Below, piece by piece: positions 1 through 64,000 of a stretch of DNA of 64,000 nt. Where the stretch lies: positions 18,326 through 82,325 of the IMG/VR virus record IMGVR_UViG_3300032225_002310. One strand, 5' to 3'. Numbering within the stretch: the first letter of the stretch is position 1; every line of letters starts with the position of its first letter. The notes beneath the pieces are model-generated. The model was not told where the DNA came from and did not search any database. It saw only the letters and a list, made by a program, of their open reading frames with translations. The translations under genes and the position numbers were made by a program. The DNA is from a virus. Taxonomy: Duplodnaviria; Caudoviricetes.

Positions 1-199
1 TTGTTACTAAAGGGCAACAAAATGGGAAAGCTGCAACTTTACCATCCTCATCCAAAATTAAACATCCATCTTCTGTTACTGGAGATCTTAATCCGCATGC
101 ACAACCTTTTAAATCGTCATCATTTCCAGCACTTATTTCATTAAGAATACTTTTAATGTAATCTGGATAATTATTTGGTTCTGTTATAGCGCATGGCAT
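1..199 (-). CDS. Cys-rich hypothetical protein, runs off the window edge; paralog of 635..1378; absent from the ORF track
   Basis: My translation from ATG at 199: MPCAITEPNNYPDYIKSILNEISAGNDDDLKGCACGLRSPVTEDGCLILDEDGKVAAFPFCCPLVT..., open to base 1. Shares NYPDY.K.IL.EI..GND..L..CAC.L.S with 635..1378. GTGTAAT lies 8 nt upstream. Confidence 0.8.
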   Translation of the reverse strand, partial: MPCAITEPNNYPDYIKSILNEISAGNDDDLKGCACGLRSPVTEDGCLILDEDGKVAAFPFCCPLVT

Positions 200-207
200 A
201 CAATACT

Positions 208-214
208 ATTACAC
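208..214 (-). promoter_or_regulatory. GTGTAAW motif (putative late promoter)
   Basis: GTGTAAT, 8 nt before ATG 199. Confidence 0.65.
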
Positions 215-256
215 CTATATACTTGTATTTTAATACGATATCCTATATTTATAACT

Positions 257-560
257 TTTCTTTGATATCCAAAAGGGCTTTACCTCCAGATTATATATCT
301 GAAGTTATGTATTATCAATCCAACTTTTCTTTTGACTCCAAATTTCACCACGATCTCAGTGATGAACGGGCCATCGCACTTATGGATCAGAGGTAGCTTC
401 GATCACTACATTCTGCGATGCCTGTAGCTACATTTCCTTATTTAGCCATAATATGTACAAATTAAGGTTTTAATAGTTGTCAGCCCTTATGACATTGCTA
501 TCTCAGGGATTGATAATTGATTTTTTGACATCAACAAACTGCTCTAATTGGGAACTATGT
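257..560 (-). ncRNA. Unclassified structured ncRNA candidate (~280-300 nt, pseudoknotted)
   Basis: Long-range helices 534-527/269-262 and 517-507/321-311 (11 bp perfect); crossing helix 488-482/279-273; hairpins 502-491 (GCAA loop), 467-436, 420-372, 366-344, 304-284. Four G-U pairs are legal only on the - strand. Own sigma70 promoter; no credible ORF. Confidence 0.72.
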
Positions 561-566
561 ACTTAT

Positions 567-595
567 ATACTATTTTAATTTTAAACTTTTGTCAA
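567..595 (-). promoter_or_regulatory. sigma70-type promoter driving the ncRNA candidate
   Basis: TTGACA (595-590) N17 TAGTAT (572-567). Confidence 0.7.
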
Positions 596-634
596 ATAGT
601 TTTTTTAATTTAAGGAGATAGATTTAAAATTTAT

Positions 635-1378
635 CTACCAAGGTATAAGATTTGTTGCATTAATACTTGTATATCCAATACTACCAGGCGGTGCAACAAC
701 TGATGTTCGAAAATAATAATCATTTACTGGTATATAATTTTCATTACCATAATAATAAAGAAATTGGTAAAGAATTGGCCCAGGTTCACCACATTCAGGA
801 TCTACATAAGTATCCATAAAGAAATAGTAATGAAAGTTAAACTCTGGAACTTGTTGTTGAAATGTATGCCACTGGTCTTGTACTGGTCCATCGCAATCGG
901 ATAAATATCCATGATTAACAGTGCCACCAAAAAGAAAAAACATATCACAGACTTGATTTTTTCTACTTTCGTTATATTTCTTTACTTTCATAATTTCAGA
1001 AAAACCACTAGATTCAACAGAAGGGCCTTCATCTGTACATGTTGCGCTTGGTGGGTAACCATTACCTATTATATTTAAATCAAAACTTTTATATTTATAT
1101 TGTAGCTCCATTATTCTTTGAGGATCTATAGCTCGCAACTCGGTAGTTCCTCCCTGGCTTATTATATAATTATTTAATGTTGTATAAGTAGTATTATCTT
1201 CTCCATTAACTGAAGATATGCAAATAGGTAAAAGATATGGTTTACTATTTACATCGATATAAGATTTTAAAGAACATGCACAAGATTGTAAATTGGTGTC
1301 ATTTCCAATATTTATTTCTTTTAGAATAGTTTTAAGATAATCTGGGTAATTATCACTTGATTTTAAACCGCATGCCAT
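635..1378 (-). CDS. Cys-rich hypothetical protein
   Basis: 247-aa ORF; N-terminus homologous to ORF <1..199; GTGTAAT 7 nt upstream. Confidence 0.8.
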   Translation of the reverse strand: MACGLKSSDNYPDYLKTILKEINIGNDTNLQSCACSLKSYIDVNSKPYLLPICISSVNGEDNTTYTTLNNYIISQGGTTELRAIDPQRIMELQYKYKSFDLNIIGNGYPPSATCTDEGPSVESSGFSEIMKVKKYNESRKNQVCDMFFLFGGTVNHGYLSDCDGPVQDQWHTFQQQVPEFNFHYYFFMDTYVDPECGEPGPILYQFLYYYGNENYIPVNDYYFRTSVVAPPGSIGYTSINATNLIPW

Positions 1379-1385
1379 AAAATTT

Positions 1386-1392
1386 ATTACAC
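1386..1392 (-). promoter_or_regulatory. GTGTAAW motif (putative late promoter)
   Basis: GTGTAAT, 7 nt before ATG 1378. Confidence 0.65.
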
Positions 1393-1400
1393 AAAACCTC

Positions 1401-1429
1401 TTGACATTAATACTTTATAAGCTTATAAT
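1401..1429 (+). promoter_or_regulatory. Perfect-consensus sigma70 promoter for tmRNA
   Basis: TTGACA (1401-1406) N17 TATAAT (1424-1429). Confidence 0.85.
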
Positions 1430-1436
1430 GTGTAAA
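1430..1436 (+). promoter_or_regulatory. GTGTAAW motif upstream of tmRNA
   Basis: GTGTAAA abutting the sigma70 -10, 21 nt before the tmRNA 5' end. Confidence 0.5.
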
Positions 1437-1457
1437 GTTAGTTAGTTCTTTAACATT

Positions 1458-1845
1458 GGGCGCGTACTGGTTTCGATTTTAGAGATCGGAATTAAAATGC
1501 AAGTGGAGGTTGAATCGAGGACTCCTTAAAAAGTTTCACTTATATTAACTGCCAAAACAGCAAAATATAAAGGTCACATTTCTGCAAGAGCTTCTCTTGT
1601 TGAATTGACCGCTTCTGTAGCTTAAGTTCTACAGCGTGACTACCTTGACACATCTATTGGATAGTTGCGTAATTAGATGTCTTATTATTAATAGTTTTTT
1701 TATTCTGTTAATATTAAGTATTAAAAATAAACTCGCTTAGTATGTTTGTTGTTTATCTATACAAAGCTAAAAATAAAAACAACTAAACTTGTAGTATTTT
1801 AATTTAGATTTTTAAAAGACGTATGTTCAACTCATACCGCGTCCA
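1458..1845 (+). ncRNA. ssrA: tmRNA (transfer-messenger RNA)
   Basis: 5' GGGCGCGTACTGGTTTCGA. Acceptor stem GGGCGCG/CGCGTCC with G3-U70 and discriminator A. T-arm GTATG-TTCAACT-CATAC. H2 pairings (AATTAAAAT/ATTTTAATT, GCAAGT/ACTTGT). TAACT before resume codon GCC; stop codon in the loop of hairpin CTGTAG..CTACAG. Confidence 0.95.
1551..1625 (+). other. tmRNA tag reading frame AKTAKYKGHISARASLVELTASVA*
   Basis: 24 codons from resume codon GCC at 1551 to TAA at 1623-1625. Confidence 0.85.
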
Positions 1846-1915
1846 AGTCCAAAACGATTCCATCGAGCTCCAATTTATATTAGAGAAGATCTTATTGCTA
1901 AGATATAATATTTAA

Positions 1916-2491
1916 ATGGCAATATCTAAAATACAATTAAAATGTCTTTATTGCGGAAATATATTTAATAAATTAAAATCAGAATATAATAGAAGAATTA
2001 ATAAAGGTAAAACTAAATTTTATTGTAGTTATCAATGTGTTGGTAAAGCTGATGTTGAAAAGAATCCAGATAAATTTAAAAAGTTTAGAGAAGCTAACGC
2101 TATTAGAATAAAAAAATATTGTGGATGTAGGCTAGACCAATACAGTCCATTTAAATATCATGCAAATAAAGCAAGATCACGAAGTAAACAAAAAGGATAC
2201 ATAACAGATTTAACCACAGAATATTTAAAAGAAATTTGGGATAAGCAAAATGGAATCTGTCCATATACAAATTTGAAAATGGAAATCGGCAGAACAAGCG
2301 CAGATGAAGATATTAAAAAAACTCCAATAAAAGCAAGCCTTGATAGAATTGATCCAAATATAGGGTATGTGCAAGGTAATGTTGAATTTGTGTGTTATTG
2401 TGTTAATGTCATGAAGAATGATTTTACTAAACATCAGATGGTAGATTTTATAAATGAAATTAAAAAGAATAATTTGCAGCAAAATGTGTAA
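1916..2491 (+). CDS. HNH/His-Me finger (putative homing) endonuclease with N-terminal Zn-binding motifs
   Basis: CLYC...YCSYQC N-terminus; CPYT...ASLDRIDPNIGYVQGNVEFVCYCVNVMKN C-terminus. Confidence 0.8.
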   Translation: MAISKIQLKCLYCGNIFNKLKSEYNRRINKGKTKFYCSYQCVGKADVEKNPDKFKKFREANAIRIKKYCGCRLDQYSPFKYHANKARSRSKQKGYITDLTTEYLKEIWDKQNGICPYTNLKMEIGRTSADEDIKKTPIKASLDRIDPNIGYVQGNVEFVCYCVNVMKNDFTKHQMVDFINEIKKNNLQQNV

Positions 2492-2492
2492 T
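2486..2492 (+). promoter_or_regulatory. GTGTAAW motif (putative late promoter)
   Basis: GTGTAAT overlapping the HNH stop codon, 8 nt before ATG 2501. Confidence 0.65.
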
Positions 2493-2500
2493 ATAAAGAT

Positions 2501-3967
2501 ATGGGACAACCACTAACAGATGATTTTTTATTTATAGATCTTGGAGATCCTCAGTGGCAACCGTATGATTTTAATGGAAGTTATAGTATAGATGGTGCGT
2601 GTGATGATGAAGATTTATGGCTTTATAATAACAACTGGGAATCATCATTAAATTTACCAATAGCAAAAAGTTATGATACCAATCCATCGCAAGGAGAAAC
2701 TTTAACAGCTAAAGTTACTGTTAATGATAATTTAATAATGAAATTAATTGGAGATGGAATGAGAATTACAGAGTATAATGTCGATCAAAGAGATATATTT
2801 AATAAAGATGGAAAACTTAGAGAAATAGTAAATGCATTAAATGCAAAATTTCAACAAGCATTTGGTGATAAAATTGAAACACATTTTGCAGAAGATATAG
2901 CTACTAATATGTTATTAGAACTAAAAAGAATTAGAGCTAAGTATAAATCAGGAACAGATTCAGTATTCAGTAAAGCTGCAAAAATTGCTATGTTAAAAAG
3001 CAGAGATCCAACATCAAATTATGATGATATTTTTAAGCTTAGAACTTTTTGCAAAGAAGCAACTCTAGCGCTTTTAGGATTAGATCATGCAAATGGATTT
3101 TTTGATTATAATTTTGGCGCATCACTTCTATTTAGTCCATATAAAGTTATAACAACAAAATCTGGAAAGAACAGAATAAAAGGTAAAGCGAAATATCGCT
3201 ATGGAAAAGATGGAGATAGAGAAATTTGTTCAAGATGTATTATTATATATAAAAGTGGATCAGAAAGACAAGCTAATGAAAATTTTTCTTTTGGTTTTAG
3301 AGCAGACGACACTTTCAGTGATAGCAAGTTTATAGAAGATGCTGTTGAAGCAAAGTTTAGAACTTTTAGTGCAGATCCAGCTAATTTTGAAACCACAATG
3401 AAAAATTGGTTAACTCAAGCAGCTGCAAGGGTAGGCGGATGGAAATCACCCATAGTAAAATTTGATGGGAATGGTATCGCTGTTAGAGCTAAAATTGGTT
3501 CTCCAAAAAAAGATGATCCTCAAAAAGCAGGAGTATTTAATGTTGCTTTTGCTTTTAATTTTGGAGAAGATAATGGATCTTTATGGATAGGAAATATGGC
3601 TCTTACATTTGTATTAAATGTAGATAATTATCTTTCAGAAGTTGGCAGAATTCAACAAATGAGAGCTAGATATAAAGAAGCAGTAGAAAATTATCAACGA
3701 AAACTTAAACAACTAGCCAAAGAGCTTGCTGATCAATATAAAAGAGATAATCCCGATGTAAATAAAACACAGCTTAATTTATTAACAGAATATGAACGAG
3801 GCGAAACAAATTATGCAAATAGAGATCAAAATGCACAAAACGGACTCTTAGATAAAGGTAATATTTTTGATAATCTAAATACTCCAGTTCCACCAGGAAC
3901 TGGAGGAACAACAAATCAAGGCACCAATTGTTATGAAAATACAACTTCAGACGCATTGCTTTTTTAA
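2501..3967 (+). CDS. Hypothetical protein heading the glycosylation operon
   Basis: 488-aa ORF, no recognised motif; C-terminal coiled-coil-like segment. Confidence 0.8.
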   Translation: MGQPLTDDFLFIDLGDPQWQPYDFNGSYSIDGACDDEDLWLYNNNWESSLNLPIAKSYDTNPSQGETLTAKVTVNDNLIMKLIGDGMRITEYNVDQRDIFNKDGKLREIVNALNAKFQQAFGDKIETHFAEDIATNMLLELKRIRAKYKSGTDSVFSKAAKIAMLKSRDPTSNYDDIFKLRTFCKEATLALLGLDHANGFFDYNFGASLLFSPYKVITTKSGKNRIKGKAKYRYGKDGDREICSRCIIIYKSGSERQANENFSFGFRADDTFSDSKFIEDAVEAKFRTFSADPANFETTMKNWLTQAAARVGGWKSPIVKFDGNGIAVRAKIGSPKKDDPQKAGVFNVAFAFNFGEDNGSLWIGNMALTFVLNVDNYLSEVGRIQQMRARYKEAVENYQRKLKQLAKELADQYKRDNPDVNKTQLNLLTEYERGETNYANRDQNAQNGLLDKGNIFDNLNTPVPPGTGGTTNQGTNCYENTTSDALLF

Positions 3968-3992
3968 AAATAAATTTTATATTTAATATATA

Positions 3993-4976
3993 TTGATTTA
4001 TAATGTTTTATTGAATATACTTTGGCCAGACATACATAAGAATCTTACAAAAAATATTGCAAAAGCTTTATACAAGCTTAATCATACTTTAATCTTACCA
4101 AGTAACGAATATGTTCCAACTAATTTGCCACCTAAACAATTTAATCAATGGGCATGGAACACGACTTGGACACAAGAAAAAGCAGATATTGAATTTGAAT
4201 ATAAAAATGTAAAAGTTTTAAATAAGCAACAAATCCTAGACCTTAAACCAGAAATAATATTTATTACTAGTTTTGAGAGTCAATTTGAGATATTAAATGA
4301 AATTTGGCCCCATTTAAAAGATAATAGCAAATTAGCTTGTTATAGTGGAAACGATTATTGGGATGGAGCTTATCCATTTTATATTATTAAAAATTATCTT
4401 TGTGCAGATTATGTTGGTTTTTGTTTAGCTAATAAATATAAAGTAAATCATCTTTATTATAAACCTTGGGTAGATTACGATAGATGCACCTTTGATGGGC
4501 CAACAGATGGAAATATAATTGGAATTTATATTTCAGAATACGAAAAGAATTTTAATCAAGAGTATAATATGAGCAAGTCATTACAACAAATTACTCCAGA
4601 AATAGATTATCACTATCATACAAGTAGCTCTCAAGAAGAATTAACTAAAACTCTTAAATCAAGCATTGCGACTCAACATATTAAACATCTTGAAGGATAT
4701 GGTATAGCAGTAATTGAAAGCATGGCATGCGGAAGGCCAGTTTTTATGCATCGTCAAATGGCAAAGAATAAAAGTTTAATGAATTGGAGCATTGAGAATG
4801 TAACGGCTTTATTTTTTGAAAGTGAATACGAATATATAGCAAAATTAAAAGCATTATACGATAGCAAAGAATACAGACATTTTCTTCAATATACAACAGC
4901 TAATGTTATAAGACAAATTATAGATAATAATATAGAAACTGAAAAGCTTGGACATTTTCTTAATAATCTAGTATAA
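3993..4976 (+). CDS. GT-B glycosyltransferase, GT4-like (start may be TTG 4011)
   Basis: KHLEGYGIAVIESMACGRPVF (EGYG..ExMAxG motif). Confidence 0.7.
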   Translation: MIYNVLLNILWPDIHKNLTKNIAKALYKLNHTLILPSNEYVPTNLPPKQFNQWAWNTTWTQEKADIEFEYKNVKVLNKQQILDLKPEIIFITSFESQFEILNEIWPHLKDNSKLACYSGNDYWDGAYPFYIIKNYLCADYVGFCLANKYKVNHLYYKPWVDYDRCTFDGPTDGNIIGIYISEYEKNFNQEYNMSKSLQQITPEIDYHYHTSSSQEELTKTLKSSIATQHIKHLEGYGIAVIESMACGRPVFMHRQMAKNKSLMNWSIENVTALFFESEYEYIAKLKALYDSKEYRHFLQYTTANVIRQIIDNNIETEKLGHFLNNLV

Positions 4977-4985
4977 TTTTAAATA

Positions 4986-5819
4986 GTGAAAATCTGGCTC
5001 TGCGGAATTACCCAAAACGAGAAACAGAATATTGATGATATGACAAAAGATATGTATCAATATTTTGATGGATTAATTTTTGTAGATGGTGGATCAACAG
5101 ATGGCACATTAGAGATATTAAATGCAAGAAAAGGCCAAGGAAAGGTTATAAACCGAGAATGGTCAAATGACCACGATCTTCAAATGAACGGCTTCTTAAG
5201 AGCAAATATAATGCAAAATGGAGATTGGTTTATTATCCGCGATAGTTGCGAAAGGTTAGATGTAGACTGGGCAAAGAACTTACGTAATTTTATAGAAAAT
5301 TTCCTAGAAAAGAATAATGTTAATAGTTGTGTTGATAGGCAAAAAGCTTTTCTTGTTAAGTATTTTGATGATATGATATTTCAAGGAAGTCCACATTGGG
5401 GCCTTCAAGGAATGAGGCCAGGATATATTGATCTTTATGAATATTATAATAAAAATCAAAAAATGTTTGCATGGGAGGAAAGACCATCTCAAAGAAAACA
5501 TTATATTGATAGCGATATGAAGTATTATTTCGTTTACGGAAGATCAAATCATTGTGTTCTTCATTATTATGATAATGGTAAAACTCCAGAAAGATATCAA
5601 CAGCAAGAGGATATTAGGCAAACTTTCAGAAGACACTGTGAGGGTTTGAATATAAAATTTAATTTAGATTCATTAAAAGATTACTGGAAAAATAATAGAA
5701 TTGAGGAAAAAATGAAATTTTTTATTAATAGCGAAAGATTAATAAAAAGATTTTATAGACTTAATATTTTAAATCACACATTAGAACAAATCGATTCTTC
5801 AGAAGAATGGATGCTATAA
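4986..5819 (+). CDS. GT2-like glycosyltransferase
   Basis: LIFVDGGSTDGTLEIL; DSCE at the DxD position. Confidence 0.65.
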   Translation: MKIWLCGITQNEKQNIDDMTKDMYQYFDGLIFVDGGSTDGTLEILNARKGQGKVINREWSNDHDLQMNGFLRANIMQNGDWFIIRDSCERLDVDWAKNLRNFIENFLEKNNVNSCVDRQKAFLVKYFDDMIFQGSPHWGLQGMRPGYIDLYEYYNKNQKMFAWEERPSQRKHYIDSDMKYYFVYGRSNHCVLHYYDNGKTPERYQQQEDIRQTFRRHCEGLNIKFNLDSLKDYWKNNRIEEKMKFFINSERLIKRFYRLNILNHTLEQIDSSEEWML

Positions 5820-6718
5820 TGAAACTGCTTGATTGTTTTATGTATTTTAATGAGAAAGATATTGTATATCTTAGAATAAAAGAGTTATATGACGCAGTTG
5901 ATTACTTCGTAATCAATGAGGCTACAAAAACTCATCAAGGCCAAGAAAAAGAATTATCTTTTTGGAAAGATGACAGATTACAAGAATTTAAAGATAAGAT
6001 TATTTATTCACCAATAGAATTAGACGGAAGATTTGACTATTTAATGCCAAAATTTTTTCCAGACTCAAGAATTGGCGCAAAAGAACATGAACAAAGAATT
6101 AGGCTTTTCGAACAAATCGAAGGATTGAATTTAGATGATTCAGATATAATAATGATTTCAGATTGTGATGAAATTCCCAATAAAAATATACTTAAAGAAG
6201 TTTTAAATTATCCAGTTGTAGCATTAAATCAAATGTTTTTTGTTCACTATATTGATGTTTATACTAATAAAAATGTTACTGGAACAGTTTGTTGTAGGTA
6301 TGACGAATTAAAAGCTTTGAACAATCAATGCTTTGCCATGGGATTACAAGTCTTAAGAAGAGAAAAAGATTTTATGCCAAGAATAGAAAATGGAGGATGG
6401 CATTATTCTTATATGGGTGGAGCAAAATCTGTCAGCCAAAAAGTAGTTTCAACATACGATGGCAATTTAAATTCCCCTTGGAAAACAGAAGAAGCTGCAA
6501 AAACTTTAATTGATGAAAGTATAAAAAATAATAAAAGTCCATTCTCTGATCAACCATTATCAATAATAGATTTTAAATATGTAAGTTTTGCAAATTTTAA
6601 TTTTATTACTGCAAAGAATGGCAAATGGGAAAAAGGAAATTCGCTTTGCCAAGTTCACCCCAAAGCAATTGAATTAGATTTCAATGGAGAATTTGAGAAT
6701 TTGAGGTATAAAAAATGA
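5819..6718 (+). CDS. GT17-family glycosyltransferase (beta-1,4-GlcNAc transferase-like)
   Basis: DCFMYFNE..YLRIKELYDAVDYFVINEA..TH.G; EHEQR; ISDCDEIP; GGWHYSY. Start moved to ATG 5819 (TAATG overlap). Confidence 0.85.
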   Translation: MKLLDCFMYFNEKDIVYLRIKELYDAVDYFVINEATKTHQGQEKELSFWKDDRLQEFKDKIIYSPIELDGRFDYLMPKFFPDSRIGAKEHEQRIRLFEQIEGLNLDDSDIIMISDCDEIPNKNILKEVLNYPVVALNQMFFVHYIDVYTNKNVTGTVCCRYDELKALNNQCFAMGLQVLRREKDFMPRIENGGWHYSYMGGAKSVSQKVVSTYDGNLNSPWKTEEAAKTLIDESIKNNKSPFSDQPLSIIDFKYVSFANFNFITAKNGKWEKGNSLCQVHPKAIELDFNGEFENLRYKK

Positions 6719-7416
6719 AAAATCCCTTCGATTTCTTCGAAAAGATTTATTGTATTAATTTACCATATAGAACAGATAAATGGAAAATTTGTCAAGAAGA
6801 GTTTGAAAAATTAAATATAAAAAATAAAGTTGAAAAATTTGATGGAATAAAATTTGATGGTGCTCATCCTTATATTAATATAAGATCTGCTGGATGTTGC
6901 GCCTCTCATAGGGCAGTAATCGCAAGAGCAAAAGAAGAAAACTTAAAGAATGTATTAGTATTAGAAGATGATATTCAATTTATAAATGATGTAAATAATC
7001 AATTAAGTCTTTCATTAGAAGATTTAAACAAGCAATCAAGGTGGGATATATTTTATTTAGGTATGCACGCTGGAAATCATGATATCAATAGACCCAATAT
7101 TCCACCATTAGAAAGAGTTGATAAAAATTTACTAAGAGTCAATACGTGTCAATGTGCTCACGCACAAGCTTATAATAATCATATATTTGACTTTATACTT
7201 GAAAATGTTCCAACGCCAGATAAAACCATAGAATGGTTAACAAGAAATGAGGCGATTGATGGATGGATAATGAGAAACATACAAGTGCAAGGTTATTGCT
7301 TTTCAGTAAATGAAATAATAGCTACCCAAAGAATATCGTATTCAGATAATAATTTAGTAATGACAAGATTAGACCAACACTTTGTTGATCAATTTTATAA
7401 ACATAGACCAATATGA
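6715..7416 (+). CDS. GT25-family glycosyltransferase
   Basis: IYCINLPYRTDKW; GCCASH; LVLEDD. Confidence 0.85.
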   Translation: MKNPFDFFEKIYCINLPYRTDKWKICQEEFEKLNIKNKVEKFDGIKFDGAHPYINIRSAGCCASHRAVIARAKEENLKNVLVLEDDIQFINDVNNQLSLSLEDLNKQSRWDIFYLGMHAGNHDINRPNIPPLERVDKNLLRVNTCQCAHAQAYNNHIFDFILENVPTPDKTIEWLTRNEAIDGWIMRNIQVQGYCFSVNEIIATQRISYSDNNLVMTRLDQHFVDQFYKHRPI

Positions 7417-8222
7417 TAACATTTTCTCAATTAGGAAGATATGGGGCAATTGGAAATCAACTTTTCCAATACGCAACTTTATATTCAATAGGCAAAATAA
7501 ATGGATATGAAGTTAAAATTCCAAAAACAGAAGAGCATTTTGACGAAGGCACATTCAGAATACAGCATTACTTCTTGAATTGTTTCGATAATATATCAGC
7601 GAATATTCTTACAGAAGAAGATTTAAAGCAAATAAAATATACTGCAAATTGGTCTTATAATTTTTACAATAAAAATATATTTACAATACCAGACTTTACA
7701 AATTTAGAAGGATACTTTCAATCTTACAAATATTTTAATATTTTTGAAAATGATTTAAAAAGACAATTAATCTTTAAAAATTATATAAAAGATTCTGCTC
7801 ATAAGAAATATGATATAGATCCAGGTAAATTCTCTTCTGTTCATTTAAGATGTGGAGATTATGCTCACAGACAAGAGCATCATCCAGTTATGAATAAAGA
7901 TTACTATACAAAAGCTTTTGATATAATCAATTCAGAAAATTATTTAGTATTTTCTGATACAATGCCAAAAGCAAAAGAAATTTTTCAACAATTTAAGAAT
8001 ATTAATTTTATTTATGTAGAAAATAACCACGCATTTGAAGATATGTATTTAATGTCAATTTGTCAAAATAATATTCTTGCAAACAGCAGTTTCGCTTGGT
8101 GGGCTGCATGGCTTAATAAAAATAACAATAAAGTTGTAGTTCCGTCGAATTGGCTTGGACCAGCATATAATGGTCAATGGAATATAAACGATCTTATACC
8201 ACAAAATTGGAGTATTATTTAA
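7413..8222 (+). CDS. GT11 alpha-1,2-fucosyltransferase-like
   Basis: GNQLFQYA; LEGYFQS; VHLRCGDY; ANSSFAWWAAWL. Confidence 0.9.
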   Translation: MITFSQLGRYGAIGNQLFQYATLYSIGKINGYEVKIPKTEEHFDEGTFRIQHYFLNCFDNISANILTEEDLKQIKYTANWSYNFYNKNIFTIPDFTNLEGYFQSYKYFNIFENDLKRQLIFKNYIKDSAHKKYDIDPGKFSSVHLRCGDYAHRQEHHPVMNKDYYTKAFDIINSENYLVFSDTMPKAKEIFQQFKNINFIYVENNHAFEDMYLMSICQNNILANSSFAWWAAWLNKNNNKVVVPSNWLGPAYNGQWNINDLIPQNWSII

Positions 8223-8223
8223 T

Positions 8224-8838
8224 ATGCTTTTATCTTTAGAAAATTTAATCAATAAATATAATTGCAAGATTAATGGAGTTTTACATATTGGGGGTCATCA
8301 TGGCGAGGAACATGAATCGTATAAAAAATATAACATTCAAAATATTATTTATTTTGAACCAATGAAATCTTCATTTGAGATATTAAAAAATAAAGTAAAA
8401 AACGAAGCAATTGTAATCAATAAAGCTTTAGGAAATGATAATAAAAAAGTACAAATGAATGTCGAGAAGAATAACCAAGGACAATCAAGCTCTATTTTAA
8501 ATCCTAAAATTCATTTACAACAATATCCTTGGATTCAATTTACAGATAAAGAAGAAGTTGAAATGATTAAACTAGATGATTTTGAATTTAATAAAAATAA
8601 TTATAATTTTATAAATATTGATGTTCAAGGATACGAACTTGAAGTATTTAAAGGAGCAACGAATACTTTAAATAATATAAATTATATTGTATCAGAAGTA
8701 AATAGAGCAGAAGTTTATGAAGGATGTCCACATATAAAAGATTTATGCGATTTTTTGAAAGAGTTTAATTTTGAACTAGAAGAAGTTGTTTGGGCTGGAG
8801 AAACTTGGGGCGATGCATTTTTCAAAAAGTATGAGTAA
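8224..8838 (+). CDS. FkbM-family methyltransferase
   Basis: LHIGGHHGEE; YFEP; NIDVQGYELEVFKGA. Confidence 0.9.
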   Translation: MLLSLENLINKYNCKINGVLHIGGHHGEEHESYKKYNIQNIIYFEPMKSSFEILKNKVKNEAIVINKALGNDNKKVQMNVEKNNQGQSSSILNPKIHLQQYPWIQFTDKEEVEMIKLDDFEFNKNNYNFINIDVQGYELEVFKGATNTLNNINYIVSEVNRAEVYEGCPHIKDLCDFLKEFNFELEEVVWAGETWGDAFFKKYE

Positions 8839-9646
8839 ACCATTAATAAGAATAAAAGATTCTTGCTTTTCCCACGTTTACTCTTCGTCAGGTTGGAACA
8901 AGCCTAGTTATTTTGAATGGAAAAGAGACAATCTTCCATCCGATGAATATACTTTTATTACAGACGCTTATTTAACGCAAAATTTAGATTCAAATTCAAT
9001 AGCGTTTTTGATAGAGCCTCCGTCTACAAGTCCATGGACTTATCAATTTGCATATCAAAATCAAAATAAATTTAAATATATTTTAACTTTTTCTGAAGAT
9101 TTAATTAAAGTTTGTAAAAATGCATTGTTTTATCCATATGGAGGCACATTTTTTAAAGAAGAAGATTTTAATTTATATTCAAAATATAAAAATATATCTA
9201 TGTTGTTGTCAAGTAAGCAGGATACAGATGGTCATAAATTTAGACATTTATGTAAAAATTTTATTTTAAACAAAGGAGTAGATGTTTATCAATCTTCTAA
9301 TGAGGTTCGTTTTAATAAACTTGATACTTGCAAAGACTACAGATACTCAATAATTGTTGAAAATGGAAAGTATACTTCATATTTTTCAGAAAAAATTATT
9401 GATTGTTTTTTAACTGGAACAATACCAATATATAATGGTTGCCCTACTATAGATAAATTTTTTAATACAGATGGGGTAATTAAATTTAATTCATTAGAAG
9501 AGCTGGACATTATATTGAAATATGCAGATGAACAACTATATAATTCTAAAATTAATGCTATAAAACAAAATTTTGAATTAGCAAAAAAATACTTAATTGC
9601 AGAGGATTGGATATATAAACAATATCCATTCTTATTTAATATATGA
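8831..9646 (+). CDS. GT10 (alpha-1,3-fucosyltransferase)-like
   Basis: YRYSIIVEN..YFSEKIIDCFLTGTIPIYNG. Start moved to ATG 8831. Confidence 0.75.
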   Translation: MSKPLIRIKDSCFSHVYSSSGWNKPSYFEWKRDNLPSDEYTFITDAYLTQNLDSNSIAFLIEPPSTSPWTYQFAYQNQNKFKYILTFSEDLIKVCKNALFYPYGGTFFKEEDFNLYSKYKNISMLLSSKQDTDGHKFRHLCKNFILNKGVDVYQSSNEVRFNKLDTCKDYRYSIIVENGKYTSYFSEKIIDCFLTGTIPIYNGCPTIDKFFNTDGVIKFNSLEELDIILKYADEQLYNSKINAIKQNFELAKKYLIAEDWIYKQYPFLFNI

Positions 9647-10293
9647 TACCAAAAATTATTCATCTTATATGGCTTGGAGGACAAAAACCAGAGAAATTTA
9701 ACGCTACTCTAGAAAGAATCGCTAAAATAAATAATGATTATAAAATAATCGAATGGAATGATTCTAATATAGATTTTGAATTAGAGACTCAAGAAGTTTT
9801 TAATAAAACAGAAAATCTAGCAGCAAAATCAGATATATTAAGATTTGAACTACTTAAAAAGTATGGTGGAATATATATGGATTATGACTTCTTACAGATT
9901 AAAAAATTTGATGAATTATTAACTTATAATTTTTTTGTAGGAGCAGGCTTAGAAAATGAAGTATGGAATAGTATAGTAGGATCACAAAAAGAACATAAAA
10001 TTTCTATAGATTTTTTAAATGGTTTAAAACAATCTCAACCAATCACAAAACAAACAGAAGATCAAATTGGATCGGTGATGTCTACAACTGGACCATATTA
10101 TTTAGAAAAAATCTATAAATCTAATTCAAATTTAGAAAATATAAAGTATTTGAGTAAAAATTATTTCTTCCCTTTTCCAGGAGATCAAAGACAACTTGTA
10201 AGAGATATGAGCGAAAATTCATTAAAGCATATAGAATCTTTTGCTACAGAAGAAACTATTTGCATACATTTTCATACTTGTACATGGCAATGA
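9643..10293 (+). CDS. GT32 (OCH1-like, DXD) glycosyltransferase
   Basis: IPKIIHLIWLGG; SDILRFELLKKYGGIYMDYD. Confidence 0.85.
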   Translation: MIPKIIHLIWLGGQKPEKFNATLERIAKINNDYKIIEWNDSNIDFELETQEVFNKTENLAAKSDILRFELLKKYGGIYMDYDFLQIKKFDELLTYNFFVGAGLENEVWNSIVGSQKEHKISIDFLNGLKQSQPITKQTEDQIGSVMSTTGPYYLEKIYKSNSNLENIKYLSKNYFFPFPGDQRQLVRDMSENSLKHIESFATEETICIHFHTCTWQ

Positions 10294-11156
10294 ATATATT
10301 AGAAACACCATTCATGATTAAGACTAATCATGAGTATCCTCCTAATAATAAAACTATATTCGAAGAGTATTTCTATAATCGGTTTGTAGAAAATAAACCC
10401 TTAATAAATAAAACATATTTGCCAATTTTTTGGACAAATTATTATATATCAAAAGGTTACGCTACTCAAGATATGTCTGAAATAAATAATTTTTTAGATT
10501 CTATAGATAAAAATAAAGAATATTTTACAATAATTCAATGGGATGATGGAATAGTAAACCCATTTCCATATAGCAATATTTATGTTTTTGGTCAAGGTGG
10601 AGGAGGTGGAAAATCATCTGAAGAATTATTCAATGGAACAATAGGAGACTATCCAATACCACTAAATTGTCAATCAAATCCAAATATTAAAACTCAAAAT
10701 AAAGATATTTTCGCAAGTTTTATCGGCGTTATATATGGAAGAAATAATTGGATTAGAGAAAAACTTCATGATAATCTTAAAAATAAAAACGGATATTTAT
10801 TTGAAAATTCTATAAGTTATGATGCATTTTCTAATGTAATGTCTAGAAGTATTTTTTCATTATGCCCAAGAGGATACGGAGCAACATCATTTAGAATATG
10901 CGAAGCACTTCAACATGAATCTATTCCAGTATATATTTTTGATAAACCATGGATTCCATTTAATGATATAATAAATTTTAATGATTATGGAGTTTTAATA
11001 GATTCAAAAGATATAGAAAAAATCGATGAAATATTAAAGAATATATCAGAAGAAGAGATTTACAAAAAATTAAATCTTGGCAAACAAATATATAATGATT
11101 ACTATTCTTTTGAAGGATGCGCTAATAAAGTAATTACTAAATTAAATAATTTATGA
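10290..11156 (+). CDS. GT47/exostosin-family glycosyltransferase
   Basis: MSRSIFSLCPRGYGATSFRICEALQHESIPV. Start moved to ATG 10290 (ATGA overlap). Confidence 0.8.
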   Translation: MNILETPFMIKTNHEYPPNNKTIFEEYFYNRFVENKPLINKTYLPIFWTNYYISKGYATQDMSEINNFLDSIDKNKEYFTIIQWDDGIVNPFPYSNIYVFGQGGGGGKSSEELFNGTIGDYPIPLNCQSNPNIKTQNKDIFASFIGVIYGRNNWIREKLHDNLKNKNGYLFENSISYDAFSNVMSRSIFSLCPRGYGATSFRICEALQHESIPVYIFDKPWIPFNDIINFNDYGVLIDSKDIEKIDEILKNISEEEIYKKLNLGKQIYNDYYSFEGCANKVITKLNNL

Positions 11157-12028
11157 ATAATAGAGTTATTTTTTATATAGAACATCGTGGTCAAGATTGG
11201 ATTTTCCATTGGATGATATATGTAATATCTGGATTAAGATATATAAATACAAATCTATCTAGAAATGGAAATGGATGCAATTGGGGATCATTGTGGGCAC
11301 CAAATGTTAATATAGGAAAAGAGCAGAATATTAATTTATATGATCAATCGAAAGTTAATTCACCATTTTATATATGCTTTAGAAATGTTGAAAAATTTTT
11401 AGATTTTCAAAAAGAAACCCTAGATTTGATTAAGAATGAATTTATAGTTTTAATGGAATCTGACATAAAACTTGATGATATTGTAGTTTTTAATTATGGA
11501 GAAAAGATATTAGATAATCCATATCATATTAGTTTAGATGGATATAAATTTATCAAAAACTTATTTTTACCTAAAATCAACCTAGAGAATTCTAAACATA
11601 AAAATAAAAAATATTATTTAAGTAGATCCCGATCACACTTATTAAACGCGAACAAGAACGATTCAAATTCAAAAAGAAGACAAATTTTAAATGAAATAGA
11701 ATTATCTGAAAAATTAAAAGAATTTGGAATTGAAACAATTTTTTTAGAAGATTATCAAATTAAAGAAAAAATAGATATATTTCATAATTCAGAATTAATT
11801 ATTTCACCAAATAGCGGAGGCTTAACTTTTACAATATTTTCGACAGAAAATACGAAAATAATAGAAATCAATGTAGACAATCCAAATCAAATATCTCATC
11901 AATACAGAGATCAATGTAATGCACTTAATATTCCATATTATAAATATACAACTCAAAAATTGGACGGCAATGACAACATGATGATTGATGTTAAAGATTT
12001 TTCTAATTTTATAAATGAAGATCTGTAA
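11153..12028 (+). CDS. GT61/DUF563-family glycosyltransferase
   Basis: YYLSRS..RRQILNE.EL; IFHNSELIISPNSGGL. Confidence 0.75.
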   Translation: MNNRVIFYIEHRGQDWIFHWMIYVISGLRYINTNLSRNGNGCNWGSLWAPNVNIGKEQNINLYDQSKVNSPFYICFRNVEKFLDFQKETLDLIKNEFIVLMESDIKLDDIVVFNYGEKILDNPYHISLDGYKFIKNLFLPKINLENSKHKNKKYYLSRSRSHLLNANKNDSNSKRRQILNEIELSEKLKEFGIETIFLEDYQIKEKIDIFHNSELIISPNSGGLTFTIFSTENTKIIEINVDNPNQISHQYRDQCNALNIPYYKYTTQKLDGNDNMMIDVKDFSNFINEDL

Positions 12029-13220
12029 TCTAGACGCAGCAAGCAAGATTTTATTTTTACAAAAAGATAAAAATAATAGAGAAATTTATATATTTGATTT
12101 AAATAATGTACAATTTATAAATGATTTATACTATCCAAACGTTTTAGCTTTCTCTCAAGAAGAGTTAAAGATTTATAATCCAACAAGAGAAAAGATCATG
12201 TCTTTAAAAAACTTATCAAACAAAAGTACTTATGATGGCGAAATACAAAAAACTAAAAATATCTATGAAAACCCAGTATTCTACTTCATTTATAATACAG
12301 ATAATTACTATCATTTTATTTATGACACTTTACCATACTTGATATCATTTAAACACCTTAAGCAAAAATACTCAAATTTAAAATTATTAATCAATTATCC
12401 TAATCATCAGAAAAATAGTTTCTATAAATTTGTTGATGAATTTTTAGAAATAATAGGCATAAAAAACGAGGATATTCTAATAGTAAATAAAGATACTTTA
12501 TATAAAAAAGTTTATATATCTAGTTCATATACGCATGATATAGATTCAAATCTACCTCCAAGAGAAGAGATTTATTCTTTCTATAATTCAATAATTGAAA
12601 ATATTAAACAAAAACATACGAATGAACAGCTACCATCAAACATATATATATCAAGAAGAACATGGATGCACAATGATTTATCAAATATAGGAACAAACTA
12701 TACAACACGAAGAAAATTAGTAAATGAAAATGAATTAGTAGATATATTGCAAAAAAAGGGATATACAGAAATTTTTACTGAAAATTTATCAACAATAGAA
12801 AAGGTATTATTATTTAATAATGCAAAAAATATTATAGCTCCAATTGGAGGAGGAGTTTGTAACGCTTTATTTTGCAACAATAAAACCAATATTACTATAT
12901 TAGTTTCTCCAACATTTTTAAATATTAATAATAGATTTATTTATTTATTCAAAAATTTAAATGTTAATTATAATCATCAATCAGAACATACCGAAAAAAG
13001 TGAATTCAAAAAATATATGAGAGTAAAATATGGAAATATAATAGGGGAAATTGAAGATATTAATAATAATGAATTATTGATAAACTATACAGATACAAAT
13101 GTCGCTGGATGGAATAATCAAAATCAATATAAAACTATTAGTATTAATCAAAAATTCTGTCAAAAACTAGATGAAGGACTAAATTCAGAATGGATTTTAG
13201 ATTTAAATTCAATAATATAA
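12015..13220 (+). CDS. GT61/DUF563-family glycosyltransferase
   Basis: NYYHFIYDTLP; IYISRR; RRKLVNENEL; IIAPIGGG. Confidence 0.8.
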   Translation: MKICNLDAASKILFLQKDKNNREIYIFDLNNVQFINDLYYPNVLAFSQEELKIYNPTREKIMSLKNLSNKSTYDGEIQKTKNIYENPVFYFIYNTDNYYHFIYDTLPYLISFKHLKQKYSNLKLLINYPNHQKNSFYKFVDEFLEIIGIKNEDILIVNKDTLYKKVYISSSYTHDIDSNLPPREEIYSFYNSIIENIKQKHTNEQLPSNIYISRRTWMHNDLSNIGTNYTTRRKLVNENELVDILQKKGYTEIFTENLSTIEKVLLFNNAKNIIAPIGGGVCNALFCNNKTNITILVSPTFLNINNRFIYLFKNLNVNYNHQSEHTEKSEFKKYMRVKYGNIIGEIEDINNNELLINYTDTNVAGWNNQNQYKTISINQKFCQKLDEGLNSEWILDLNSII

Positions 13221-13223
13221 TAT

Positions 13224-13907
13224 ATGAAAGTATACATACATCATTATCATCTTTTATCTGAAAGACTTGAGTATTTAGTTCCAGAATTAAATAAAAATGG
13301 CATTAAAGATATAGAGGTTATATACGGTATAAGTAGAAATGATATAAATGAATCTCATTTTTCAAAATTTTCAAATGATAAATCCTTAGTTAAAGATCGC
13401 ACCAATTATACCGCTTGCCCCCATGATTATGATATTTTTAATCCATACGAAAGAACAGTTTTAGCAAATTTTCTAACTCATATAGAAATTTGGGAAAAGA
13501 TAGCAAATGGAGAAGAGGATTATGGACTAATACTAGAAAACGATGCATTGTTACTTAATGATTTTGAAGAAAAATGGAAAAAATTAATATCAACAATTCC
13601 AAATGATTTAGATATAGCATATTTGCACAATGGATGTGGATTTACAGTTGAAAATAAACAAGGATTAAAAATAGAAAATAATAAAATTTGGTATTATTGC
13701 CCAATAAAAGAGTCTAGAACATGTTGCTCCTATTTAGTTTCAAAGTCTTTTTGTAAATTATTATTAAAAGATTTGTATCCTATAGCCTTGGGAGTCGATC
13801 ATGAATTAAATTATTTACAAAAAAAATTAAATGCAAATGTTTATTGGGTTGAACCACCATTATTTCTTGAAGGGTCTGGCGTAGTATATCCTAGCAGTCA
13901 TAAATAA
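13224..13907 (+). CDS. GT25-like glycosyltransferase
   Basis: LTHIEIWEKI..YGLILENDA; CSYLVSK; VDH. Confidence 0.7.
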   Translation: MKVYIHHYHLLSERLEYLVPELNKNGIKDIEVIYGISRNDINESHFSKFSNDKSLVKDRTNYTACPHDYDIFNPYERTVLANFLTHIEIWEKIANGEEDYGLILENDALLLNDFEEKWKKLISTIPNDLDIAYLHNGCGFTVENKQGLKIENNKIWYYCPIKESRTCCSYLVSKSFCKLLLKDLYPIALGVDHELNYLQKKLNANVYWVEPPLFLEGSGVVYPSSHK

Positions 13908-13911
13908 AATT

Positions 13912-14649
13912 ATGGAAAATTTTGGATTTATTATGTTAAGACATGTCAGTAATGAAGAATTTAATCTTTTTTGGCAAGAATGTTATCTTGCTATAAGGAA
14001 ATTTTATGATAATAAAATTATTATACTAGATAATAACAGTAGTGAAAATTTTGTTAAAACAGATTTAAACTTAGAAAATTGCGAAATAATAAAAGCTCAT
14101 TATCCACAGAATAGATTATATTCACCATTTTATCATTATTTAGTTAATGATTTTAATTTTGAAAAAGCAGTCGTCATACATGATGGAGTTTTGTTGAATG
14201 AAAAAATTGATTTTCAAAATATTGAAGATATAAAATATTTTTGGCATTTTGATACAAACTGTCCAAGTCAGAACTATAGAGAGATTAGTCAACTGAACTC
14301 ATTGAATAATAGTAAAGATTTAATGGAACTTTATAATAGTAACTTATGGAAAGGATGTTTAGGATCAATGGCAGTAATAAGTAAAAAATTTATTCAAAAA
14401 TTACAAGATAAATATAATATTATTGCTTTAGTTAATATGATTAATGACCAAGAAGATGCGATATCTTTTGAAAGAGTTTTAGCCGTTCTTTGTTATAAGG
14501 AAAAGCCAGAACTAGATCTAGACCCATCAATAGCTGGAAATATATCCAGTATGAATTGGGGTTATAGATATCATCAATATCATAACGATAAATTAAATAA
14601 TACTATTCCAAAAGATAAAATAATAAAATTATTTGGAGCAAGAAAATAA
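13912..14649 (+). CDS. Putative GT-A-like glycan-modification protein
   Basis: IIILDNNS, VVIHDG and SFERVL motifs; operon context. Confidence 0.5.
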   Translation: MENFGFIMLRHVSNEEFNLFWQECYLAIRKFYDNKIIILDNNSSENFVKTDLNLENCEIIKAHYPQNRLYSPFYHYLVNDFNFEKAVVIHDGVLLNEKIDFQNIEDIKYFWHFDTNCPSQNYREISQLNSLNNSKDLMELYNSNLWKGCLGSMAVISKKFIQKLQDKYNIIALVNMINDQEDAISFERVLAVLCYKEKPELDLDPSIAGNISSMNWGYRYHQYHNDKLNNTIPKDKIIKLFGARK

Positions 14650-14661
14650 CTTTATTTCATT

Positions 14662-16119
14662 GTGAAAACTGCATTGTTAATAGCTGGATATTTACGTTCA
14701 TTTAAAGTTAATCTTCCACTTATTAAAGATAGAATTCTAGATAAATTTAAAGATATTGATATATATATTCATATAACTAAAAATGAAACAAAAAATGATA
14801 AATATTTTAATATGACTAATGAGGTAGAGGATATTTCGTATATAAAAAATATTTTAAATCCAAAATCTATTCTTCTAGAAGATAATCTTGAAATTTTTAA
14901 TAATTCAAAAGAAAACAATCTTCATAATACATGGATAAAATATTACAAATTAAATGAAATTAAAAAAATAAATGAAAAATTATATGGAGAATATGATTTA
15001 GTAATAAAATACAGACCAGATTTAAACATCACAATGGACGAAATCTTTCCAAAAGAATTAGAAGACAAGATATATATACCAGAAAAAAGTCTTATTGATA
15101 AATCTAAATTAGAAAATCCTAATGATAACTATATGTGCGATATATTTGCTTATGGTAAATCTAAGCTTATGGATCAATACTTTAATATATATAATAATCT
15201 AGAACAACTATCTAAGGAGCATGGATATACTCCAGAGACAATCATTTACGAACATTTAAATAAACAACAAATCCCATATAAACTTATTGATTTCGAGTAT
15301 TCAATGATTTTATCGATATGCAATACTTTTGCAATTTGTGGAGATTCTGGATCTGGAAAATCTACTTTAAGCAATATACTTCAAGAGTACTTCTCGAATT
15401 CTTTCGTTCTAGAATGCGATAGATACCATAAATGGGAAAGGAATGATGAAAATTGGAAAAAGTTTACACATTTAAATCCAGAAGCTAATTATATAACGAA
15501 AATGGAAAATGACATTTTTGATTTAAAAATTGGCAAAACAATTCATCAGGTTAATTATGATCATTCAAATGGAAAATTTACTCAAAAAGAAAAAATAGAA
15601 AAATCAGACAATATAATAGTTTGCGGGCTTCATAGTTTATATTCAGAAAATCATGGGGCATATAATTTAAAAATATTCATTGATACAGATATTAATCTTA
15701 AAACTAAATGGAAAATAAAAAGAGATATGCAAAACAGGGGTTATTCTATTGAAGAAACGTTAAAACAAATAGAAGCAAGAAAAGAAGATTATTATAAATA
15801 TATATACCCCCAAAGAGATAAATCAGATATTATTATTAATTTCTTTACAGATAAAGATTTTGATATAAATAAAATTGACGAAGAAGATACTGTTAATTTA
15901 AGGATTTTAATCAATAAAAAATATTCTTTGATAGATATATTAAGTCATTTATCCAAAAAAGAAATAGAATTCAAGATAAAGTCAAATAACGAGATATTTA
16001 ATGAAATTGTTTTTTATAAATATAAAAAATGTAATATTTTAGAAAACTCAAACATATCTTTCGATAATTATTATGATTATATAATGTTTTTTATATTATC
16101 GTTACAACAAAATCATTAA
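14662..16119 (+). CDS. Fusion: N-terminal putative glycan-modifying domain + C-terminal phosphoribulokinase/uridine-kinase-family P-loop kinase
   Basis: N-term ALLIAGYLRSF...KYRPDL; C-term ICGDSGSGKST, DRYH, LNPEAN, YDHSNG, GLHSLY, KWKIKRDMQNRGYS, YIYPQR. Confidence 0.8.
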   Translation: MKTALLIAGYLRSFKVNLPLIKDRILDKFKDIDIYIHITKNETKNDKYFNMTNEVEDISYIKNILNPKSILLEDNLEIFNNSKENNLHNTWIKYYKLNEIKKINEKLYGEYDLVIKYRPDLNITMDEIFPKELEDKIYIPEKSLIDKSKLENPNDNYMCDIFAYGKSKLMDQYFNIYNNLEQLSKEHGYTPETIIYEHLNKQQIPYKLIDFEYSMILSICNTFAICGDSGSGKSTLSNILQEYFSNSFVLECDRYHKWERNDENWKKFTHLNPEANYITKMENDIFDLKIGKTIHQVNYDHSNGKFTQKEKIEKSDNIIVCGLHSLYSENHGAYNLKIFIDTDINLKTKWKIKRDMQNRGYSIEETLKQIEARKEDYYKYIYPQRDKSDIIINFFTDKDFDINKIDEEDTVNLRILINKKYSLIDILSHLSKKEIEFKIKSNNEIFNEIVFYKYKKCNILENSNISFDNYYDYIMFFILSLQQNH

Positions 16120-16778
16120 TGAATAAATTATTAGAATTAGCCCATTCTCTCGATAAATTCGTAGTAGGAATGGAAGGAAACGTTTCTCAAAGAATAAAAA
16201 ATGATTTTTTAATAAAAGCTAGTGGATGTAGTTTGAAAAAACTATCCGAACAAGATCTTGTATTATGTAATATAAAAGGCAAACAAATTGATAATTTTAA
16301 AAAAAGACCTAGTATTGAGGGGCAATTTCATTCTATTTTATTCCAAAATATAAATATAGAATTTATAGCTCATACTCATCCAATTAATACTTTAAAAATT
16401 TTATGTAGTGAATTAGTAGAGGAATTTGCAAATAATAGATTATTTCCAGATCAAGTTGTTTTCAATGGAATAAAATCGTGCGTTGTACCATATGTAGCAC
16501 CAGGAATTGAATTAGCTATAGAAATTAATAAAAGTATAAATATCTTTAATCAATTTAATAAATATTTTCCTAAGTTAATTTTACTTAAAAATCATGGAGT
16601 TATATCTTTGGGTTCTACCGCAGAGGAATGCTTGGTTGCAACAGAGATATGTGAAAAAGCAGCGGAAATTTTCTTAGGATCAAAATTATCAGGAAGCATA
16701 AATTTTTTAACTGAATCAGATCAATTAGAACTAGAAAAAGATCCAAATGAAATTTATAGAAAAGGTTTATTAACATGA
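16119..16778 (+). CDS. Class II aldolase/epimerase (FucA/AraD family)
   Basis: EGNVS, IKASG, PSIE, HTHP and NHG metal ligands. Confidence 0.85.
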   Translation: MNKLLELAHSLDKFVVGMEGNVSQRIKNDFLIKASGCSLKKLSEQDLVLCNIKGKQIDNFKKRPSIEGQFHSILFQNINIEFIAHTHPINTLKILCSELVEEFANNRLFPDQVVFNGIKSCVVPYVAPGIELAIEINKSINIFNQFNKYFPKLILLKNHGVISLGSTAEECLVATEICEKAAEIFLGSKLSGSINFLTESDQLELEKDPNEIYRKGLLT

Positions 16779-17071
16779 AGGTAATATATATTGATATAGA
16801 TGAAACAATTTGCAATACTCCAGAAAATAGAGATTATTTTGAAGCTACTCCAATAAAAGACAATATAGAAAAAATCAATAAACTCTATGAAAAAGGTAAT
16901 ACAATAGTATATTGGACCGCTAGAGGAAGTAGAACAAATATCAATTGGTATAATTTAACAAAAAAACAATTAGACGATTGGGGTGCGAAATATCATGAAT
17001 TAAGAGTTGATAAACCATATTATGACTTATTCATAGATGATAAAAATATAAGAATTGAAGAATTAAAATGA
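16775..17071 (+). CDS. Small cap-less HAD-family phosphatase
   Basis: DIDETIC; TARG; KP..DLFIDDK. Confidence 0.75.
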   Translation: MKVIYIDIDETICNTPENRDYFEATPIKDNIEKINKLYEKGNTIVYWTARGSRTNINWYNLTKKQLDDWGAKYHELRVDKPYYDLFIDDKNIRIEELK

Positions 17072-17886
17072 GAAATAAAGTTTTATTAGTAATAAATGGG
17101 GAATCTTTTAGAGTAGGTCCTCAATTTTCCAGAGATAGAAATATAGATTCTGGGTTCAAAGGTCAGTATTTAAGTACTCTTTCTCATATTAGATTTATTA
17201 ATACTATAAAGAAAAAATATGGAATGGATTCTGATGTCTTTTTAAGTACTTATACTTTTAATGAAGAATCTGATAGAAAATTAATCTCTTGGTATAATGA
17301 TTATATTGTAAAAGTAGATATGTATGATCATTTATTTCCAACTGAAATGGATTTTGTAAATAAGACAATAGATAAACTATCAGAGTTAGATTTAAGTATT
17401 TATACACATATAATTTTTATAAGAATGGATTATTTCTTAAAAAAATATTTAAATGAAATCATTGAACTGTTTGATGATAAAGTTATGTTTAGCTTTTTTG
17501 ATGTTAATCTTGGTGATAATACTGTAAATCATGGTTTTTTTGTAATACCTAGTATATATTTTGAACAATTGTTACAAAAAAGAGTATGGTCGTATCATTC
17601 ATCCTATACACATACATCTATAAATAGTATGAATGTTGATTGTTATTTAAGATCATCTCATCTTTGTTGCCCTGGTGGAGATTGGAATCCTTTGTTTAGT
17701 TATCCAGGTAGATATGAGTGTTTAACATATCCAACTCAAATATCTAAAATAGGTAATTATAAAAATATAGATTATTATAAAGAACTATATTCTAACATAA
17801 TAGGAACTGATACTATTATAGAAAATTTAAATAAAATAGACATTGAGGAGGCTATTGAATATAACTTAAATAAAATTTCAAATTAA
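17068..17886 (+). CDS. Hypothetical protein, resembles the N-terminal domain of 14662..16119
   Basis: VLLVINGESFR ... IFIRMD parallels ALLIAGYLR ... KYRPD. Confidence 0.55.
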   Translation: MRNKVLLVINGESFRVGPQFSRDRNIDSGFKGQYLSTLSHIRFINTIKKKYGMDSDVFLSTYTFNEESDRKLISWYNDYIVKVDMYDHLFPTEMDFVNKTIDKLSELDLSIYTHIIFIRMDYFLKKYLNEIIELFDDKVMFSFFDVNLGDNTVNHGFFVIPSIYFEQLLQKRVWSYHSSYTHTSINSMNVDCYLRSSHLCCPGGDWNPLFSYPGRYECLTYPTQISKIGNYKNIDYYKELYSNIIGTDTIIENLNKIDIEEAIEYNLNKISN

Positions 17887-17888
17887 AT

Positions 17889-18365
17889 ATGAAACTAATA
17901 TCACATAGAGGAAATTATAATGGAGTATATCCAGATAGAGAAAATAAACCATCTTATATTGATACTACAATATCAATGGGTTATGAGGTTGAGGTTGATG
18001 TAAGATACATCAATAATAAATTTTATTTAGGACACGATACTCCAGATACAGTAATATCCGAAAGTTGGATTCTTGATAGAAAAGATAATATTTGGTTTCA
18101 TTGTAAAGATTTATATTCTACTCAACAATTTAAAAAAATGAACTGTTGTATAAAATATTTTTGTCATTCAAGTGATGACTTTGTTTTAACAAGCACAAGT
18201 CATATATGGGTACATAATTTAGAATTAAAATTAGATGAAACTTGTATAATACCTCTTCTTGATGTGAAAAGTATCGAAGAGTATGATAATCAATTAGTTT
18301 ATGGAGCATGCACGGATTATGTAAATTTTTGTAAATATAATTTACGCCAAAAGGGATTATGCTAA
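17889..18365 (+). CDS. Glycerophosphodiester phosphodiesterase-like protein (short)
   Basis: LISHRGN; VEVDVR; LGHD; WFHCK. Confidence 0.7.
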   Translation: MKLISHRGNYNGVYPDRENKPSYIDTTISMGYEVEVDVRYINNKFYLGHDTPDTVISESWILDRKDNIWFHCKDLYSTQQFKKMNCCIKYFCHSSDDFVLTSTSHIWVHNLELKLDETCIIPLLDVKSIEEYDNQLVYGACTDYVNFCKYNLRQKGLC

Positions 18366-19933
18366 TTAAAGATAATATTCAACTTATAATTCCTATGTCA
18401 GGAAGAGGAAAGAGATTTGCTCAAGCTGGATATAAAACATTAAAACCATTAATAGAAATAGATGGTTTTCCAATGGTTCAACATGTAGTAAATCTTTTTC
18501 CTGGAGTAACAGACATATCCTTCATTTGTGATGAAGCACATTTAAAAGAAACTAATATGTTACAAATATTAAAATCAATTGCACCCAAAGCTAAAATATT
18601 TGGTATTTCTAATAATACAAAAGGCCCAGTTAGTGCAGTTGATTCTATCAAAGATCATATAGATGAAAATAAAGAAGTTATTGTATCTTATTGTGATTAT
18701 GGCACAGATTGGGATTTTGATAAATTCCTAGAAGTAACTAGAAACGGAAACTTTGATGGAGCAATACCATGTTATACAGGATTTCATCCTCATATGTTGG
18801 GTAGCGATAATTATGCTTTCTGTAGAGAAGAAAATAAAATACTTCTAGAAATTAAAGAGAAAGAACCATTCACAAATAACAGAATGAGTGAATACGCTTC
18901 AAATGGAACTTATTATTTTAAAACTGGATTAATCCTTAAAAAATATTTTAAAGAAGTGATTGATTTAGATCTTAATTTAAAAGGAGAGTATTATGTTAGT
19001 TTGGCTTATAATCTTTTGGTTAGAGATAATTTAAAAGTTAATATTTTTGAAATTAAAAAAATGCTTCAATGGGGAACACCATATGATCTAGAGATATATA
19101 AAAGTTGGTCATCTTATTTTAGTAATATTAAAAAACCTCAAACGCCAATCCACAATGATCCAGAAACTACATTAATTTTGCCAATGGCTGGAAGAGGAAG
19201 TAGATTTTCTGAAGAAGGTTATCTATTACCAAAGCCATTATTAGAAGTAGATTCAAAACCAATGATCATGCAAGCTGTTGATTGTCTTCCTCAATCACAA
19301 ACTAATGTATTCATATGTTTATCAGAACATATTAAAAATTTTGATTTAGAACAAAAATTAAAAAATAAATACTCAAATTGCAAAGTTTTGTCTATAGATG
19401 AAACTACAGAAGGACAAGCTTGTACTTGTGAATTAGCTATTAAAAAGTTAAATTTAGACTTGGAAAAGCCTATTTTAATTTCAGCTTGCGATAATGGAGT
19501 TTATTATGATCAACAGAAATATTTAAAATTATTAGAAGATAAGAATAATGATATTATAGTTTGGTCATTTAGAAACAGCCAAACCAGCAAAATACATCCT
19601 AATATGTATTCTTGGTTAGAAGTAGATGATAATAATAATTTAAAATATGTTTCTTGTAAGAAATTTATATACGATGATCCTTTAAAAACTCATGCAATCA
19701 TAGGGACTATGTTTTTTAGAAAAGCTAAATACTTTATTGATGGTCTACAAAAAAATTACGAATTAAATATAAGAACAAATAATGAATTTTATGTGGATGA
19801 TGTATTAAATCAAAACATAAAAATGGGATTAAATATCAAAGTATTTGAGGTGGACAATTATATTTGCTGGGGAACTCCAGATGATTATAAAACTTATAAT
19901 TATTGGAAAGAGTTCTTTGATAACAATAATTGA
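18359..19933 (+). CDS. Tandem double sugar-phosphate nucleotidyltransferase
   Basis: Two homologous halves: IIPMSGRGKRF..KPLIEIDG...WGTPYDL and ILPMAGRGSRF..KPLLEVDS...WGTPDDY. Confidence 0.85.
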   Translation: MLIKDNIQLIIPMSGRGKRFAQAGYKTLKPLIEIDGFPMVQHVVNLFPGVTDISFICDEAHLKETNMLQILKSIAPKAKIFGISNNTKGPVSAVDSIKDHIDENKEVIVSYCDYGTDWDFDKFLEVTRNGNFDGAIPCYTGFHPHMLGSDNYAFCREENKILLEIKEKEPFTNNRMSEYASNGTYYFKTGLILKKYFKEVIDLDLNLKGEYYVSLAYNLLVRDNLKVNIFEIKKMLQWGTPYDLEIYKSWSSYFSNIKKPQTPIHNDPETTLILPMAGRGSRFSEEGYLLPKPLLEVDSKPMIMQAVDCLPQSQTNVFICLSEHIKNFDLEQKLKNKYSNCKVLSIDETTEGQACTCELAIKKLNLDLEKPILISACDNGVYYDQQKYLKLLEDKNNDIIVWSFRNSQTSKIHPNMYSWLEVDDNNNLKYVSCKKFIYDDPLKTHAIIGTMFFRKAKYFIDGLQKNYELNIRTNNEFYVDDVLNQNIKMGLNIKVFEVDNYICWGTPDDYKTYNYWKEFFDNNN

Positions 19934-19965
19934 TTTTCTTTAAAATTTTAATAAAATAATTAAAC

Positions 19966-20793
19966 ATGAATATCATTAAAATCATTCCAGATGGACACAT
20001 GGAAATAAAGCATGTTACTGATATATCGAATTATTTAAAAGAATTTATTAATGATGATATAGATTTAATTTTAAGATCTTGGGAGCAAAGACTTAATTTA
20101 CAAAACTTAAATAAAAAATTTATATCAATTGTTACATCTGCTGAAGGTCATCACTATATTCCAGAAGAAGTAAATAGCCCTAATTGCTTAGGAACATTTA
20201 TGCATTACCATCCAAAAAATGGAGATTGTTGCGTTAAAAATAATTTTATTTCTATTAAAAATTTATATCCTCTTCCTTTAGGAGAAATATTTAAATTTAA
20301 TGGAAATTCAGATTTATTATTAAAAGATAGAGAATATGATTATAGTTTTATTGGGCAATTTGATCCAGGCGCAAGAAGTGATTTCTATCCAGAAGTAAAT
20401 AAATTAAATAATAATTATAAAAAAAATATTATTTTTTATGATGGATGGAATAAAGGGATTGGCTCAGAGGAATATTCAAGAGCATTATCCAACACAAAAA
20501 TAGCATTGGTTCCAAGAGGTTCTGCGAGTTTAGATACTTTTAGATTTTACGAAGCCATGAGATGTGGGTGTATAGTTTTGACTTTAATACAAAATGAATA
20601 TGAATTCATGATAAATAGTCCTCATCTTGAAATAGGATCGTGGTCTAACCTACAATTATATTTAGATAATATATTAAACAATGAAAATATTCAAGAGCTA
20701 TCGAACAAAACCAAGGATTTTTGGGAAAATAATTTAAACTCAAAAGCTTCGGCAAATTTTATTTTAAAAAAAATAAATTATAATAAAATTTGA
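19966..20793 (+). CDS. GT47/exostosin-like glycosyltransferase
   Basis: LSNTKIALVPRGSASLDTFRFYEAMRCGC. Confidence 0.7.
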   Translation: MNIIKIIPDGHMEIKHVTDISNYLKEFINDDIDLILRSWEQRLNLQNLNKKFISIVTSAEGHHYIPEEVNSPNCLGTFMHYHPKNGDCCVKNNFISIKNLYPLPLGEIFKFNGNSDLLLKDREYDYSFIGQFDPGARSDFYPEVNKLNNNYKKNIIFYDGWNKGIGSEEYSRALSNTKIALVPRGSASLDTFRFYEAMRCGCIVLTLIQNEYEFMINSPHLEIGSWSNLQLYLDNILNNENIQELSNKTKDFWENNLNSKASANFILKKINYNKI

Positions 20794-20818
20794 CATTAAA
20801 TTATATATAATATATAAT
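20790..20818 (+). promoter_or_regulatory. Perfect-consensus sigma70 promoter
   Basis: TTGACA (20790-20795) N17 TATAAT (20813-20818). Confidence 0.8.
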
Positions 20819-20832
20819 ATATACTTACTTAA

Positions 20833-21531
20833 ATGAAGACTTATTCGTATAATGATTTATTAAATTTATATCAAAATAAAGTTAAAAAAGATAGTTCATA
20901 TTTTATAAAATATCAAAATTTAGATCCATATAAAGATGGTAAAATAGAAGAGATGTTAAATGGCAAAGATTATCCAAGAGTAACATGTGTCTTAGATTTT
21001 AAAGAATGGATTTCCAAGTATAATATTGTTCCAGAAAAAATGCTTTATACATCAGATACTGATTTTGAGTTAAATTATATACAACCAAAATCAAAAGAAT
21101 TATTAGAATATGATTCTGCAACTAATCATGGAGACTTGCATTCATTATCTTTAAAAGATAAAGATTATGATTTTGTTTTATTTTCTCAAACAATAGAGCA
21201 TCTTTATAATCCATTTAAAGCAATTGAAAAAATTTATGAACATACAAAATCTGGCGGATTTGTATTTACTAGTGTTCCAACAATTAATATACCTCACATG
21301 ACTCCAATACATTTTGCTGGAATATATCCAATGGGATTAGCAGTAATGTTTGAATCAGCTGGATTTGAAATCATGGAAATTGGTCAATGGGGAAATATAA
21401 ATTATTTAAATTATATTTTCAATAATCAAGGATGGCCAGATTACCAGCATTTAATCCAGATTGGAAATGGAATTATAACTAACGAAGAGCAAAACATAGC
21501 TCAGTGTTGGTGTTTGGCCAGAAAAATTTAA
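20833..21531 (+). CDS. Class I SAM methyltransferase-like protein
   Basis: YDFVLFSQTIEHLYNP..KSGGFVFTSVP; the glycine-rich SAM motif is not evident. Confidence 0.7.
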   Translation: MKTYSYNDLLNLYQNKVKKDSSYFIKYQNLDPYKDGKIEEMLNGKDYPRVTCVLDFKEWISKYNIVPEKMLYTSDTDFELNYIQPKSKELLEYDSATNHGDLHSLSLKDKDYDFVLFSQTIEHLYNPFKAIEKIYEHTKSGGFVFTSVPTINIPHMTPIHFAGIYPMGLAVMFESAGFEIMEIGQWGNINYLNYIFNNQGWPDYQHLIQIGNGIITNEEQNIAQCWCLARKI

Positions 21532-21532
21532 T

Positions 21533-22678
21533 ATGAACAAAAATATAAAAGAAACTTATTATGGCAAAAAAATAGATACATCCAATATCTTAAATATTGA
21601 AGATGCTAGTAAATTAATTAATGGTAAAAAAACCATAGTAGTAACTGGAGTTACTGGTCAAGATGGTAGTCATATGGTAGATTTTTTACTCAAAAATACT
21701 GATTATATTATTTTTGGTGGGGTAAGAAGATTAAGCGTTTATAATCATGAAAATATTAGGCATATTAAATCTGATAGATTTTATCTTATTAATTTTGACT
21801 TAACTGACTCTCACGCTATCGCCAGAACAGTAGAGAAACTACAACCAGATTATTTTATTAATTTTGCAGCACAAAGTTTCGTTGCAAGTAGTTGGGATTT
21901 TTCCAGACAAACTTGGCACACTAACTCAACTGCTGTTTTGGATATTCTTGAAGCAATTAGATTATACAAGCCATCTTGCAGATTGTATCAAGCTGGTTCT
22001 AGTGAAGAATTTGGAAATGTAGAATATTCTCCACAAGATGAAAACCATCCATTAAAACCAAGAAGTCCATATGGAGCAAGCAAAGCAGCCTCTAGGCAAT
22101 TGGTAAAAGTTTATAGAGAGTCTTATGGAATATATGCCATTCAAGGATGGTTATTTAATCACGAAGGAACAAGAAGAGGCGAAGAGTTCGTAACTAGAAA
22201 GATTACTAAAAATGTAGCTGGTATTTTTAATGCTATTAAAAATAATGAAGATTTTGCACCACTTGAATTAGGAAATATTGAAGCCAAACGAGATTGGAGC
22301 GATGCAGAAGATTTTATAGAAGGAGTTTGGATGATGTTGAATCAAGATAAATACAATCCAACCTACTCTGGAGAACCAAAAGAATATATATTTTCCTCAA
22401 ATGAAACTCATACAATTAAAGAATTTGCGGAAAAAGCATTTCGATACGCAGGGATAGATGGAGAATGGATTGGAGAAGGTGAACATATTATGTTCATTAA
22501 TAAAGATAAAAAAGTATTAATTCAAATTAATCCAAAATTTTACAGACCAGCAGAAGTAGAACTTCTTCTTGGTAGTTCAGATAGAGCCAGAAAAGAATTA
22601 AACTGGCAACCAAAGATTTCATTTGACAAACTTATTGAAAAAATGGTAAACTGGGATATTGAAAATCTCAAATCATAA
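21533..22678 (+). CDS. gmd: GDP-mannose 4,6-dehydratase
   Basis: VTGVTGQDGS; AAQSFV; YQAGSSEEFG; PRSPYGASK; FNHE; EEFVTRKI; RPAEV. Confidence 0.95.
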   Translation: MNKNIKETYYGKKIDTSNILNIEDASKLINGKKTIVVTGVTGQDGSHMVDFLLKNTDYIIFGGVRRLSVYNHENIRHIKSDRFYLINFDLTDSHAIARTVEKLQPDYFINFAAQSFVASSWDFSRQTWHTNSTAVLDILEAIRLYKPSCRLYQAGSSEEFGNVEYSPQDENHPLKPRSPYGASKAASRQLVKVYRESYGIYAIQGWLFNHEGTRRGEEFVTRKITKNVAGIFNAIKNNEDFAPLELGNIEAKRDWSDAEDFIEGVWMMLNQDKYNPTYSGEPKEYIFSSNETHTIKEFAEKAFRYAGIDGEWIGEGEHIMFINKDKKVLIQINPKFYRPAEVELLLGSSDRARKELNWQPKISFDKLIEKMVNWDIENLKS

Positions 22679-23003
22679 ACTTTGTCAATTAGTAGTTAAA
22701 AAATTTGTTAAAGGAAACATTAATTGGCCAAGGGAAATTAAAATTGCACAAAAGCTAGTTAAAAGATTCAATTCTTTTGATTTTTGGGATAATCTTAAAG
22801 AATTAGGAAGTCCACCACCTTCATTAGCTTGGTTTCTTAAACCAGAAGGAAAAGCCTTTATTCTAAGAGAATATGAAAGTTTTAATTTAAATTTAAATAC
22901 ACAAATAGTAAAACTAGAAGATAATAAAGTCCAAGATGATAAAAAGATTTGCAAAAAACCTAAAAGCTTGATAGAATTTATAAGATATGGCAAAAAAATC
23001 TAA
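22659..23003 (+). CDS. Hypothetical protein
   Basis: 114-aa ORF overlapping both neighbours in operon fashion; start uncertain. Confidence 0.6.
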   Translation: MKISNHKLCQLVVKKFVKGNINWPREIKIAQKLVKRFNSFDFWDNLKELGSPPPSLAWFLKPEGKAFILREYESFNLNLNTQIVKLEDNKVQDDKKICKKPKSLIEFIRYGKKI

Positions 23004-24129
23004 AGAAGAAATTATTGAATCATCTGGCCCAAGCGCGTCAGATAGACTATTATCCTTTTTAAAGGAAAATAAAGAAGATCATTACAATTTTGAAGATGAA
23101 GTTTATTATAAAGTATCAACTGGTAGTTTAAACCTGGATATCGCCACAAGCGGTGGTTTATGTCCAGGTTTACATAGGTTTATTGGTATGAATGAGGGCG
23201 GTAAAACTTCAGAAGCACTCGAAGTAACAAAAAACTTTCTTAAGACAGTAGACAACTCTAGAGCATTACTTTTCAAAGCAGAAGGAAGACTAAGCAAAGA
23301 AATTAAAGATCGTTCTGGTATTAAGTTTGTAACTGATGCTAAAGAATGGGTTGATGGAACTTGCTTTGTGTTTGAATGCAATATTTTTGAAACAGTTTCT
23401 GAATTAATGAAAGATCTTATTCAGTCTAATGATGAAAATAAGAGATATATTTTTATTCTTGATTCAGTTGACGGCTTGATGACAAAAGGTGATTCTCAAA
23501 AGAGCATGACAGAAGCAACTAAGGTTGCTGGTGGAGCAGTTATCTCCTCGATGTTGATGAAGAGGATTTCTCTTGCACTCTCTAAACGTGGGCATATGGC
23601 AATCTTTATTAGTCAAGTTCGATCTGATATCAAACTTGACCCTTATGCAGCTAATAAGGATATTCGTCAAACTACCGCAACTGGCGGAAATGCGCTATTA
23701 CATTTTGCTAATTGGATTCTTGAATTTGAACCAAAGTTTAATAAGGATCTTATTCTTGAAAAACCAAATGATAAATATGATCCAGTTAAGAATAAAATTA
23801 TCGGACATAATGTTAAAATTATTATTAAAAAATCCACAAATGAATCTACAAATTCCAAGATTCAATATCCAATCAAATATGGTCGTAAAGATGGCTCTTC
23901 AGTTTGGAGAGAATATGAAATTATCGATCAAATCTTAGCTTGGGAATTTGCAACTGCAAAAGGAGCATGGGTTACTTTTTCTCATGAAATTATTGAAGAA
24001 CTTAAAAAAGTAAATCTAGAACTTAAAAAGCAACATCAAGGAATAGATAATCTAAGATCTTATCTTGAAGAAAATAAACCAATTGTAGACTATTTCTATA
24101 ACAAATTCATTAATACTCTTGCATCATGA
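22987..24129 (+). CDS. recA: RecA/UvsX-like recombinase
   Basis: STGSLNLDIATSGG; Walker A GMNEGGKT; ILDSV; ISQVR; TGGNALLHFA. Confidence 0.9.
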   Translation: MAKKSKEEIIESSGPSASDRLLSFLKENKEDHYNFEDEVYYKVSTGSLNLDIATSGGLCPGLHRFIGMNEGGKTSEALEVTKNFLKTVDNSRALLFKAEGRLSKEIKDRSGIKFVTDAKEWVDGTCFVFECNIFETVSELMKDLIQSNDENKRYIFILDSVDGLMTKGDSQKSMTEATKVAGGAVISSMLMKRISLALSKRGHMAIFISQVRSDIKLDPYAANKDIRQTTATGGNALLHFANWILEFEPKFNKDLILEKPNDKYDPVKNKIIGHNVKIIIKKSTNESTNSKIQYPIKYGRKDGSSVWREYEIIDQILAWEFATAKGAWVTFSHEIIEELKKVNLELKKQHQGIDNLRSYLEENKPIVDYFYNKFINTLAS

Positions 24130-24545
24130 GATTGTTGAATATTAACGGCAAGCTCGTTAATAAAAACGTAAGAAATTACGAGATAGACTGGGATGGAAAA
24201 TGCAGAAGTAAATTGCAATTTAAATTCAAGCAATTCTTCTATCCTTACTGGAAAAATCATATTGTTTATGAAGAATTTCCAGTCTATGGAAGCATGCTTA
24301 AAGTAGATTTATTAAATGCAACTAAAAAGATAGCAGTTGAGATACAAGGCGATCAACACGAGAGCTTTAATAAGTTCTTTCACGATAATTCTAGATTAAA
24401 ATATCTTCAAAGCATAAAAAGAGATGTTAAGAAAGAAAAATGGTTAGAGATGAATGGATTTAAATTTCTGGAACTCTATGAAAATGATTTAAAAAACCTA
24501 TCACCACAATATATAGAAGAAAAGTGCGGAATATTGATTATTTAA
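24126..24545 (+). CDS. Vsr/DUF559-like endonuclease
   Basis: KVDLL..KIAVEIQGDQH..RDVKKEKWLEMNG. Confidence 0.75.
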   Translation: MRLLNINGKLVNKNVRNYEIDWDGKCRSKLQFKFKQFFYPYWKNHIVYEEFPVYGSMLKVDLLNATKKIAVEIQGDQHESFNKFFHDNSRLKYLQSIKRDVKKEKWLEMNGFKFLELYENDLKNLSPQYIEEKCGILII

Positions 24546-24552
24546 GTGTAAA
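24546..24552 (+). promoter_or_regulatory. GTGTAAW motif
   Basis: GTGTAAA, 8 nt before GTG 24561. Confidence 0.55.
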
Positions 24553-24560
24553 ATTTTGTA

Positions 24561-24824
24561 GTGACAAATAAGAAAAAATTTAATTTTCCACCTGCTCTTT
24601 TAAAACAAATTGATGAATGCAGTTTTGGTGGTTATATTCTTTTTAATTTTTCTAATAAAGGCGAACCCCAAGTATATACAAAATTTGATAATCAAATAAA
24701 TGCTATGGCTCTTTTATATTATTTAAATACATGGGGCCAAAGCGTTGATCAACTTAATTTAGAAGCCACCACAGATTTAATAGCTAGAAAAAACGAAGAA
24801 GAAAATTCAGAAGAACAAGATTAA
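24561..24824 (+). CDS. Hypothetical protein with acidic tail
   Basis: 87-aa ORF filling the gap between neighbours. Confidence 0.7.
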   Translation: MTNKKKFNFPPALLKQIDECSFGGYILFNFSNKGEPQVYTKFDNQINAMALLYYLNTWGQSVDQLNLEATTDLIARKNEEENSEEQD

Positions 24825-24827
24825 AAC

Positions 24828-24856
24828 TTGACTTTTAATTTCTAGTTTGGTATCAT
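24828..24856 (+). promoter_or_regulatory. sigma70 promoter with extended -10
   Basis: TTGACT N17 TATCAT, preceded by TGn. Confidence 0.75.
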
Positions 24857-24865
24857 ATATAAAGG

Positions 24866-26350
24866 ATGATTTATTCTTTACAAGTAGAAAGACACGTATT
24901 AAGCGGGCTATTGAAGCATCAAGATTTATTTGCAGATATTGATGTATTTTTAACAGAAAATGACTTCTATAATGATGTTCATTGTACTATTTATTCAATA
25001 TTCAAAAATATTAAACATAGAGGCGAAAACGTAGATAAAGTACTGTTAGCCGAAAAGATCAAGAATCTTGGAATCTCATTTAAAGATGAGATTAATATCT
25101 TTGATTATATTGACAACTTAAGCTTCTCACAAATTACGGAAGAAGCAACCATGGAAGCATGCAAGGAACTTATTAAGTTACGAGTGAGAAGAGAGATATC
25201 TTCAACGGCAGATAAACTTAAAGAATATGTAACAAAAAACTCAGATGAATCTCTCGATTCTATTATTTCTAAAATAGATCAGATTTATAATAAAAAAGTA
25301 TCCTCTTATTCCGAAAATGATATGCCAATTAATATTTTTGAAGGAGTTGAAGATCTTATCGAAGAAATTGGCAATAGTCCAAAAGAAGATACTGGACTTA
25401 TAACTCCATATTCTGAATTTAACAGAATGTATGGTGGTTTAAAGAATGGCAATATTTATGCTATTGCAAGTAGGCCAGGTCAAGGAAAATCAACTTGGCT
25501 AAATGATATTTGTTTTAAAACTTCTATTAATCCTAAGAATAAAACTAAAACTCTTATTCTTGATACCGAAATGCAAACTGTAGATATTCAATTAAGAATG
25601 GTTGCATCTTTAAGTGGTGTTCCAGTTTGGTATCTTGAAACTGGTAATTGGCGTAAAAACGAAGAAATGACCAAAAAAGTAAGAGAAGCTTGGGATAAAG
25701 TTAAAAAATACGAATACTTTCATTATCATGTAGGAAATAAAAATATTGACCAAGTATGTTCCATAATTCGCAGATGGTATCTTTCTAAAGTTGGAAGAGG
25801 AAACCAAGCTATGATCGCTTACGATTATATTAAACTAACTGGAGAAAAAGTTGGCCAAAACTGGGCAGAACATCAAGCGATTGGTGATAAGATAGACAAA
25901 CTAAAAAGAATTTCAGAAGAAATTAATTGTCCAATTATTACAGCCATGCAATTGAATAGAACTGGTGAAAGTTTTAATAGAAAAGGTTCAGAGGTTGTTG
26001 ATGATAGCTCTGTAATTTCACTTTCAGATAGATTACAATGGTTTGCATCATTCGTAGCAATCTTTAGAAGAAAAACTCTAGATGAGATTACTCTTGATGG
26101 CCAAGCGTTTGGAACTCATAAGTTGATTCCAACTAAAACTAGATTCCAAGGAAAAGACGCAGCGGGTCATCAAGACTTGGTTAGAAGACTAGATTGCACT
26201 GGCAAAGAAGTCTGGTCACAAAATTATTTAAATTATAATGTTCAAAATTTTAACATCGAAGAAAGAGGATCGCTCGCAGATGTAGCAGAGCGTCAAAGAG
26301 AACAATACGAACTTAATGATGCAAATGCAAACGATGGAGAACTATTATGA
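24866..26350 (+). CDS. dnaB: DnaB-like replicative helicase
   Basis: ASRPGQGKST; LDTEM; YDYI; AMQLNR. Confidence 0.92.
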   Translation: MIYSLQVERHVLSGLLKHQDLFADIDVFLTENDFYNDVHCTIYSIFKNIKHRGENVDKVLLAEKIKNLGISFKDEINIFDYIDNLSFSQITEEATMEACKELIKLRVRREISSTADKLKEYVTKNSDESLDSIISKIDQIYNKKVSSYSENDMPINIFEGVEDLIEEIGNSPKEDTGLITPYSEFNRMYGGLKNGNIYAIASRPGQGKSTWLNDICFKTSINPKNKTKTLILDTEMQTVDIQLRMVASLSGVPVWYLETGNWRKNEEMTKKVREAWDKVKKYEYFHYHVGNKNIDQVCSIIRRWYLSKVGRGNQAMIAYDYIKLTGEKVGQNWAEHQAIGDKIDKLKRISEEINCPIITAMQLNRTGESFNRKGSEVVDDSSVISLSDRLQWFASFVAIFRRKTLDEITLDGQAFGTHKLIPTKTRFQGKDAAGHQDLVRRLDCTGKEVWSQNYLNYNVQNFNIEERGSLADVAERQREQYELNDANANDGELL

Positions 26351-27003
26351 ACGTAGACTTAGTATCAATTACAAAACCAGAAATAAAAGGAATTAAAAAT
26401 CCAGAAGACTTGGTTGCATTTTGCGCTAGAGTTAGTAATCCATCTAATCAGATGAATGTTGAAACTGCTCCAAAACTATTAAAATTTTTAATCAAACACA
26501 AACATTGGAGTCCATTTGAGCTTGTTGATATGTGCGTTGAAATTAAAACTAGCAGAGGAATTGCAGCTCAAATTCTTAGACACAGATCATTTAGTTTCCA
26601 AGAATTTAGTCAAAGGTATAGTGTTGCAAATGAGTTTGAAGATATCGAACTTAGATTACAAGGAGATAAGAATAGGCAAGTAGGTGAAATTCTTATGAAA
26701 ACGAATACCGATGCATATGATAAAGTCAATGAACTTCTAATAGAATCCCTATCCCTTTCTCAACATTGTTATGACACAATGATTGAAAATGGAGTTGCGA
26801 AAGAAGTAGCAAGAATGATATTACCACTAACAACTCAAACCACAATGTATATGAAAGGTTCATTAAGAAGCTGGATTCATTATATCGAATTAAGAACAGA
26901 ACAGAATACTCAAAAAGAACATAGAGTAATTGCAGAAAAATGTAAAAAGATTTTCATTAAACAATTTCCTACAATAAGTGAGGCTTTAGAATGGAAGAGT
27001 TAA
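26347..27003 (+). CDS. thyX: FAD-dependent thymidylate synthase
   Basis: KHKHWSPFE; QILRHRSFSFQEFSQRY; VARMILP; LRSWIHY. Confidence 0.95.
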   Translation: MNVDLVSITKPEIKGIKNPEDLVAFCARVSNPSNQMNVETAPKLLKFLIKHKHWSPFELVDMCVEIKTSRGIAAQILRHRSFSFQEFSQRYSVANEFEDIELRLQGDKNRQVGEILMKTNTDAYDKVNELLIESLSLSQHCYDTMIENGVAKEVARMILPLTTQTTMYMKGSLRSWIHYIELRTEQNTQKEHRVIAEKCKKIFIKQFPTISEALEWKS

Positions 27004-27896
27004 ACGTATATCAAATCTTAACAGATCTTGGTTACCAATTGAAAGATTGTGGAAAAGAGTTTAGAGCCAAACCCCTATATAGAGATAGCGATAATGACTC
27101 CGTATTGAGAATATACAAAGATACTGGTAAATGGGTAGATTTCAAACAAAACATGAGTGGAGACATAAACTCATTAGTAAAATTAACACTTAAATTAGAA
27201 AATCCAAGTGAAGCGCAAGAATGGCTTAAGAATAAAAACTTTGCATTTAAAAACCCAACAGAACCACAAAAACCGCTTATAAAATCTTCTAAAAAATTTG
27301 ACACAGAAATTCTTTCTAAACTACAAGACGATCAAGAGTATTGGCTAAAAAGAGGAGTAGATATTGAAACATTAAAAATTTTTAAAGGCGGAGTTGCAAA
27401 AATGGGTAAGATGAAGAATAGATATGTATTCCCTATTTTTAATGCTAAGAATAATATTATAGGATTTTCTGGAAGAGATATCACTACTTTATCTAAGATA
27501 AAGTGGAAACATATTGGTGAAAAAACAGAGTTTGTTTATCCATTATTCATCAATTCAGAAATCATACAACAACAAAAAGAAATAATCTTAGTTGAAAGTA
27601 TTGGGGATATGTTGAGTTTATGGCAAGCTGGAGTTAAGAATACTCTTGTTACATTTGGAACTAGTTTAAGTTTAGCTATTTTAAATTATTCTTTAAAACT
27701 TGATCCCAAGAAAATCTATATTAGTTTGAACAATGATTCAAATAAAAATAATGCTGGAAATATTGCGGCAGAAAAAACTCAAGCTAGATTAAGTAGATAC
27801 TTCGATAAAAATCAATTAAAAATAGCTTTACCACCTAAAAAAGACTTTGGTGAAATGACCAAAGAAGAAATCGTTCAATGGAAAAACAATCTTTAA
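26991..27896 (+). CDS. DnaG-type primase (TOPRIM) with Cys-free zinc-binding-domain homolog
   Basis: RYVFPIFN..IIGFSGR; LVESIGD; SLNND; KKDFGE. Confidence 0.85.
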   Translation: MEELNVYQILTDLGYQLKDCGKEFRAKPLYRDSDNDSVLRIYKDTGKWVDFKQNMSGDINSLVKLTLKLENPSEAQEWLKNKNFAFKNPTEPQKPLIKSSKKFDTEILSKLQDDQEYWLKRGVDIETLKIFKGGVAKMGKMKNRYVFPIFNAKNNIIGFSGRDITTLSKIKWKHIGEKTEFVYPLFINSEIIQQQKEIILVESIGDMLSLWQAGVKNTLVTFGTSLSLAILNYSLKLDPKKIYISLNNDSNKNNAGNIAAEKTQARLSRYFDKNQLKIALPPKKDFGEMTKEEIVQWKNNL

Positions 27897-28843
27897 AAGT
27901 ACTATCAGCCTCTAGAATTAAAACTCTTGAGACTTGCTCTTGGGTTTACTGGAATAACTATCACACCAAAGTTCCTCAAAGTCAAAATGACGGAGCCTTA
28001 AGGGGAACTATTTGTCATACAATTTTTGAATTGCTATTGAATAAAAGACATCTTAAAAATTACAAAAGAATAATAAAAAAGAACGCTATTGATGGAGATA
28101 AAGGCGTAGATAAATTAGTTAAAAAACTATCAGTAAAAGTTAAACTTGATGAAAGTAATTATAAGCTATTAAATGATATGATTTTGGTTGGTCTTAAGAA
28201 TGATTTCTTTGGAGAAGGTGGAGAAATAGTTAAACCAGAGTATGATTTTGATATTAAAAATGATGAACCAAAATATCATATTCGTGGTTTTATAGATAAG
28301 CCTATTAAAATTAAAAAAGAAATGCATATAATCGACTATAAAAGCTCCAAATATAAGTTTAGGGGTGATGACCTTGAAGCTAATATTCAAGCTATGATGT
28401 ATAGTCTAGCTAGTAAAAAACTATGGCCAAAATTAAAACCAATAGTAAAGTTTTTGTTTCTTAGATTTCCAAAACAACCAATTCAAGAACTAGTATTTGA
28501 TGATAATCAAATTAAGGGATTTGAGCATTACCTTGAACACATTAATGATTATGTTAATAAATTTGATGAAGAATCCGCTAGATCAAACTTTGCCGTAGAT
28601 AGCGTTAAGAATAAATGGATGTGTCAAGTTGGTGGATGGAAATGTCCATATAAAGATCCATACAAATATTATGTTAAAGTAAATGATCAAGGCGAAGTAG
28701 TAGAAACTAGTCTAGAAGATAACTTTAAAGATATTAAAGGATTCAAAGTAGAAACTCGAACATACGAAGGATGTCCTAAATTTCAAACTAGTTCTACTAA
28801 AGATGATTTTCTTGATGATTCAAAAGACGAATTTTTAGATTGA
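27878..28843 (+). CDS. PD-(D/E)XK exonuclease, Cas4/AddB-like
   Basis: LSASRI..C; GTICH; RGFIDK..IIDYKS; Q..MY; one N-terminal plus three C-terminal Cys. Confidence 0.85.
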   Translation: MEKQSLKVLSASRIKTLETCSWVYWNNYHTKVPQSQNDGALRGTICHTIFELLLNKRHLKNYKRIIKKNAIDGDKGVDKLVKKLSVKVKLDESNYKLLNDMILVGLKNDFFGEGGEIVKPEYDFDIKNDEPKYHIRGFIDKPIKIKKEMHIIDYKSSKYKFRGDDLEANIQAMMYSLASKKLWPKLKPIVKFLFLRFPKQPIQELVFDDNQIKGFEHYLEHINDYVNKFDEESARSNFAVDSVKNKWMCQVGGWKCPYKDPYKYYVKVNDQGEVVETSLEDNFKDIKGFKVETRTYEGCPKFQTSSTKDDFLDDSKDEFLD

Positions 28844-28868
28844 TATATTTATAAACTCTTGTTATATT
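28840..28868 (+). promoter_or_regulatory. sigma70-type promoter
   Basis: TTGATA N17 TATATT with TGn extension. Confidence 0.55.
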
Positions 28869-28875
28869 GGTAAAA

Positions 28876-29622
28876 ATGATACCTTTATTTAAATCTCATT
28901 ATTCTTTAGGAAGATCTATTCTCACTTTAGAGGATAAGTCCGAAAGAGATGAATATCCAGATTCTATTATTCAAATAGCTAAACAAAATAAATTAAAAGA
29001 GATATTCTTAGTAGAGGATAATATGTCATCATTTCTTGAAGCTTATACGAACTGCAAGACAAATGACATTAAATTGAATTATGGATTAAGAATTTCAGTT
29101 ACAGAATCTATGGTTGATAAAACTGATGAGTCAAGAGCTAAAAACTCAAAATTGATACTTTTCTTTAAAAATAAAAAGGGTTATGAATCTTTAACTAAAT
29201 TATTTAGTATTGGGGCAAAAGATGGTTTTTATTATGAACCTAGACTAGATTATGCAATAATAAAGAATAACTGGTCAGATGATTTAATTATGGGTATTCC
29301 ATTTTACGATTCTTTCATTTTTAATAACACTTTAAAAAATAGTATATGCGTTCCTCAAATAGATTTCACAAAGCCAGTAGTATTCATTGAACAAAATGAA
29401 TTACCTTTTGATTTTATTATCAAAGACAAAATGTTATCATTTGCAGAAAAGAATAAGCTAGAAGTTTTTAATACAAAAAGTATTTATTATACTGATAGAA
29501 AAGATTTTAAAACATATCTAACATTTAGATGTATTAACAACAGAAGCGTTTTAAATAAACCAGATATCGAGCATATGAGTAGCAATGAGTTTTGTTTCGA
29601 AAGCTGGAAGGAAAATAATTAA
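28876..29622 (+). CDS. Stand-alone PHP domain of DNA polymerase III alpha
   Basis: FKSHYS, EDN, YGLR, LFFKNKKGYESL.KL, YYEPRLD follow the DnaE N-terminal PHP pattern; start moved to ATG 28876. Confidence 0.85.
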   Translation: MIPLFKSHYSLGRSILTLEDKSERDEYPDSIIQIAKQNKLKEIFLVEDNMSSFLEAYTNCKTNDIKLNYGLRISVTESMVDKTDESRAKNSKLILFFKNKKGYESLTKLFSIGAKDGFYYEPRLDYAIIKNNWSDDLIMGIPFYDSFIFNNTLKNSICVPQIDFTKPVVFIEQNELPFDFIIKDKMLSFAEKNKLEVFNTKSIYYTDRKDFKTYLTFRCINNRSVLNKPDIEHMSSNEFCFESWKENN

Positions 29623-29624
29623 AT

Positions 29625-30263
29625 ATGGATGAACATCTCTTAAGATACGACAAGAATAAAACTTTAGTTTTTATAGATTGTGAAACTTTCAATCTTTGTT
29701 TAAACTTTTGTCATAATATCCCTTGGCAAATTGCAATGCTTAAAGTTCAAGGCGATAAGAAGATTGATCAAAAGAATTTTTATTTAAAATGGCAAACAGA
29801 TTTAAAAATTAGTCAAGATGCAGCCAGAATTACAAGATACGATCATAAAAAAGTTCAAAAAGAAGGTCATGATCCAAAAGAAATATTTCCAACTATTAAA
29901 GATTGGTTAGATAATGCAGATTATATTGTTGGTCATAATACTCTTGGATTTGACATTTATCTTATAAAAGAGTATTATAAATACATGGGCTGTAATTGGC
30001 ATCATCTTGTGAATAAATTTATTGATACAAATGCAGTAGCAAGAGGCATAAAATATGAGATGCCTTATAATTCAAAAGATAACTTAATTGAATATCAATA
30101 TAAAATTCTTCATACAAGAAAAAAGAATGTAAAAAGTTCTCTGACTTTCTTAGGTAAAGAAAATGGAATAGAGCATGATTATGAAAAACTTCATGATGCT
30201 ATTAATGATCTTGACTTAAATTTAAAAGTATGGAATAAATTGAAGTGGCAACTAGAGGTATAA
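29625..30263 (+). CDS. DEDDh 3'-5' exonuclease (DnaQ/epsilon-like)
   Basis: IDCET; GHNTLGFD; HDAIND. Confidence 0.9.
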   Translation: MDEHLLRYDKNKTLVFIDCETFNLCLNFCHNIPWQIAMLKVQGDKKIDQKNFYLKWQTDLKISQDAARITRYDHKKVQKEGHDPKEIFPTIKDWLDNADYIVGHNTLGFDIYLIKEYYKYMGCNWHHLVNKFIDTNAVARGIKYEMPYNSKDNLIEYQYKILHTRKKNVKSSLTFLGKENGIEHDYEKLHDAINDLDLNLKVWNKLKWQLEV

Positions 30264-30264
30264 T

Positions 30265-30483
30265 ATGGCATCATTAGATGATATTTATGATATAATCCAA
30301 AAACTAGAAGATGGTGGAATAGAATATTTACTTATTACTGTACAAAAAGGTAAGAAACAAGGCAAAGCAGATGTATTCTTTAGTTTAAAAGATAAAGCGT
30401 CTATGAAAATATTAGCAACTGGATTAGATGCCTTTAATAAAGAAATAGATAATATTGACAAACAAGATGAAGACGATGAATAA
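30265..30483 (+). CDS. Small hypothetical protein
   Basis: 72-aa ORF coupled to dnaE by overlap. Confidence 0.65.
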   Translation: MASLDDIYDIIQKLEDGGIEYLLITVQKGKKQGKADVFFSLKDKASMKILATGLDAFNKEIDNIDKQDEDDE

Positions 30484-33058
30484 TATTCTAAAAGACGAAG
30501 CGCTCTCTAGTAAATTTACTAGGACTGATCTTGGATTACATGGAGTCAGACTTCCAGAATTTAATATCGATACATCATTAAAAAGACATCTTAATATTAG
30601 CGAAGATGTTTCTAATTATGATTTTCTCAGAGCATTAGCTTTAAATGGTTTTAAGGATTTAAAAATAGAAAAAGACAATAAAGATTACAAAAAATATATT
30701 GATAGAGCAAAACATGAACTAGAAACATTAAAAGAATTAGGATTCACAGATTATATTTTATTAGTATGGGATGTTATTAACTTTTGCAAGACAAGTAATA
30801 TACCAGTTGGATTAGGTAGAGGTTCAGCAGCTGGTTCACTTATTCTCTATCTAATCGGCGTAACTAGAATTGATCCAGTTAAATATGACCTTTATTTCGA
30901 AAGATTTATATCTAAGATTCGAGCTAAAAAGCAGGTTATTGATGGAATAACGTATCTTGATGGTAGTTTAATGTGCGATGTTGATTTGGATATTTGTTAT
31001 TATAATCGTCAAAAAGTATTACAGTATTTAGAATCTAAATTTAAAGGTAAAACTAGCAAAATCTTAACGCTCAACACCTTGAGTGGAAAACTATTAATTA
31101 AAGAATGCGGTAAAATTGTTGGAGAAAAGAGCGAAGAAGAAATGACGAATATTTCTTCGTTGATTCCAAAAGTTTATGGTCAAGTTAAAGATATTAATAC
31201 GGCATATGAGGAAGTAGAAAAATTTAAAGATTGGTGTGATGAAAACAAAGAAACATTTCAAATTGCTCTAAAGTTAAGAGATCTTATTAAAAATAAAGGA
31301 GTTCATCCATCTGGAGTTCTTCTTTCTTATTATGATTTAGAAACAGTATGTCCAACAGAATTTTCTTCTGATAAAGAACCAGTTTCAAGTTTTGATATGA
31401 ATTGGGTTAGTTTGTTTAATATTAAACTTGATATTTTGGGATTAAGAAGTGTTTCTGTTGTAGATGATGTTTGTAAAAATATTGGCATTAAAGTGGAAGA
31501 TATTGATTTAAATCATGAATCTATTTACAGAAATCTGCAAGATCTAAAGTCTCCTCATGGACTGTTTCAAATTGAGGCTGAAACTAATTTTAGAGTTTGT
31601 CAAAAAGTAAAACCAAAAGATCTTGAAGAACTTAGCGGAGTATTGGCTCTAGCAAGACCTGGAGCATTACAATTCGTAGATAAATATGCTGCTCACACAA
31701 ATTATCAACAATCAGAAAGTATTCATCCATTCTTTGACGACATTCTAAAACAAACTGGTGGAGTAGCATTGTATCAAGAGCAATTAATGAAGATGGCTAA
31801 TAAGATTGGATTTACTTTGGATGAAGCAGAAATCTTGAGAAGAATCGTGGGTAAAAAGAAAACTGAAGAAATTAAAGCTTGGAAAAAGAAGATCGAATCA
31901 AAGATCAAAGAAAATAAGATACCTAAAGAAGTAGGAGAGATTCTATGGAAAATTTTAGAAGATTCTGCTAATTATTCATTTAATAAGAGTCATTCGTTGG
32001 CATATGCAGCTTTAGCAGCAGTTACAATTTATTTGAAATTTAATTATCCTCAACAATTCTTCTTATCTTTATTGAAAATGAGTAGAAACGAACCAGACCC
32101 AATTGGTGAAATTTCTAAGATTCAAAAAGAAATGCATGAATTTGATATCAAACTTCTTCCTCCGCATATCATTAAATCAGAAATGGACTTCTCAATAGAA
32201 GATAAAGACATTAGATTTGGATTATTGTCAATCAAGGGAATTAGTGATAAATCAATTGAAAAACTAAATAGCTTCAGAAATAAGTATTCTAATAAGTTCG
32301 AAATCTTTCAAGCAGCAGAAGAAGCTAATCTTAATATCGGAGTCTTATCTTCTTTGATTCAAGCAGGAGCATTAAGTGGTTTCAATCAATCTAGAAGTAA
32401 AATAGTATTAGAAGCTCAATTGTGGAATATTTTAACATCTAAAGAAAAGAAGTATTCAATTTCATTCGCAGATAAGTTTGATTATGACTTGATTAAAATT
32501 ATTAAGCATCTTAATAAGTTTACTGACGAAAAGAATCATTTGGTTATTAAGGATACAAGACTAAATACCATCAAAGCAAAATATGCACCATATCTTGAAA
32601 TCTACAATCAGAATAGTAAAAGTGAAAGTTTTGCTAATTGGTATTATGAAAAGAAACTTTTGGGATATACATATAATAAAAATCTAAGAGATATCTTTGC
32701 CGAGAAGAGAGAAAACCTTAAATATATTAGCGATATTATAGATGAACCAGTTAATAGCAAGGTGGCATTAGTTGGTCAAATAGAAGAAGTATATACTGGC
32801 GTTTCAAAAAATGAAAAGAAAACCAGATACGTAAGATTAAAAATATCAGATGAAACTAGTTCAATTAGCGTATTAATATTCAATGATAATATTGAGAATA
32901 ATAAACTATTAAATAATAAAGCTTTTGAAGAAGGAAATATTGTTATCGCAAAGGGTTCAAAGAGAGATGATTGTATATTCGGAGACTTGATAGCTATTCA
33001 AGATCATCAAATTTATATGAAATTAAATGATTTAAAAAAGACAGATAAAAATAATTGA
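30476..33058 (+). CDS. dnaE: DNA polymerase III alpha core lacking the PHP domain
   Basis: GRGSAAGS; FERF; DVDLD; HPSG; KLDILGL; LARPG; YQEQLM; YSFNKSHS; C-terminal OB fold. Start moved to ATG 30476. Confidence 0.95.
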   Translation: MNNILKDEALSSKFTRTDLGLHGVRLPEFNIDTSLKRHLNISEDVSNYDFLRALALNGFKDLKIEKDNKDYKKYIDRAKHELETLKELGFTDYILLVWDVINFCKTSNIPVGLGRGSAAGSLILYLIGVTRIDPVKYDLYFERFISKIRAKKQVIDGITYLDGSLMCDVDLDICYYNRQKVLQYLESKFKGKTSKILTLNTLSGKLLIKECGKIVGEKSEEEMTNISSLIPKVYGQVKDINTAYEEVEKFKDWCDENKETFQIALKLRDLIKNKGVHPSGVLLSYYDLETVCPTEFSSDKEPVSSFDMNWVSLFNIKLDILGLRSVSVVDDVCKNIGIKVEDIDLNHESIYRNLQDLKSPHGLFQIEAETNFRVCQKVKPKDLEELSGVLALARPGALQFVDKYAAHTNYQQSESIHPFFDDILKQTGGVALYQEQLMKMANKIGFTLDEAEILRRIVGKKKTEEIKAWKKKIESKIKENKIPKEVGEILWKILEDSANYSFNKSHSLAYAALAAVTIYLKFNYPQQFFLSLLKMSRNEPDPIGEISKIQKEMHEFDIKLLPPHIIKSEMDFSIEDKDIRFGLLSIKGISDKSIEKLNSFRNKYSNKFEIFQAAEEANLNIGVLSSLIQAGALSGFNQSRSKIVLEAQLWNILTSKEKKYSISFADKFDYDLIKIIKHLNKFTDEKNHLVIKDTRLNTIKAKYAPYLEIYNQNSKSESFANWYYEKKLLGYTYNKNLRDIFAEKRENLKYISDIIDEPVNSKVALVGQIEEVYTGVSKNEKKTRYVRLKISDETSSISVLIFNDNIENNKLLNNKAFEEGNIVIAKGSKRDDCIFGDLIAIQDHQIYMKLNDLKKTDKNN

Positions 33059-33083
33059 CATTTTTAAATATAGATAGTAACAT
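33055..33083 (+). promoter_or_regulatory. sigma70 promoter
   Basis: TTGACA N17 TAACAT. Confidence 0.7.
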
Positions 33084-33091
33084 AAAGTAAT

Positions 33092-33637
33092 ATGATATCA
33101 TTTTATAAACCAAATAGTAAGAATACAGGCACAGCTTGTAGTTTTAGCGTAAATTCGAAAGATAATTCAGTATGGGGATCACTAATCAAGCAAAGTTCTT
33201 GGAATGACGCGAAAAAGATTGGATCTTTTTCGGAAAATCAAAACAATCCAAGTAAAAGTGTTAAAGTTAAATTTTCACTTACAGAAGCAGCTGGGCTTCT
33301 TGATGCTTTAGAAAGAAATACGGAATTTTCAGCTTATCATACTTCTGAAAAACAAATTACTAAAATTAAATTAGCCCCTTATATTAGAGATGAAAAACAA
33401 GTAGGGTTTTCGTATAGCGTTAATAAAGAAGATAAACAAAACGTAGAAAACAAACAATCTTATTTGATTGGTTTTTATTTTAACGAAGCAAGACTATTGA
33501 AAGAATTTTTAAGTTATTCTTTAAATTCCGTTTTCGAAGCCCAAAGAATTGAAGCTATTAAGAAAGCGAAAAATTCAACAAAAGAAACCAAAGACGTTAG
33601 CGCAACTAATCAAGAAGAAGATAGCGAACTCTGGTAA
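33092..33637 (+). CDS. Putative ssDNA-binding protein, Whirly/PC4-like, acidic C-tail
   Basis: Duplicated beta4-alpha pattern (KFSLTEAAGLL / GFYFNEARLL); ends QEEDSELW. Confidence 0.55.
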   Translation: MISFYKPNSKNTGTACSFSVNSKDNSVWGSLIKQSSWNDAKKIGSFSENQNNPSKSVKVKFSLTEAAGLLDALERNTEFSAYHTSEKQITKIKLAPYIRDEKQVGFSYSVNKEDKQNVENKQSYLIGFYFNEARLLKEFLSYSLNSVFEAQRIEAIKKAKNSTKETKDVSATNQEEDSELW

Positions 33638-35553
33638 TGGAAAGAAAAAAGAAAGTTCTAATACAAACAGATTTTTCCTTAGCCAAAACAGGCTTTGGTA
33701 GAAATGCTAGAGCTTTACTTAAATATTTATATTCTACAAATAAATATGATTTAGTTCATTATTGTTGCGGAATGACTTATGATCATCCAGAGTTTAAAAA
33801 GACCCCTTGGAAATCAGTAGGTTCACTTCCCAACACTCAACAAGAATTAGATCAATTAAATAAAGATCCAAATTTAGCTAGAATGGCTAGTTATGGAGCG
33901 CATTATCTAGATCGAGTAATTAATGATGAAAAACCAGATGTATATTTTGCGGTACAAGATATATGGGGAGTAGATTTTGCTATTGAAAAGCCTTGGTTTA
34001 ATAAAATTGCATCTGTAATTTGGACCACATTAGATTCTCTTCCTATTCTTCAATCGGCTATCACTAATGCTCCAAAAATTAAGAACTATTGGATTTGGAG
34101 TAATTTCGCTACAAAAGCTCTTCACAAACTTGGATATAGTAATGTAAAAACTGTTCATGGCTCTTTAGAAGACAAAGATTTTTATCGTTTATCAGATTTT
34201 GATAGAAATCAACTTAGAAAAAAATATAATATTGCTCAAGATGCATTTATTATTGGATTCGTATTTAGAAATCAATTAAGAAAAAGTGTTCCTAATTTAC
34301 TTCAAGGATATGCATTATGGAAAAAAAATAATCCTCAAATTAAAAATACATATCTACTGCTTCATACTCATTGGGGAGAAGGATGGAATATTCATAAACT
34401 AGCAGCAGAAGCTGGAGTAAATCAAAATGAAATATTAACAACTTATGTATGTAAAAGTTGTGGAAGTTATGAAATTAAAAATTTTACTGGACAAGATTTA
34501 GATTGTAAATTTTGTGGATCAAAGAAAACTCAAACTACCACAAATGTTGGTATTGGAGTTACAGAGTCTCAATTAAATGAAGTCTATAATTTAATGGATG
34601 TTTATTGTCATCCATTCACTAGCGGAGGACAAGAAATCCCAATTCAAGAAGCGAAACTAACTGAATTAATTACATTGGTTACAAATTATTCTTGCGGAGA
34701 AGAAATGTGTGAATCTGAAGCTAACTCCCTGCCATTAGATTGGATAGAATACAGAGAACATGGAACAGAATTTATTAAAGCATCAACTCTTCCAGAGTCA
34801 ATAGCAAAACAGTTAAATATAGTATATAAAATGCCAATTCATCAAAGAAAAGAGATTGGTAAAAAAGCTAGGGAATGGACTATTAATCATTTTGCAGTTA
34901 GTAATGTCGGAAAAACTATAGAAAATTTTATTGATAATCAAAAATTAATTGATTGGGATCAAATAAAAGAAAATCCAGAAGATAAAAAAGATCCTTATTT
35001 TCAAATTCCCAATATAACAGATGATGCAGAATGGTTAATTTTTATGTATCATAATATATTAAAAATGAAAAATGTTGATCGTAATGATTCTGGACATCAA
35101 TACTGGATGGGTGAATTAGCCAAAGGAGCAAAAAGACAAGACATTGAAAATTATTTTAGAAATGTAGCTTTAAAAGAAAGTGAAGATAAAAAACAAGTTA
35201 AATTTGAAGACTTGCTTGATCCAAATGATAAAGGTAGAGTGGTATATGTTATGCCAGAAAGCGCTGGAGACATTTTCTTAAGTACTGCATTATTTAAATC
35301 TATTAAAAATAGATATCCAGATTATAGTTTATATGTATCTACTAAACCTCAATATAAGGACATTTTAGATGGTAATCCATATATCCATAGGTGGATAGAG
35401 TATAATCCAATTATGGATAATTTGATTTGGCTAGAAGGAAATAATCAACATGATGGTTATTTTGATATTGCTTATTTACCTTATACATGTACTCAAAGAA
35501 ATTTAAATTATCTGCACAATGGCTTAGATAAAATAGAATTTCAATTGAGTTAA
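33637..35553 (+). CDS. GT4-like glycosyltransferase with Zn ribbon, DUF4214-like helical domain and a GT9-like N-lobe at its C-terminus
   Basis: TGFGR; RNQLRKSVP; SGGQEIPIQEA; CKSC..CKFC; MYHNIL..DSGHQYW; SAGDIFLSTALFKSIKNRYP..ILDGNPYI. Confidence 0.8.
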   Translation: MERKKKVLIQTDFSLAKTGFGRNARALLKYLYSTNKYDLVHYCCGMTYDHPEFKKTPWKSVGSLPNTQQELDQLNKDPNLARMASYGAHYLDRVINDEKPDVYFAVQDIWGVDFAIEKPWFNKIASVIWTTLDSLPILQSAITNAPKIKNYWIWSNFATKALHKLGYSNVKTVHGSLEDKDFYRLSDFDRNQLRKKYNIAQDAFIIGFVFRNQLRKSVPNLLQGYALWKKNNPQIKNTYLLLHTHWGEGWNIHKLAAEAGVNQNEILTTYVCKSCGSYEIKNFTGQDLDCKFCGSKKTQTTTNVGIGVTESQLNEVYNLMDVYCHPFTSGGQEIPIQEAKLTELITLVTNYSCGEEMCESEANSLPLDWIEYREHGTEFIKASTLPESIAKQLNIVYKMPIHQRKEIGKKAREWTINHFAVSNVGKTIENFIDNQKLIDWDQIKENPEDKKDPYFQIPNITDDAEWLIFMYHNILKMKNVDRNDSGHQYWMGELAKGAKRQDIENYFRNVALKESEDKKQVKFEDLLDPNDKGRVVYVMPESAGDIFLSTALFKSIKNRYPDYSLYVSTKPQYKDILDGNPYIHRWIEYNPIMDNLIWLEGNNQHDGYFDIAYLPYTCTQRNLNYLHNGLDKIEFQLS

Positions 35554-35567
35554 TATATCATAAATAA

Positions 35568-36719
35568 ATGAGACTTCTTGATACATACGCAACAAATACT
35601 GGTTCAAAAATCGATAAACCTTTTATTTATACTAAATTTTTTCCATTACCTTTAGATAGATATATAACACTTCAATCTCAAACTCCATATGATTCAAGAA
35701 ATTACTCTTTTTGGCAAGAAGTTATAGACATAATAGTTCCATATTTATCAAAAGAAAAAATACACCTTGTTCAAGTTGGAACTAAAGATGAGAGGCCATT
35801 AAATGGAGCGATTAATTTATTAGGTCAAACTAATATAAATCAATTAGCTTATGTAATAGAAAACTCTACTTTACATTTTGGAGCGGATAGTCTTTGTGTT
35901 CATTTAGCTTCATATTTTGATAAACCTATAGTTTCAATTTATAGTATAAGTAACCCAAATGTAGCTGGTCCACATTTTGGAGATAAAAATAAACATATTT
36001 TATTAAAAGGATACGAAAGGATAGGAAATAAAAAACCATCCTACTCTCAAGTAGAATCGCCAAAATCTATTGATACAATTAAACCAGAAGAAATTGCTAA
36101 ATCAATTTTACAATTATTAGATATAAAATATAATGACATACCAGAAACTATATTTTTTGGAACAGATTTTAATGTTAAAAGTTTCGAAATTATTCCAGAT
36201 GAAATTTTAGATCCAAGTTCAATACCAGTAGAAAATCCAATCGTAAGAATGGACTATCACTTCAATGAAAAAGCTTTAGAAATTATAATTTCTATGAAGA
36301 AAAGTATTATTTTTACAAATAAACCCATTAAAAAAGATATTATTGAAAAATATAAACATAATATTAATCAATTAATTTATATAATTGAAGAAGATAATGA
36401 TGTTAATTTTGTTAAACTATTAAAGAATAATTCGATAAATTATGTACTTTTATCATTTTTACCAGAAGAAGTTTTAAATAATTTTAAATTAGATTATATG
36501 GATTATAATTTAATTGTTAATAGGAAACATAAAACTAAAGAAGATACAAAAATAGAAGATATAAATAATCTTTATTATAAATCTTGTAGAACGTTATTTT
36601 CATCAAAAGGTAAATTTTTATCCAGATATGATTGGATTAATCGAAATGGTAATAAAGTGGTAGATCATCCAGATTTTTGGAAAGAAGCTGATAATTTCTA
36701 TATTTTTAAGTTGACTTAA
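35568..36719 (+). CDS. GT9 (heptosyltransferase)-like C-lobe protein
   Basis: LVQVG..LLGQTNINQLAYVIENSTLHFGADSLCVHLASYFDKPIVSIY. Confidence 0.7.
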   Translation: MRLLDTYATNTGSKIDKPFIYTKFFPLPLDRYITLQSQTPYDSRNYSFWQEVIDIIVPYLSKEKIHLVQVGTKDERPLNGAINLLGQTNINQLAYVIENSTLHFGADSLCVHLASYFDKPIVSIYSISNPNVAGPHFGDKNKHILLKGYERIGNKKPSYSQVESPKSIDTIKPEEIAKSILQLLDIKYNDIPETIFFGTDFNVKSFEIIPDEILDPSSIPVENPIVRMDYHFNEKALEIIISMKKSIIFTNKPIKKDIIEKYKHNINQLIYIIEEDNDVNFVKLLKNNSINYVLLSFLPEEVLNNFKLDYMDYNLIVNRKHKTKEDTKIEDINNLYYKSCRTLFSSKGKFLSRYDWINRNGNKVVDHPDFWKEADNFYIFKLT

Positions 36720-36739
36720 TATACAATCCGTAGTATCAT
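36711..36739 (+). promoter_or_regulatory. sigma70 promoter
   Basis: TTGACT N17 TATCAT. Confidence 0.75.
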
Positions 36740-36745
36740 TACTAA

Positions 36746-37570
36746 ATGAGTCCTAAAATTAAATCAGAAGAAAATACAATTTCAATTGGTAGTTCAGAGC
36801 TATTCAATGTTGTTAATAAAGGATTGGATGTTAACATTGAAAATGCTGCAACCCCAACATCTCAAGTTACTCCTCCAAAACTGGTAACTAGAAATCAGTA
36901 TGGTCTTATCGAAGATCAGACCTTAAATTATATATTTAATGATGATGGAACTATTAACTGGCGTAAAATGGTTAAAGTTGAACATCTTGTTCCTAATAGA
37001 CAAAAAACTCAAGAAACAGATGTTTCAAAACTTCAAGATAAAGATCTTCTTATACTTTTAGGTGGAATCAAAGAGCTAGCTCAAATTAGGGGTTATACTA
37101 GCGTTGAATACAAAGTAGTTGCAGCTTCTGAAAATTACTTCGCAACAAGCTGCAGAATTACTTGGCTACCAAATTATGAAACTGGTGGAAAAGAAGTGAT
37201 TTTTGAATCTCTTGCTGATGCCACTTTAAATAATACAAAGAGTTTCGCCAGATTCTTCTTGGCTGCGATTGCTGAGAATAGAGCATTTGTTCGCTGTGTG
37301 CGTAATTTCTTAAAGATTAATATTGTTTCTCAAGAAGAGCTTGGGGATGCTAAACTTCTTGATGATTCTTCATCTGTAAATGAAAACCCAACATCTCCTC
37401 AATCATTACTTGAAAAAGTTATGAAAGAAAAGAATATTAATTTTGAAACTCTGAAGAAAAGATTAGTCAAAGATAAATTCGATAACGCAGAAAATTTAAA
37501 CTCTATCTCAGATATACCCAAAGTTAAGTTGTTTGAATTAATAGATCGAATTAAAAAAATTAAAGATTAA
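36746..37570 (+). CDS. Putative single-strand annealing protein (Rad52/Redbeta/ERF superfamily-like)
   Basis: LLGGIKELAQIRG..beta strands..AIAENRAFVRCVRNFLKINIVSQEEL; small helical C-domain. Confidence 0.55.
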   Translation: MSPKIKSEENTISIGSSELFNVVNKGLDVNIENAATPTSQVTPPKLVTRNQYGLIEDQTLNYIFNDDGTINWRKMVKVEHLVPNRQKTQETDVSKLQDKDLLILLGGIKELAQIRGYTSVEYKVVAASENYFATSCRITWLPNYETGGKEVIFESLADATLNNTKSFARFFLAAIAENRAFVRCVRNFLKINIVSQEELGDAKLLDDSSSVNENPTSPQSLLEKVMKEKNINFETLKKRLVKDKFDNAENLNSISDIPKVKLFELIDRIKKIKD

Positions 37571-37863
37571 TAATCTTTATATTTTACTAATTGGTTTCTA
37601 ACAAAGTAAAGATTAATAAAAAATCCACAAAAAGCACTTAATAAGTTACTAAAATAAGAGTAACTTAACAGATCAAGGGGATTAATAAAAAAACTAATAC
37701 CCAAAGATATCCAAAAACTAGAACATTCATGACAAAGTAAAGGTTTATGAATATATGGTATCTTAGCTAGAAAATTTCTAAAAGGTCTAGCAATTTCAGT
37801 ATCACTCCAAGCATAAGTTACCCCCAAGCAAACAAACAAATATGCTAAGAATTGATAAAACAT
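37567..37863 (-). CDS. Small membrane protein, DUF1360-like
   Basis: Hydrophobic helices with LLCHECSSFW (CxxCxxxW). Confidence 0.55.
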   Translation of the reverse strand: MFYQFLAYLFVCLGVTYAWSDTEIARPFRNFLAKIPYIHKPLLCHECSSFWISLGISFFINPLDLLSYSYFSNLLSAFCGFFINLYFVRNQLVKYKDY

Positions 37864-38337
37864 TTAAATAAAATAAACAACTAATTTATCTTCTTTTTCT
37901 ACAACGGAAAATGATTTAAAATTGATTTTTTCTTCATTTAGTTTTTTAGCAAGATTTTTCCAATCTTCTTCTGTTTTGCCAATTTCAAATATTCTTCCAC
38001 CGCTATTTCTGAACATGTTTTGTTGTATCATTTGCATATGGTTCTCCATTGGATTATTTGGTATTTGTGTTTTTTTAATTTCTTCTGTTTTTTCTTGTGT
38101 TAATTTCTTAATCTCTTCATTATTGATGAGATTATTAAAGTAATCTTCTTCAGTAGCAATTTTTCCTTGAAGATGAGCTTTTACTCTACCCTTACAAGAG
38201 CAATTTGGATTATTTCTAGAACTAGTAAGATCAGCCAAAATTTCTGGAAACTTATCTTTAAGTGAATCAAAGAATGTATCATTCTTCATAAAAGTATTAA
38301 AAAACACTGGTGAATTTAGAAGCTCTTGAAATGTCAT
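37864..38337 (-). CDS. Hypothetical protein
   Basis: 157-aa ORF with NPNCSC motif. Confidence 0.75.
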   Translation of the reverse strand: MTFQELLNSPVFFNTFMKNDTFFDSLKDKFPEILADLTSSRNNPNCSCKGRVKAHLQGKIATEEDYFNNLINNEEIKKLTQEKTEEIKKTQIPNNPMENHMQMIQQNMFRNSGGRIFEIGKTEEDWKNLAKKLNEEKINFKSFSVVEKEDKLVVYFI

Positions 38338-38379
38338 ATTTATTATATTATAGTATACATATTATAGAAAATCTAAAAA

Positions 38380-39183
38380 TTATGGTTGAAGATAAGATAC
38401 TCTGTTCTGATTAAACGTTGCTTCACGATCACTACTAAGTGAAGAGTTAATATTAGCGGTTGTATATACGAAATTAAATGTTGCTAAATTTGAATTAGAT
38501 TGATACTTTTTTATTGATATATACTCACTACTAGGAGCAATATAACCTGAACTTGGCAGACTCGAAGCATTTGAATGCGTATATATAGTATTACTTGCGC
38601 TAAAATCAAGATTTACTTCTTGTTTTATTGGGTATTGAATATATACAGTATCTGGTAAATAATTACCAATAGTATAATTAGGAATACGATTTACATCAAT
38701 ATTAATTCTAAATGATTCAAATCTATTCGTAGCAGCAATTGCGATATTTGTATCTATAAAACATGGATCTCCAACATTAAATGTATTTAAATTTACTGGT
38801 TTTGGGGTAAAAGATACCGCAGAACCTGGCCAATTAAAAATAACTCCTCTTATATCAACCGTTGGATATTCTCCTAGTTTATAATTTAAAGAATAATTAG
38901 TCAAATATCCATCTGTAAACGTTACATATTTATCATCATATTCAACTTTACCAGAAAATGAATTAATTCCTGTATATTGTAAAAATCTATCACTATCACT
39001 TAATATGTAAGATAAACTAAACTCTGCAACTGGTAAGCCATTTTTTGTATAATTAATTGAATCATTTATAGATATTTGTGGATTTACTTTTAGATCAATT
39101 CCAATATCAAAGCTTTTTACTCCAGATACTAAAGAATCATTTAGATAAAAGTTTTGATTTTCTATAGTATATACATTAAACAT
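38380..39183 (-). CDS. Tail-tube paralog (minor tail/baseplate-proximal tube protein)
   Basis: FSLSYIL, GYLTNYS..GEYPTVDI and FRINIDVNR..IG..IQYP align with 56246..57400. Confidence 0.6.
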   Translation of the reverse strand: MFNVYTIENQNFYLNDSLVSGVKSFDIGIDLKVNPQISINDSINYTKNGLPVAEFSLSYILSDSDRFLQYTGINSFSGKVEYDDKYVTFTDGYLTNYSLNYKLGEYPTVDIRGVIFNWPGSAVSFTPKPVNLNTFNVGDPCFIDTNIAIAATNRFESFRINIDVNRIPNYTIGNYLPDTVYIQYPIKQEVNLDFSASNTIYTHSNASSLPSSGYIAPSSEYISIKKYQSNSNLATFNFVYTTANINSSLSSDREATFNQNRVSYLQP

Positions 39184-39191
39184 TAACTATA

Positions 39192-39214
39192 ATTACACTA
39201 CTTTTAAGTGTAAA
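39192..39214. promoter_or_regulatory. Back-to-back GTGTAAW motifs (divergent promoter pair)
   Basis: GTGTAAT on - (39198-39192, 8 nt before ATG 39183) and GTGTAAA on + (39208-39214, followed by AGGAGG). Confidence 0.7.
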
Positions 39215-39234
39215 ATATAGGAGGTAAAAGGTAT

Positions 39235-39777
39235 ATGGCAAGTATTTACGATACAGTTCCGACTTGGAGCCCAGCGACTACTTATAATAAGTACAACATA
39301 GTACTTGGTAGTGATGCCAAATACTACTATTCAATTATAGACTCAAATTTAAATCAAAACCCAATTACTACCTCCAATCTTCAAGTTGAATGGGATGGAT
39401 ATATTCTTTTAAATGGAGTTTTATATCCTAATTTTTGGTGGAAACCGTCTTATACTTCTAAAGTTTTAAATTCACCAAAAGTTAAAATAAATTCATTTGG
39501 AAATGGATATCAACAAAGAATACAAGATGGATTAAATAATAATTTAATACAATTTTCATTAAATTTTGATAATAGAAGTGAAAATGAAACAGTATCTATT
39601 TTACATTTTCTCAAACAAAGAGCAGCAAATGAAAGTTTTATATATAATCTTCCTACGATATATGCAAAATCTACTTCTAATTTGAATACGAGTTTTATAT
39701 GTTTACAATGGAATGTAGATTTTTCTTCTTATAACAATTACTCTATCGCTATGGATTTTATAGAGGTTCCCAAATAA
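39235..39777 (+). CDS. Lambda gpM-like distal tail protein with N-terminal CBM5/12-like motif
   Basis: FGNGYQQRIQDGLNN..FSLNF..ILHFL; WSPATTYNKYNIV..YYY. Confidence 0.8.
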   Translation: MASIYDTVPTWSPATTYNKYNIVLGSDAKYYYSIIDSNLNQNPITTSNLQVEWDGYILLNGVLYPNFWWKPSYTSKVLNSPKVKINSFGNGYQQRIQDGLNNNLIQFSLNFDNRSENETVSILHFLKQRAANESFIYNLPTIYAKSTSNLNTSFICLQWNVDFSSYNNYSIAMDFIEVPK

Positions 39778-39778
39778 T

Positions 39779-41158
39779 ATGGCGACATCTTCTGAAGTTT
39801 ATAATTTAATTGTAAGTGGAAACCAATCTTTAAACACAGAAATATCCTCTTTAACTCCATCAACTCCAATTTTTTTCTATGAAATAGATCTTAATGAAAT
39901 TCTTCCTCAATTTAAAGCTTCTGATCAATTTTCCAATGGAGAGCAACCAGTATATAATGGAATACTTAGAGTATATAATGATTATAATTTATATAAAGTA
40001 TCAACTAGCGGTCCATTTAAATATGGATGTATAAAATGGCAAAATAATTTTTATTATCCATTTCCAATTACAGCAGATGGTTTTGATTATACATCAGCTG
40101 GAACTTTACCTACTCCAAAGTTTCAAATTTCTAATTTATCCCCAGATTATTCTAGCAATTCATTTTATAGATACATAAGAATGCAAATTGAAAGTCTTGG
40201 TGACATCATTGGAGCTAAATTTACCAGAATAAAAACATTTTTAAAATATTTAGATGGAACAAATTTTTCAAATGGGATTAATCCATTTAATAATCAAAAT
40301 GGAATTTATGAGGTACAATTGCCAAATGATATTTATTATATTGATAGAAAAAATTCAGAAAATAAAACTATTGTAGAGTATCAATTAGCATCTCTTTTAG
40401 ATTTAGAAAATGTAACCTTACCAGCCAGAACTATTTATGGCTCACATTGTCCGTTTCAGTACAGAGGAGAGGGTTGTTGTTATGAGTATGATTCTAGATT
40501 AACTTCTATACATAGTGGGGTTTATGCTGGAGTTGAAAATCCTGGAATTACAGTAAGAGGATTGCAAACTGCACCACCAGTAGCAACAGAAAATAATCAA
40601 TTATTTGTTAATAATATATTTTCCAGCACAGATACAGCTGGTGCAACAGCAATTTGGAGATTAACTGGAACATCGGGAAATCTTGGGCTTTGGGCAAATT
40701 CATATAATTATGTATCTGGTGATTTTATATATTTACAAAATAAAAATTTAAAATACTATTTTGTATGCACAAATAATCATACTTCTGATATATTTAATTG
40801 TCCACCAAATAAAAATTATTGGACAGCAGATTCATGTACAAAATCAATATATTCATGTAGATTAAGATGGCTTAAAAATCCAGCATTTAGACCTGTTATT
40901 TGGCCAACGGGCAGAAATGGTGAAACTTATATTCAAACAACGAATAGATTTAGAAATCTTTTAACTTCTGTTGAACGTAATAATCTTATATTTAGTGGAG
41001 TTAATGGTGTACCAGTTCATTTTCCTAGAAGACCTGGGTGTGAAAATCCAGTATCAGAACAAGCTCATGGATTACCAAAAGATGCAAGTGGAAATTATTT
41101 AAACGGATTTTTACCATTTGGTGGATTTCCTGGAACAAATCAACCTGCAGGTCAATAA
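39779..41158 (+). CDS. Lambda gpL-like minor tail protein
   Basis: YPFPITADGF..GTLPTP; GAKFTRIKTFLKYLD; CPFQYRGEGC; DSCTKSIYSC; LPFGGFPG. Confidence 0.9.
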   Translation: MATSSEVYNLIVSGNQSLNTEISSLTPSTPIFFYEIDLNEILPQFKASDQFSNGEQPVYNGILRVYNDYNLYKVSTSGPFKYGCIKWQNNFYYPFPITADGFDYTSAGTLPTPKFQISNLSPDYSSNSFYRYIRMQIESLGDIIGAKFTRIKTFLKYLDGTNFSNGINPFNNQNGIYEVQLPNDIYYIDRKNSENKTIVEYQLASLLDLENVTLPARTIYGSHCPFQYRGEGCCYEYDSRLTSIHSGVYAGVENPGITVRGLQTAPPVATENNQLFVNNIFSSTDTAGATAIWRLTGTSGNLGLWANSYNYVSGDFIYLQNKNLKYYFVCTNNHTSDIFNCPPNKNYWTADSCTKSIYSCRLRWLKNPAFRPVIWPTGRNGETYIQTTNRFRNLLTSVERNNLIFSGVNGVPVHFPRRPGCENPVSEQAHGLPKDASGNYLNGFLPFGGFPGTNQPAGQ

Positions 41159-41159
41159 T

Positions 41160-41603
41160 ATGATAAACGAAAAAATTAAAAATTATATTAAAAAGCATGC
41201 TGAACAAGAAGAACCAAATGAAGCCTGTGGATTTATAGTTTTAGAAAATAATGAATTCAAATGTATAAAATGTAAAAATATATCAAATACGCCAAATTTA
41301 ACTTTTGAAATTTCTTGTAAAGAATATTTAAATATAAAAAATTTTTATAAAAAAATTTACTATATATATCATACTCATCCATTAAATTCAAATTGCTTTG
41401 ATTTTTCAAATCAAGACAAATATTGCTCAGAGTCATTAGCTATACCAATAATACTTTATACTCCAAAAAATGATAAAATTAAAATATATCAAGAATCTGA
41501 ATTAAATTTAGATGATTATAAAATAACTAATCAATCAATTTTTGGTTTCTCGAGAATTGAAAATTATTGTAATTCCTATAAAGGAAATCCAAAATATATA
41601 TAG
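41160..41603 (+). CDS. Lambda gpK-like JAB/MPN protein, no NlpC/P60 domain
   Basis: PNEACG; YHTHP; FSNQD. Start moved to ATG 41160. Confidence 0.8.
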   Translation: MINEKIKNYIKKHAEQEEPNEACGFIVLENNEFKCIKCKNISNTPNLTFEISCKEYLNIKNFYKKIYYIYHTHPLNSNCFDFSNQDKYCSESLAIPIILYTPKNDKIKIYQESELNLDDYKITNQSIFGFSRIENYCNSYKGNPKYI

Positions 41604-41611
41604 AGGCAACA

Positions 41612-42403
41612 ATGATAACAATAAATCTACATGGTAAATTAGGTAAGGATTTAGGAGAATCTTGGGAATTTGAAGTTTCTAGCGTAGCAGAAGCGATAAG
41701 AGCAATTGATGTGAATAGTAAAAAATTTAGACATTGGATATTAAATCATATAGAAAAATACGAATACATAGTATTAATAAATGGAAATAATTTACTTACA
41801 GAATCAAAAGAATTTAAAAACGTAGAGGAATTAAAAAATTCTGAATTTTACTTAGATTTATCTAACAAGATAGAAAGGATAGATATTGTTCCAAAAATTA
41901 TTGGACATAGTTTTATTGATGATCTCTTTAATAATCCATATGTTCAAGTTGGAGTTGGAGCTGCAGCAGCAGCTGGTGGAATATTTTTAGCAATAGCAGC
42001 GCCACCATTAGCTCCACTTGGAATTGGTATAGCTTTAGCAGGCATAGGTTTAATTGCTAATGGAGTTAGTCAATTATTATCTAAACCACCACCAAATGTA
42101 CCATATACAGCTCAACAAGTTAATCCAATAGATGGTTTGGGAGAAGCGGGTGGACCAACTTCATATTTATTTAATGGACCAGTTAATACCGTCGGAGAAG
42201 GAGGACCTGTGCCAATTGGTTATGGAGAATTAGTTATAGGTGGAAACAATGTTTTCACTAATTACGATTATCTTTATAGAGCATATACTTCTGATTATAA
42301 TAGCGTTTCTTATCAACAAGTACGCGAAGGAAGTAATCAATATTTATTTAATTCTGCATGTTATTTATCAAATCAACAACCCCTTCAATCTTCGCCATTT
42401 TAA
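41612..42403 (+). CDS. Lambda gpI-like tail assembly protein
   Basis: INLHGKLG..VSSVAEAIRAI; hydrophobic Gly/Ala tract; YLFNGPVNTVGEGGPVPIGYG. Confidence 0.85.
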   Translation: MITINLHGKLGKDLGESWEFEVSSVAEAIRAIDVNSKKFRHWILNHIEKYEYIVLINGNNLLTESKEFKNVEELKNSEFYLDLSNKIERIDIVPKIIGHSFIDDLFNNPYVQVGVGAAAAAGGIFLAIAAPPLAPLGIGIALAGIGLIANGVSQLLSKPPPNVPYTAQQVNPIDGLGEAGGPTSYLFNGPVNTVGEGGPVPIGYGELVIGGNNVFTNYDYLYRAYTSDYNSVSYQQVREGSNQYLFNSACYLSNQQPLQSSPF

Positions 42404-42406
42404 TTT

Positions 42407-45400
42407 ATGGGAAATCCAAATAAATATTCAGATGGGTTAAGTTATTTGCTTTTTCCAGCTAATATTTCGAATGGAACTTGTGGATATAATTTTCCAGAAA
42501 GCACAGCTCAAGATATTGCTGGTTCTATTTCTTTAAGTTTTAGCGGAAGTCAACTTCCATATGGTGGGAGTACTTCGAATACATATAAAGGATTTTATAG
42601 AGGTCCAAGTGGTTTTGCTGCTAGATATACACCAATGGTAGTTATGACTGCTGGAGCTTTTCAAAATTTTAACAGTCAAGTAATCACCGCAGATACTTTT
42701 GGCGCACCAGATTTAAGATCTATATTTGGAGTATATGATAATTCTGTCACTGAAGCAAGTACTAGTCAAAGATTTAGAAATGGTAGAGCTTATAATTCAA
42801 TAGGACAAGTTGAAATTTTAGATTTAATATCTGAAGGACCAATTGAAGGTTTTGTTACTGGCACATATACTTACAGTTTAAGTGGAAAAACTACTGGAGA
42901 TATTGGATATGCAAGCGCTAAATTTCAACAATATTCAACTAATTATAGTTATAGCAAGCCAGAAACAAGATCTATTTATTGGAGTGATGTGCCCATAACA
43001 GATTTTGAAGGTTTTTATAATTTTCAATTTGTAGATTATAAATATACATATGGTCAAAAAACTAATGATCATACAGTTTATAATCCATATTTAAATCTTT
43101 ATGAATTTAGAACAAATTATTTTGGAAAACAAGTAGATCAAAATCAAATACCATTACAAACAAGTATTACAAAATATTATGGAGATAATTTATATGGACT
43201 TTATATAATCAGTGGCGCAAATAAAATTGTAACTCCTAAAACATATTATATATACAATATTAACGTTTCCAGTATAAAAGTTGCAATTGAAGTAGATGCT
43301 TTATATGAAGCTATAGTTACTGGAATATCTCAAGGAGATGTTGAAAAGCAAAATTTAGATTTAAAATTTTCTATTTATAGAATATTAGATAATGGCAGTT
43401 TAGTATCTTTAGATACATCTAAATATAATCCATATATTTCAGATTATTTCTCTAGGGATATTATAAGTGCAGAAGGTAAAATACAAAGTTCGCCAGTAGT
43501 TATAACTTATCATTTTAATTTAAGACCTTTCTCTGAAAACACACCAAATTTTCCACTTTTTCAAAATCAAATAGGATGGGCTATAGATGTAACAAAAATT
43601 ACATTAGAAAATACAAGTAGTACTTTAGTATCAAAAACAAAAGTTGGAAGCATAACAGAAGTTTATTCTGATAGATTTACTTATCCAGATGCTGCTTTAG
43701 TTTATTCAAAATTTGACGCAAGATATTTTAGTGATATTCCCAGCAGATCTTATAAAGTTAGATTATTAAAAGTAAAAATTCCAGTTAATTATGATCCAAT
43801 ATCAAAAACATATAATGGACCGTGGAATGGTAAATTTAAAATAGCATGGACAGATAATCCAGCTTGGTGTTTTTATGATATTTTAAGTAATAATAGATAT
43901 GGTCTGGGCAAATACATAAATGCAGAACTTACTGATAAATGGACTTTATATGAAATAGCTCAATATTGCGATCAATTAGTTTCAGATGGATTTGGAGGAC
44001 TTGAACCTAGATTTACATGTAATATATATATTAACACTAAAGAAGAAGCGGCTAAAGTTCTTAGTGATATGGCAAGCGTATTTTTAGCTATAATATATTA
44101 TTCATCTGGATTAATTTCTTTGTCTCAAGATTCTTTAAAAAATCCAATATATTTATTTAATAATAGCAATGTAATAGATGGAGATTTCAGATATTCAGAT
44201 GCTTCTTTAAAATCTAAAAAAACTATTGCCACAGTTAGATATAATGATAAAAATGATAATTATAAACCTGCTATAGAATACATAGAAGATAGAAATGGAA
44301 TATTAAAATATGGAATTAGAGAAACTGAAATTGTAGCTTTTGGTTGCACTAGTAAAAATCAAGCTAGAAGAGTTGGAAAATGGTTATTAGCAACAGAAAA
44401 TTTAGAAACAGAAATGATTGAATTTAATTTAGGTTTAGAGGGCAATTATATACGTCCAGGAGATATTATATCTGTATACGATCAATATAGAAGAAATCCT
44501 TCTTATGCAGGAAGAACAGTCGAATTAACTACTGGATATGCTATATTAGATTTACCTTATGATTATATAAATACATATGCTATAACTGGAGTAAATGTTA
44601 ATAATTCAATTAAATTTAACGTAATAACTCCAACTTATAATTTAAATTTTGGAACGCAATTAGGAGATCTTTATGCAACAGGTTTTTCTATTGGATCTTC
44701 TGGAACTACTGGATTGAATAGTTCATTTATCAGAAAAAGCCAACTCCAATCTATTGACATATATAATCCACAAAATTATTTAACAAGTGGAAGTGGAATA
44801 TATAGTAATAATATAAGAATTAATTTTCCAACAAGTTTGTTAACTAGTGGGTATACCTTATCTCAAAATTCTGCTTGGAATATAGATGTAAATACTTCTA
44901 ATTATTCACAAGCAGGAATGAATACTGAATCTCCCATAAATAATCCAAGTCGTTATAAATATCCTGGATACTATTTAGAATCCTATTTAAATAAACCAAA
45001 AAATTATAGAGTAATAAATGTTAATCAAGCAGAAGATAATAAATTTTCTATAAATGCATTAGAATATAATTCTCAAAAATACGCAGATATTGATAATGCT
45101 GCGATTTTAGTCAATAAACCAATAAGACCAAATACTCCAAATGCCCCAAGTTTATATTTAACTGGAATATTTAGAACTCCAAATTTAGACTTTAATACTG
45201 GTTATTTAAATATGGATGGAACTTTAGGTGGACATTATATAACAAACCAAGGTGGAATTAATAGTGTTATGTATAATATAACACCAGATAAAAACGATGC
45301 TTTAGATAATTTATATTATGTATATGTAAAACCAGATTTTAATTATTTGAATTTAGAAGACGCTCCTCAAATATATTTATATAATGTATTAAATTATCAA

Positions 45401-45607
45401 GGTTTACGCACTGGATTAAGTCAAATTGATTGGCAAAATGGAACTATACCCCCATATTTAACTCCAACTGGTATAGGTAATTATTATTTTAAAATTTTTA
45501 CAGCTAATTCAATTGGAGAACTTTCTTCACCCGCTACTGGAGTTTATAATTTAACAGCACAAGCTTCATCAACTACAGTTCAAGCTTCTGGTAGAAATAT
45601 ATATTAA
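42407..45607 (+). CDS. Lambda gpJ-like central tail tip/host-specificity protein
   Basis: DLISEGPIEG; YPDAAL; WNGKFKIAWTDNPAWCFYD; RYGLG; EPRFTCN; FGCTSKNQARRVGKW. Confidence 0.9.
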   Translation: MGNPNKYSDGLSYLLFPANISNGTCGYNFPESTAQDIAGSISLSFSGSQLPYGGSTSNTYKGFYRGPSGFAARYTPMVVMTAGAFQNFNSQVITADTFGAPDLRSIFGVYDNSVTEASTSQRFRNGRAYNSIGQVEILDLISEGPIEGFVTGTYTYSLSGKTTGDIGYASAKFQQYSTNYSYSKPETRSIYWSDVPITDFEGFYNFQFVDYKYTYGQKTNDHTVYNPYLNLYEFRTNYFGKQVDQNQIPLQTSITKYYGDNLYGLYIISGANKIVTPKTYYIYNINVSSIKVAIEVDALYEAIVTGISQGDVEKQNLDLKFSIYRILDNGSLVSLDTSKYNPYISDYFSRDIISAEGKIQSSPVVITYHFNLRPFSENTPNFPLFQNQIGWAIDVTKITLENTSSTLVSKTKVGSITEVYSDRFTYPDAALVYSKFDARYFSDIPSRSYKVRLLKVKIPVNYDPISKTYNGPWNGKFKIAWTDNPAWCFYDILSNNRYGLGKYINAELTDKWTLYEIAQYCDQLVSDGFGGLEPRFTCNIYINTKEEAAKVLSDMASVFLAIIYYSSGLISLSQDSLKNPIYLFNNSNVIDGDFRYSDASLKSKKTIATVRYNDKNDNYKPAIEYIEDRNGILKYGIRETEIVAFGCTSKNQARRVGKWLLATENLETEMIEFNLGLEGNYIRPGDIISVYDQYRRNPSYAGRTVELTTGYAILDLPYDYINTYAITGVNVNNSIKFNVITPTYNLNFGTQLGDLYATGFSIGSSGTTGLNSSFIRKSQLQSIDIYNPQNYLTSGSGIYSNNIRINFPTSLLTSGYTLSQNSAWNIDVNTSNYSQAGMNTESPINNPSRYKYPGYYLESYLNKPKNYRVINVNQAEDNKFSINALEYNSQKYADIDNAAILVNKPIRPNTPNAPSLYLTGIFRTPNLDFNTGYLNMDGTLGGHYITNQGGINSVMYNITPDKNDALDNLYYVYVKPDFNYLNLEDAPQIYLYNVLNYQGLRTGLSQIDWQNGTIPPYLTPTGIGNYYFKIFTANSIGELSSPATGVYNLTAQASSTTVQASGRNIY

Positions 45608-45611
45608 TTTT

Positions 45612-47039
45612 ATGAAAGTTAAAAATTTAAATATAACCTTGGAATGGAATACAATTAATAATCTTTATAATTTTACAGAACTTGAAATTGAAAGAAAATT
45701 TCCATCTTATGATGTAACAATAAGAAATGAGAATGGAACTGTTTTATTTAAAAAATTAAACTCTAATGAGTATATAAATATGATAGAACGTAGTTTTGAT
45801 GATCACGGTTCAGAGCCTTGCATGAAAACTAAATTAAATGTTGGTATCAGCAAAAGTACTGTAAAAAGTATTTTTAAATATAATTTTTCAGATAACTACT
45901 TAAAATACAAAGAATTAAATAATAAAATAGGATTTTTTAAAAAATTATTATTTTGCGTAGATTATGACAATGATGGAAAAGCAGATTTTGTTGAAGAAGC
46001 TGAATATGCAGAAATTGAAAATTTAAATAAAAATGCTCTTTTTAATAAAATTTATCGTAGTAGTGATTATCTTAGTTTAAAATTAATTATAAATAAACAA
46101 TACTTCAAAGAACAAGAAATCTATTCATTACTTATATTGAGTGAAGTTTCCAATAAATTAATTAAAAATAAAAAGTTAACAAATTTATTTACTGAAAAAG
46201 TAACAGAAAAATGGCTTGACGTTAATGAATCAACAGCTTTATTAACAATACCTTTTATTGAAAGTGATATTGTTGAAATATCTGAAAATTTAAATATCAA
46301 AGTTATTCCACTTAATTACCTTCAATCTGAAATGTATAATTTTCTAAGGCCAAGAGAATCTCAAGAAGATATTAATAATTTATACGAAGAATATTTCGCT
46401 AATCAAACATTTAATATTGGTAAAATATATAAACAATCTGTAAATAATGAAACTGTGGTATTCTATCAAAATTACTTATACTTATTCAATAATCATAGTT
46501 TAAATTCAAATAGCTTAACTTCAAATTTATCAATTAATGATATGGTATTTAATAGTTATTTCCCATTATTAAATAAAGATCAAGCAGATAAGACTATATG
46601 CTTATCTGATGATTTAAATACAGATGATGTGCTTGATAATAATTATAACCTACAAAAGGGATATTTAGGCTTTTATGGCAAAGATTCGACTTCTTATGAG
46701 GATGTAGCTATTGACCTAGATTATCTCCAAAATCAAGGTGTACTTCAAGCCAAAATCACTGAAATCGAAGAAAATAACGATACTTGCAATATTTATATTG
46801 AATATATAACTACTTTTTATAACAATGAAAAGTTCTATATAGAAAGTAGCAATAATCTCAAATATATTGAAAAATATAAGACAAATATTGATAACAAGGA
46901 TTATACTACTTTATTATTTAAATATTCCTATAATCTACAAACTTTAAATGAATTTTTAAACGAAAATCCTTCTATAAACAAATCCCAAATTATATCAGAT
47001 AAAGATTTAATTAATTTTTCTGCTAAACTAATATTATAA
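45612..47039 (+). CDS. Hypothetical protein (last gene of the tail-tip operon)
   Basis: 475-aa ORF, no motif recognised. Confidence 0.75.
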   Translation: MKVKNLNITLEWNTINNLYNFTELEIERKFPSYDVTIRNENGTVLFKKLNSNEYINMIERSFDDHGSEPCMKTKLNVGISKSTVKSIFKYNFSDNYLKYKELNNKIGFFKKLLFCVDYDNDGKADFVEEAEYAEIENLNKNALFNKIYRSSDYLSLKLIINKQYFKEQEIYSLLILSEVSNKLIKNKKLTNLFTEKVTEKWLDVNESTALLTIPFIESDIVEISENLNIKVIPLNYLQSEMYNFLRPRESQEDINNLYEEYFANQTFNIGKIYKQSVNNETVVFYQNYLYLFNNHSLNSNSLTSNLSINDMVFNSYFPLLNKDQADKTICLSDDLNTDDVLDNNYNLQKGYLGFYGKDSTSYEDVAIDLDYLQNQGVLQAKITEIEENNDTCNIYIEYITTFYNNEKFYIESSNNLKYIEKYKTNIDNKDYTTLLFKYSYNLQTLNEFLNENPSINKSQIISDKDLINFSAKLIL

Positions 47040-47040
47040 A

Positions 47041-50000
47041 TTATCTTTTGCGATAGAACGAAGAGCTTAATAAACCACCTGGTCTTTGCTGTTCTGTTAT
47101 AGTCATTAAAACTTGATCTTTTATTTGTTGAGCCATCAATTTAACTTTATTTGATTGATCTGTAGCAGTTTGGTTATTAGATGATTCTGAGGATGTAGCG
47201 CTTTGTCCTTCTATGTTAACAACGATGCTTATATTGTTATTATTTGAATTAGTTTTTTCATTATTCAAGGAATTATCTTTTTGAATTCCACCAGTATATC
47301 CACCTTCTGCAAATTTTCTTGCTCTTCCAGAGTTAAGATCATCAAAGAATTTTTTACCATACATATTAACAGCTTCTTTTCTCATTAAAAATTCACCGCC
47401 CATTAATAGAGCTGGAATATCATCTTTACCACTAGAGCCACCATTTGCAAAACCTTTAATATAACCACCATTTGCTCTTGGCGTTGGAATACTGTAACGA
47501 AGCGGAGAGCTATTCGCATAATTTTGTCTTGCAGCAGATCCACCTCCTAAGGCTGCTGATGCTCCATATTTTGATGCGCTACCACCAATACCCCCAAAAC
47601 CTCCCATTGATGAAAATTGACTTGCTCCTGCCCCAAGAACACCAAAACCAAAACTCATCCATGCACCTTTACTTTTGGCCCTTTGTTGTTGATTGTATTC
47701 ATCTCGAATTTTTTGATTTAATTCTATATTTTCTTTTAATGCTCTTTCATTGTCTAACCTAACTCCTTCAACATAATTTAAATAATCATATAAAGCTTGC
47801 TCTCTTTCTTGATTAATTCTATTTTGAGGATTATTAGGGTCAGTAACTGCCATATAACTTAATCTTGGATCTGCTACGTAATTTCCACCAGTTGGATAAA
47901 GAGGATCATTGTATCTATAAACATTTTCTCCAAAAAATTGGGCTTCTCCACCAGACGCAAATTTTTGAATTCTTCCTCCATAACGATAACCTTTTGGCTT
48001 ATTATGTGATCCTAGCATCGGAGAAAATCCCCCTTGACTTCCACCTCCAGCACCAATATCAGCTCCCGTTACTCCTTGCATTTGCGCTGCTCCAACTATA
48101 GCGCTCGCAGCAGATTGAAATATACTTGCAAATCCACCACCTTCTCTCTGTTGGACTTTTCCTTGATTTAACATTTGCAAATATTCTGGACCATATTTTT
48201 TAACAGCATTTTTTCTAATAACATACTCTCCACCACTTAACATAGCTGGAACATCATCTTTATTTCCAGATCCACCAAGAACATGTCCTCCAGTAGAATA
48301 ACCCTTAATCATTCCACCTTTTGATTTAAATAATGATCCGAAGAAATCTCCAACGCCGCCACTACTACTCGCTTTACCAAATAAATTACTAGTAGTACCA
48401 AAAAGCGCACCAAAAACTTGATTAGTACTCCATTCTAGAGCTAATTGCTGGATTTTATCACTAATATTAAGAGCCATTTTTGTGAAAGCATCACTAGCTG
48501 TAGCCGTTCCATTAGCAAAAGATAAAAAGGCGTTATTGAATTCACTTTTAATTGTATTCGCAGTATCTTTTGCTCCTAATTGAATTTGCCTAAATGAATC
48601 TGCAGTACTATTATCAAATTCATCAAAAAATGCTCCAGCAAAATCTGATAATTTTGTTTCATTAGCTAATATATTCGCTTCTCTATTAGATTGTCTTCCA
48701 CTTCTAAAATCTTCTGCAAAAATTGTTCCTTGCTTTCTTTGTTCTAAAAGTATTTTATCTTTTAGACCTTCAAGGGCTTTAGCGTATTGATCTTCTGTTA
48801 TTTGTCTATTTGTTAATTTTTCTCTTAGTTTATCTTCTTCTACTGTTAATTGCTCTATTACTCTATTTCTACTATCTGTATTAAGTATAGTAGTTGCAAC
48901 TGACATATTAAGATCATTTTGATTTTTACCTAACATTTCTAATGGATCATTTTTTAAGTCAAATATTTTCTTATAAAATTCTTGAGCATCTTTTGCATTT
49001 AATGTACCATCTTTAAATGCTAGGATATATTGATCAACAGTTGAAATTCCACTTTTTAATAAAGCTGTTATTTTTTCTTGATGCCTTAAAGTATCATCTA
49101 TATATCTTTTTATATCTTTAATTACTTTATCTGATGCTTCTTCAGTTATAGCTGTGTCTCCTACGATTTTAGATATTCTTTCAAATTCTTTTTTGGTTTC
49201 TTCCGTACTTTGATATAAAGGTTCTGATGCTTTTACGATTTCTATTAAATTTGTTTTTAATAAAATTGATTGTTTTTCAATTTCTTTTTGAGATTTTTTT
49301 TGAACCATGCTAGCTCCAATTCCACCACTTTCATCAAAATTAGCCATACCAGCACTAAATCCCATTGTATTTTGAGATGTATATTTAATTTGTCCTCTAG
49401 CTGTATATAAATCATTTAATCTATTTGATACATTTTTAAGCGTTTGTCTTCCTTCTGTATTTTTACTAAGCTGTTGAATTACATTTTTTCCAGATTCAGT
49501 TTGTAAAGAGGTTATTGCTCTTGAAATTCCAGTAGCAGTACTTTTATCTTTTACTATTGCATCTTTTGCAACTTGTTGAAATAATGCTTCTGCTCCTAAA
49601 TTTGATATTTCAGCAGATTTTTTGGAAAGAGCTTTATTTATTATAAATCCGACTTGATCATAATTTTGATTTTTTATAGATTCAAGTATTGCATTTGCAA
49701 ATTCTGGACCAATTTTATTTAAACTTCCAGAAATTTGATCTTGAATATTTGTTAAAGCTTCTGCTTTTTGAGTGTCTGGTAAACTAGAAGCTTGAACTTC
49801 TTTATATTTTTCAACTAATGGTATGATTTGATTTATAGATGTAGCAGTATTATTAAATTCATCTTGAAGGAATTGTATTTCATTTTTAAGTTTTTCAATA
49901 TCTAGGTTTTTAAGTGCATCAAAAAATTGAGATAAACCTAATGCAGTTCCCGCGATTCCTCCTGCAACTGCACCAGGAACTCCAAAAACTGATCCAGCAG

Positions 50001-53000
50001 CAGCAAGAGATACAGCTGTACTCAGAGCATCTATACCAATTTGTAATTTTTTATTTTCTTGATTAAATTGACTAAATGTTTGGAGAGCTATTGGTAAAAC
50101 TAAAGATAATGCAAAAGCTTTTTCGCTTATTTTCCCAAAACCTTTTGCGCTATTATCTATTGCAAGAGTAGCATTTTTTGCACTTGCTGCATATTTAGAT
50201 CCTCTACTTTCAAGAATTTGATTAAATCTATTTTGGCTGTCAGCAGCTAATCCATAATCAGCACTTAATTTTTGAAGATTTGTATTTGCTTGTTGTAATG
50301 TAATTTCTTGTTTTTTTAATTGCGCTAATATTCTTCCAAATTCTGCACCAATTTCTCTATTTGCAACTGCTGGATCAAGTGATCCTAAACCCCCAGGATT
50401 AAATGATAATCCTGCAAAATTAGGAATAAATCCAGCTGCTGCACCAGCCATTTTAGCTTTTGATCCATATCTTTGAATGCCTTGGCTAAGACCTTTAGGT
50501 TCATCTTTTGTATTATAAACTCCTAAACCAAGAGGATTCGCTGAAGATGTTAACCTTGCGTCTTTACCAATTCTTATTTTAGAAGTAGATGTTCCAGCTG
50601 CGACTTCTCTTCCAATTGCGTTATCTAATGCTGTAAAATTAGGAATAAATCCACTAAAAGCTTTTTTATCTTTAACTGTAGAAAATTTTCCTGCTCCAAG
50701 TAAAGCTCCTTCTTCTCTATAAATTTTATTTGCAAAACTTTGTAAATTACCTTCAGATAATCCACTTTTAAAATCTGCAAGAGGTGTTGTAAAACCAAAA
50801 AGTTTTTGTAAATGTATTAAATTTCTTCCTCCTCTAACGTCAAAATCTCCAAAATCTTTTGGTGCTTCTTCAGCAGTATATCCTAATGCCGTTTTTATTC
50901 CAACTTCAAAAGCAGAACCAACTGCACCACGAACTGCTCCGTATGCTCCTTTTTCTCCAGAACGTTGAAATCGTAATCCTAAATCTGCTTTACTTACAGT
51001 TTTTCCTAAAGGTTTTAATGTATCAATAAAATTAAATACATCATCTATGATACTATTAGTTATATTTGTGCCTAATCTTGCCTTATCATCAGAAATATCT
51101 CCATTTACTTGTTGACTATTAATTCCATAGACTGGAACATTTTTAATTGCAAATATATTAGATTTACCTTTTGGTGAATATGGTCCAGGTAATATTTTTG
51201 GTTTTCCAGAAAATGGTAATAATACACTAGCAATTTTACTAGCATCTACTGGTTTAATTCCTGCTGCTTGCGCTGCTCTTTGACCTTTGGGAGATCTGCT
51301 TAAAATATCATTTTTTTCAGATTCAGATACAGTTAAAGCATTTCCTTCTGAATCTACTCCATATTTAAATTTTTGAGTTCCTGGAATTCTTTTTAATCCT
51401 CCAGGTCGTTGGGCAGCTAATCTAACTGCATCTGCTCTTCCTTGTGCAAAATTTGGGATAAAACCATAAGCAGAGTTTATAGAATTATTGATTTGACCAT
51501 TTAAAAATCCGTTAATATCTTTTTCAAAAATTCTACGAGGTCCATTTACCTGCTTAATTGGCCATATTATTTGATCTTTATTTAACGGATTCAAATATAC
51601 AGATGCCCCACTAGTTTCCATGTCTGGTAGCAGTTCTGAATTTTTTAATTTATCTCTATTATATCTAACTAACCAAGAACTATTCTCAACAGATGCCCAA
51701 TTTTTTGCTCTTTTAATATTTTGTTTATATGCTTGCTTATCGCTCATTTTTGGCGATCCTGACATACCTCCTCTAGAGTTAGCATCCCACATATATGTTC
51801 CAGCTCCTGAAGAAGAGTAAGCTCTGACTGATTGAGCATCAGATATATTTTGAAAAGCAAAACCTTTTCCAAACTTAGATAACATCATTTTAAGTTCTTT
51901 ATCGTCTATTGCTCTTACGAGTGGGGCTGCAAAATTAGGAATAAAACCTTTACTCATATAAGGATTAAATCCATGAGCGCTAGAAAATTGTTTTTGATAA
52001 TTTTTTCCAGCTTTACTGCCTTGAGGTGGCATAATAGCTGGTTGAGTCATTCCTGGAAAATTTTTGACTGTTTCTGCGCTGTTATAAGTAACATTTCCTT
52101 GGCCTGGAATATTCATTTTTCGAATATTTCCTGGCATATATCCTCCAGCTAATGCACCATAAATTTCAGCAGCACTAAAATTAGGAATAAATCCAGCACT
52201 TTTTGCTTTTAATGATCCACCTTTAGCTGTTACTCCACGGGTAGCTAAATTACCAGCAATGGCAGTTGATATAGTTGAAGCTCTTTCTCTTTCTAATGTT
52301 TGAAGTTTTATAACATCTAAAATTCTATTTTCTAATTCTAAAACACTAATTTGTTTACTATATATTGCAGCGACTAATCCTGGTTCTTGAGCAAGAACTT
52401 CATTTATCTTTGCTTGAATTTGAACTCTTTGCTCTGCTTGAGTATTCACACTTAAAAGTGTTTGTAAAGATTGACTAGCAAACTTTCCTAAATTTAATAA
52501 TAATTTACCAAATACGGCTGTTAGTAAAATGACTCCTGGACCACTGATAAATGTTCCAATTCCTTCTAATATTCCTTTACCAATTTTACCACCAACACTC
52601 TCACTATCAGTAGATAAAGATTCTAATCCTTTATTCAATAATTCTAAAGTACCTTTAAATGTTGGTCCTAAACTTATTTTTCCAATATCTGAAGAAATAC
52701 GAGTTAAATTTTGAAATGTTTGATTAATTAAAGCTGAAAGGGTTTGATTTAATGCTTCATTTCTTTGAATAGCCTGATCAGTACTATTACTTGCAGCTTG
52801 CAAAGCTCTGTCATAAACAGAATATTCTTTTCCTAAATCTGCTAATGCTGCTTTTAAAATATTAATTTGAAATACGCCACCAACAGTTTCTGCGACTTGA
52901 GCTTTTTGTGAATCTGCTAAAGTATTAAATGTATTTGAAAGATTAGATAATACTTGAATTGCTGGTAATGTATTTCCTTCTAAATCTCTTACTTTAATTC

Positions 53001-53808
53001 CTATTTGCTCTAATTGATCCAGAGTATCTGTTCTTTGTATTCTTGTAAAAATAGTCTTTAAAGAATTACCAATTACTGCTCCACCTCTAGCTGTAGTTTG
53101 CTGGACACTAGTAACAATTGCTAATAATTCATCAAAATCAACTCCTGCATCAGCAGCAGATGATCCTACTCTTTTAATAGCTTCTGCAAGATCACCACTA
53201 CTAACTGCGAAGGCCGCATCAACATTTGCTAATTTATTAATAATAACTGTTGAATCTAATCCAGCTTTATTAAAACTATTAATCGTAGCAGTTAAAGCTT
53301 CTACTGCACTTACAGTATCAAGTCCACTAAGACGAGTTAATATTAGTGCATCTTGAGTTCTTTTTAAAGTCTCCTCTAATCCTAAACCTTGACGAGAAAG
53401 CTCTGTGGCAGCTTGAGCAACAACATCAAAAGTTTGACCTGTATTTTTAGCAATATCAAATAAACTATTTCCAAATTGATCTAATGTTTTAGTGCTAACA
53501 TTTAATATAACATTAATATCAGTTAATGATTTTTGAACATCTATAGTACTTTTAACTAATGAAGTAAATGCTTTTTCTACAGTATATATTAAACCTGCAC
53601 TAGCACCGAATGCAATAACGCGAGCATTTGATGCATCTAATGATTTTTGAAATTCATTTGCAGCACCAGTAATTCGCCCCAAAGGTTGAGTAAAGGCTTT
53701 TTCATTAAATCCTTTGAATTTAAAATCACGAGATAGCGCGCTCTGAATATCTCTTTCGAGCTGCCTTGTATCTGCACCTACCGAAATTGTAGCTGAAGTC
53801 CTAGCCAT
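47041..53808 (-). CDS. Tape measure protein (TP901-like core) with internal cassettes
   Basis: 2255 aa; N-terminal AATELSRQG..ALILTRLSGL..KLANVDAAFAVS..IGNSLKTIFTRI core; C-terminal KDDVPAMLSGGEYV motifs; lies downstream of the tail tube gene. Confidence 0.9.
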   Translation of the reverse strand: MARTSATISVGADTRQLERDIQSALSRDFKFKGFNEKAFTQPLGRITGAANEFQKSLDASNARVIAFGASAGLIYTVEKAFTSLVKSTIDVQKSLTDINVILNVSTKTLDQFGNSLFDIAKNTGQTFDVVAQAATELSRQGLGLEETLKRTQDALILTRLSGLDTVSAVEALTATINSFNKAGLDSTVIINKLANVDAAFAVSSGDLAEAIKRVGSSAADAGVDFDELLAIVTSVQQTTARGGAVIGNSLKTIFTRIQRTDTLDQLEQIGIKVRDLEGNTLPAIQVLSNLSNTFNTLADSQKAQVAETVGGVFQINILKAALADLGKEYSVYDRALQAASNSTDQAIQRNEALNQTLSALINQTFQNLTRISSDIGKISLGPTFKGTLELLNKGLESLSTDSESVGGKIGKGILEGIGTFISGPGVILLTAVFGKLLLNLGKFASQSLQTLLSVNTQAEQRVQIQAKINEVLAQEPGLVAAIYSKQISVLELENRILDVIKLQTLERERASTISTAIAGNLATRGVTAKGGSLKAKSAGFIPNFSAAEIYGALAGGYMPGNIRKMNIPGQGNVTYNSAETVKNFPGMTQPAIMPPQGSKAGKNYQKQFSSAHGFNPYMSKGFIPNFAAPLVRAIDDKELKMMLSKFGKGFAFQNISDAQSVRAYSSSGAGTYMWDANSRGGMSGSPKMSDKQAYKQNIKRAKNWASVENSSWLVRYNRDKLKNSELLPDMETSGASVYLNPLNKDQIIWPIKQVNGPRRIFEKDINGFLNGQINNSINSAYGFIPNFAQGRADAVRLAAQRPGGLKRIPGTQKFKYGVDSEGNALTVSESEKNDILSRSPKGQRAAQAAGIKPVDASKIASVLLPFSGKPKILPGPYSPKGKSNIFAIKNVPVYGINSQQVNGDISDDKARLGTNITNSIIDDVFNFIDTLKPLGKTVSKADLGLRFQRSGEKGAYGAVRGAVGSAFEVGIKTALGYTAEEAPKDFGDFDVRGGRNLIHLQKLFGFTTPLADFKSGLSEGNLQSFANKIYREEGALLGAGKFSTVKDKKAFSGFIPNFTALDNAIGREVAAGTSTSKIRIGKDARLTSSANPLGLGVYNTKDEPKGLSQGIQRYGSKAKMAGAAAGFIPNFAGLSFNPGGLGSLDPAVANREIGAEFGRILAQLKKQEITLQQANTNLQKLSADYGLAADSQNRFNQILESRGSKYAASAKNATLAIDNSAKGFGKISEKAFALSLVLPIALQTFSQFNQENKKLQIGIDALSTAVSLAAAGSVFGVPGAVAGGIAGTALGLSQFFDALKNLDIEKLKNEIQFLQDEFNNTATSINQIIPLVEKYKEVQASSLPDTQKAEALTNIQDQISGSLNKIGPEFANAILESIKNQNYDQVGFIINKALSKKSAEISNLGAEALFQQVAKDAIVKDKSTATGISRAITSLQTESGKNVIQQLSKNTEGRQTLKNVSNRLNDLYTARGQIKYTSQNTMGFSAGMANFDESGGIGASMVQKKSQKEIEKQSILLKTNLIEIVKASEPLYQSTEETKKEFERISKIVGDTAITEEASDKVIKDIKRYIDDTLRHQEKITALLKSGISTVDQYILAFKDGTLNAKDAQEFYKKIFDLKNDPLEMLGKNQNDLNMSVATTILNTDSRNRVIEQLTVEEDKLREKLTNRQITEDQYAKALEGLKDKILLEQRKQGTIFAEDFRSGRQSNREANILANETKLSDFAGAFFDEFDNSTADSFRQIQLGAKDTANTIKSEFNNAFLSFANGTATASDAFTKMALNISDKIQQLALEWSTNQVFGALFGTTSNLFGKASSSGGVGDFFGSLFKSKGGMIKGYSTGGHVLGGSGNKDDVPAMLSGGEYVIRKNAVKKYGPEYLQMLNQGKVQQREGGGFASIFQSAASAIVGAAQMQGVTGADIGAGGGSQGGFSPMLGSHNKPKGYRYGGRIQKFASGGEAQFFGENVYRYNDPLYPTGGNYVADPRLSYMAVTDPNNPQNRINQEREQALYDYLNYVEGVRLDNERALKENIELNQKIRDEYNQQQRAKSKGAWMSFGFGVLGAGASQFSSMGGFGGIGGSASKYGASAALGGGSAARQNYANSSPLRYSIPTPRANGGYIKGFANGGSSGKDDIPALLMGGEFLMRKEAVNMYGKKFFDDLNSGRARKFAEGGYTGGIQKDNSLNNEKTNSNNNNISIVVNIEGQSATSSESSNNQTATDQSNKVKLMAQQIKDQVLMTITEQQRPGGLLSSSFYRKR
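50416..52194 (-). repeat. Five GFIPNF-coding 18-bp repeats inside the tape measure gene
   Basis: Copies at 52177-52194, 51931-51948, 51448-51465, 50635-50652, 50416-50433; three are identical (aaaattaggaataaatcc on +). Confidence 0.95.
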
Positions 53809-53831
53809 TCCTTATTCCTTTACTATAAAGA

Positions 53832-53838
53832 ATTACAC
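53832..53838 (-). promoter_or_regulatory. GTGTAAW motif
   Basis: GTGTAAT, 23 nt before the tape measure ATG; leader has AAGGA. Confidence 0.65.
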
Positions 53839-53869
53839 GAAATATTATTAATTATGATAGTATTAACTA

Positions 53870-54880
53870 CTAAACTCCATGCATTTTCATTAAGTCTTCC
53901 ATACTTAAAACTCCACCTTTTTTCTGTGCTTCTTTATGTAAACTTATGCCATTTTCATCTTTGCCTATTTTGGCTAGATCTTCTTTTTTAGCTCCTACTA
54001 TAGAAGTAGCAATTGCGCCCTCTGTTTTGCTCAAACTATTTTCACTTTTAGTTAAGACTTCTTCAACATTTTTACTGCTTTCTAGCCACTCTATAAGTTT
54101 TTCTGGATCTTCATAGTATTCATTTGCTGGTTTATGCTTGGCCTCAGATAATGCATTTTTAAAGTATCTAGCGTATCCAAATACTTCCATTTGATAAAAT
54201 GTCAAATATATAATTGGTTTTCCATATAAATTATAAGCATTTTCATCACAAAGATTAAATAAACTTAGATAATATGATGAAAGAGATATTTTTTTAAGAT
54301 TAGTTTCTACAAAATTTTTATTTATATCATTATAGATAGTCAATATTTCTGATATATCTTTATTTTCTAATTCATCAAATTCTTGTTCAGAAAAATATCT
54401 ATCTTTTAAATTTTTATCTTTAAATAATGAATTAAACATATAGTATTCATTAATTTTCTTATTAGCATAATCTTCTACAGTGAATCCTAAAAGGTCTTTT
54501 CTTTCTACTGTCAAATTAATTAATTCTAATTTTTTTTTATCAATTTGTTTGTTAAAATCATTTATATCATCACTTTTAAATAATTTAGATTTAGTTTGTT
54601 TTAGGGTTGAAATATCAGATTTTAATTTTTTAATTTTTTCGTTATTCTCTTTAGACCAAATATTTTCTGAAATCAAATATTCTTCTTTTTGGTCTTCTGT
54701 GGGAAGACCATTCTTTTTAGCTTTTTCTATAAACTCTTGTTTTAAGTGATCTATTTCACCAGAATCAAAACTTGTATTATGTTTAAAGTATAATTTGTTG
54801 TCTTTATAATAAGATAAGGAATAGCCTTTTAATATATCAATAAACAAAAGCCTTAATTTGTTTTTGTCTAAAGTTTGCAA
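53870..54880 (-). CDS. Hypothetical protein, tail-assembly-chaperone position
   Basis: 336-aa helical ORF directly upstream of the tape measure gene; TTG start with AAGGA. Confidence 0.7.
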   Translation of the reverse strand: MQTLDKNKLRLLFIDILKGYSLSYYKDNKLYFKHNTSFDSGEIDHLKQEFIEKAKKNGLPTEDQKEEYLISENIWSKENNEKIKKLKSDISTLKQTKSKLFKSDDINDFNKQIDKKKLELINLTVERKDLLGFTVEDYANKKINEYYMFNSLFKDKNLKDRYFSEQEFDELENKDISEILTIYNDINKNFVETNLKKISLSSYYLSLFNLCDENAYNLYGKPIIYLTFYQMEVFGYARYFKNALSEAKHKPANEYYEDPEKLIEWLESSKNVEEVLTKSENSLSKTEGAIATSIVGAKKEDLAKIGKDENGISLHKEAQKKGGVLSMEDLMKMHGV

Positions 54881-54892
54881 TCATTATCCTTT

Positions 54893-55648
54893 TTATTCTT
54901 TTGTTTCGCTACTTTGTAAGTTATTAAGAAGTTTTTCAAATTCTTCTTGAGAAGCAGCTCTTCCAATATACCAAAAGCTGATTAAATAAAGGAGTTTTTG
55001 TATAGCAATCTTTTCTACTCCCGCTTCAGATTCTTCAATTTCATCATATCTTTTGAGTTTATCTTCATAAGTTCCATCTTGGAATAGCTCTTTGAATTTT
55101 TTATCATCACCTTGGATAAGGCTAAGTTGTAGAACCCACCACATAATAGTTTTATTTCTTGCTCTATTTTCTGCGGTTTGTTCAAAAAGGTTAGCTTGTG
55201 CCATTTCATATCTTTGAAGTTTTTCTCTTGAAAGATTCATTTTTTCAATAACATTTTGAATTTGTTTCTTTTCTTCGTCAGTTCTTAGTGCTTCTTCTTT
55301 TATGGATAATCTTTGAAATTCAGTTTGCAAATTAAAGAATTCCAAATATAGATCATTGTATTCTTTTTGCTCTTCATCACTTAAAACTCCACCATCATTA
55401 TTAAATCTTTTAGCTAATAAAGCGCGAGTTAATAGTCCAGCTTTAATTCCCTCTGAAAGTCTAACTCCATAGAACAATTCGGCTTCATCAAATAAACTTC
55501 TTGTTGGTTTTTTAATACCTAATTTAACTGGTACTGTAGTTTTAACTTTAGAAGTAACTTTTACTTCTTCGCCTTTTTCATTAGTAGAAACATCTACTTT
55601 TTCTATTTCTTTTTCTTGATAGATATCAAATTCAAACATTGTTTTCAT
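54893..55648 (-). CDS. Hypothetical protein, tail-assembly-chaperone position
   Basis: 251-aa ORF with a coiled-coil segment. Confidence 0.7.
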   Translation of the reverse strand: MKTMFEFDIYQEKEIEKVDVSTNEKGEEVKVTSKVKTTVPVKLGIKKPTRSLFDEAELFYGVRLSEGIKAGLLTRALLAKRFNNDGGVLSDEEQKEYNDLYLEFFNLQTEFQRLSIKEEALRTDEEKKQIQNVIEKMNLSREKLQRYEMAQANLFEQTAENRARNKTIMWWVLQLSLIQGDDKKFKELFQDGTYEDKLKRYDEIEESEAGVEKIAIQKLLYLISFWYIGRAASQEEFEKLLNNLQSSETKE

Positions 55649-55920
55649 ATTTTTTCTCCATTGTTATTAATCAAATCTTGTAAATAGCTTTTAATTTTGC
55701 CATAATAAACTACTCCACCGATTGTTTTAATAAATTGATGTTTTTTGTTATCATCCCAGTTTTGATAATTTTTAATAAAACTAGGATTCTTAAAGGTCGT
55801 TAAACTTGGTTTTAAAATTCCAAAATTATCTTTTAAGTTTTTTTGTATACTTTGTACAGAAAGATTTCCTTCGATTATCTCATCTATAGGAAAATTATAA
55901 TTTAATTTCTTGGTTTTCAT
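55645..55920 (-). CDS. Hypothetical protein
   Basis: 91 aa, ATGA-coupled to both neighbours. Confidence 0.65.
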   Translation of the reverse strand: MKTKKLNYNFPIDEIIEGNLSVQSIQKNLKDNFGILKPSLTTFKNPSFIKNYQNWDDNKKHQFIKTIGGVVYYGKIKSYLQDLINNNGEKI

Positions 55921-56141
55921 TTGAGTGTTATATTGATTTTACTGAAATTTTCTTCTATTTCTCTTACTGCATCATTGGCATTATCAAGGATTCTTTTGCG
56001 TATTTTTTGATAAGTTTCATCATTTATATTATAGCCAGAATCACCCAAATCTTCAAGAATAAAAAAGAAGTTTTTATATATACTTGTAATCTTCCTTTTT
56101 ATCTGAAAAAGAGTCATATCTTTTATAGGATCGTTTTCCAT
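55917..56141 (-). CDS. Hypothetical protein
   Basis: 74 aa; first gene after a GTGTAAT motif. Confidence 0.65.
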   Translation of the reverse strand: MENDPIKDMTLFQIKRKITSIYKNFFFILEDLGDSGYNINDETYQKIRKRILDNANDAVREIEENFSKINITLK

Positions 56142-56178
56142 AATCTTTTACCTTTATCTAACCCTTTACCTAACTTCA

Positions 56179-56185
56179 ATTACAC
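56179..56185 (-). promoter_or_regulatory. GTGTAAW motif
   Basis: GTGTAAT directly after the tail-tube terminator, 37 nt before ATG 56141. Confidence 0.6.
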
Positions 56186-56221
56186 AAAAAATAACCCCCA
56201 CGAGAACGTGAGGGTTATTTT
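56186..56221 (-). terminator. Intrinsic terminator after the tail tube gene (potentially bidirectional)
   Basis: Stem AATAACCC..CACG / CGTG..GGGTTATT with a 4-nt loop and A/T tracts on both sides. Confidence 0.8.
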
Positions 56222-56245
56222 ATAATTTAATTTATGTATTATTTA

Positions 56246-57400
56246 TTAGAACTGTCCGTTCATAAACAATCCATTATTTGTGTCTTGAGGTCCACCAACT
56301 TGAGTTTCGAATGTTAGGGTAACTGTTTTATTGCTACCGATATCAGAACTATATTCCTGACTTACTAATTTGGCGCCTCGAAGTGCAAATTTAGCCATAA
56401 CCAACCGACTATCTGTTGGACTCTTGATTGTTACTGATGGGTTATATCTCAAGCTATCATCATTAACCAAGTTAGCTAGGTTACCAGTTACCATATCAGT
56501 TACTTGAGCGTCAACGCTTAGATTTACTGTTAATGGGAAGTCAATTGGTCTTGAAAACGCGAATCTGTTACCTAGTCTTTCAATTGGAGTGCGAGCTAAA
56601 TCAAAGCTAAGATTGTAACTTTGAATATTCATTACTGTTGTATCTACTCCACCAACACCAGTTTGAGCTTGAATATCTAAAGTAATATCTCCTGGGCGAA
56701 GAGCGCTAATTGCATTTCCACTACCTATAGCAGTATTTTGAACTGCTGCTGGCAATGTATAAAAATTCCTTAGAGCTGTACCATCAATAGTATTAACTGC
56801 AGGAACAAAATTTCCACTTAAACCTCTTTGGAAGTTCATATTCAATCCTTCAACATTTATTGATGCTGTTGGGAAATTACCAACCGAACCTTCAGTTGAA
56901 TAAGAAGAAATAAATCCATTACCAATTCCAATAACTCCGTTATTTCCAGATGATACATCTGAAAAACCTACTGCATCATTACCTTCTGGTACAGTACGGA
57001 TAAAATAATTTCTTTCGTCTTGGGTAGCATTGAGGAATCCAGAAATAGCAGAAATATTAGAGTCTGAATTACCAGAAATTACTGTAAATCCTAAATCAGC
57101 TTCATTTGTAAGACCTGCTAATATATAACTAAAATCTAATGAAACTGTTGGACTAGTCAAAATTACGCGATCAATTGAAGCGAGTTGTCCAAATTGATTA
57201 ACATCTGTACGAGCAACGTTAAAACTGTAATTAGCAGTTTGAACTCTTTGTAATTGTTGTACTAGATTGGTTAAACCAGCTGTATTATCATTTGAACTTC
57301 CACCAATTCCAGGTGTGAATGTTCCAAAATGAAATCCAGTTGCTGGTGAGGGTCCAGCGTAAACAGCTTCTGATTGATAAATTATTCTATTTCTAGGCAT
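56246..57400 (-). CDS. Major tail tube protein (probable), internally duplicated fold
   Basis: Beta-rich, 384 aa, own promoter and terminator, between neck genes and tape measure; halves VQTANYSFNVARTDVNQFG / IQSYNLSFDLARTPIERLG. Confidence 0.7.
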   Translation of the reverse strand: MPRNRIIYQSEAVYAGPSPATGFHFGTFTPGIGGSSNDNTAGLTNLVQQLQRVQTANYSFNVARTDVNQFGQLASIDRVILTSPTVSLDFSYILAGLTNEADLGFTVISGNSDSNISAISGFLNATQDERNYFIRTVPEGNDAVGFSDVSSGNNGVIGIGNGFISSYSTEGSVGNFPTASINVEGLNMNFQRGLSGNFVPAVNTIDGTALRNFYTLPAAVQNTAIGSGNAISALRPGDITLDIQAQTGVGGVDTTVMNIQSYNLSFDLARTPIERLGNRFAFSRPIDFPLTVNLSVDAQVTDMVTGNLANLVNDDSLRYNPSVTIKSPTDSRLVMAKFALRGAKLVSQEYSSDIGSNKTVTLTFETQVGGPQDTNNGLFMNGQF

Positions 57401-57424
57401 ATTAGTTATTCTCCATTTATTGTT

Positions 57425-57431
57425 ATTACAC
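57425..57431 (-). promoter_or_regulatory. GTGTAAW motif
   Basis: GTGTAAT, 24 nt before ATG 57400; leader has GGAG. Confidence 0.65.
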
Positions 57432-57456
57432 CGATTTTTTTATTTTTTCTACTTTT

Positions 57457-58326
57457 TTATTGCCTTGGATATCTATTTTTTACTACCTCAAAATCAACAA
57501 AAGCAGAATATACATTTCTATTTAAGCTATTGGTAGCATTAAGTAGTCTTGTGTCAGTTTTAGTAACATTGACTTCATTAATATATAAATAATCATCAGT
57601 ATTGGCTTTTCCAGCTACATATTCAGTATAATTAAAACAATGGTCAGGAGTTTTAACTGAATTTAAAGAGTTAAATGGCATTTCATCTGGATATATTAAT
57701 GGTATTAATTCACGGGCGGTATCTCTCATTATACTTGTTACTGCGTCAAGATTAAATACGCTATCTGCCAATATAATTGCTCTTACATTTCCTACTGTTT
57801 GATCGTAGCCTCCAAAAGCTAATGGTTTATTTTTGCCACCTTGATATTTTAAATATATAACAGGATATGTTTCTGCTCCAATAGGTAATCCAGTTGGATT
57901 TTGATAAGTCTTAGGATTAGTTTGGTAAGATGTTTCAAATAATAAACTTTCTTCTGTTTTGCTAGTTAAATAAATATTAAAATCTTTTACAGCATAATTT
58001 CCGCTTAAAGCTGTGCTAGGATTTGAAACTGGAGATGTAAAATATAATTGACCATTAGATGAGTCTATTCCTGTTAAATTATTCTGTCCAGGAAGACTAA
58101 ATGCTCCATTAATATAAACTCCACTTATAATATTTGCGCCAGAAACAGAACAATCTATGATCATTTGTTTAAATGGAGCGCCATATGTATAATATCCATA
58201 ATACATATTTGGAAGAGGATAAAAAACACTGTGATAATTAGTATAAGCTTGTCCCTTGATTAAGATTTTATTATCTAACCAAAATAGCATGCTTGTCATT
58301 AAAGTATTATCAAATTGTGGTATCAT
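57457..58326 (-). CDS. Probable tail terminator/completion protein
   Basis: Position just upstream of the tube gene; YPVIYL..KPLAFGG. Confidence 0.5.
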   Translation of the reverse strand: MIPQFDNTLMTSMLFWLDNKILIKGQAYTNYHSVFYPLPNMYYGYYTYGAPFKQMIIDCSVSGANIISGVYINGAFSLPGQNNLTGIDSSNGQLYFTSPVSNPSTALSGNYAVKDFNIYLTSKTEESLLFETSYQTNPKTYQNPTGLPIGAETYPVIYLKYQGGKNKPLAFGGYDQTVGNVRAIILADSVFNLDAVTSIMRDTARELIPLIYPDEMPFNSLNSVKTPDHCFNYTEYVAGKANTDDYLYINEVNVTKTDTRLLNATNSLNRNVYSAFVDFEVVKNRYPRQ

Positions 58327-58327
58327 T

Positions 58328-58918
58328 TTATTTTAAATTTTTTATGAATTTAGTATATAGTTCTGTCATATATTTTACAGGTTTATAAGCAGCAACTCTA
58401 ACTTTATTTTTAGATTGAATTCCTCTACCAGACCTGCTAGTTGGAAAAACTAACCCATAAACATAATAACCAAATCCAGAAATGCCATCTTCTACTCCCT
58501 TAACCCAACTTCTACCACGTTCAAATGGAAGAGGTGTTTGAGATTTTATTTCATCTAAAGAAGGAGTAAACACATTAAATTTTAATTGAAAAGTTTTTCT
58601 ATCAAAAGTTGAATTCTTATTTAAAAATGTATTTTGTTTGATTAACGCAGTAAGATCATCAACTGGTTTGTCTTCGCTATCGAAGCCAATAAATGCAAAA
58701 AGATTTTCCTTTCCATTTAGAGTATTACTAATATTTTCTCCATCTGGACCACTATCTAGTTCTTTGGATACTGGATGATCTTGTATCTCATTTATATATT
58801 GATCTAGGTTTTCTTTTAAAATTTCTTGAGCAAAAATAACTGCTTCTTTTTTTAAAGCTGCTTCATATGAACTTGATATTTCTTCTTTAACTTGTTTAAA
58901 ATTAATTTTTGCAGCCAT
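58328..58918 (-). CDS. Probable neck/tail-completion protein
   Basis: Start moved to ATG 58918 (MAAKINF), just after the upstream stop; call rests on synteny. Confidence 0.5.
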   Translation of the reverse strand: MAAKINFKQVKEEISSSYEAALKKEAVIFAQEILKENLDQYINEIQDHPVSKELDSGPDGENISNTLNGKENLFAFIGFDSEDKPVDDLTALIKQNTFLNKNSTFDRKTFQLKFNVFTPSLDEIKSQTPLPFERGRSWVKGVEDGISGFGYYVYGLVFPTSRSGRGIQSKNKVRVAAYKPVKYMTELYTKFIKNLK

Positions 58919-58919
58919 A

Positions 58920-59360
58920 TTATTTTGTTTGCTCCAATCCAAATACGTAATACGTATTATTAAGATATTTTTTAATAGCATCCTCTGTAATAACATTCCA
59001 AGTTTTTCCATCAAATTCAATTTTAATTGTTTTGCCATTTGCAATATAATCTCTTGCATCTTGTCTAACTTTTAAAGTAACATCTCCTCTTGCAAAAACT
59101 AATTTTAAATCACTATTTACTGCATCTACATCTCTAGAATTATTATAATAAATTCTTCCACTATATGTAGCATTTACTGGTATATAAGTATAATTTACAG
59201 GATCTGAACTTGAACCATATCCATACATTGGAGCACTTTGAATTTGTTCTACTATTTTAATTGGCTCTTTATGTACAACAAATGGTCTACAAAAATATGT
59301 AAAAAAATCATCATAAGCTTGAGAAAAACTTGCTGCAGTTGTTGAGTCTATAAAGCTCAT
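58920..59360 (-). CDS. Probable head-tail adaptor/stopper
   Basis: 146 aa beta-rich, IEFDGKTWNV; synteny. Confidence 0.5.
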   Translation of the reverse strand: MSFIDSTTAASFSQAYDDFFTYFCRPFVVHKEPIKIVEQIQSAPMYGYGSSSDPVNYTYIPVNATYSGRIYYNNSRDVDAVNSDLKLVFARGDVTLKVRQDARDYIANGKTIKIEFDGKTWNVITEDAIKKYLNNTYYVFGLEQTK

Positions 59361-59362
59361 AA

Positions 59363-59872
59363 TTATGAAGCATTATATATTGTTCTAATATAGTATAATG
59401 CATCCCTTTCAACTCTGTAATCACCTGGAATTGTATCATCTCCTGCGACCTGCAATGGAGAAGTTGTATTTAGATTATATTTATATACTGAATCTTTGAG
59501 CTCTTTGTACTCTTGTTGTCTAATATTGTAGAAATTTTTAAGTACTTCATTTTTATTTAATTTTTGTACGCTACCAATATCATCTTTAATAGAAACATAA
59601 TCATTAATGGCCAAGCTTCCTGTGCTTTTAATTTTAACGTCAAAAAAGTAAATAGAATACATTTTTTTAAATATGTATTTTTCAGTATCTGTAAGATTTG
59701 GCGAGATTTCTAAAGTTGTACTGTCTATAGAAAAAGAAGCATTTAGCGAGTTATTTAAACCTCCAATATTTCGTCTTACCCATGCAGCTATAGCTGCTAT
59801 ACTAAAATCATCTGGTTCACCCATTTCTTCATAAATCTCTTGGGCAATAGAGGTTACGGTATTTATTATCAT
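59363..59872 (-). CDS. Probable head-tail connector
   Basis: 169-aa helical ORF at the head of the neck operon. Confidence 0.5.
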   Translation of the reverse strand: MIINTVTSIAQEIYEEMGEPDDFSIAAIAAWVRRNIGGLNNSLNASFSIDSTTLEISPNLTDTEKYIFKKMYSIYFFDVKIKSTGSLAINDYVSIKDDIGSVQKLNKNEVLKNFYNIRQQEYKELKDSVYKYNLNTTSPLQVAGDDTIPGDYRVERDALYYIRTIYNAS

Positions 59873-59879
59873 ACCCTAA

Positions 59880-59886
59880 ATTACAC
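59880..59886 (-). promoter_or_regulatory. GTGTAAW motif
   Basis: GTGTAAT, 7 nt before ATG 59872. Confidence 0.65.
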
Positions 59887-59902
59887 TTTAAATTATTTAA
59901 AT

Positions 59903-60214
59903 TTAAAGTAAATATGATAGGATTTCTTGCTTATCGAAAGCTGTATCTAGTTTATAATTACATTGATGAGGTATGCCAACAAATTCTTTTTCTAGTACAA
60001 TTCCGTCTATATTGTGAGTAAATATATTAGCACTATCTTTTGCTCTTATGTTTTTATGTATATTATAACCTAAATGGTCTGGATGAGTACCAATCCAGCA
60101 AACCGTAGAAGGAAGCATTAAGGCTGCACAAGCATGTTGAGCAAATGAATCTATAAATAGTCTTTTTTGACTCAACATTAAAAGAGCAGTAATGATTTGT
60201 TCGTCTTTGCTTAT
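59903..60214 (-). pseudogene. 5'-truncated GT9-like glycosyltransferase remnant
   Basis: Frame open from 60214 (ISKDEQIITALLMLSQKRLFIDSFAQHACAALMLPSTVCWIGT); only the C-terminal GT9-like motif is present and an in-frame TAG lies at 60217-60215. Confidence 0.6.
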
Positions 60215-61113
60215 CTATAGAAAAGGATTTTAATCATACCTTTTCCACCAGCACCACCAGCACCACCAAGCCCAACTGTAGTTGCGTTTCCACTAGCTCC
60301 TCCACCTCCACCACCTCCACCATTAGTCCCTCCAACACCACCCGCTCCGCCCACTCCTCCGCTGAGCCTTGTAGCTCCGCCCCCTCCACCTCCACCCCCA
60401 CCTTGAATATAAGGTTGAGTCGTTGACGTGGTATAGTTAGTTCCTGATGTACCAGCCACGCCATTTGTTGTACTTCTTCCATCTCCACCAGGAGCCATGC
60501 TGGATGTAGTTGGGAAACCACCATAACCACCATCTCCACCAGTTCTTGCATTAGTAGAATCCGTGTTCACACCACCACCACCCCCGCCAGAACCAGCATA
60601 TCCACTTCCTCCTCGCTGTGCTGTCTGACCACTAGAGCTTTGTCCTCCACCACTAGAGTTATTCCCTTGCCCTCCGAGCCCGTTAAAGACAGTTCCTCCC
60701 TCACCAGGAAGACCTCCTGTTGCTCTTAGCACAAGAGACCCTATTTGTACAATTGAATCTGCTCCTACGCTTCCATCTCCACCATATCCAGTAAGAGTTC
60801 CTGCGGTTGAGTCTCCCCCCGCTCCTCCAGCCACAGGATTTGGTATTGTGTAACCGATGTACTGACTACCAGAACCAAACTCAGCACAAGGGAAAAGCAA
60901 GTCTAGGTATTGTCCTGCCCCGCCGCCACCTCCACCATATTTACTAACAGTTATACTCGCTCTAGACATTCCACCCCCACCGCTACCACCTCCGCCAATC
61001 ATAAATATCCGCATAAAGCGAAATGCACTTATAACCTTAGTTGTGTTACCCGTAGTAGAACTCTCTATATAATCTGCGGGAACAAGTGAAAAACTAGGGA
61101 TATAAAGTGGCAT
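60211..61113 (-). CDS. Glycine-rich virion/fibre-associated protein
   Basis: IGGGGSGGGG..GGGGGAGQY..GGAGGAGGKGMIKI pattern; GC about 55% in one counted 60-mer; SD AGGAG. Confidence 0.75.
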   Translation of the reverse strand: MPLYIPSFSLVPADYIESSTTGNTTKVISAFRFMRIFMIGGGGSGGGGMSRASITVSKYGGGGGGAGQYLDLLFPCAEFGSGSQYIGYTIPNPVAGGAGGDSTAGTLTGYGGDGSVGADSIVQIGSLVLRATGGLPGEGGTVFNGLGGQGNNSSGGGQSSSGQTAQRGGSGYAGSGGGGGGVNTDSTNARTGGDGGYGGFPTTSSMAPGGDGRSTTNGVAGTSGTNYTTSTTQPYIQGGGGGGGGGATRLSGGVGGAGGVGGTNGGGGGGGGASGNATTVGLGGAGGAGGKGMIKILFYR

Positions 61114-61122
61114 CGTCTACTC

Positions 61123-61653
61123 CTAGTTAACTTCAGTTACCCTAGCGGTACCAGCAGTAGCAAATATTGCTGCATGAGGAACCGAAATTTGTCCAGCTGG
61201 CGCTTCCCAATAATCTCCAGGATTTAAACGAACTTGATATTGAGTCGTTGTACATCCTGTTCCAGCGGAAATATGTAAAGCTCCAGGGCCTTCATTGTAT
61301 ACTGTAAAAGTCTCTCTATCAGAATTACCAGAAGCAATAAGAGTAGATGAAGTACCATTAAAATTAGTAGATCTTACTATTCCTTGAACAGCAACATCAT
61401 AATATATTTGCAATTTATCATTATTAGACATTGAGGTTGTATTATAACCCAATAAAAATCCACTAGTTGAATTAACTGCTCCAGTAGCTGTTGAATCTGC
61501 GAAATTGTATATTATTTGTCCTTTGCTTACATTTGTAATCAATAATAGGTTTTCAAGAGATACTGGATTTTGAGGTCCATAAAGAGATGGTGGAAAATTA
61601 ACAATTCTGCTGCTTGCTAAAAATTGATATCCTGATGGTATTAGTTTTTTCAT
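61123..61653 (-). CDS. Putative structural protein
   Basis: LLLITNV..IIYNFAD motif typical of phage fibre/baseplate proteins; beta-rich C-half. Confidence 0.6.
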   Translation of the reverse strand: MKKLIPSGYQFLASSRIVNFPPSLYGPQNPVSLENLLLITNVSKGQIIYNFADSTATGAVNSTSGFLLGYNTTSMSNNDKLQIYYDVAVQGIVRSTNFNGTSSTLIASGNSDRETFTVYNEGPGALHISAGTGCTTTQYQVRLNPGDYWEAPAGQISVPHAAIFATAGTARVTEVN

Positions 61654-61667
61654 ATATATTTAAATAA

Positions 61668-61674
61668 ATTACAC
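61668..61674 (-). promoter_or_regulatory. GTGTAAW motif
   Basis: GTGTAAT, 14 nt before ATG 61653. Confidence 0.6.
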
Positions 61675-61683
61675 CTTTTTATA

Positions 61684-63891
61684 TTATAAGGCTATAGCAT
61701 ATGCAATTGCTAAACTTTTTGTAGTATAATTATTTAAATCTACTCCTGTTAATACTGCATTGCTAGAAATATAAAGTGTTCCGCCAGAGATATTGACGTT
61801 TCCATTTTTTAAATTTATATTTGTTCCAGAGAAATTAAATTCACTAATATTACTTAAATCTAAAGCGTTAAAAATACCTGTTCCTTGAATTTCAAGGTTG
61901 TTAGCAAAAGTTTTAGTTCCAAAGATAATTTGATTTCCAGTAGTAAATACAACTTGACCGCTTAAAGAATTTATCTTATTGTCTAAATTAGAACCTGTAG
62001 CAAATAGATTAGCAACTGTAGCATAAGCGTTTAAATCTACTCCTGTTATTAATTTATTTCCGCTAACAATTGGAAATACATCAAAAGTTTTAATTCCAGA
62101 AATAGTTTGATTACCTATACTATAAACTACTGGATCATATGAATTAATTAAATTTTTATTAACATTATTTCCAATTTTTGATTCTGTGCTTTGGCCAGCA
62201 GCATCTATACTAAAATAAAGATTTTTATAAAAAAGATAAGAATAATCTACTCCATTTATAGCATAACTATTAGCGTTTGCTGGAACAGAAATTGCTGAAC
62301 CAACTATTACTGCCGTAGAAAGTGCATCTTTTAAAAATATTCCAGTCGAAGGATTCGCTGTATTTGTTAGCACGCTATTTAATAAAGTTAATCTAGCAGC
62401 GTTTTCAACTTGAAAAGCTTTTGCGCCAGTTGTTTCTATTTGAGAGTTACTTATATTTAAACTACTATTATTTCTAACGTAAGCTAAAACACTTGCAGAA
62501 CTACTAGTCTCAGCAAAAGAAATCGAAGATGTTCCACTTACTATATCAATTGCTGTTGTATTTACTCCTTCTGGACTAAGTTTTAATATATCTCCTTGCA
62601 ATCTTGAAGTTGTATTTGTATTATTTGAATATAAACAAGTTCCATTATCTTTTGCTATTAACCAACAATCTTGAATAAACAATCTTTGAGGGTTATTTCC
62701 AGAAAATAATATACATTTATTATTTGAAGTGGCCGTTACTCCTAACCCAGCTATTGAAAAATTATTATCTGTTGCGGTTCCACCTGTGGCTGCAAAAACA
62801 AGTGAGCCAGTTATTCTAATTGGATCATTTTTATTTGTATTATTTCCTACTAAATTAATATATCCTTTATTTATAGTTAAATTTTCAGCTATTGGGCTAA
62901 GAAGCGTTATATAAGTTGGATTGTGAAAATATGCAACATTTTTTGCTGCATTGTAAGCGCCACTTAAAGTTTTATATGGATATAAAATATTTCCATTTTC
63001 AATATATGAATCTGTTCTAGTGGCATCAACATAGAAATATGAATTGGTTTGAACATATGGAATATCTCCACTTAATAAAACTCCAGTACCATTTACTGTA
63101 GGACGATTTGTTAAACTAACATTTCCATTTACTATTGAAACATCTACTCCAGAAATAGAAAGAATATCAACATTATTTAAATCAATTGCATTAAAAACTC
63201 CAGTTCCAGAAACACCAATATTGTTTAAGAAATTTTTATTGCCATAAATAGTTTGATCACCAAATGTTAAAATCGAAACTCCACTTAAACTATTTATCTT
63301 ATTGTTTAAATTAGAACCTGTAGAAAACAAATTAGCAACTGTAGCGTAAGAGGTTAAATCTACTCCTGTTATTAATTTATTACCACTAACAATTGGAAAT
63401 ACATCAAAAGTTTTAATTCCACTTATTACTTGATCGCCAGTTGTATAAACTACATTTGATATAGTTTGAGATGTAGGAATTACTCCAGTTAATACTGGAT
63501 TTCCACTTATGTATATTTGATTATATACATTAACAGAAGAATTTCCAGATATAACTACATCAATACCAGACAGAAGTAATTTATCAATATTTGAAACTTT
63601 AACTGAGCTAAATATACCAGTACCAGAAATGGCTACATTATTAACAAAAGTTTTATTTCCAGAAATAATTTGATCACCAGTAGTATAAACAATTGTACTT
63701 GGTAGAGTTATTGCTGAAGCTTCGCCAATTAATAAAACCCCTGTTCCATTTACAGTAGGTCTAGACCCAAAATTCTTAACTCCGCTAATATTTTGGTCAC
63801 CAGTATTATAAACTAAATTAGGCGCAATAACCTCATAAGCGAATTTTCCACTATTGCTTACTAATGTTTTAGCTTTAAAAATCTGTGCCAT
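61684..63891 (-). CDS. Repeat-built tail fibre-like protein with a central beta-helix-like domain
   Basis: Six G(D/N)Q.I.G.K.F units; two RPTVNGTGVLL; YVDA..G..YPYKTL..AY domain start; C-terminal LAIAYAIAL. Confidence 0.75.
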   Translation of the reverse strand: MAQIFKAKTLVSNSGKFAYEVIAPNLVYNTGDQNISGVKNFGSRPTVNGTGVLLIGEASAITLPSTIVYTTGDQIISGNKTFVNNVAISGTGIFSSVKVSNIDKLLLSGIDVVISGNSSVNVYNQIYISGNPVLTGVIPTSQTISNVVYTTGDQVISGIKTFDVFPIVSGNKLITGVDLTSYATVANLFSTGSNLNNKINSLSGVSILTFGDQTIYGNKNFLNNIGVSGTGVFNAIDLNNVDILSISGVDVSIVNGNVSLTNRPTVNGTGVLLSGDIPYVQTNSYFYVDATRTDSYIENGNILYPYKTLSGAYNAAKNVAYFHNPTYITLLSPIAENLTINKGYINLVGNNTNKNDPIRITGSLVFAATGGTATDNNFSIAGLGVTATSNNKCILFSGNNPQRLFIQDCWLIAKDNGTCLYSNNTNTTSRLQGDILKLSPEGVNTTAIDIVSGTSSISFAETSSSASVLAYVRNNSSLNISNSQIETTGAKAFQVENAARLTLLNSVLTNTANPSTGIFLKDALSTAVIVGSAISVPANANSYAINGVDYSYLFYKNLYFSIDAAGQSTESKIGNNVNKNLINSYDPVVYSIGNQTISGIKTFDVFPIVSGNKLITGVDLNAYATVANLFATGSNLDNKINSLSGQVVFTTGNQIIFGTKTFANNLEIQGTGIFNALDLSNISEFNFSGTNINLKNGNVNISGGTLYISSNAVLTGVDLNNYTTKSLAIAYAIAL
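61958..63420 (-). repeat. 140-bp imperfect direct repeat pair
   Basis: 61958-62097 and 63281-63420 (offset 1323 nt, in frame), both coding GIKTFDVFPIVSGNKLITGVDL..YATVANLF.TGSNL.NKINSLSG. Confidence 0.95.
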
Positions 63892-63910
63892 TTTTCTTTT
63901 TATTCCTTTT

Positions 63911-63950
63911 GTTGGTTTTTAGGCCAAACTGTCGCTTTTTAAGGCGAACT
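63911..63950 (-). promoter_or_regulatory. Tandem 20-nt hairpin repeat with compensatory changes in a 5' leader
   Basis: + strand gttggtttttaggccaaact then gtcgctttttaaggcgaact; four of the five differences are paired stem swaps. Confidence 0.7.
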
Positions 63951-63990
63951 AAAGAGTAAAAGAATTATTAATTCTATTATTCTAGTGAAT

Positions 63991-63997
63991 ATTACAC
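63991..63997 (-). promoter_or_regulatory. GTGTAAW motif inside inverted repeat CTAGTG-N7-CACTAG
   Basis: GTGTAAT, 99 nt before ATG 63891; inverted repeat spans 63982-64000. Confidence 0.55.
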
Positions 63998-64000
63998 TAG

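What the first reader, a model, noticed from the sequence alone, without database searches (positions are those of the whole stretch)
257..595. Unannotated ~300-nt structured RNA with RNase P-like topology but no RNase P signature
Seen: on the - strand a sigma70 promoter (TTGACA-N17-TAGTAT) fires into an ORF-free stretch. It folds as closing helix UUGAUGUC/GAUAUCAA (534-527/269-262), an 11-bp helix (517-507/321-311), a GCAA-capped hairpin (502-491), a crossing helix AAGGGCU/AGCCCUU (488-482/279-273), an internal domain of three hairpins (467-436, 420-372, 366-344) and a hairpin (304-284) between the two 3' strands. Four G-U pairs work only on this strand, and CUGAGAU (T-loop-like) occurs twice. 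Established: this strand order matches P1-P2-P3-P4-[domain]-P2-P19-P4-P1 of RNase P RNA. However, GAGGAAAGUC, the bulged U of P4 and ACAGAA..GGCUUA are absent. Inference: a new phage ncRNA class or a very diverged RNase P-like RNA, about 0.9 kb from a tmRNA that needs 5' processing and CCA addition.
Basis: partly seen in the sequence, partly recalled or inferred. Interest (0 to 1): 0.87.

Follow-up and report, generated by a model that had tools for sequence, protein, structure and literature searches.

The report
New double-knotted RNA gene of lake phages
The gene-free stretch is a real, separately transcribed gene for a roughly 310-base, tightly folded non-coding RNA that belongs to no catalogued RNA family; it is not an RNase P, and its best clue to function is a pair of exposed sequence tracts that always change together.

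Summary
Confirmed: window 560-252 (minus strand) encodes a structured non-coding RNA of about 310 nt with its own conserved sigma70-type promoter (595-567). No Rfam family matches it, even at E<=10.

I found it in more than 100 uncultured phage contigs, giving 69 distinct versions in five lineages. The fold has ten nested helices and two pseudoknots. On a model-fitted alignment, 44 of 65 pairs show compensatory changes. The main knot (488-482 with 279-273) occurs in six sequence versions, and every one is fully complementary.

Three points fail:
- The "GCAA hairpin" is wrong.
- The closing helix is not conserved.
- The "T-loop" CUGAGAU is not conserved.

The RNase P reading is not supported. 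The RNA usually sits back-to-back with the phage tmRNA gene, but not always. The gene downstream of it varies, so it is not a leader.

The most informative feature is two near-identical 17-nt tracts (339-323 and 270-254) that lie outside all supported helices. They exist in three states, and both tracts always carry the same state. I infer a two-site docking platform for one unknown partner.

Function is unknown. This scan has already found the same RNA family on other genomes.

The parts
590..595 (-). -35 box TTGACA of the RNA's own promoter
   Evidence: Consensus scan. Invariant in 59 close relatives and in all diverged lineages.
567..572 (-). -10 box TAGTAT (TAnnAT in relatives), 17-nt spacer
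   Evidence: The spacer sequence varies while the hexamers stay. The invariant block ACAUAG starts at 560, 7 nt after the -10 box.
252..560 (-). The non-coding RNA, about 310 nt. The 5' end is predicted from the promoter. The 3' end is placed where conservation stops; it has not been mapped.
   Evidence: An island of 90-95% identity between variable genes. Model R1 matches 251-561 at 318 bits. No Rfam hit.
541..555 (-). H1 hairpin, 555-552 with 544-541, loop CCAAUUA
   Evidence: All 4 pairs show compensatory changes; 99.5% of cells paired.
516..535 (-). H2 hairpin, 535-530 with 521-516.
   Evidence: G-C to A-U change in 4 sequences. Different but complementary arms in L311 and in the L302 group.
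507..517 (-). H3, 5' arm of the long-range helix that encloses the central domain
   Evidence: Pairs with 321-311. Six of 7 core pairs show compensatory changes. The helix is 12-14 bp with other sequences in the L302 and L288 groups.
311..321 (-). H3, 3' arm
472..502 (-). H4 two-part hairpin: 502-498 with 476-472, and 494-491 with 481-478. Its loop carries the 5' arm of knot 1.
Evidence: U494-A478 changes to C-G in 21 of 59 sequences. Further compensatory changes.
482..488 (-). Pseudoknot 1, 5' arm AAGGGCU (loop of H4)
   Evidence: Six versions (AAGGGCU, GAGGGCU, GAAGGCU, AUAGGCU, GAAGACU, CGGAGCU), each fully complementary to its own 3' arm in all 55 distinct rows.
273..279 (-). Pseudoknot 1, 3' arm AGCCCUU, preceded by GAGG(U/G)AA
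   Evidence: Five of 7 pairs show compensatory changes.
436..467 (-). H5 hairpin, 467-463 with 440-436
   Evidence: The closing pair has C-G, U-A and A-U types. Four of 5 pairs are compensatory across lineages.
426..431 (-). Pseudoknot 2, 5' arm GUAGCU
   Evidence: Pairs with the H8 loop. A-U to G-C and C-G to G-C changes occur in the diverged lineages; 97.9% of cells paired.
393..398 (-). Pseudoknot 2, 3' arm AGCUAC (loop of H8)
373..419 (-). H7 (419-414 with 378-373) enclosing H8 (404-400 with 389-385)
   Evidence: H7 is 100% paired, with 3 compensatory pairs. H8 has 4 of 5 compensatory pairs. RNAalifold predicts both independently of my model.
344..366 (-). H9 hairpin, 366-359 with 351-344, loop UGAGAUC in this phage
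   Evidence: Six pairs are compensatory. The loop is not conserved.
323..339 (-). Twin tract T1, GGAGUCAAAAGAAAAGU, between H9 and the 3' arm of H3
   Evidence: Invariant apart from one C/U position in 67 sequences. It changes in step with T2 in three states.
284..304 (-). H10 hairpin, 304-297 with 291-284
   Evidence: Six of 8 pairs are compensatory.
254..270 (-). Twin tract T2, GGAUAUCAAAGAAAAGU, the 3' tail after knot 1. Conservation ends right after it.
1458..1846 (+). Context: phage tmRNA gene, transcribed divergently. Its promoter TTGACA-17-TATAAT is at 1401-1429.
   Evidence: Rfam RF00023, 104.6 bits. ARAGORN. Promoter. In most relatives it begins about 260 nt from the RNA's promoter.

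Best explanation
Window 560-252 (minus strand) is a stand-alone gene for a trans-acting, compactly folded non-coding RNA of a family not in Rfam.

Host RNA polymerase would transcribe it from its own sigma70-type promoter. In most relatives that promoter lies back-to-back with the promoter of the phage tmRNA.

The RNA folds into ten helices locked by two pseudoknots. This scaffold holds out two near-identical tracts that lie outside all supported helices: T1 at 339-323 and T2 at 270-254.

Inferred mechanism: the tracts are the working parts. They act as two docking sites for the same partner, either a dimeric or repeated RNA-binding protein or two copies of a complementary RNA. The RNA would then be a bivalent decoy or scaffold during infection.

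Shown: the gene, the promoter motif, the fold, the independence from neighbouring genes, and the linked evolution of the tracts.
Inferred: transcription itself, both ends of the RNA, action in trans, and the binding role.

My odds: real structured ncRNA gene 0.95; two-site docking mechanism about 0.35. The confidence given for this field is for the whole statement, mechanism included.
For: - Conservation: an island of 90-95% identity, while the flanking genes come and go.
- Promoter: hexamers fixed, spacer free.
- Not known: no Rfam match at E<=10.
- Fold in 59 close relatives: 99.3% of cells paired, against 29-48% when the partners are slid; 19 pairs with double changes, against 6 or fewer.
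- Fold in 55 sequences from five lineages: 44 of 65 pairs have compensatory changes.
- Knot 1: six versions, all complementary.
- Strand: G-U pairs fit the minus strand only.
- Not a leader: the downstream gene differs, or lies on the opposite strand.
- Tracts: 58 sequences carry C in both, 9 carry U in both (two separate clades), and none is mixed.
- Tracts in the L304/L325 lineage: both carry the same four substitutions, AAAGAAAAGU to AUUGGGAAGU, and T1 keeps its one extra base.
- The tract motif occurs nowhere else in the 82-kb record.
Against: - No transcript data.
- No canonical terminator.
- The single-sequence folding energy is ordinary (z = -1.45).
- No partner was found.
- The heads of the tracts can be drawn into weak helices: 372-367 with 340-334, and 534-527 with 269-262. 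Neither covaries, so the tracts may not be fully single-stranded.
- The linked change of the tracts rests on three evolutionary events. Sequence exchange between the two copies could also produce it.
- The alignment behind one search was fitted to the model's structure, which favours that structure.
Confidence: 0.4

Rival explanations
1. It is a minimised or rearranged RNase P-like ribozyme, or another RNA that docks tRNA-like domains, and it matures the phage tmRNA and tRNAs.
For: - It is usually divergent from the tmRNA, about 260 nt away. The tmRNA lacks an encoded CCA. Relatives carry tRNAs nearby.
- The strand order of H3 and knot 1 equals that of P2/P4.
- The junction before the 3' arm of knot 1 reads GAGG(U/G)AAAG(C/U)C. 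From my memory, this resembles the conserved GAGGAAAGUCC of RNase P.
Against: - No RNase P hit, even at E<=10.
- The motif lies on the 3' arm of the knot, not the 5' arm, and has no bulged U.
- The proposed P1 is not conserved and the proposed P3 is wrong.
- CUGAGAU is not conserved.
- The RNA is 6-16 kb from the tmRNA in three lineages.
- The L304 tmRNA is a close match to the window's, yet its copy of this RNA is strongly diverged.
Confidence: 0.04
2. It is a cis-acting leader, such as a riboswitch or antiterminator, that controls the genes downstream. Ancestrally these would be the ribonucleotide reductase operon nrdAB.
For: - In L295, L311, L304 and L197 the RNA ends 97-140 nt upstream of nrdA on the same strand.
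- No strong terminator follows it.
- In the window, nrdA lies about 10 kb further down the same strand.
Against: - In most loci the next same-strand gene is something else, or there is none within 2.5 kb.
- In L288 and L316 the nrd block faces the RNA.
- The RNA stays 90-95% identical whatever follows it.
- No known riboswitch model matches.
Confidence: 0.1
3. It is an RNA-only assembly like ROOL, GOLLD, OLE or raiA. Copies would associate into a dimer or larger particle, and the twin tracts or the palindromic GAUAUC in T2 would make the contacts between molecules.
For: - The genomic setting matches that described for ROOL and GOLLD: phages, near tRNA-type genes, function unknown (PMC12286853, PMC5737381).
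- It has an ornate pseudoknotted fold.
- T2 contains the self-complementary GAUAUC, which becomes GAUAUU (still self-pairing through G-U) in the U/U state.
Against: - It is half the size of ROOL or smaller.
- GAUAUC is absent from T2 of L304.
- A 6-nt palindrome is expected by chance fairly often.
- No data bear on oligomers.
Confidence: 0.1
4. It acts together with the phage tmRNA in ribosome rescue or on the ribosome. For example, the purine-rich tracts and the GGAG heads could bind ribosomal protein S1, the 30S subunit, SmpB or Hfq.
For: - Bidirectional promoter region shared with the tmRNA in most relatives.
- Both RNAs are absent from one 121-kb relative that is 80% complete.
- The tracts read as three A-R-N triplets preceded by GGA(G). 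From my memory, this matches the Hfq distal-face and S1 preferences.
- GOLLD was reported to pull down ribosomes (PMC12286853).
Against: - The linkage is broken in three lineages.
- The tracts of L304 are no longer A-rich, yet its tmRNA is a close match to the window's.
- There is no significant complementarity to the tmRNA.
- Few genes of this phage use a Shine-Dalgarno sequence.
Confidence: 0.12
5. It is not an RNA at all. It would be a DNA-level element (origin, packaging or recombination site), or a decayed copy of the neighbouring paralogous genes.
For: - It lies at a hotspot of gene insertion and inversion.
- It lies between two paralogous genes.
Against: - The compensatory changes pass through G-U intermediates that work on one strand only.
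- It has its own promoter.
- The pseudoknot arms covary over 200 nt.
- Frames are not preserved.
- No second copy of the stretch occurs anywhere in the 82-kb record, only the locus itself.
Confidence: 0.02

Closest known systems
ROOL (RF03087) and GOLLD (RF01998) RNAs
   Same: They are large, pseudoknotted, non-coding RNAs of phages and prophages. They often lie next to tRNA-type genes, and their function is unknown (PMC12286853, PMC5737381). Here the neighbour is a tmRNA, and in relatives also tRNA-Asn, Ser and Thr.
   Different: No sequence or structure match. This RNA is about 310 nt, against about 580 and more than 800. It carries twin co-evolving tracts that I do not know to have been described for those RNAs. 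Whether it forms oligomers is unknown.
Bacterial RNase P RNA (RF00010, RF00011)
   Same: The two long-range helices have the same interleaved strand order as P2 and P4. There is an A-rich junction with a GAGG..AAAG motif before one arm of the knot. It sits next to a tRNA-like gene that needs 5' processing.
   Different: No model hit. The motif is on the opposite arm. The 5' arm of the knot is a hairpin loop. There is no conserved P1, no ACAGAA..GGCUUA and no conserved T-loops.
Phage T4 species 1 and species 2 stable RNAs (rnaC, rnaD)
   Same: They are small stable RNAs of unknown function encoded in a phage's tRNA gene region.
   Different: Not compared here, because no sequences were to hand. 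The T4 RNAs are shorter and are co-transcribed with tRNAs, whereas this RNA has its own promoter.
Multi-site protein-sponge RNAs such as CsrB/RsmZ
   Same: They are structured RNAs that display repeated short motifs containing GGA to bind several copies of one protein. This is an analogy for how the RNA might work, not a claim of membership.
   Different: Here there are only two repeats, each 17 nt long and not in hairpin loops. No Rfam match. Binding was not tested.

Membership tests
RNase P RNA | Match to an Rfam RNase P covariance model | tested here: not met
   cmscan of 1-1500 on both strands at E<=10 lists no RNase P family. At gathering score only the tmRNA is found.
RNase P RNA | Conserved GAGGAAAGUCC on the 5' strand of P4 with a bulged U, and ACAGAA..GGCUUA on the 3' strand (feature recalled from memory) | tested here: not met
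   The only similar motif, GAGG(U/G)AAAG(C/U)C, lies on the 3' arm of knot 1, and every base of the arm is paired. No ACAGAA..GGCUUA is present (sequence).
RNase P RNA | Conserved terminal helix P1 joining the 5' and 3' ends | tested here: not met
   534-527/269-262 shows no compensatory change and has two breaks. It is absent in the L295 group, where the best run is 4, below the controls. It competes with the covarying H2.
RNase P RNA | Cleaves pre-tRNA or pre-tmRNA 5' leaders | not testable with these tools
   Needs an in-vitro assay.
T-loop motif (tRNA-elbow docking) | The loop motif is conserved across the family | tested here: not met
   The H9 loop UGAGAUC becomes GAAA, GCAA or AAGAAACG. 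The first CUGAGAU becomes CUGCGAU, GAGAGAU or UACGUGG.
ROOL / GOLLD | Match to RF03087 or RF01998 | tested here: not met
ROOL / GOLLD | Phage-borne and close to tRNA-type genes | tested here: met
   Divergent from the tmRNA in most loci. tRNAs lie nearby in relatives. The context is described in PMC12286853.
ROOL / GOLLD | Assembles into a homo-oligomeric particle | not testable with these tools
   Needs biophysics or cryo-EM.
Riboswitch or other cis-regulatory leader | Constant position upstream of one gene family, with an expression platform | tested here: not met
   The downstream gene varies or is convergent. nrdA follows in only four of the loci examined. No terminator-like site. No riboswitch model matches.
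tRNA / tmRNA-like RNA | Detected by ARAGORN or by Rfam clan CL00001 | tested here: not met
   ARAGORN and Rfam find only the tmRNA at 1458-1846.
Protein-coding gene or pseudogene | An open frame kept among relatives | tested here: not met
   No minus-strand ORF of 30 aa or more. Indels of 1 and 2 nt among relatives. The substitution pattern is that of base pairs.

The most novel reading that the evidence does not exclude
The two tracts are guide-like or decoy sequences that recognise a nucleic-acid or protein partner which itself differs between phage lineages. The RNA would then be a programmable two-site adaptor whose specificity is rewritten by changing both tracts together. As a second, less likely option, it is a strand-swapped miniature relative of the RNase P catalytic core.
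Probability: 0.12. Interest if true: 0.9.

Novelty: categorically new. Interest (0 to 1): 0.7.

Why it matters
Large, intricately folded bacterial and phage RNAs are rare, and they have repeatedly turned out to carry unusual biochemistry.

This one is abundant in lake viromes, with more than 100 contigs. It is more conserved than the protein genes around it. Its fold is defined by many compensatory changes, including two pseudoknots.

It also offers a built-in experimental handle that most orphan RNAs lack: two exposed tracts that evolution rewrites in step. That makes the search for its partner directly testable by pull-down, mutation and tract swapping.

The work also removes a tempting but wrong reading, a phage-encoded RNase P.

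Tried and rejected
1. Rfam at gathering score and at E<=10: nothing but the tmRNA.
2. INPHARED phages by blastn and megablast: no cultured relative.
3. Relatives of the neighbouring 247-aa protein: none found.
5. Supplementary files of the IMG/VR structured-RNA survey (PMC10690425), to see whether the RNA was already listed: not held. That survey's motifs are 29-151 nt long.
6. Pairing with the phage tmRNA: no better than with shuffled sequence (167 of 200 shuffles as good).
7. A partner for the tracts inside the phage:
   - The complement of the motif occurs only at the gene itself.
   - A 21-pair match of T1 at window 3280-3301 lies in a gene that relatives lack, so I treat it as chance.
   - A tract-like run upstream of nrdA is lysine-rich coding sequence.
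8. Closing helix 534-527/269-262: not conserved.
9. Outer extension of H9 (372-367/340-334) against an extension of H7 (422-421/370-369): both use invariant bases and cannot be told apart.
10. It stays unresolved.
11. Host identity: the three MAG contigs that carry the RNA come from three unrelated phyla, so they say nothing about the host.
A 336-column model worked.

Full report
**What is there.**
The window belongs to an 82-kb fragment of an uncultured phage, estimated 54% complete. The phage is AT-rich and carries tail genes, DnaB, a DNA polymerase III alpha subunit and many glycosyltransferases.

Between two paralogous genes lies a 435-nt gap with no minus-strand ORF of 30 aa or more. G+C rises to 41-46% at 300-450, against 20-26% beside it. 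The gap contains the promoter-like site TTGACA-N17-TAGTAT at 595-567 on the minus strand.

Rfam finds only the tmRNA at 1458-1846 on the plus strand. A permissive scan of 1-1500 at E<=10 finds nothing relevant and no RNase P model. ARAGORN agrees. The folding energy of the single sequence is unremarkable (z = -1.45), so the case has to rest on comparison with relatives.

**Relatives.**
No cultured phage matches. Short exact patterns from the element, and a neighbouring glycosyltransferase used as an anchor, brought in many IMG/VR and metagenome contigs.

In these contigs, window 228-612 is an island of 90-95% identity. The genes on either side are only 70-89% identical, or are replaced outright. 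The -35 and -10 hexamers are invariant while the spacer varies. The invariant block ACAUAG begins at 560, seven bases after the -10 box.

A scan with a tmRNA pattern brought in more distant versions:
- the L295, L311 and L324 group;
- the L302, L316, L288, L289 and L305 group.

A covariance model then found a far more distant pair, L304 and L325, at 65-68 bits. In all there are 69 distinct sequences in five lineages.

**The fold.**

| Element | 5' arm | 3' arm |
|---|---|---|
| H1 | 555-552 | 544-541 |
| H2 | 535-530 | 521-516 |
| H3 | 515-507 | 321-313 |
| H4 (outer part) | 502-498 | 476-472 |
| H4 (inner part) | 494-491 | 481-478 |
| H5 | 467-463 | 440-436 |
| H7 | 419-414 | 378-373 |
| H8 | 404-400 | 389-385 |
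| H9 | 366-359 | 351-344 |
| H10 | 304-297 | 291-284 |
| Knot 1 | 488-482 (loop of H4) | 279-273 |
| Knot 2 | 431-426 | 398-393 (loop of H8) |

Support for this model:
- On 59 close relatives, 99.3% of cells are standard pairs, against 29-48% when the partners are slid. Nineteen pairs change on both sides, against 6 or fewer in the slid controls.
- RNAalifold, run on 13 diverse sequences without my model, recovers H1, part of H3, H4, H7 and H8 with compensatory changes.
- On 55 sequences from all five lineages aligned to the model, 44 of 65 pairs have compensatory changes and 95.6% of cells pair, against 31-45% when slid. This alignment is fitted to the structure, which flatters it.
- For knot 1, I took the 5' arm from the alignment and the 3' arm by the anchor G(G/U)AA. 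Six versions occur, and all 55 rows are complementary at all seven positions.
- Knot 2 changes from GUAGCU/AGCUAC to GUGGCU/AGCCAC.
- Several pairs are G-U in most sequences (G502-U472, G400-U389, U302-G286, U554-G542). On the plus strand these would be A-C mismatches, so the RNA strand is the minus strand.

- Right: the promoter, the 11-bp helix, the crossing helix, the three internal hairpins and the 304-284 hairpin.
- Wrong: the GCAA-capped hairpin. GAUAG pairs with CUAUU and UGUC with GACA (U-A to C-G in 21 of 59 sequences).
- Not supported: the closing helix 534-527/269-262. It shows only one-sided changes plus two breaks. It overlaps H2, which covaries. It has no counterpart in the L295 group.
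- Not conserved: CUGAGAU. The H9 loop is GAAA or GCAA in the L302 and L288 groups, AAGAAACG in L295, and a short GAAA hairpin in L304.

**Genomic setting.**
In most loci with enough flanking sequence, the tmRNA gene lies on the other strand about 260 nt from the RNA's promoter. The distance is 72 nt in three loci, and larger where genes have been inserted; in this window it is 861 nt.

The link is not obligatory:
- In L295 and L311 the two genes are about 6-10 kb apart. In the 121-kb record of L310/L324 they are about 16 kb apart, and two tRNAs take the divergent position.
- In L304 they are about 6.5 kb apart.
- One 121-kb relative that is 80% complete has neither RNA.

The gene downstream of the RNA differs from locus to locus, or is on the opposite strand. 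The RNA is therefore not the leader of a particular gene. It does lie 97-140 nt upstream of nrdA in four loci, which may be the ancestral arrangement.

**The twin tracts.**
Two 17-nt stretches lie outside the supported helices:
- T1, GGAGUCAAAAGAAAAGU, at 339-323;
- T2, GGAUAUCAAAGAAAAGU, at 270-254.

They are the most conserved parts of the RNA. The one variable base is C in both tracts (58 sequences) or U in both (9 sequences, in two separate clades). It is never mixed.

In L304 and L325 the tracts read AGACUCGAUUGGGAAGU and GAGAACUCAUUGGGAAGU. Both carry the same four substitutions, and T1 keeps its one extra base. The L304 tmRNA is a close match to the window's along its whole length, so the tracts did not change to follow the tmRNA.

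No segment inside the RNA covaries with the tracts. The motif and its complement occur nowhere else in the 82-kb record. A long match at window 3280-3301 lies in a gene that relatives lack.

**Interpretation.**
What is shown is a conserved, promoter-equipped, double-pseudoknotted RNA gene of a family absent from Rfam. I could not find it in the literature searched.

The simplest reading of two exposed, identical, co-evolving tracts on a rigid scaffold is a two-site docking platform for one partner. The partner could be a protein dimer or two copies of an RNA. I hold this at about 0.35.

Rivals:
- a role with the tmRNA or the ribosome (0.12);
- an RNA-only assembly like ROOL or GOLLD (0.10; context from PMC12286853 and PMC5737381);
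- a cis-acting leader, ancestrally of nrdAB (0.10);
- an RNase P-like ribozyme (0.04);
- a DNA-level element (0.02).

The junction GAGG(U/G)AAAG(C/U)C before the 3' arm of knot 1 resembles the conserved RNase P motif as I remember it. It sits on the opposite arm, and no RNase P model matches, so I treat it as a curiosity.

**Earlier notes of this scan.**
The same RNA family has been found before on other genomes and described as a new knotted RNA of lake phages with twin tracts. I had reached the fold and the repeat before reading those notes, and I tested their claims here.

- the six-version table for knot 1;
- the distant L304/L325 lineage, with its rewritten twin tracts;
- the loss of tmRNA linkage in three lineages;
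- the recurrent position upstream of nrdA.

**Limits.**
No expression data could be obtained, so transcription, both ends of the RNA and any function are inferences. The host is unknown.

Noticed in passing
window 635-1378 (-) and window -617..199 (-) = L001:684-1500: Two tandem paralogous genes flank the RNA. They share the N-terminus M[AP]C..NYPDY[IL]K.IL.EI..GND..L..CAC. Neither has a Pfam or PHROG match. Members of the family come and go among related phages like cassettes.
   Followed up: partly
window 1401-1846 (+): Phage tmRNA with a perfect TTGACA-17-TATAAT promoter. Its tag is AKTAKYKGHISARASLVELTASVA, and no CCA is encoded. The tag is strongly conserved in the relatives examined.
   Followed up: partly
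window 1916-2491 (+): An HNH/endonuclease VII-like gene lies directly after the tmRNA (PHROG 3322, E = 4.6e-25). It may be a homing endonuclease at a rearrangement hotspot.
   Followed up: no
L295:1252-3996, L311:913-3655, L304:9647-12296; window about -12108..-9847: In several lineages the RNA gene sits 97-140 nt upstream of the ribonucleotide reductase gene nrdA on the same strand. In this phage about 10 kb of variable genes lie between them. In L288 and L316 the nrd block is inverted.
   Followed up: partly
whole record, 10-17 nt upstream of at least 9 start codons (for example window 199 and 1378, minus strand): A recurrent GTGTAAT-like motif precedes many genes. Only 9 of 73 genes have a GGAG Shine-Dalgarno sequence. 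The motif could be a phage promoter or a translation signal.
   Followed up: no
L283, L284, L285: Contigs that carry this RNA are filed in metagenome-assembled genomes of Cloacimonadota, Bacteroidales and Deltaproteobacteria. They are most likely phage contigs placed in the wrong bins.
   Followed up: no
L310:5748-5910; L297, L307, L309: Some relatives carry tRNA-Asn(GTT), tRNA-Ser(ACT) and tRNA-Thr(TGT) near the tmRNA. In L310 the tRNA pair takes the divergent position that the RNA gene usually holds.
   Followed up: no
window 3280-3301 (+): There are 21 consecutive pairs (6 of them G-U) between tract T1 and the mRNA of gene 2501-3967. Relatives lack this gene, so the match is probably chance.
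   Followed up: yes
window 291-273 (-): The junction of H10 and knot 1 reads GGAGGUAAAGCCC here and GAGGGAAAGUC in the L302 group. This is close to the conserved GAGGAAAGUCC of RNase P as I recall it, but it lies on the 3' arm of the knot.
   Followed up: partly

Follow-up and report, generated by a model that had tools for sequence, protein, structure and literature searches.

A hexapeptide junction bounds exchangeable modules in an uncultured aquatic phage's tape measure protein

Tape measure proteins occasionally carry an enzyme domain, and in a few model phages they are cut. The long tape measure protein encoded in the window (the whole 64,000-nucleotide stretch of DNA analysed here, taken from an 82-kb record) raises a more particular question: what is the role of a six-residue peptide, GFIPNF, that recurs in frame five times in its middle part, and of the segments that its copies separate? 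A preliminary description of this DNA had cast the protein as a carrier of cassettes in which the repeats bracket swappable domains. The source of the DNA is an uncultured aquatic phage.

The protein, P0001, is a TP901-type tape measure protein of a siphophage. Its sole match in a Pfam search was PF10145, PhageMin_Tail (101.6 bits against a cut-off of 33.2), its PHROG matches are tape measure families (E=1.8e-53), and a J-like tail tip gene adjoins it. The gene and its general features are:

47041..53808, minus strand: tape measure protein gene (P0001), 2255 aa, an open reading frame matching PF10145 (E=7e-29) and tape-measure PHROGs
52876..53451, minus strand: PhageMin_Tail (PF10145) domain from Pfam, aa 120-311
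49921..50115, minus strand: hydrophobic Gly/Ala-rich stretch after the module island, aa 1232-1296
47314..48336, minus strand: C-terminal region holding four (F/Y)(A/S)xGG motifs, plus two DD(V/I)PA(M/L)L..GGE units

A second hydrophobic stretch (aa 413-445) lies ahead of the island of modules, which thus sits between the two. When a P0001 profile was searched against the PDB, coiled-coil matches were found at profile positions ~1040-1540, downstream of the island; the earlier statement that helical sequence flanks the island on both sides is borne out for that side, and upstream it was judged helical by eye alone.

The five GFIPNF copies stand at aa 539, 621, 782, 1053 and 1126, exactly as first described, and leave gaps of 76, 155, 265 and 67 aa. 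In the order of the protein, the island reads:

52177..52194, minus strand: junction motif 1, aa 539-544, GFIPNF, pLDDT <50
51949..52176, minus strand: module A, 76 aa, in nearly all relatives and 64-99% identical
51931..51948, minus strand: junction motif 2, aa 621-626, crossover point for the 155-aa indel and, where cargo is replaced, the left break
51466..51930, minus strand: optional 155-aa cassette, aa 627-781, absent in the closest relative and differently placed in another relative
51448..51465, minus strand: junction motif 3, aa 782-787, GFIPNF
50653..51447, minus strand: core 265-aa domain, aa 788-1052, of the 'EDK' superfamily, with a variable N-terminal half
50635..50652, minus strand: junction motif 4, aa 1053-1058, the right-hand break where cargo is replaced
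50434..50634, minus strand: module B, 67 aa, in nearly all relatives
50416..50433, minus strand: junction motif 5, aa 1126-1131, at which DNA similarity to three relatives (L002, L003 and L008) stops

Three of these copies are identical in DNA, as had been noticed at the outset, and share the 18-mer GGATTTATTCCTAATTTT; the remaining two differ from it at 1 and 3 synonymous positions. A degenerate DNA pattern for the peptide was observed 5 times against 0.01 expected from shuffles, and beyond these five the peptide is found in no frame of the 82-kb record. All five motifs lie in stretches with pLDDT under ~55 and are predicted to be disordered.

No fewer than 200 related tape measure proteins known from metagenomes also carry the junction motif, its 18-nt coding sequence occurring in four to seven copies per gene. 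Among 486 instances in 120 relatives, G and P are each kept in 486/486 and N in 482/486; the consensus is (A/K)(S/A)xG(F/Y)(I/V)PN(F/Y)(A/S/T), and GYIPNF is the commonest variant among 85 diverse representatives. One tape-measure lineage keeps the core domain with degenerate junctions only (LIPRF, GHMPKF). We rejected conservation at the DNA level beyond that of the protein: the motif codons mostly match the codon bias of the gene, and the excess of the top 18-mer (23% of motif copies versus ~5% expected) comes from copies that are not independent. Because G, P and N are essentially invariant, the junction must also act at the protein level.

The frame of the array is fixed, with a small module A, one core domain and a small module B, and optional cassettes such as the 155-aa module of the window occupy slots before or after the core. 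The usual gaps between motifs in 120 relatives are 76, 227-296 and 67 aa, and most of the 85 representatives (<50% mutual identity) have the same architecture, with 2-7 motifs each. A resemblance between the 76-aa and 67-aa modules had been suggested from a shared G..A.G...YN..E pattern. BLASTP gave E=6.9 for the pair, and a profile-profile comparison a weak alignment of 13 columns over the G...YN..E strand (E=0.088); neither is significant, and homology of modules A and B is unsupported.

Comparison with relatives indicates that related phages have gained, lost, moved and replaced, in frame, units bounded by the motifs. DNA similarity breaks off within one codon of motifs. L001 is without the 155-aa module, and in its only motif the upstream flank of motif 2 is followed by the interior and downstream flank of motif 3, which places the crossover in GGTTTTAT. 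In L007 and L008 similarity ends at motif 2 and returns at motif 4. The sole strong DNA match of L026 to the window gene (aa 621-788, 93.7% over 506 nt) consists of a motif, the 155-aa module and a motif; this unit follows the core domain rather than preceding it, in a tape measure protein otherwise dissimilar to that of the window. The central claim of the preliminary description, that the repeats bracket swappable units, is supported by the position of the breaks, by the indel in L001 and by the relocation in L026; taken as a whole, that description finds support in part.

Identity of modules and of flanks is uncoupled in both directions, with cargo 28-30% identical between flanks of 89-96% and cargo 87% identical between flanks of 28-46%. 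On an N-terminal tree of 115 relatives, at least 37 changes of cargo subtype were counted, where the minimum is 10 and shuffled labels give ~73. The segments between repeats had been expected to vary in number and fold, but in fold the large middle segment does not.

Exchange at the motif can be read in two ways. The helical part (aa ~1240-1640) is also mosaic among relatives and has no junction motif there, so the motif is not required for recombination, and since motif codons follow the bias of the gene, the breaks could stem from selection that keeps domains intact and not from a favored crossover site. Two apparent splits of the gene at the motif were discarded, as the in-frame stop in P0015 lies 27 aa before motif 1 and not at it, and the split in P0104 is an uncalled, uninformative gap. 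A diversity-generating retroelement was likewise rejected as the source of the variable half, the 82-kb record containing no template repeat elsewhere.

The large middle segment had been described as a swappable cargo. It is not one of a free assortment: in 205/205 relatives examined it falls into a single superfamily and shares its conserved residues. The 88 clusters of this superfamily lie nearly all within long tape measure proteins. The N-terminal half of the domain varies fast and the C-terminal core is fixed:

50701..50952, minus strand: conserved core of the 265-aa domain, aa 953-1036

Residues invariant in 40 diverse relatives are G954, G957, G964, F967, E968, G987, D988, F989, D990, R992, F1004, D1012, K1014 and K1028, and in a wider set of 12, G964, F967, F989, F1004, D1012, K1014 and K1028 are invariant. 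The pattern is G..G......G..FE (a Gly-rich helix ending in FE), followed by an FD strand and a DxK strand, and its conserved residues persist across cassettes that are 18-39% identical. The domain diverges fast yet retains its Gly-rich helix, FD and DxK elements.

The AlphaFold2 model of the 265-aa domain is compact and alpha/beta (pLDDT 86, pTM 0.71), and no significant match to it was returned by Foldseek against the PDB, the wide VIA-align search, a second VIA search or BFVD. The hope that structure prediction and Foldseek would place this segment therefore produced a confident model and no solved counterpart. On the model, the core domain is a widespread family predicted to fold confidently, with a conserved, putatively enzyme-like site and a fold that lacks a solved match.

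Other searches gave little. Pfam and PHROGs yielded no significant family for the four window modules, and NCBIfam, phmmer against the PDB and the ESM Atlas no significant match for the 155-aa and 265-aa modules. For the 155-aa module, which has no detectable family and a fold prediction of low confidence, there were no stand-alone homologues of 85-272 aa, and the longer homologues were all tape measure proteins. Its match to Peptidase_S7 (E=0.089, the best Pfam or PHROG match among the four modules) was rejected because the module is without His and its GMSGSP comes too early for a chymotrypsin-like protease. Foldseek and VIA-align with a model of the whole island returned helix-hairpin noise alone, and PDB profile searches nothing other than coiled coils or noise. 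We found no cultured phage with these domains or this motif system.

Accessory cassettes of a few relatives gave weak matches, all below curated cut-offs. The 135-aa cassette of P0113 (L010:2761-3165) matched the NCBIfam models for EcnA nuclease (E=7.8e-5) and NucI (0.0039) and no Pfam model, and the SNase catalytic residues DGD, R..VD..E and YGR are visible in its sequence. Cassettes of P0188 (adenylate kinase, 0.0012), P0127 (nucleotidyltransferase, 0.012-0.02, and kinase, 0.007) and P0080 (ParB_N, 0.0065) gave further matches. A kinase/nucleotidyltransferase-like cassette lies at L013:4632-6089, and a putative P-loop cassette at L014:4689-5153. No enzyme-type signature of this kind was found in the window's own four modules. 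In the 235-aa cassette of P0157, YRG..STS suggested by eye an ADP-ribosyltransferase, which had no family or PDB support and was demoted to a lead.

We favor, with a probability of about 0.55, the explanation that separately folding modules are strung on a disordered junction peptide that serves as their exchange site and is likely to be a cut site, and that the modules are a payload delivered by the tail. The junction would most likely be cut during tail assembly, by analogy with the SFVPR|AEGG site of T5 pb2. Modules released in this way would sit apart from one another in the tail lumen and would exit with the tape measure protein at infection, before the DNA; the core domain and accessory cassettes would then serve as ready-made enzymes or host-binding parts.

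The analogy with T5 has strengths and weaknesses. pb2 is cut after R1127 in tail assembly to give pb2* and pb2C, and the piece remains in the tail (PMC10038345). R1127 lies within NSFVPR|AEGG, and the pattern [FYW][IVLM]P occurs once in the 1219-aa pb2, exactly there. Like P0001, pb2 is a long siphophage tape measure protein with a functional domain and a hydrophobic stretch near the site. The two sites have [G/S]F[I/V]P[N/R] in common, so the likeness to the junction lends some support to a cleavage role; the match amounts to three residues (F-V-P) and a position, and T5 has R where the junction has N. Moreover, the AEGG of T5 resembles the C-terminal (F/Y)(A/S)xGG of P0001, so the true counterpart of the T5 site may be either motif. 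T5 also has one site and one C-terminal metallopeptidase domain, whereas P0001 has five junctions and four mid-protein modules, and a peptidase was not found: the whole protein matches no peptidase family at E<=1, P0001, P0113, P0080 and P0188 have no peptidase domain (the MPTase type included), and no protease was found among the neighbor genes.

A bolder version of this explanation, which we hold tentatively and regard as possible, gives the hexapeptide a dual role as DNA recombination joint and protein cut site. The tape measure protein would then be a polymorphic polyprotein with which a large group of uncultured aquatic siphophages would inject changeable enzymes ahead of the genome, the set consisting of a new E/D/DxK family together with nuclease-, kinase- and nucleotidyltransferase-like extras.

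The invariant acidic and basic residues of the core domain, kept over 18-39% identity, suggest an active or metal site more than a binding surface that varies. This counts against a somewhat unlikely alternative, that the modules are no delivered enzymes, that the variable core engages an inner-membrane entry factor or is the target of a defence, that its swaps bring escape in host range or from defence, and that the motif is a flexible joint for packing in the tube. Such contacts have precedents: the lambda tape measure protein associates with ManYZ in injection, with aa 300-400 (A304V) setting ManYZ dependence, and siphovirus tape measure proteins are also what the SNIPE defence binds, with phage escape mutations lying in them (PMC13190303). 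The fast-varying N-terminal half beside a fixed C-terminal core fits this alternative, as does the position of the island between two hydrophobic stretches, and near-exclusive occurrence in tape measure proteins is expected of a structural or entry part and less of a shuffled effector. The enzyme-type signatures in accessory cassettes of relatives speak for enzymes, however, and a flexible joint leaves the invariant G, P and N unexplained.

The conserved residues also invite the idea that the core domain is an injected PD-(D/E)xK nuclease that cuts host or competitor DNA. E968 (helix), D988/D990 (strand), D1012-x-K1014 (strand) and K1028 (helix), invariant in 40 relatives, follow the order of that class, all subtypes of the domain keep FE, hD and [DE]xK, and a nucleic-acid theme is suggested by the SNase-like cassette of one relative and the ParB-like cassette of another. 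We nevertheless consider this unlikely, since the structure matches of the domain include no nuclease (the best, at Z 5.1, is a helix hairpin only), Pfam, NCBIfam and PDB profiles give no match, and in the model the two putative catalytic strands are separated by a helix.

It is quite improbable that the junction stays uncut and docks a periplasmic chaperone or prolyl isomerase (SurA- or FkpA-like) of a diderm host that handles the unfolded, expelled modules: the likeness to a SurA ligand is four residues spotted after the fact, and the SurA consensus has an extra aromatic two positions upstream, where the junction has a variable residue. What recommends docking is that the junction Pro is invariant, that the motif is predicted to be disordered, and that relatives are found only in bins of diderm aquatic bacteria, the host clues being mis-binned contigs in MAGs of diverse diderm lineages. 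The ligand, WEYIPNV, binds the SurA P1 domain with a Kd of 1-14 uM (PMC7195389), and GYIPNF shares its YIPN and the next apolar residue. It comes from phage display against E. coli SurA, has no known connection with tape measure proteins, and may resemble the junction by chance. For HK97, the title of Cumby et al. 2015, as cited in PMC13190303, links injection to the tape measure protein and a periplasmic chaperone.

A motif-bounded payload in the tail, the explanation that we prefer, has partial parallels among known systems. TM4 and other mycobacteriophages have small functional motifs inside the helical ruler that vary among relatives, as here; those motifs are recognizable cell-wall hydrolases, whereas the P0001 modules belong to no known family and lie between copies of an invariant hexapeptide at which they are exchanged. 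We know of no repeated junction peptide reported in mycobacteriophage tape measure proteins. Their embedded peptidoglycan-hydrolase motifs (Piuri and Hatfull 2006, PMC1796659) are believed to work during infection. Polyvalent proteins are giant, multidomain and delivered with the DNA, and carry variable sets of enzyme domains, ParB-like DNases among them, whose release by proteolysis has been proposed (Iyer et al. 2017, PMC5512222, which mentions tape measure proteins 0 times). They depend on an MPTase peptidase within the chain and mostly travel in the head, whereas P0001, in which a peptidase was not found, would occupy the tail lumen and has a short linear junction motif; multiple enzyme domains of the polyvalent type are seen here as sub-threshold matches in relatives only (SNase-, kinase-, nucleotidyltransferase- and ParB-like). 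Sle1-type effectors, as their abstract presents them (PMC13277306), have a tape-measure-like scaffold with exchangeable domains and are ejected by a tail-like machine; they belong to actinobacterial contractile injection systems, their variable domain is C-terminal, and the abstract has no junction motif, whereas P0001 is a genuine phage ruler whose motif-fenced modules are internal.

What is new here is a dedicated junction peptide that fences exchangeable modules of a tape measure protein; we found no prior description of this in the literature, and no paper on the motif itself. The "boundary sequence" is an old idea for modular phage evolution, and a junction that served as crossover point and cut site alike would be an uncommon concrete example of it. 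For biochemistry the core domain offers an immediate target, and the motif is a simple search handle for candidate delivered phage proteins in metagenomes. If the junction does have both of these roles, phages would have a second route for delivering pre-made proteins, beside the proteins packaged in the head.

The tape measure protein (TMP) of the window, P0001, is encoded by one gene, delineated from ORF, Pfam and PHROG evidence:

47041..53808, minus strand: tape measure gene P0001, one ORF, 2255 aa

Its sole Pfam match is PF10145 (PhageMin_Tail; aa 120-311, E=7e-29), among PHROGs it matches tape measure families, and a lambda-J-like tail tip gene adjoins it on the opposite strand (42407-45607); we therefore assign P0001 to a large uncultured siphophage as its TMP. 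The source, an 82-kb IMG/VR virus record, is ~54% complete, with a G+C content of ~28%. The tail-tip genes (the J-like gene of 1066 aa and a 475-aa gene; 42407-47039, plus strand) converge with the 3' end of the TMP gene, a layout also present on the contigs of three related TMPs (P0015, P0104 and P0013), while at four related loci (L012, L013, L014 and L026) the genes downstream of the TMP gene are co-directional with it. These differing directions suggest that the tail-tip block has been inverted within the group. The 475-aa protein, encoded downstream of the J-like gene (45612-47039, plus strand), has a faint match to Intein_splicing (E=0.035, below cut-off), and ARAGORN called a tmRNA gene at 1458-1845 (plus strand) whose tag is long (24 residues) and ends in ASVA.

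Five GFIPNF repeats had been noticed in P0001, and their positions (motifs 1-5: aa 539, 621, 782, 1053 and 1126) and spacings (76, 155, 265 and 67 aa) were confirmed: the degenerate DNA pattern of the motif has 5 matches, versus 0.01 expected. Three copies are an identical 18-mer, two carry synonymous differences, and the rest of the 82-kb record lacks the peptide in all frames. The repeats fence an island composed of module A (76 aa), a 155-aa module, a 265-aa core domain (aa 788-1052) and module B (67 aa), and all of them lie in low-confidence stretches of an AlphaFold model of aa 525-1145. The proposed resemblance between modules A and B proved weak (BLASTP E=6.9; profile-profile E=0.088), being confined to a 13-column G..YN..E strand.

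A search with aa 520-1140 recovered 827 proteins, nearly all of ~1900-2800 aa and carrying PF10145. Almost all of the best 120 of these have four G[FY][IV]PN[FY] motifs, separated by 76, 227-296 and 67 aa; in a few, a fifth motif comes with an additional segment of 105-162 aa. All 486 motif instances have G and P, and 482 have N; the context is (A/K)(S/A)xGFIPNF(A/S/T). The 265-aa domain, used as query in an exhaustive search, yielded 88 clusters (50% identity). These are nearly all long TMPs with the domain at ~aa 600-900, and most carry 2-7 motifs; the few short matches look fragmentary. One TMP lineage retains the core domain with degenerate junctions (LIPRF, GHMPKF). Its TMPs (P0125, P0128, P0129, P0133, P0138, P0139, P0141, P0142 and P0147) are shorter, at ~1450-1650 aa, and their junctions are all degenerate (LIPRF, for example); in P0130 the GHMPKF variant is doubled. 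In genome collections, relatives turn up as contigs placed in bins of aquatic diderm bacteria; neither island nor core domain was found in cultured phages, and no paper containing the motif was found. On the P0015 contig (JGI 3300050517) the TMP is called as two same-frame ORFs (500 and 1441 aa), parted by an in-frame stop that precedes the first junction motif by ~27 aa; an error in sequencing, readthrough or a genuine split could account for it.

Modules are exchanged at the motif. Compared with the window protein, several relatives are 89-96% identical in the flanks and modules A and B and only 28-30% identical in the large middle segment (the counterpart of the core domain), whereas others are 87% identical in that segment and 28-46% in the flanks; in further relatives the 155-aa module is 94-95% identical while module A is 64-75%. 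The same breaks are visible in DNA. Locus L001 lacks the 155-aa module, and its two blocks of similarity overlap over 22 nt, corresponding to a single motif. On the upstream side this motif is flanked as window motif 2 is, while its internal ATC/CCA variants and its downstream flank are those of motif 3, so the crossover fell within its first 8 nt. At L007 and L008 similarity ends one codon past motif 2 and resumes with the first base of motif 4; at L002, L003 and L008 it ends at motif 5; and at L025, where the 155-aa module is far more identical than the flanks, the high identity ends at motif 3. The most telling case is L026, whose only strong match to the window gene (aa 621-788; 93.7% over 506 nt) spans exactly motif, 155-aa module and motif, and sits, in L026 itself, between the motifs at aa 885 and 1047, where it follows the core domain instead of preceding it as in the window. 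In a phylogeny built from the N-terminal 520 aa of 115 relatives, at least 37 changes of middle-segment subtype occur, where the minimum is 10 and shuffling gives ~73; the 155-aa module has 5 state changes among 8 carriers. These figures are rough given the use of FastTree. The helical part at aa ~1240-1640 is likewise mosaic without any motif, and motif codons mostly track the codon bias of the gene; part of the pattern could therefore be due to selection that keeps domains intact.

The preliminary description had read the inter-repeat modules as swappable cargo, and the repeats as recombination anchors and/or cleavage linkers for effectors delivered by the tail. This reading is supported in part. 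Exchange at the motif bears out the swapping of modules; a free assortment of folds in the large middle segment does not hold, since its approximately nine subtypes at 40% identity form one superfamily, each retaining three elements: a Gly-rich helix that ends with FE, an hD(F) strand and a [DE]xK strand. Fourteen residues are invariant in 40 diverse TMPs (G954, G957, G964, F967, E968, G987, D988, F989, D990, R992, F1004, D1012, K1014 and K1028), and among 12 cassettes of only 18-39% identity G964, F967, F989, F1004, D1012, K1014 and K1028 remain invariant, E968 nearly so. Modelled alone with 40 diverse relatives, the 265-aa segment reached pLDDT 86 and pTM 0.71, and the motifs at its two ends were disordered. 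The order of its residues mimics that of PD-(D/E)xK nucleases; Foldseek, VIA-align (wide and in a second look), BFVD, Pfam, NCBIfam and PDB profiles gave no nuclease or other clear match. The core domain is thus a conserved family, specific to TMPs and probably catalytic or metal-binding, whose fold has no clear match. P0180 carries two core E/D/DxK domains in tandem slots (aa 646-868 and 875-1120).

For the 155-aa module we found no family and no stand-alone homologues, and its predicted model is poor. Rare accessory cassettes in relatives have suggestive, sub-threshold database matches:

L010:2761-3165: P0113 cassette, 135 aa, between junction motifs; SNase-like (EcnA 7.8e-5, NucI 0.0039)
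P0188 cassette, 155 aa: adenylate-kinase-like (0.0012), with a Walker A motif
L013:4632-6089: P0127 cassette, 486 aa, between junction motifs; nucleotidyltransferase-like (0.012-0.02), kinase-like (0.007)
P0080 cassette, 105 aa: ParB_N (0.0065)

The P0113 cassette, with DGD, R..VD..E and YGR, appears to resemble staphylococcal-type Ca-dependent nucleases. That of P0127 combines a Walker A motif with a (T/H)xGH-type nucleotidyltransferase signature, its matches being to kinases and cytidylyl/adenylyltransferases, and could be a NAD- or nucleotide-related enzyme carried in the TMP.

A disordered linker whose G, P and N are invariant calls for a function at the protein level. T5 pb2 is cut after R1127, and the cut piece remains in the tail (PMC10038345); the T5 record reads NSFVPR|AEGG at this position. 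The pattern [FYW][IVLM]P occurs just once in the 1219-aa pb2, exactly at the cut site (a coincidence of roughly 0.6%), and five of its six occurrences in P0001 fall within motifs. This three-residue likeness supports the motif as a candidate cut site. The AEGG that follows the T5 cut resembles another P0001 repeat, (F/Y)(A/S)xGG (aa 1837, 1950, 2120 and 2166), which may thus be the one that actually corresponds to the T5 site. The C-terminal part holding these four motifs (47314-48336, minus strand; aa 1825-2165) also contains two GG.IKG(Y/F)..GG....DD(V/I)PA(M/L)L..GGE units, an 88-nt direct repeat of 75% identity. Alternatively, analogy suggests a candidate chaperone-docking epitope: WEYIPNV, which has YIPN in common with the motif, is a ligand of the SurA P1 domain (Kd 1-14 uM; PMC7195389), and a periplasmic chaperone reportedly acts in HK97 injection (work cited in PMC13190303). 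The variable domain may also be read as an entry-factor or defence-facing part, for which lambda gpH, with ManYZ and SNIPE, is a precedent (PMC13190303).

Enzyme domains embedded in TMPs are already known from T5 pb2 and mycobacteriophage TM4, as are polyvalent delivered proteins (PMC5512222, a paper with no mention of tape measure proteins) and TMP-like effectors of contractile injection systems (PMC13277306). Not among these known systems is an invariant junction hexapeptide that fences a train of modules and at which exchange exactly occurs. Cutting, delivery and activity of the modules would be further steps, which we infer. Hydrophobic, Gly/Ala-rich stretches flank the island on either side (aa 413-445 and aa 1232-1296, the second at 49921-50115); should both enter a membrane during infection, the island would form a loop to one side of it.
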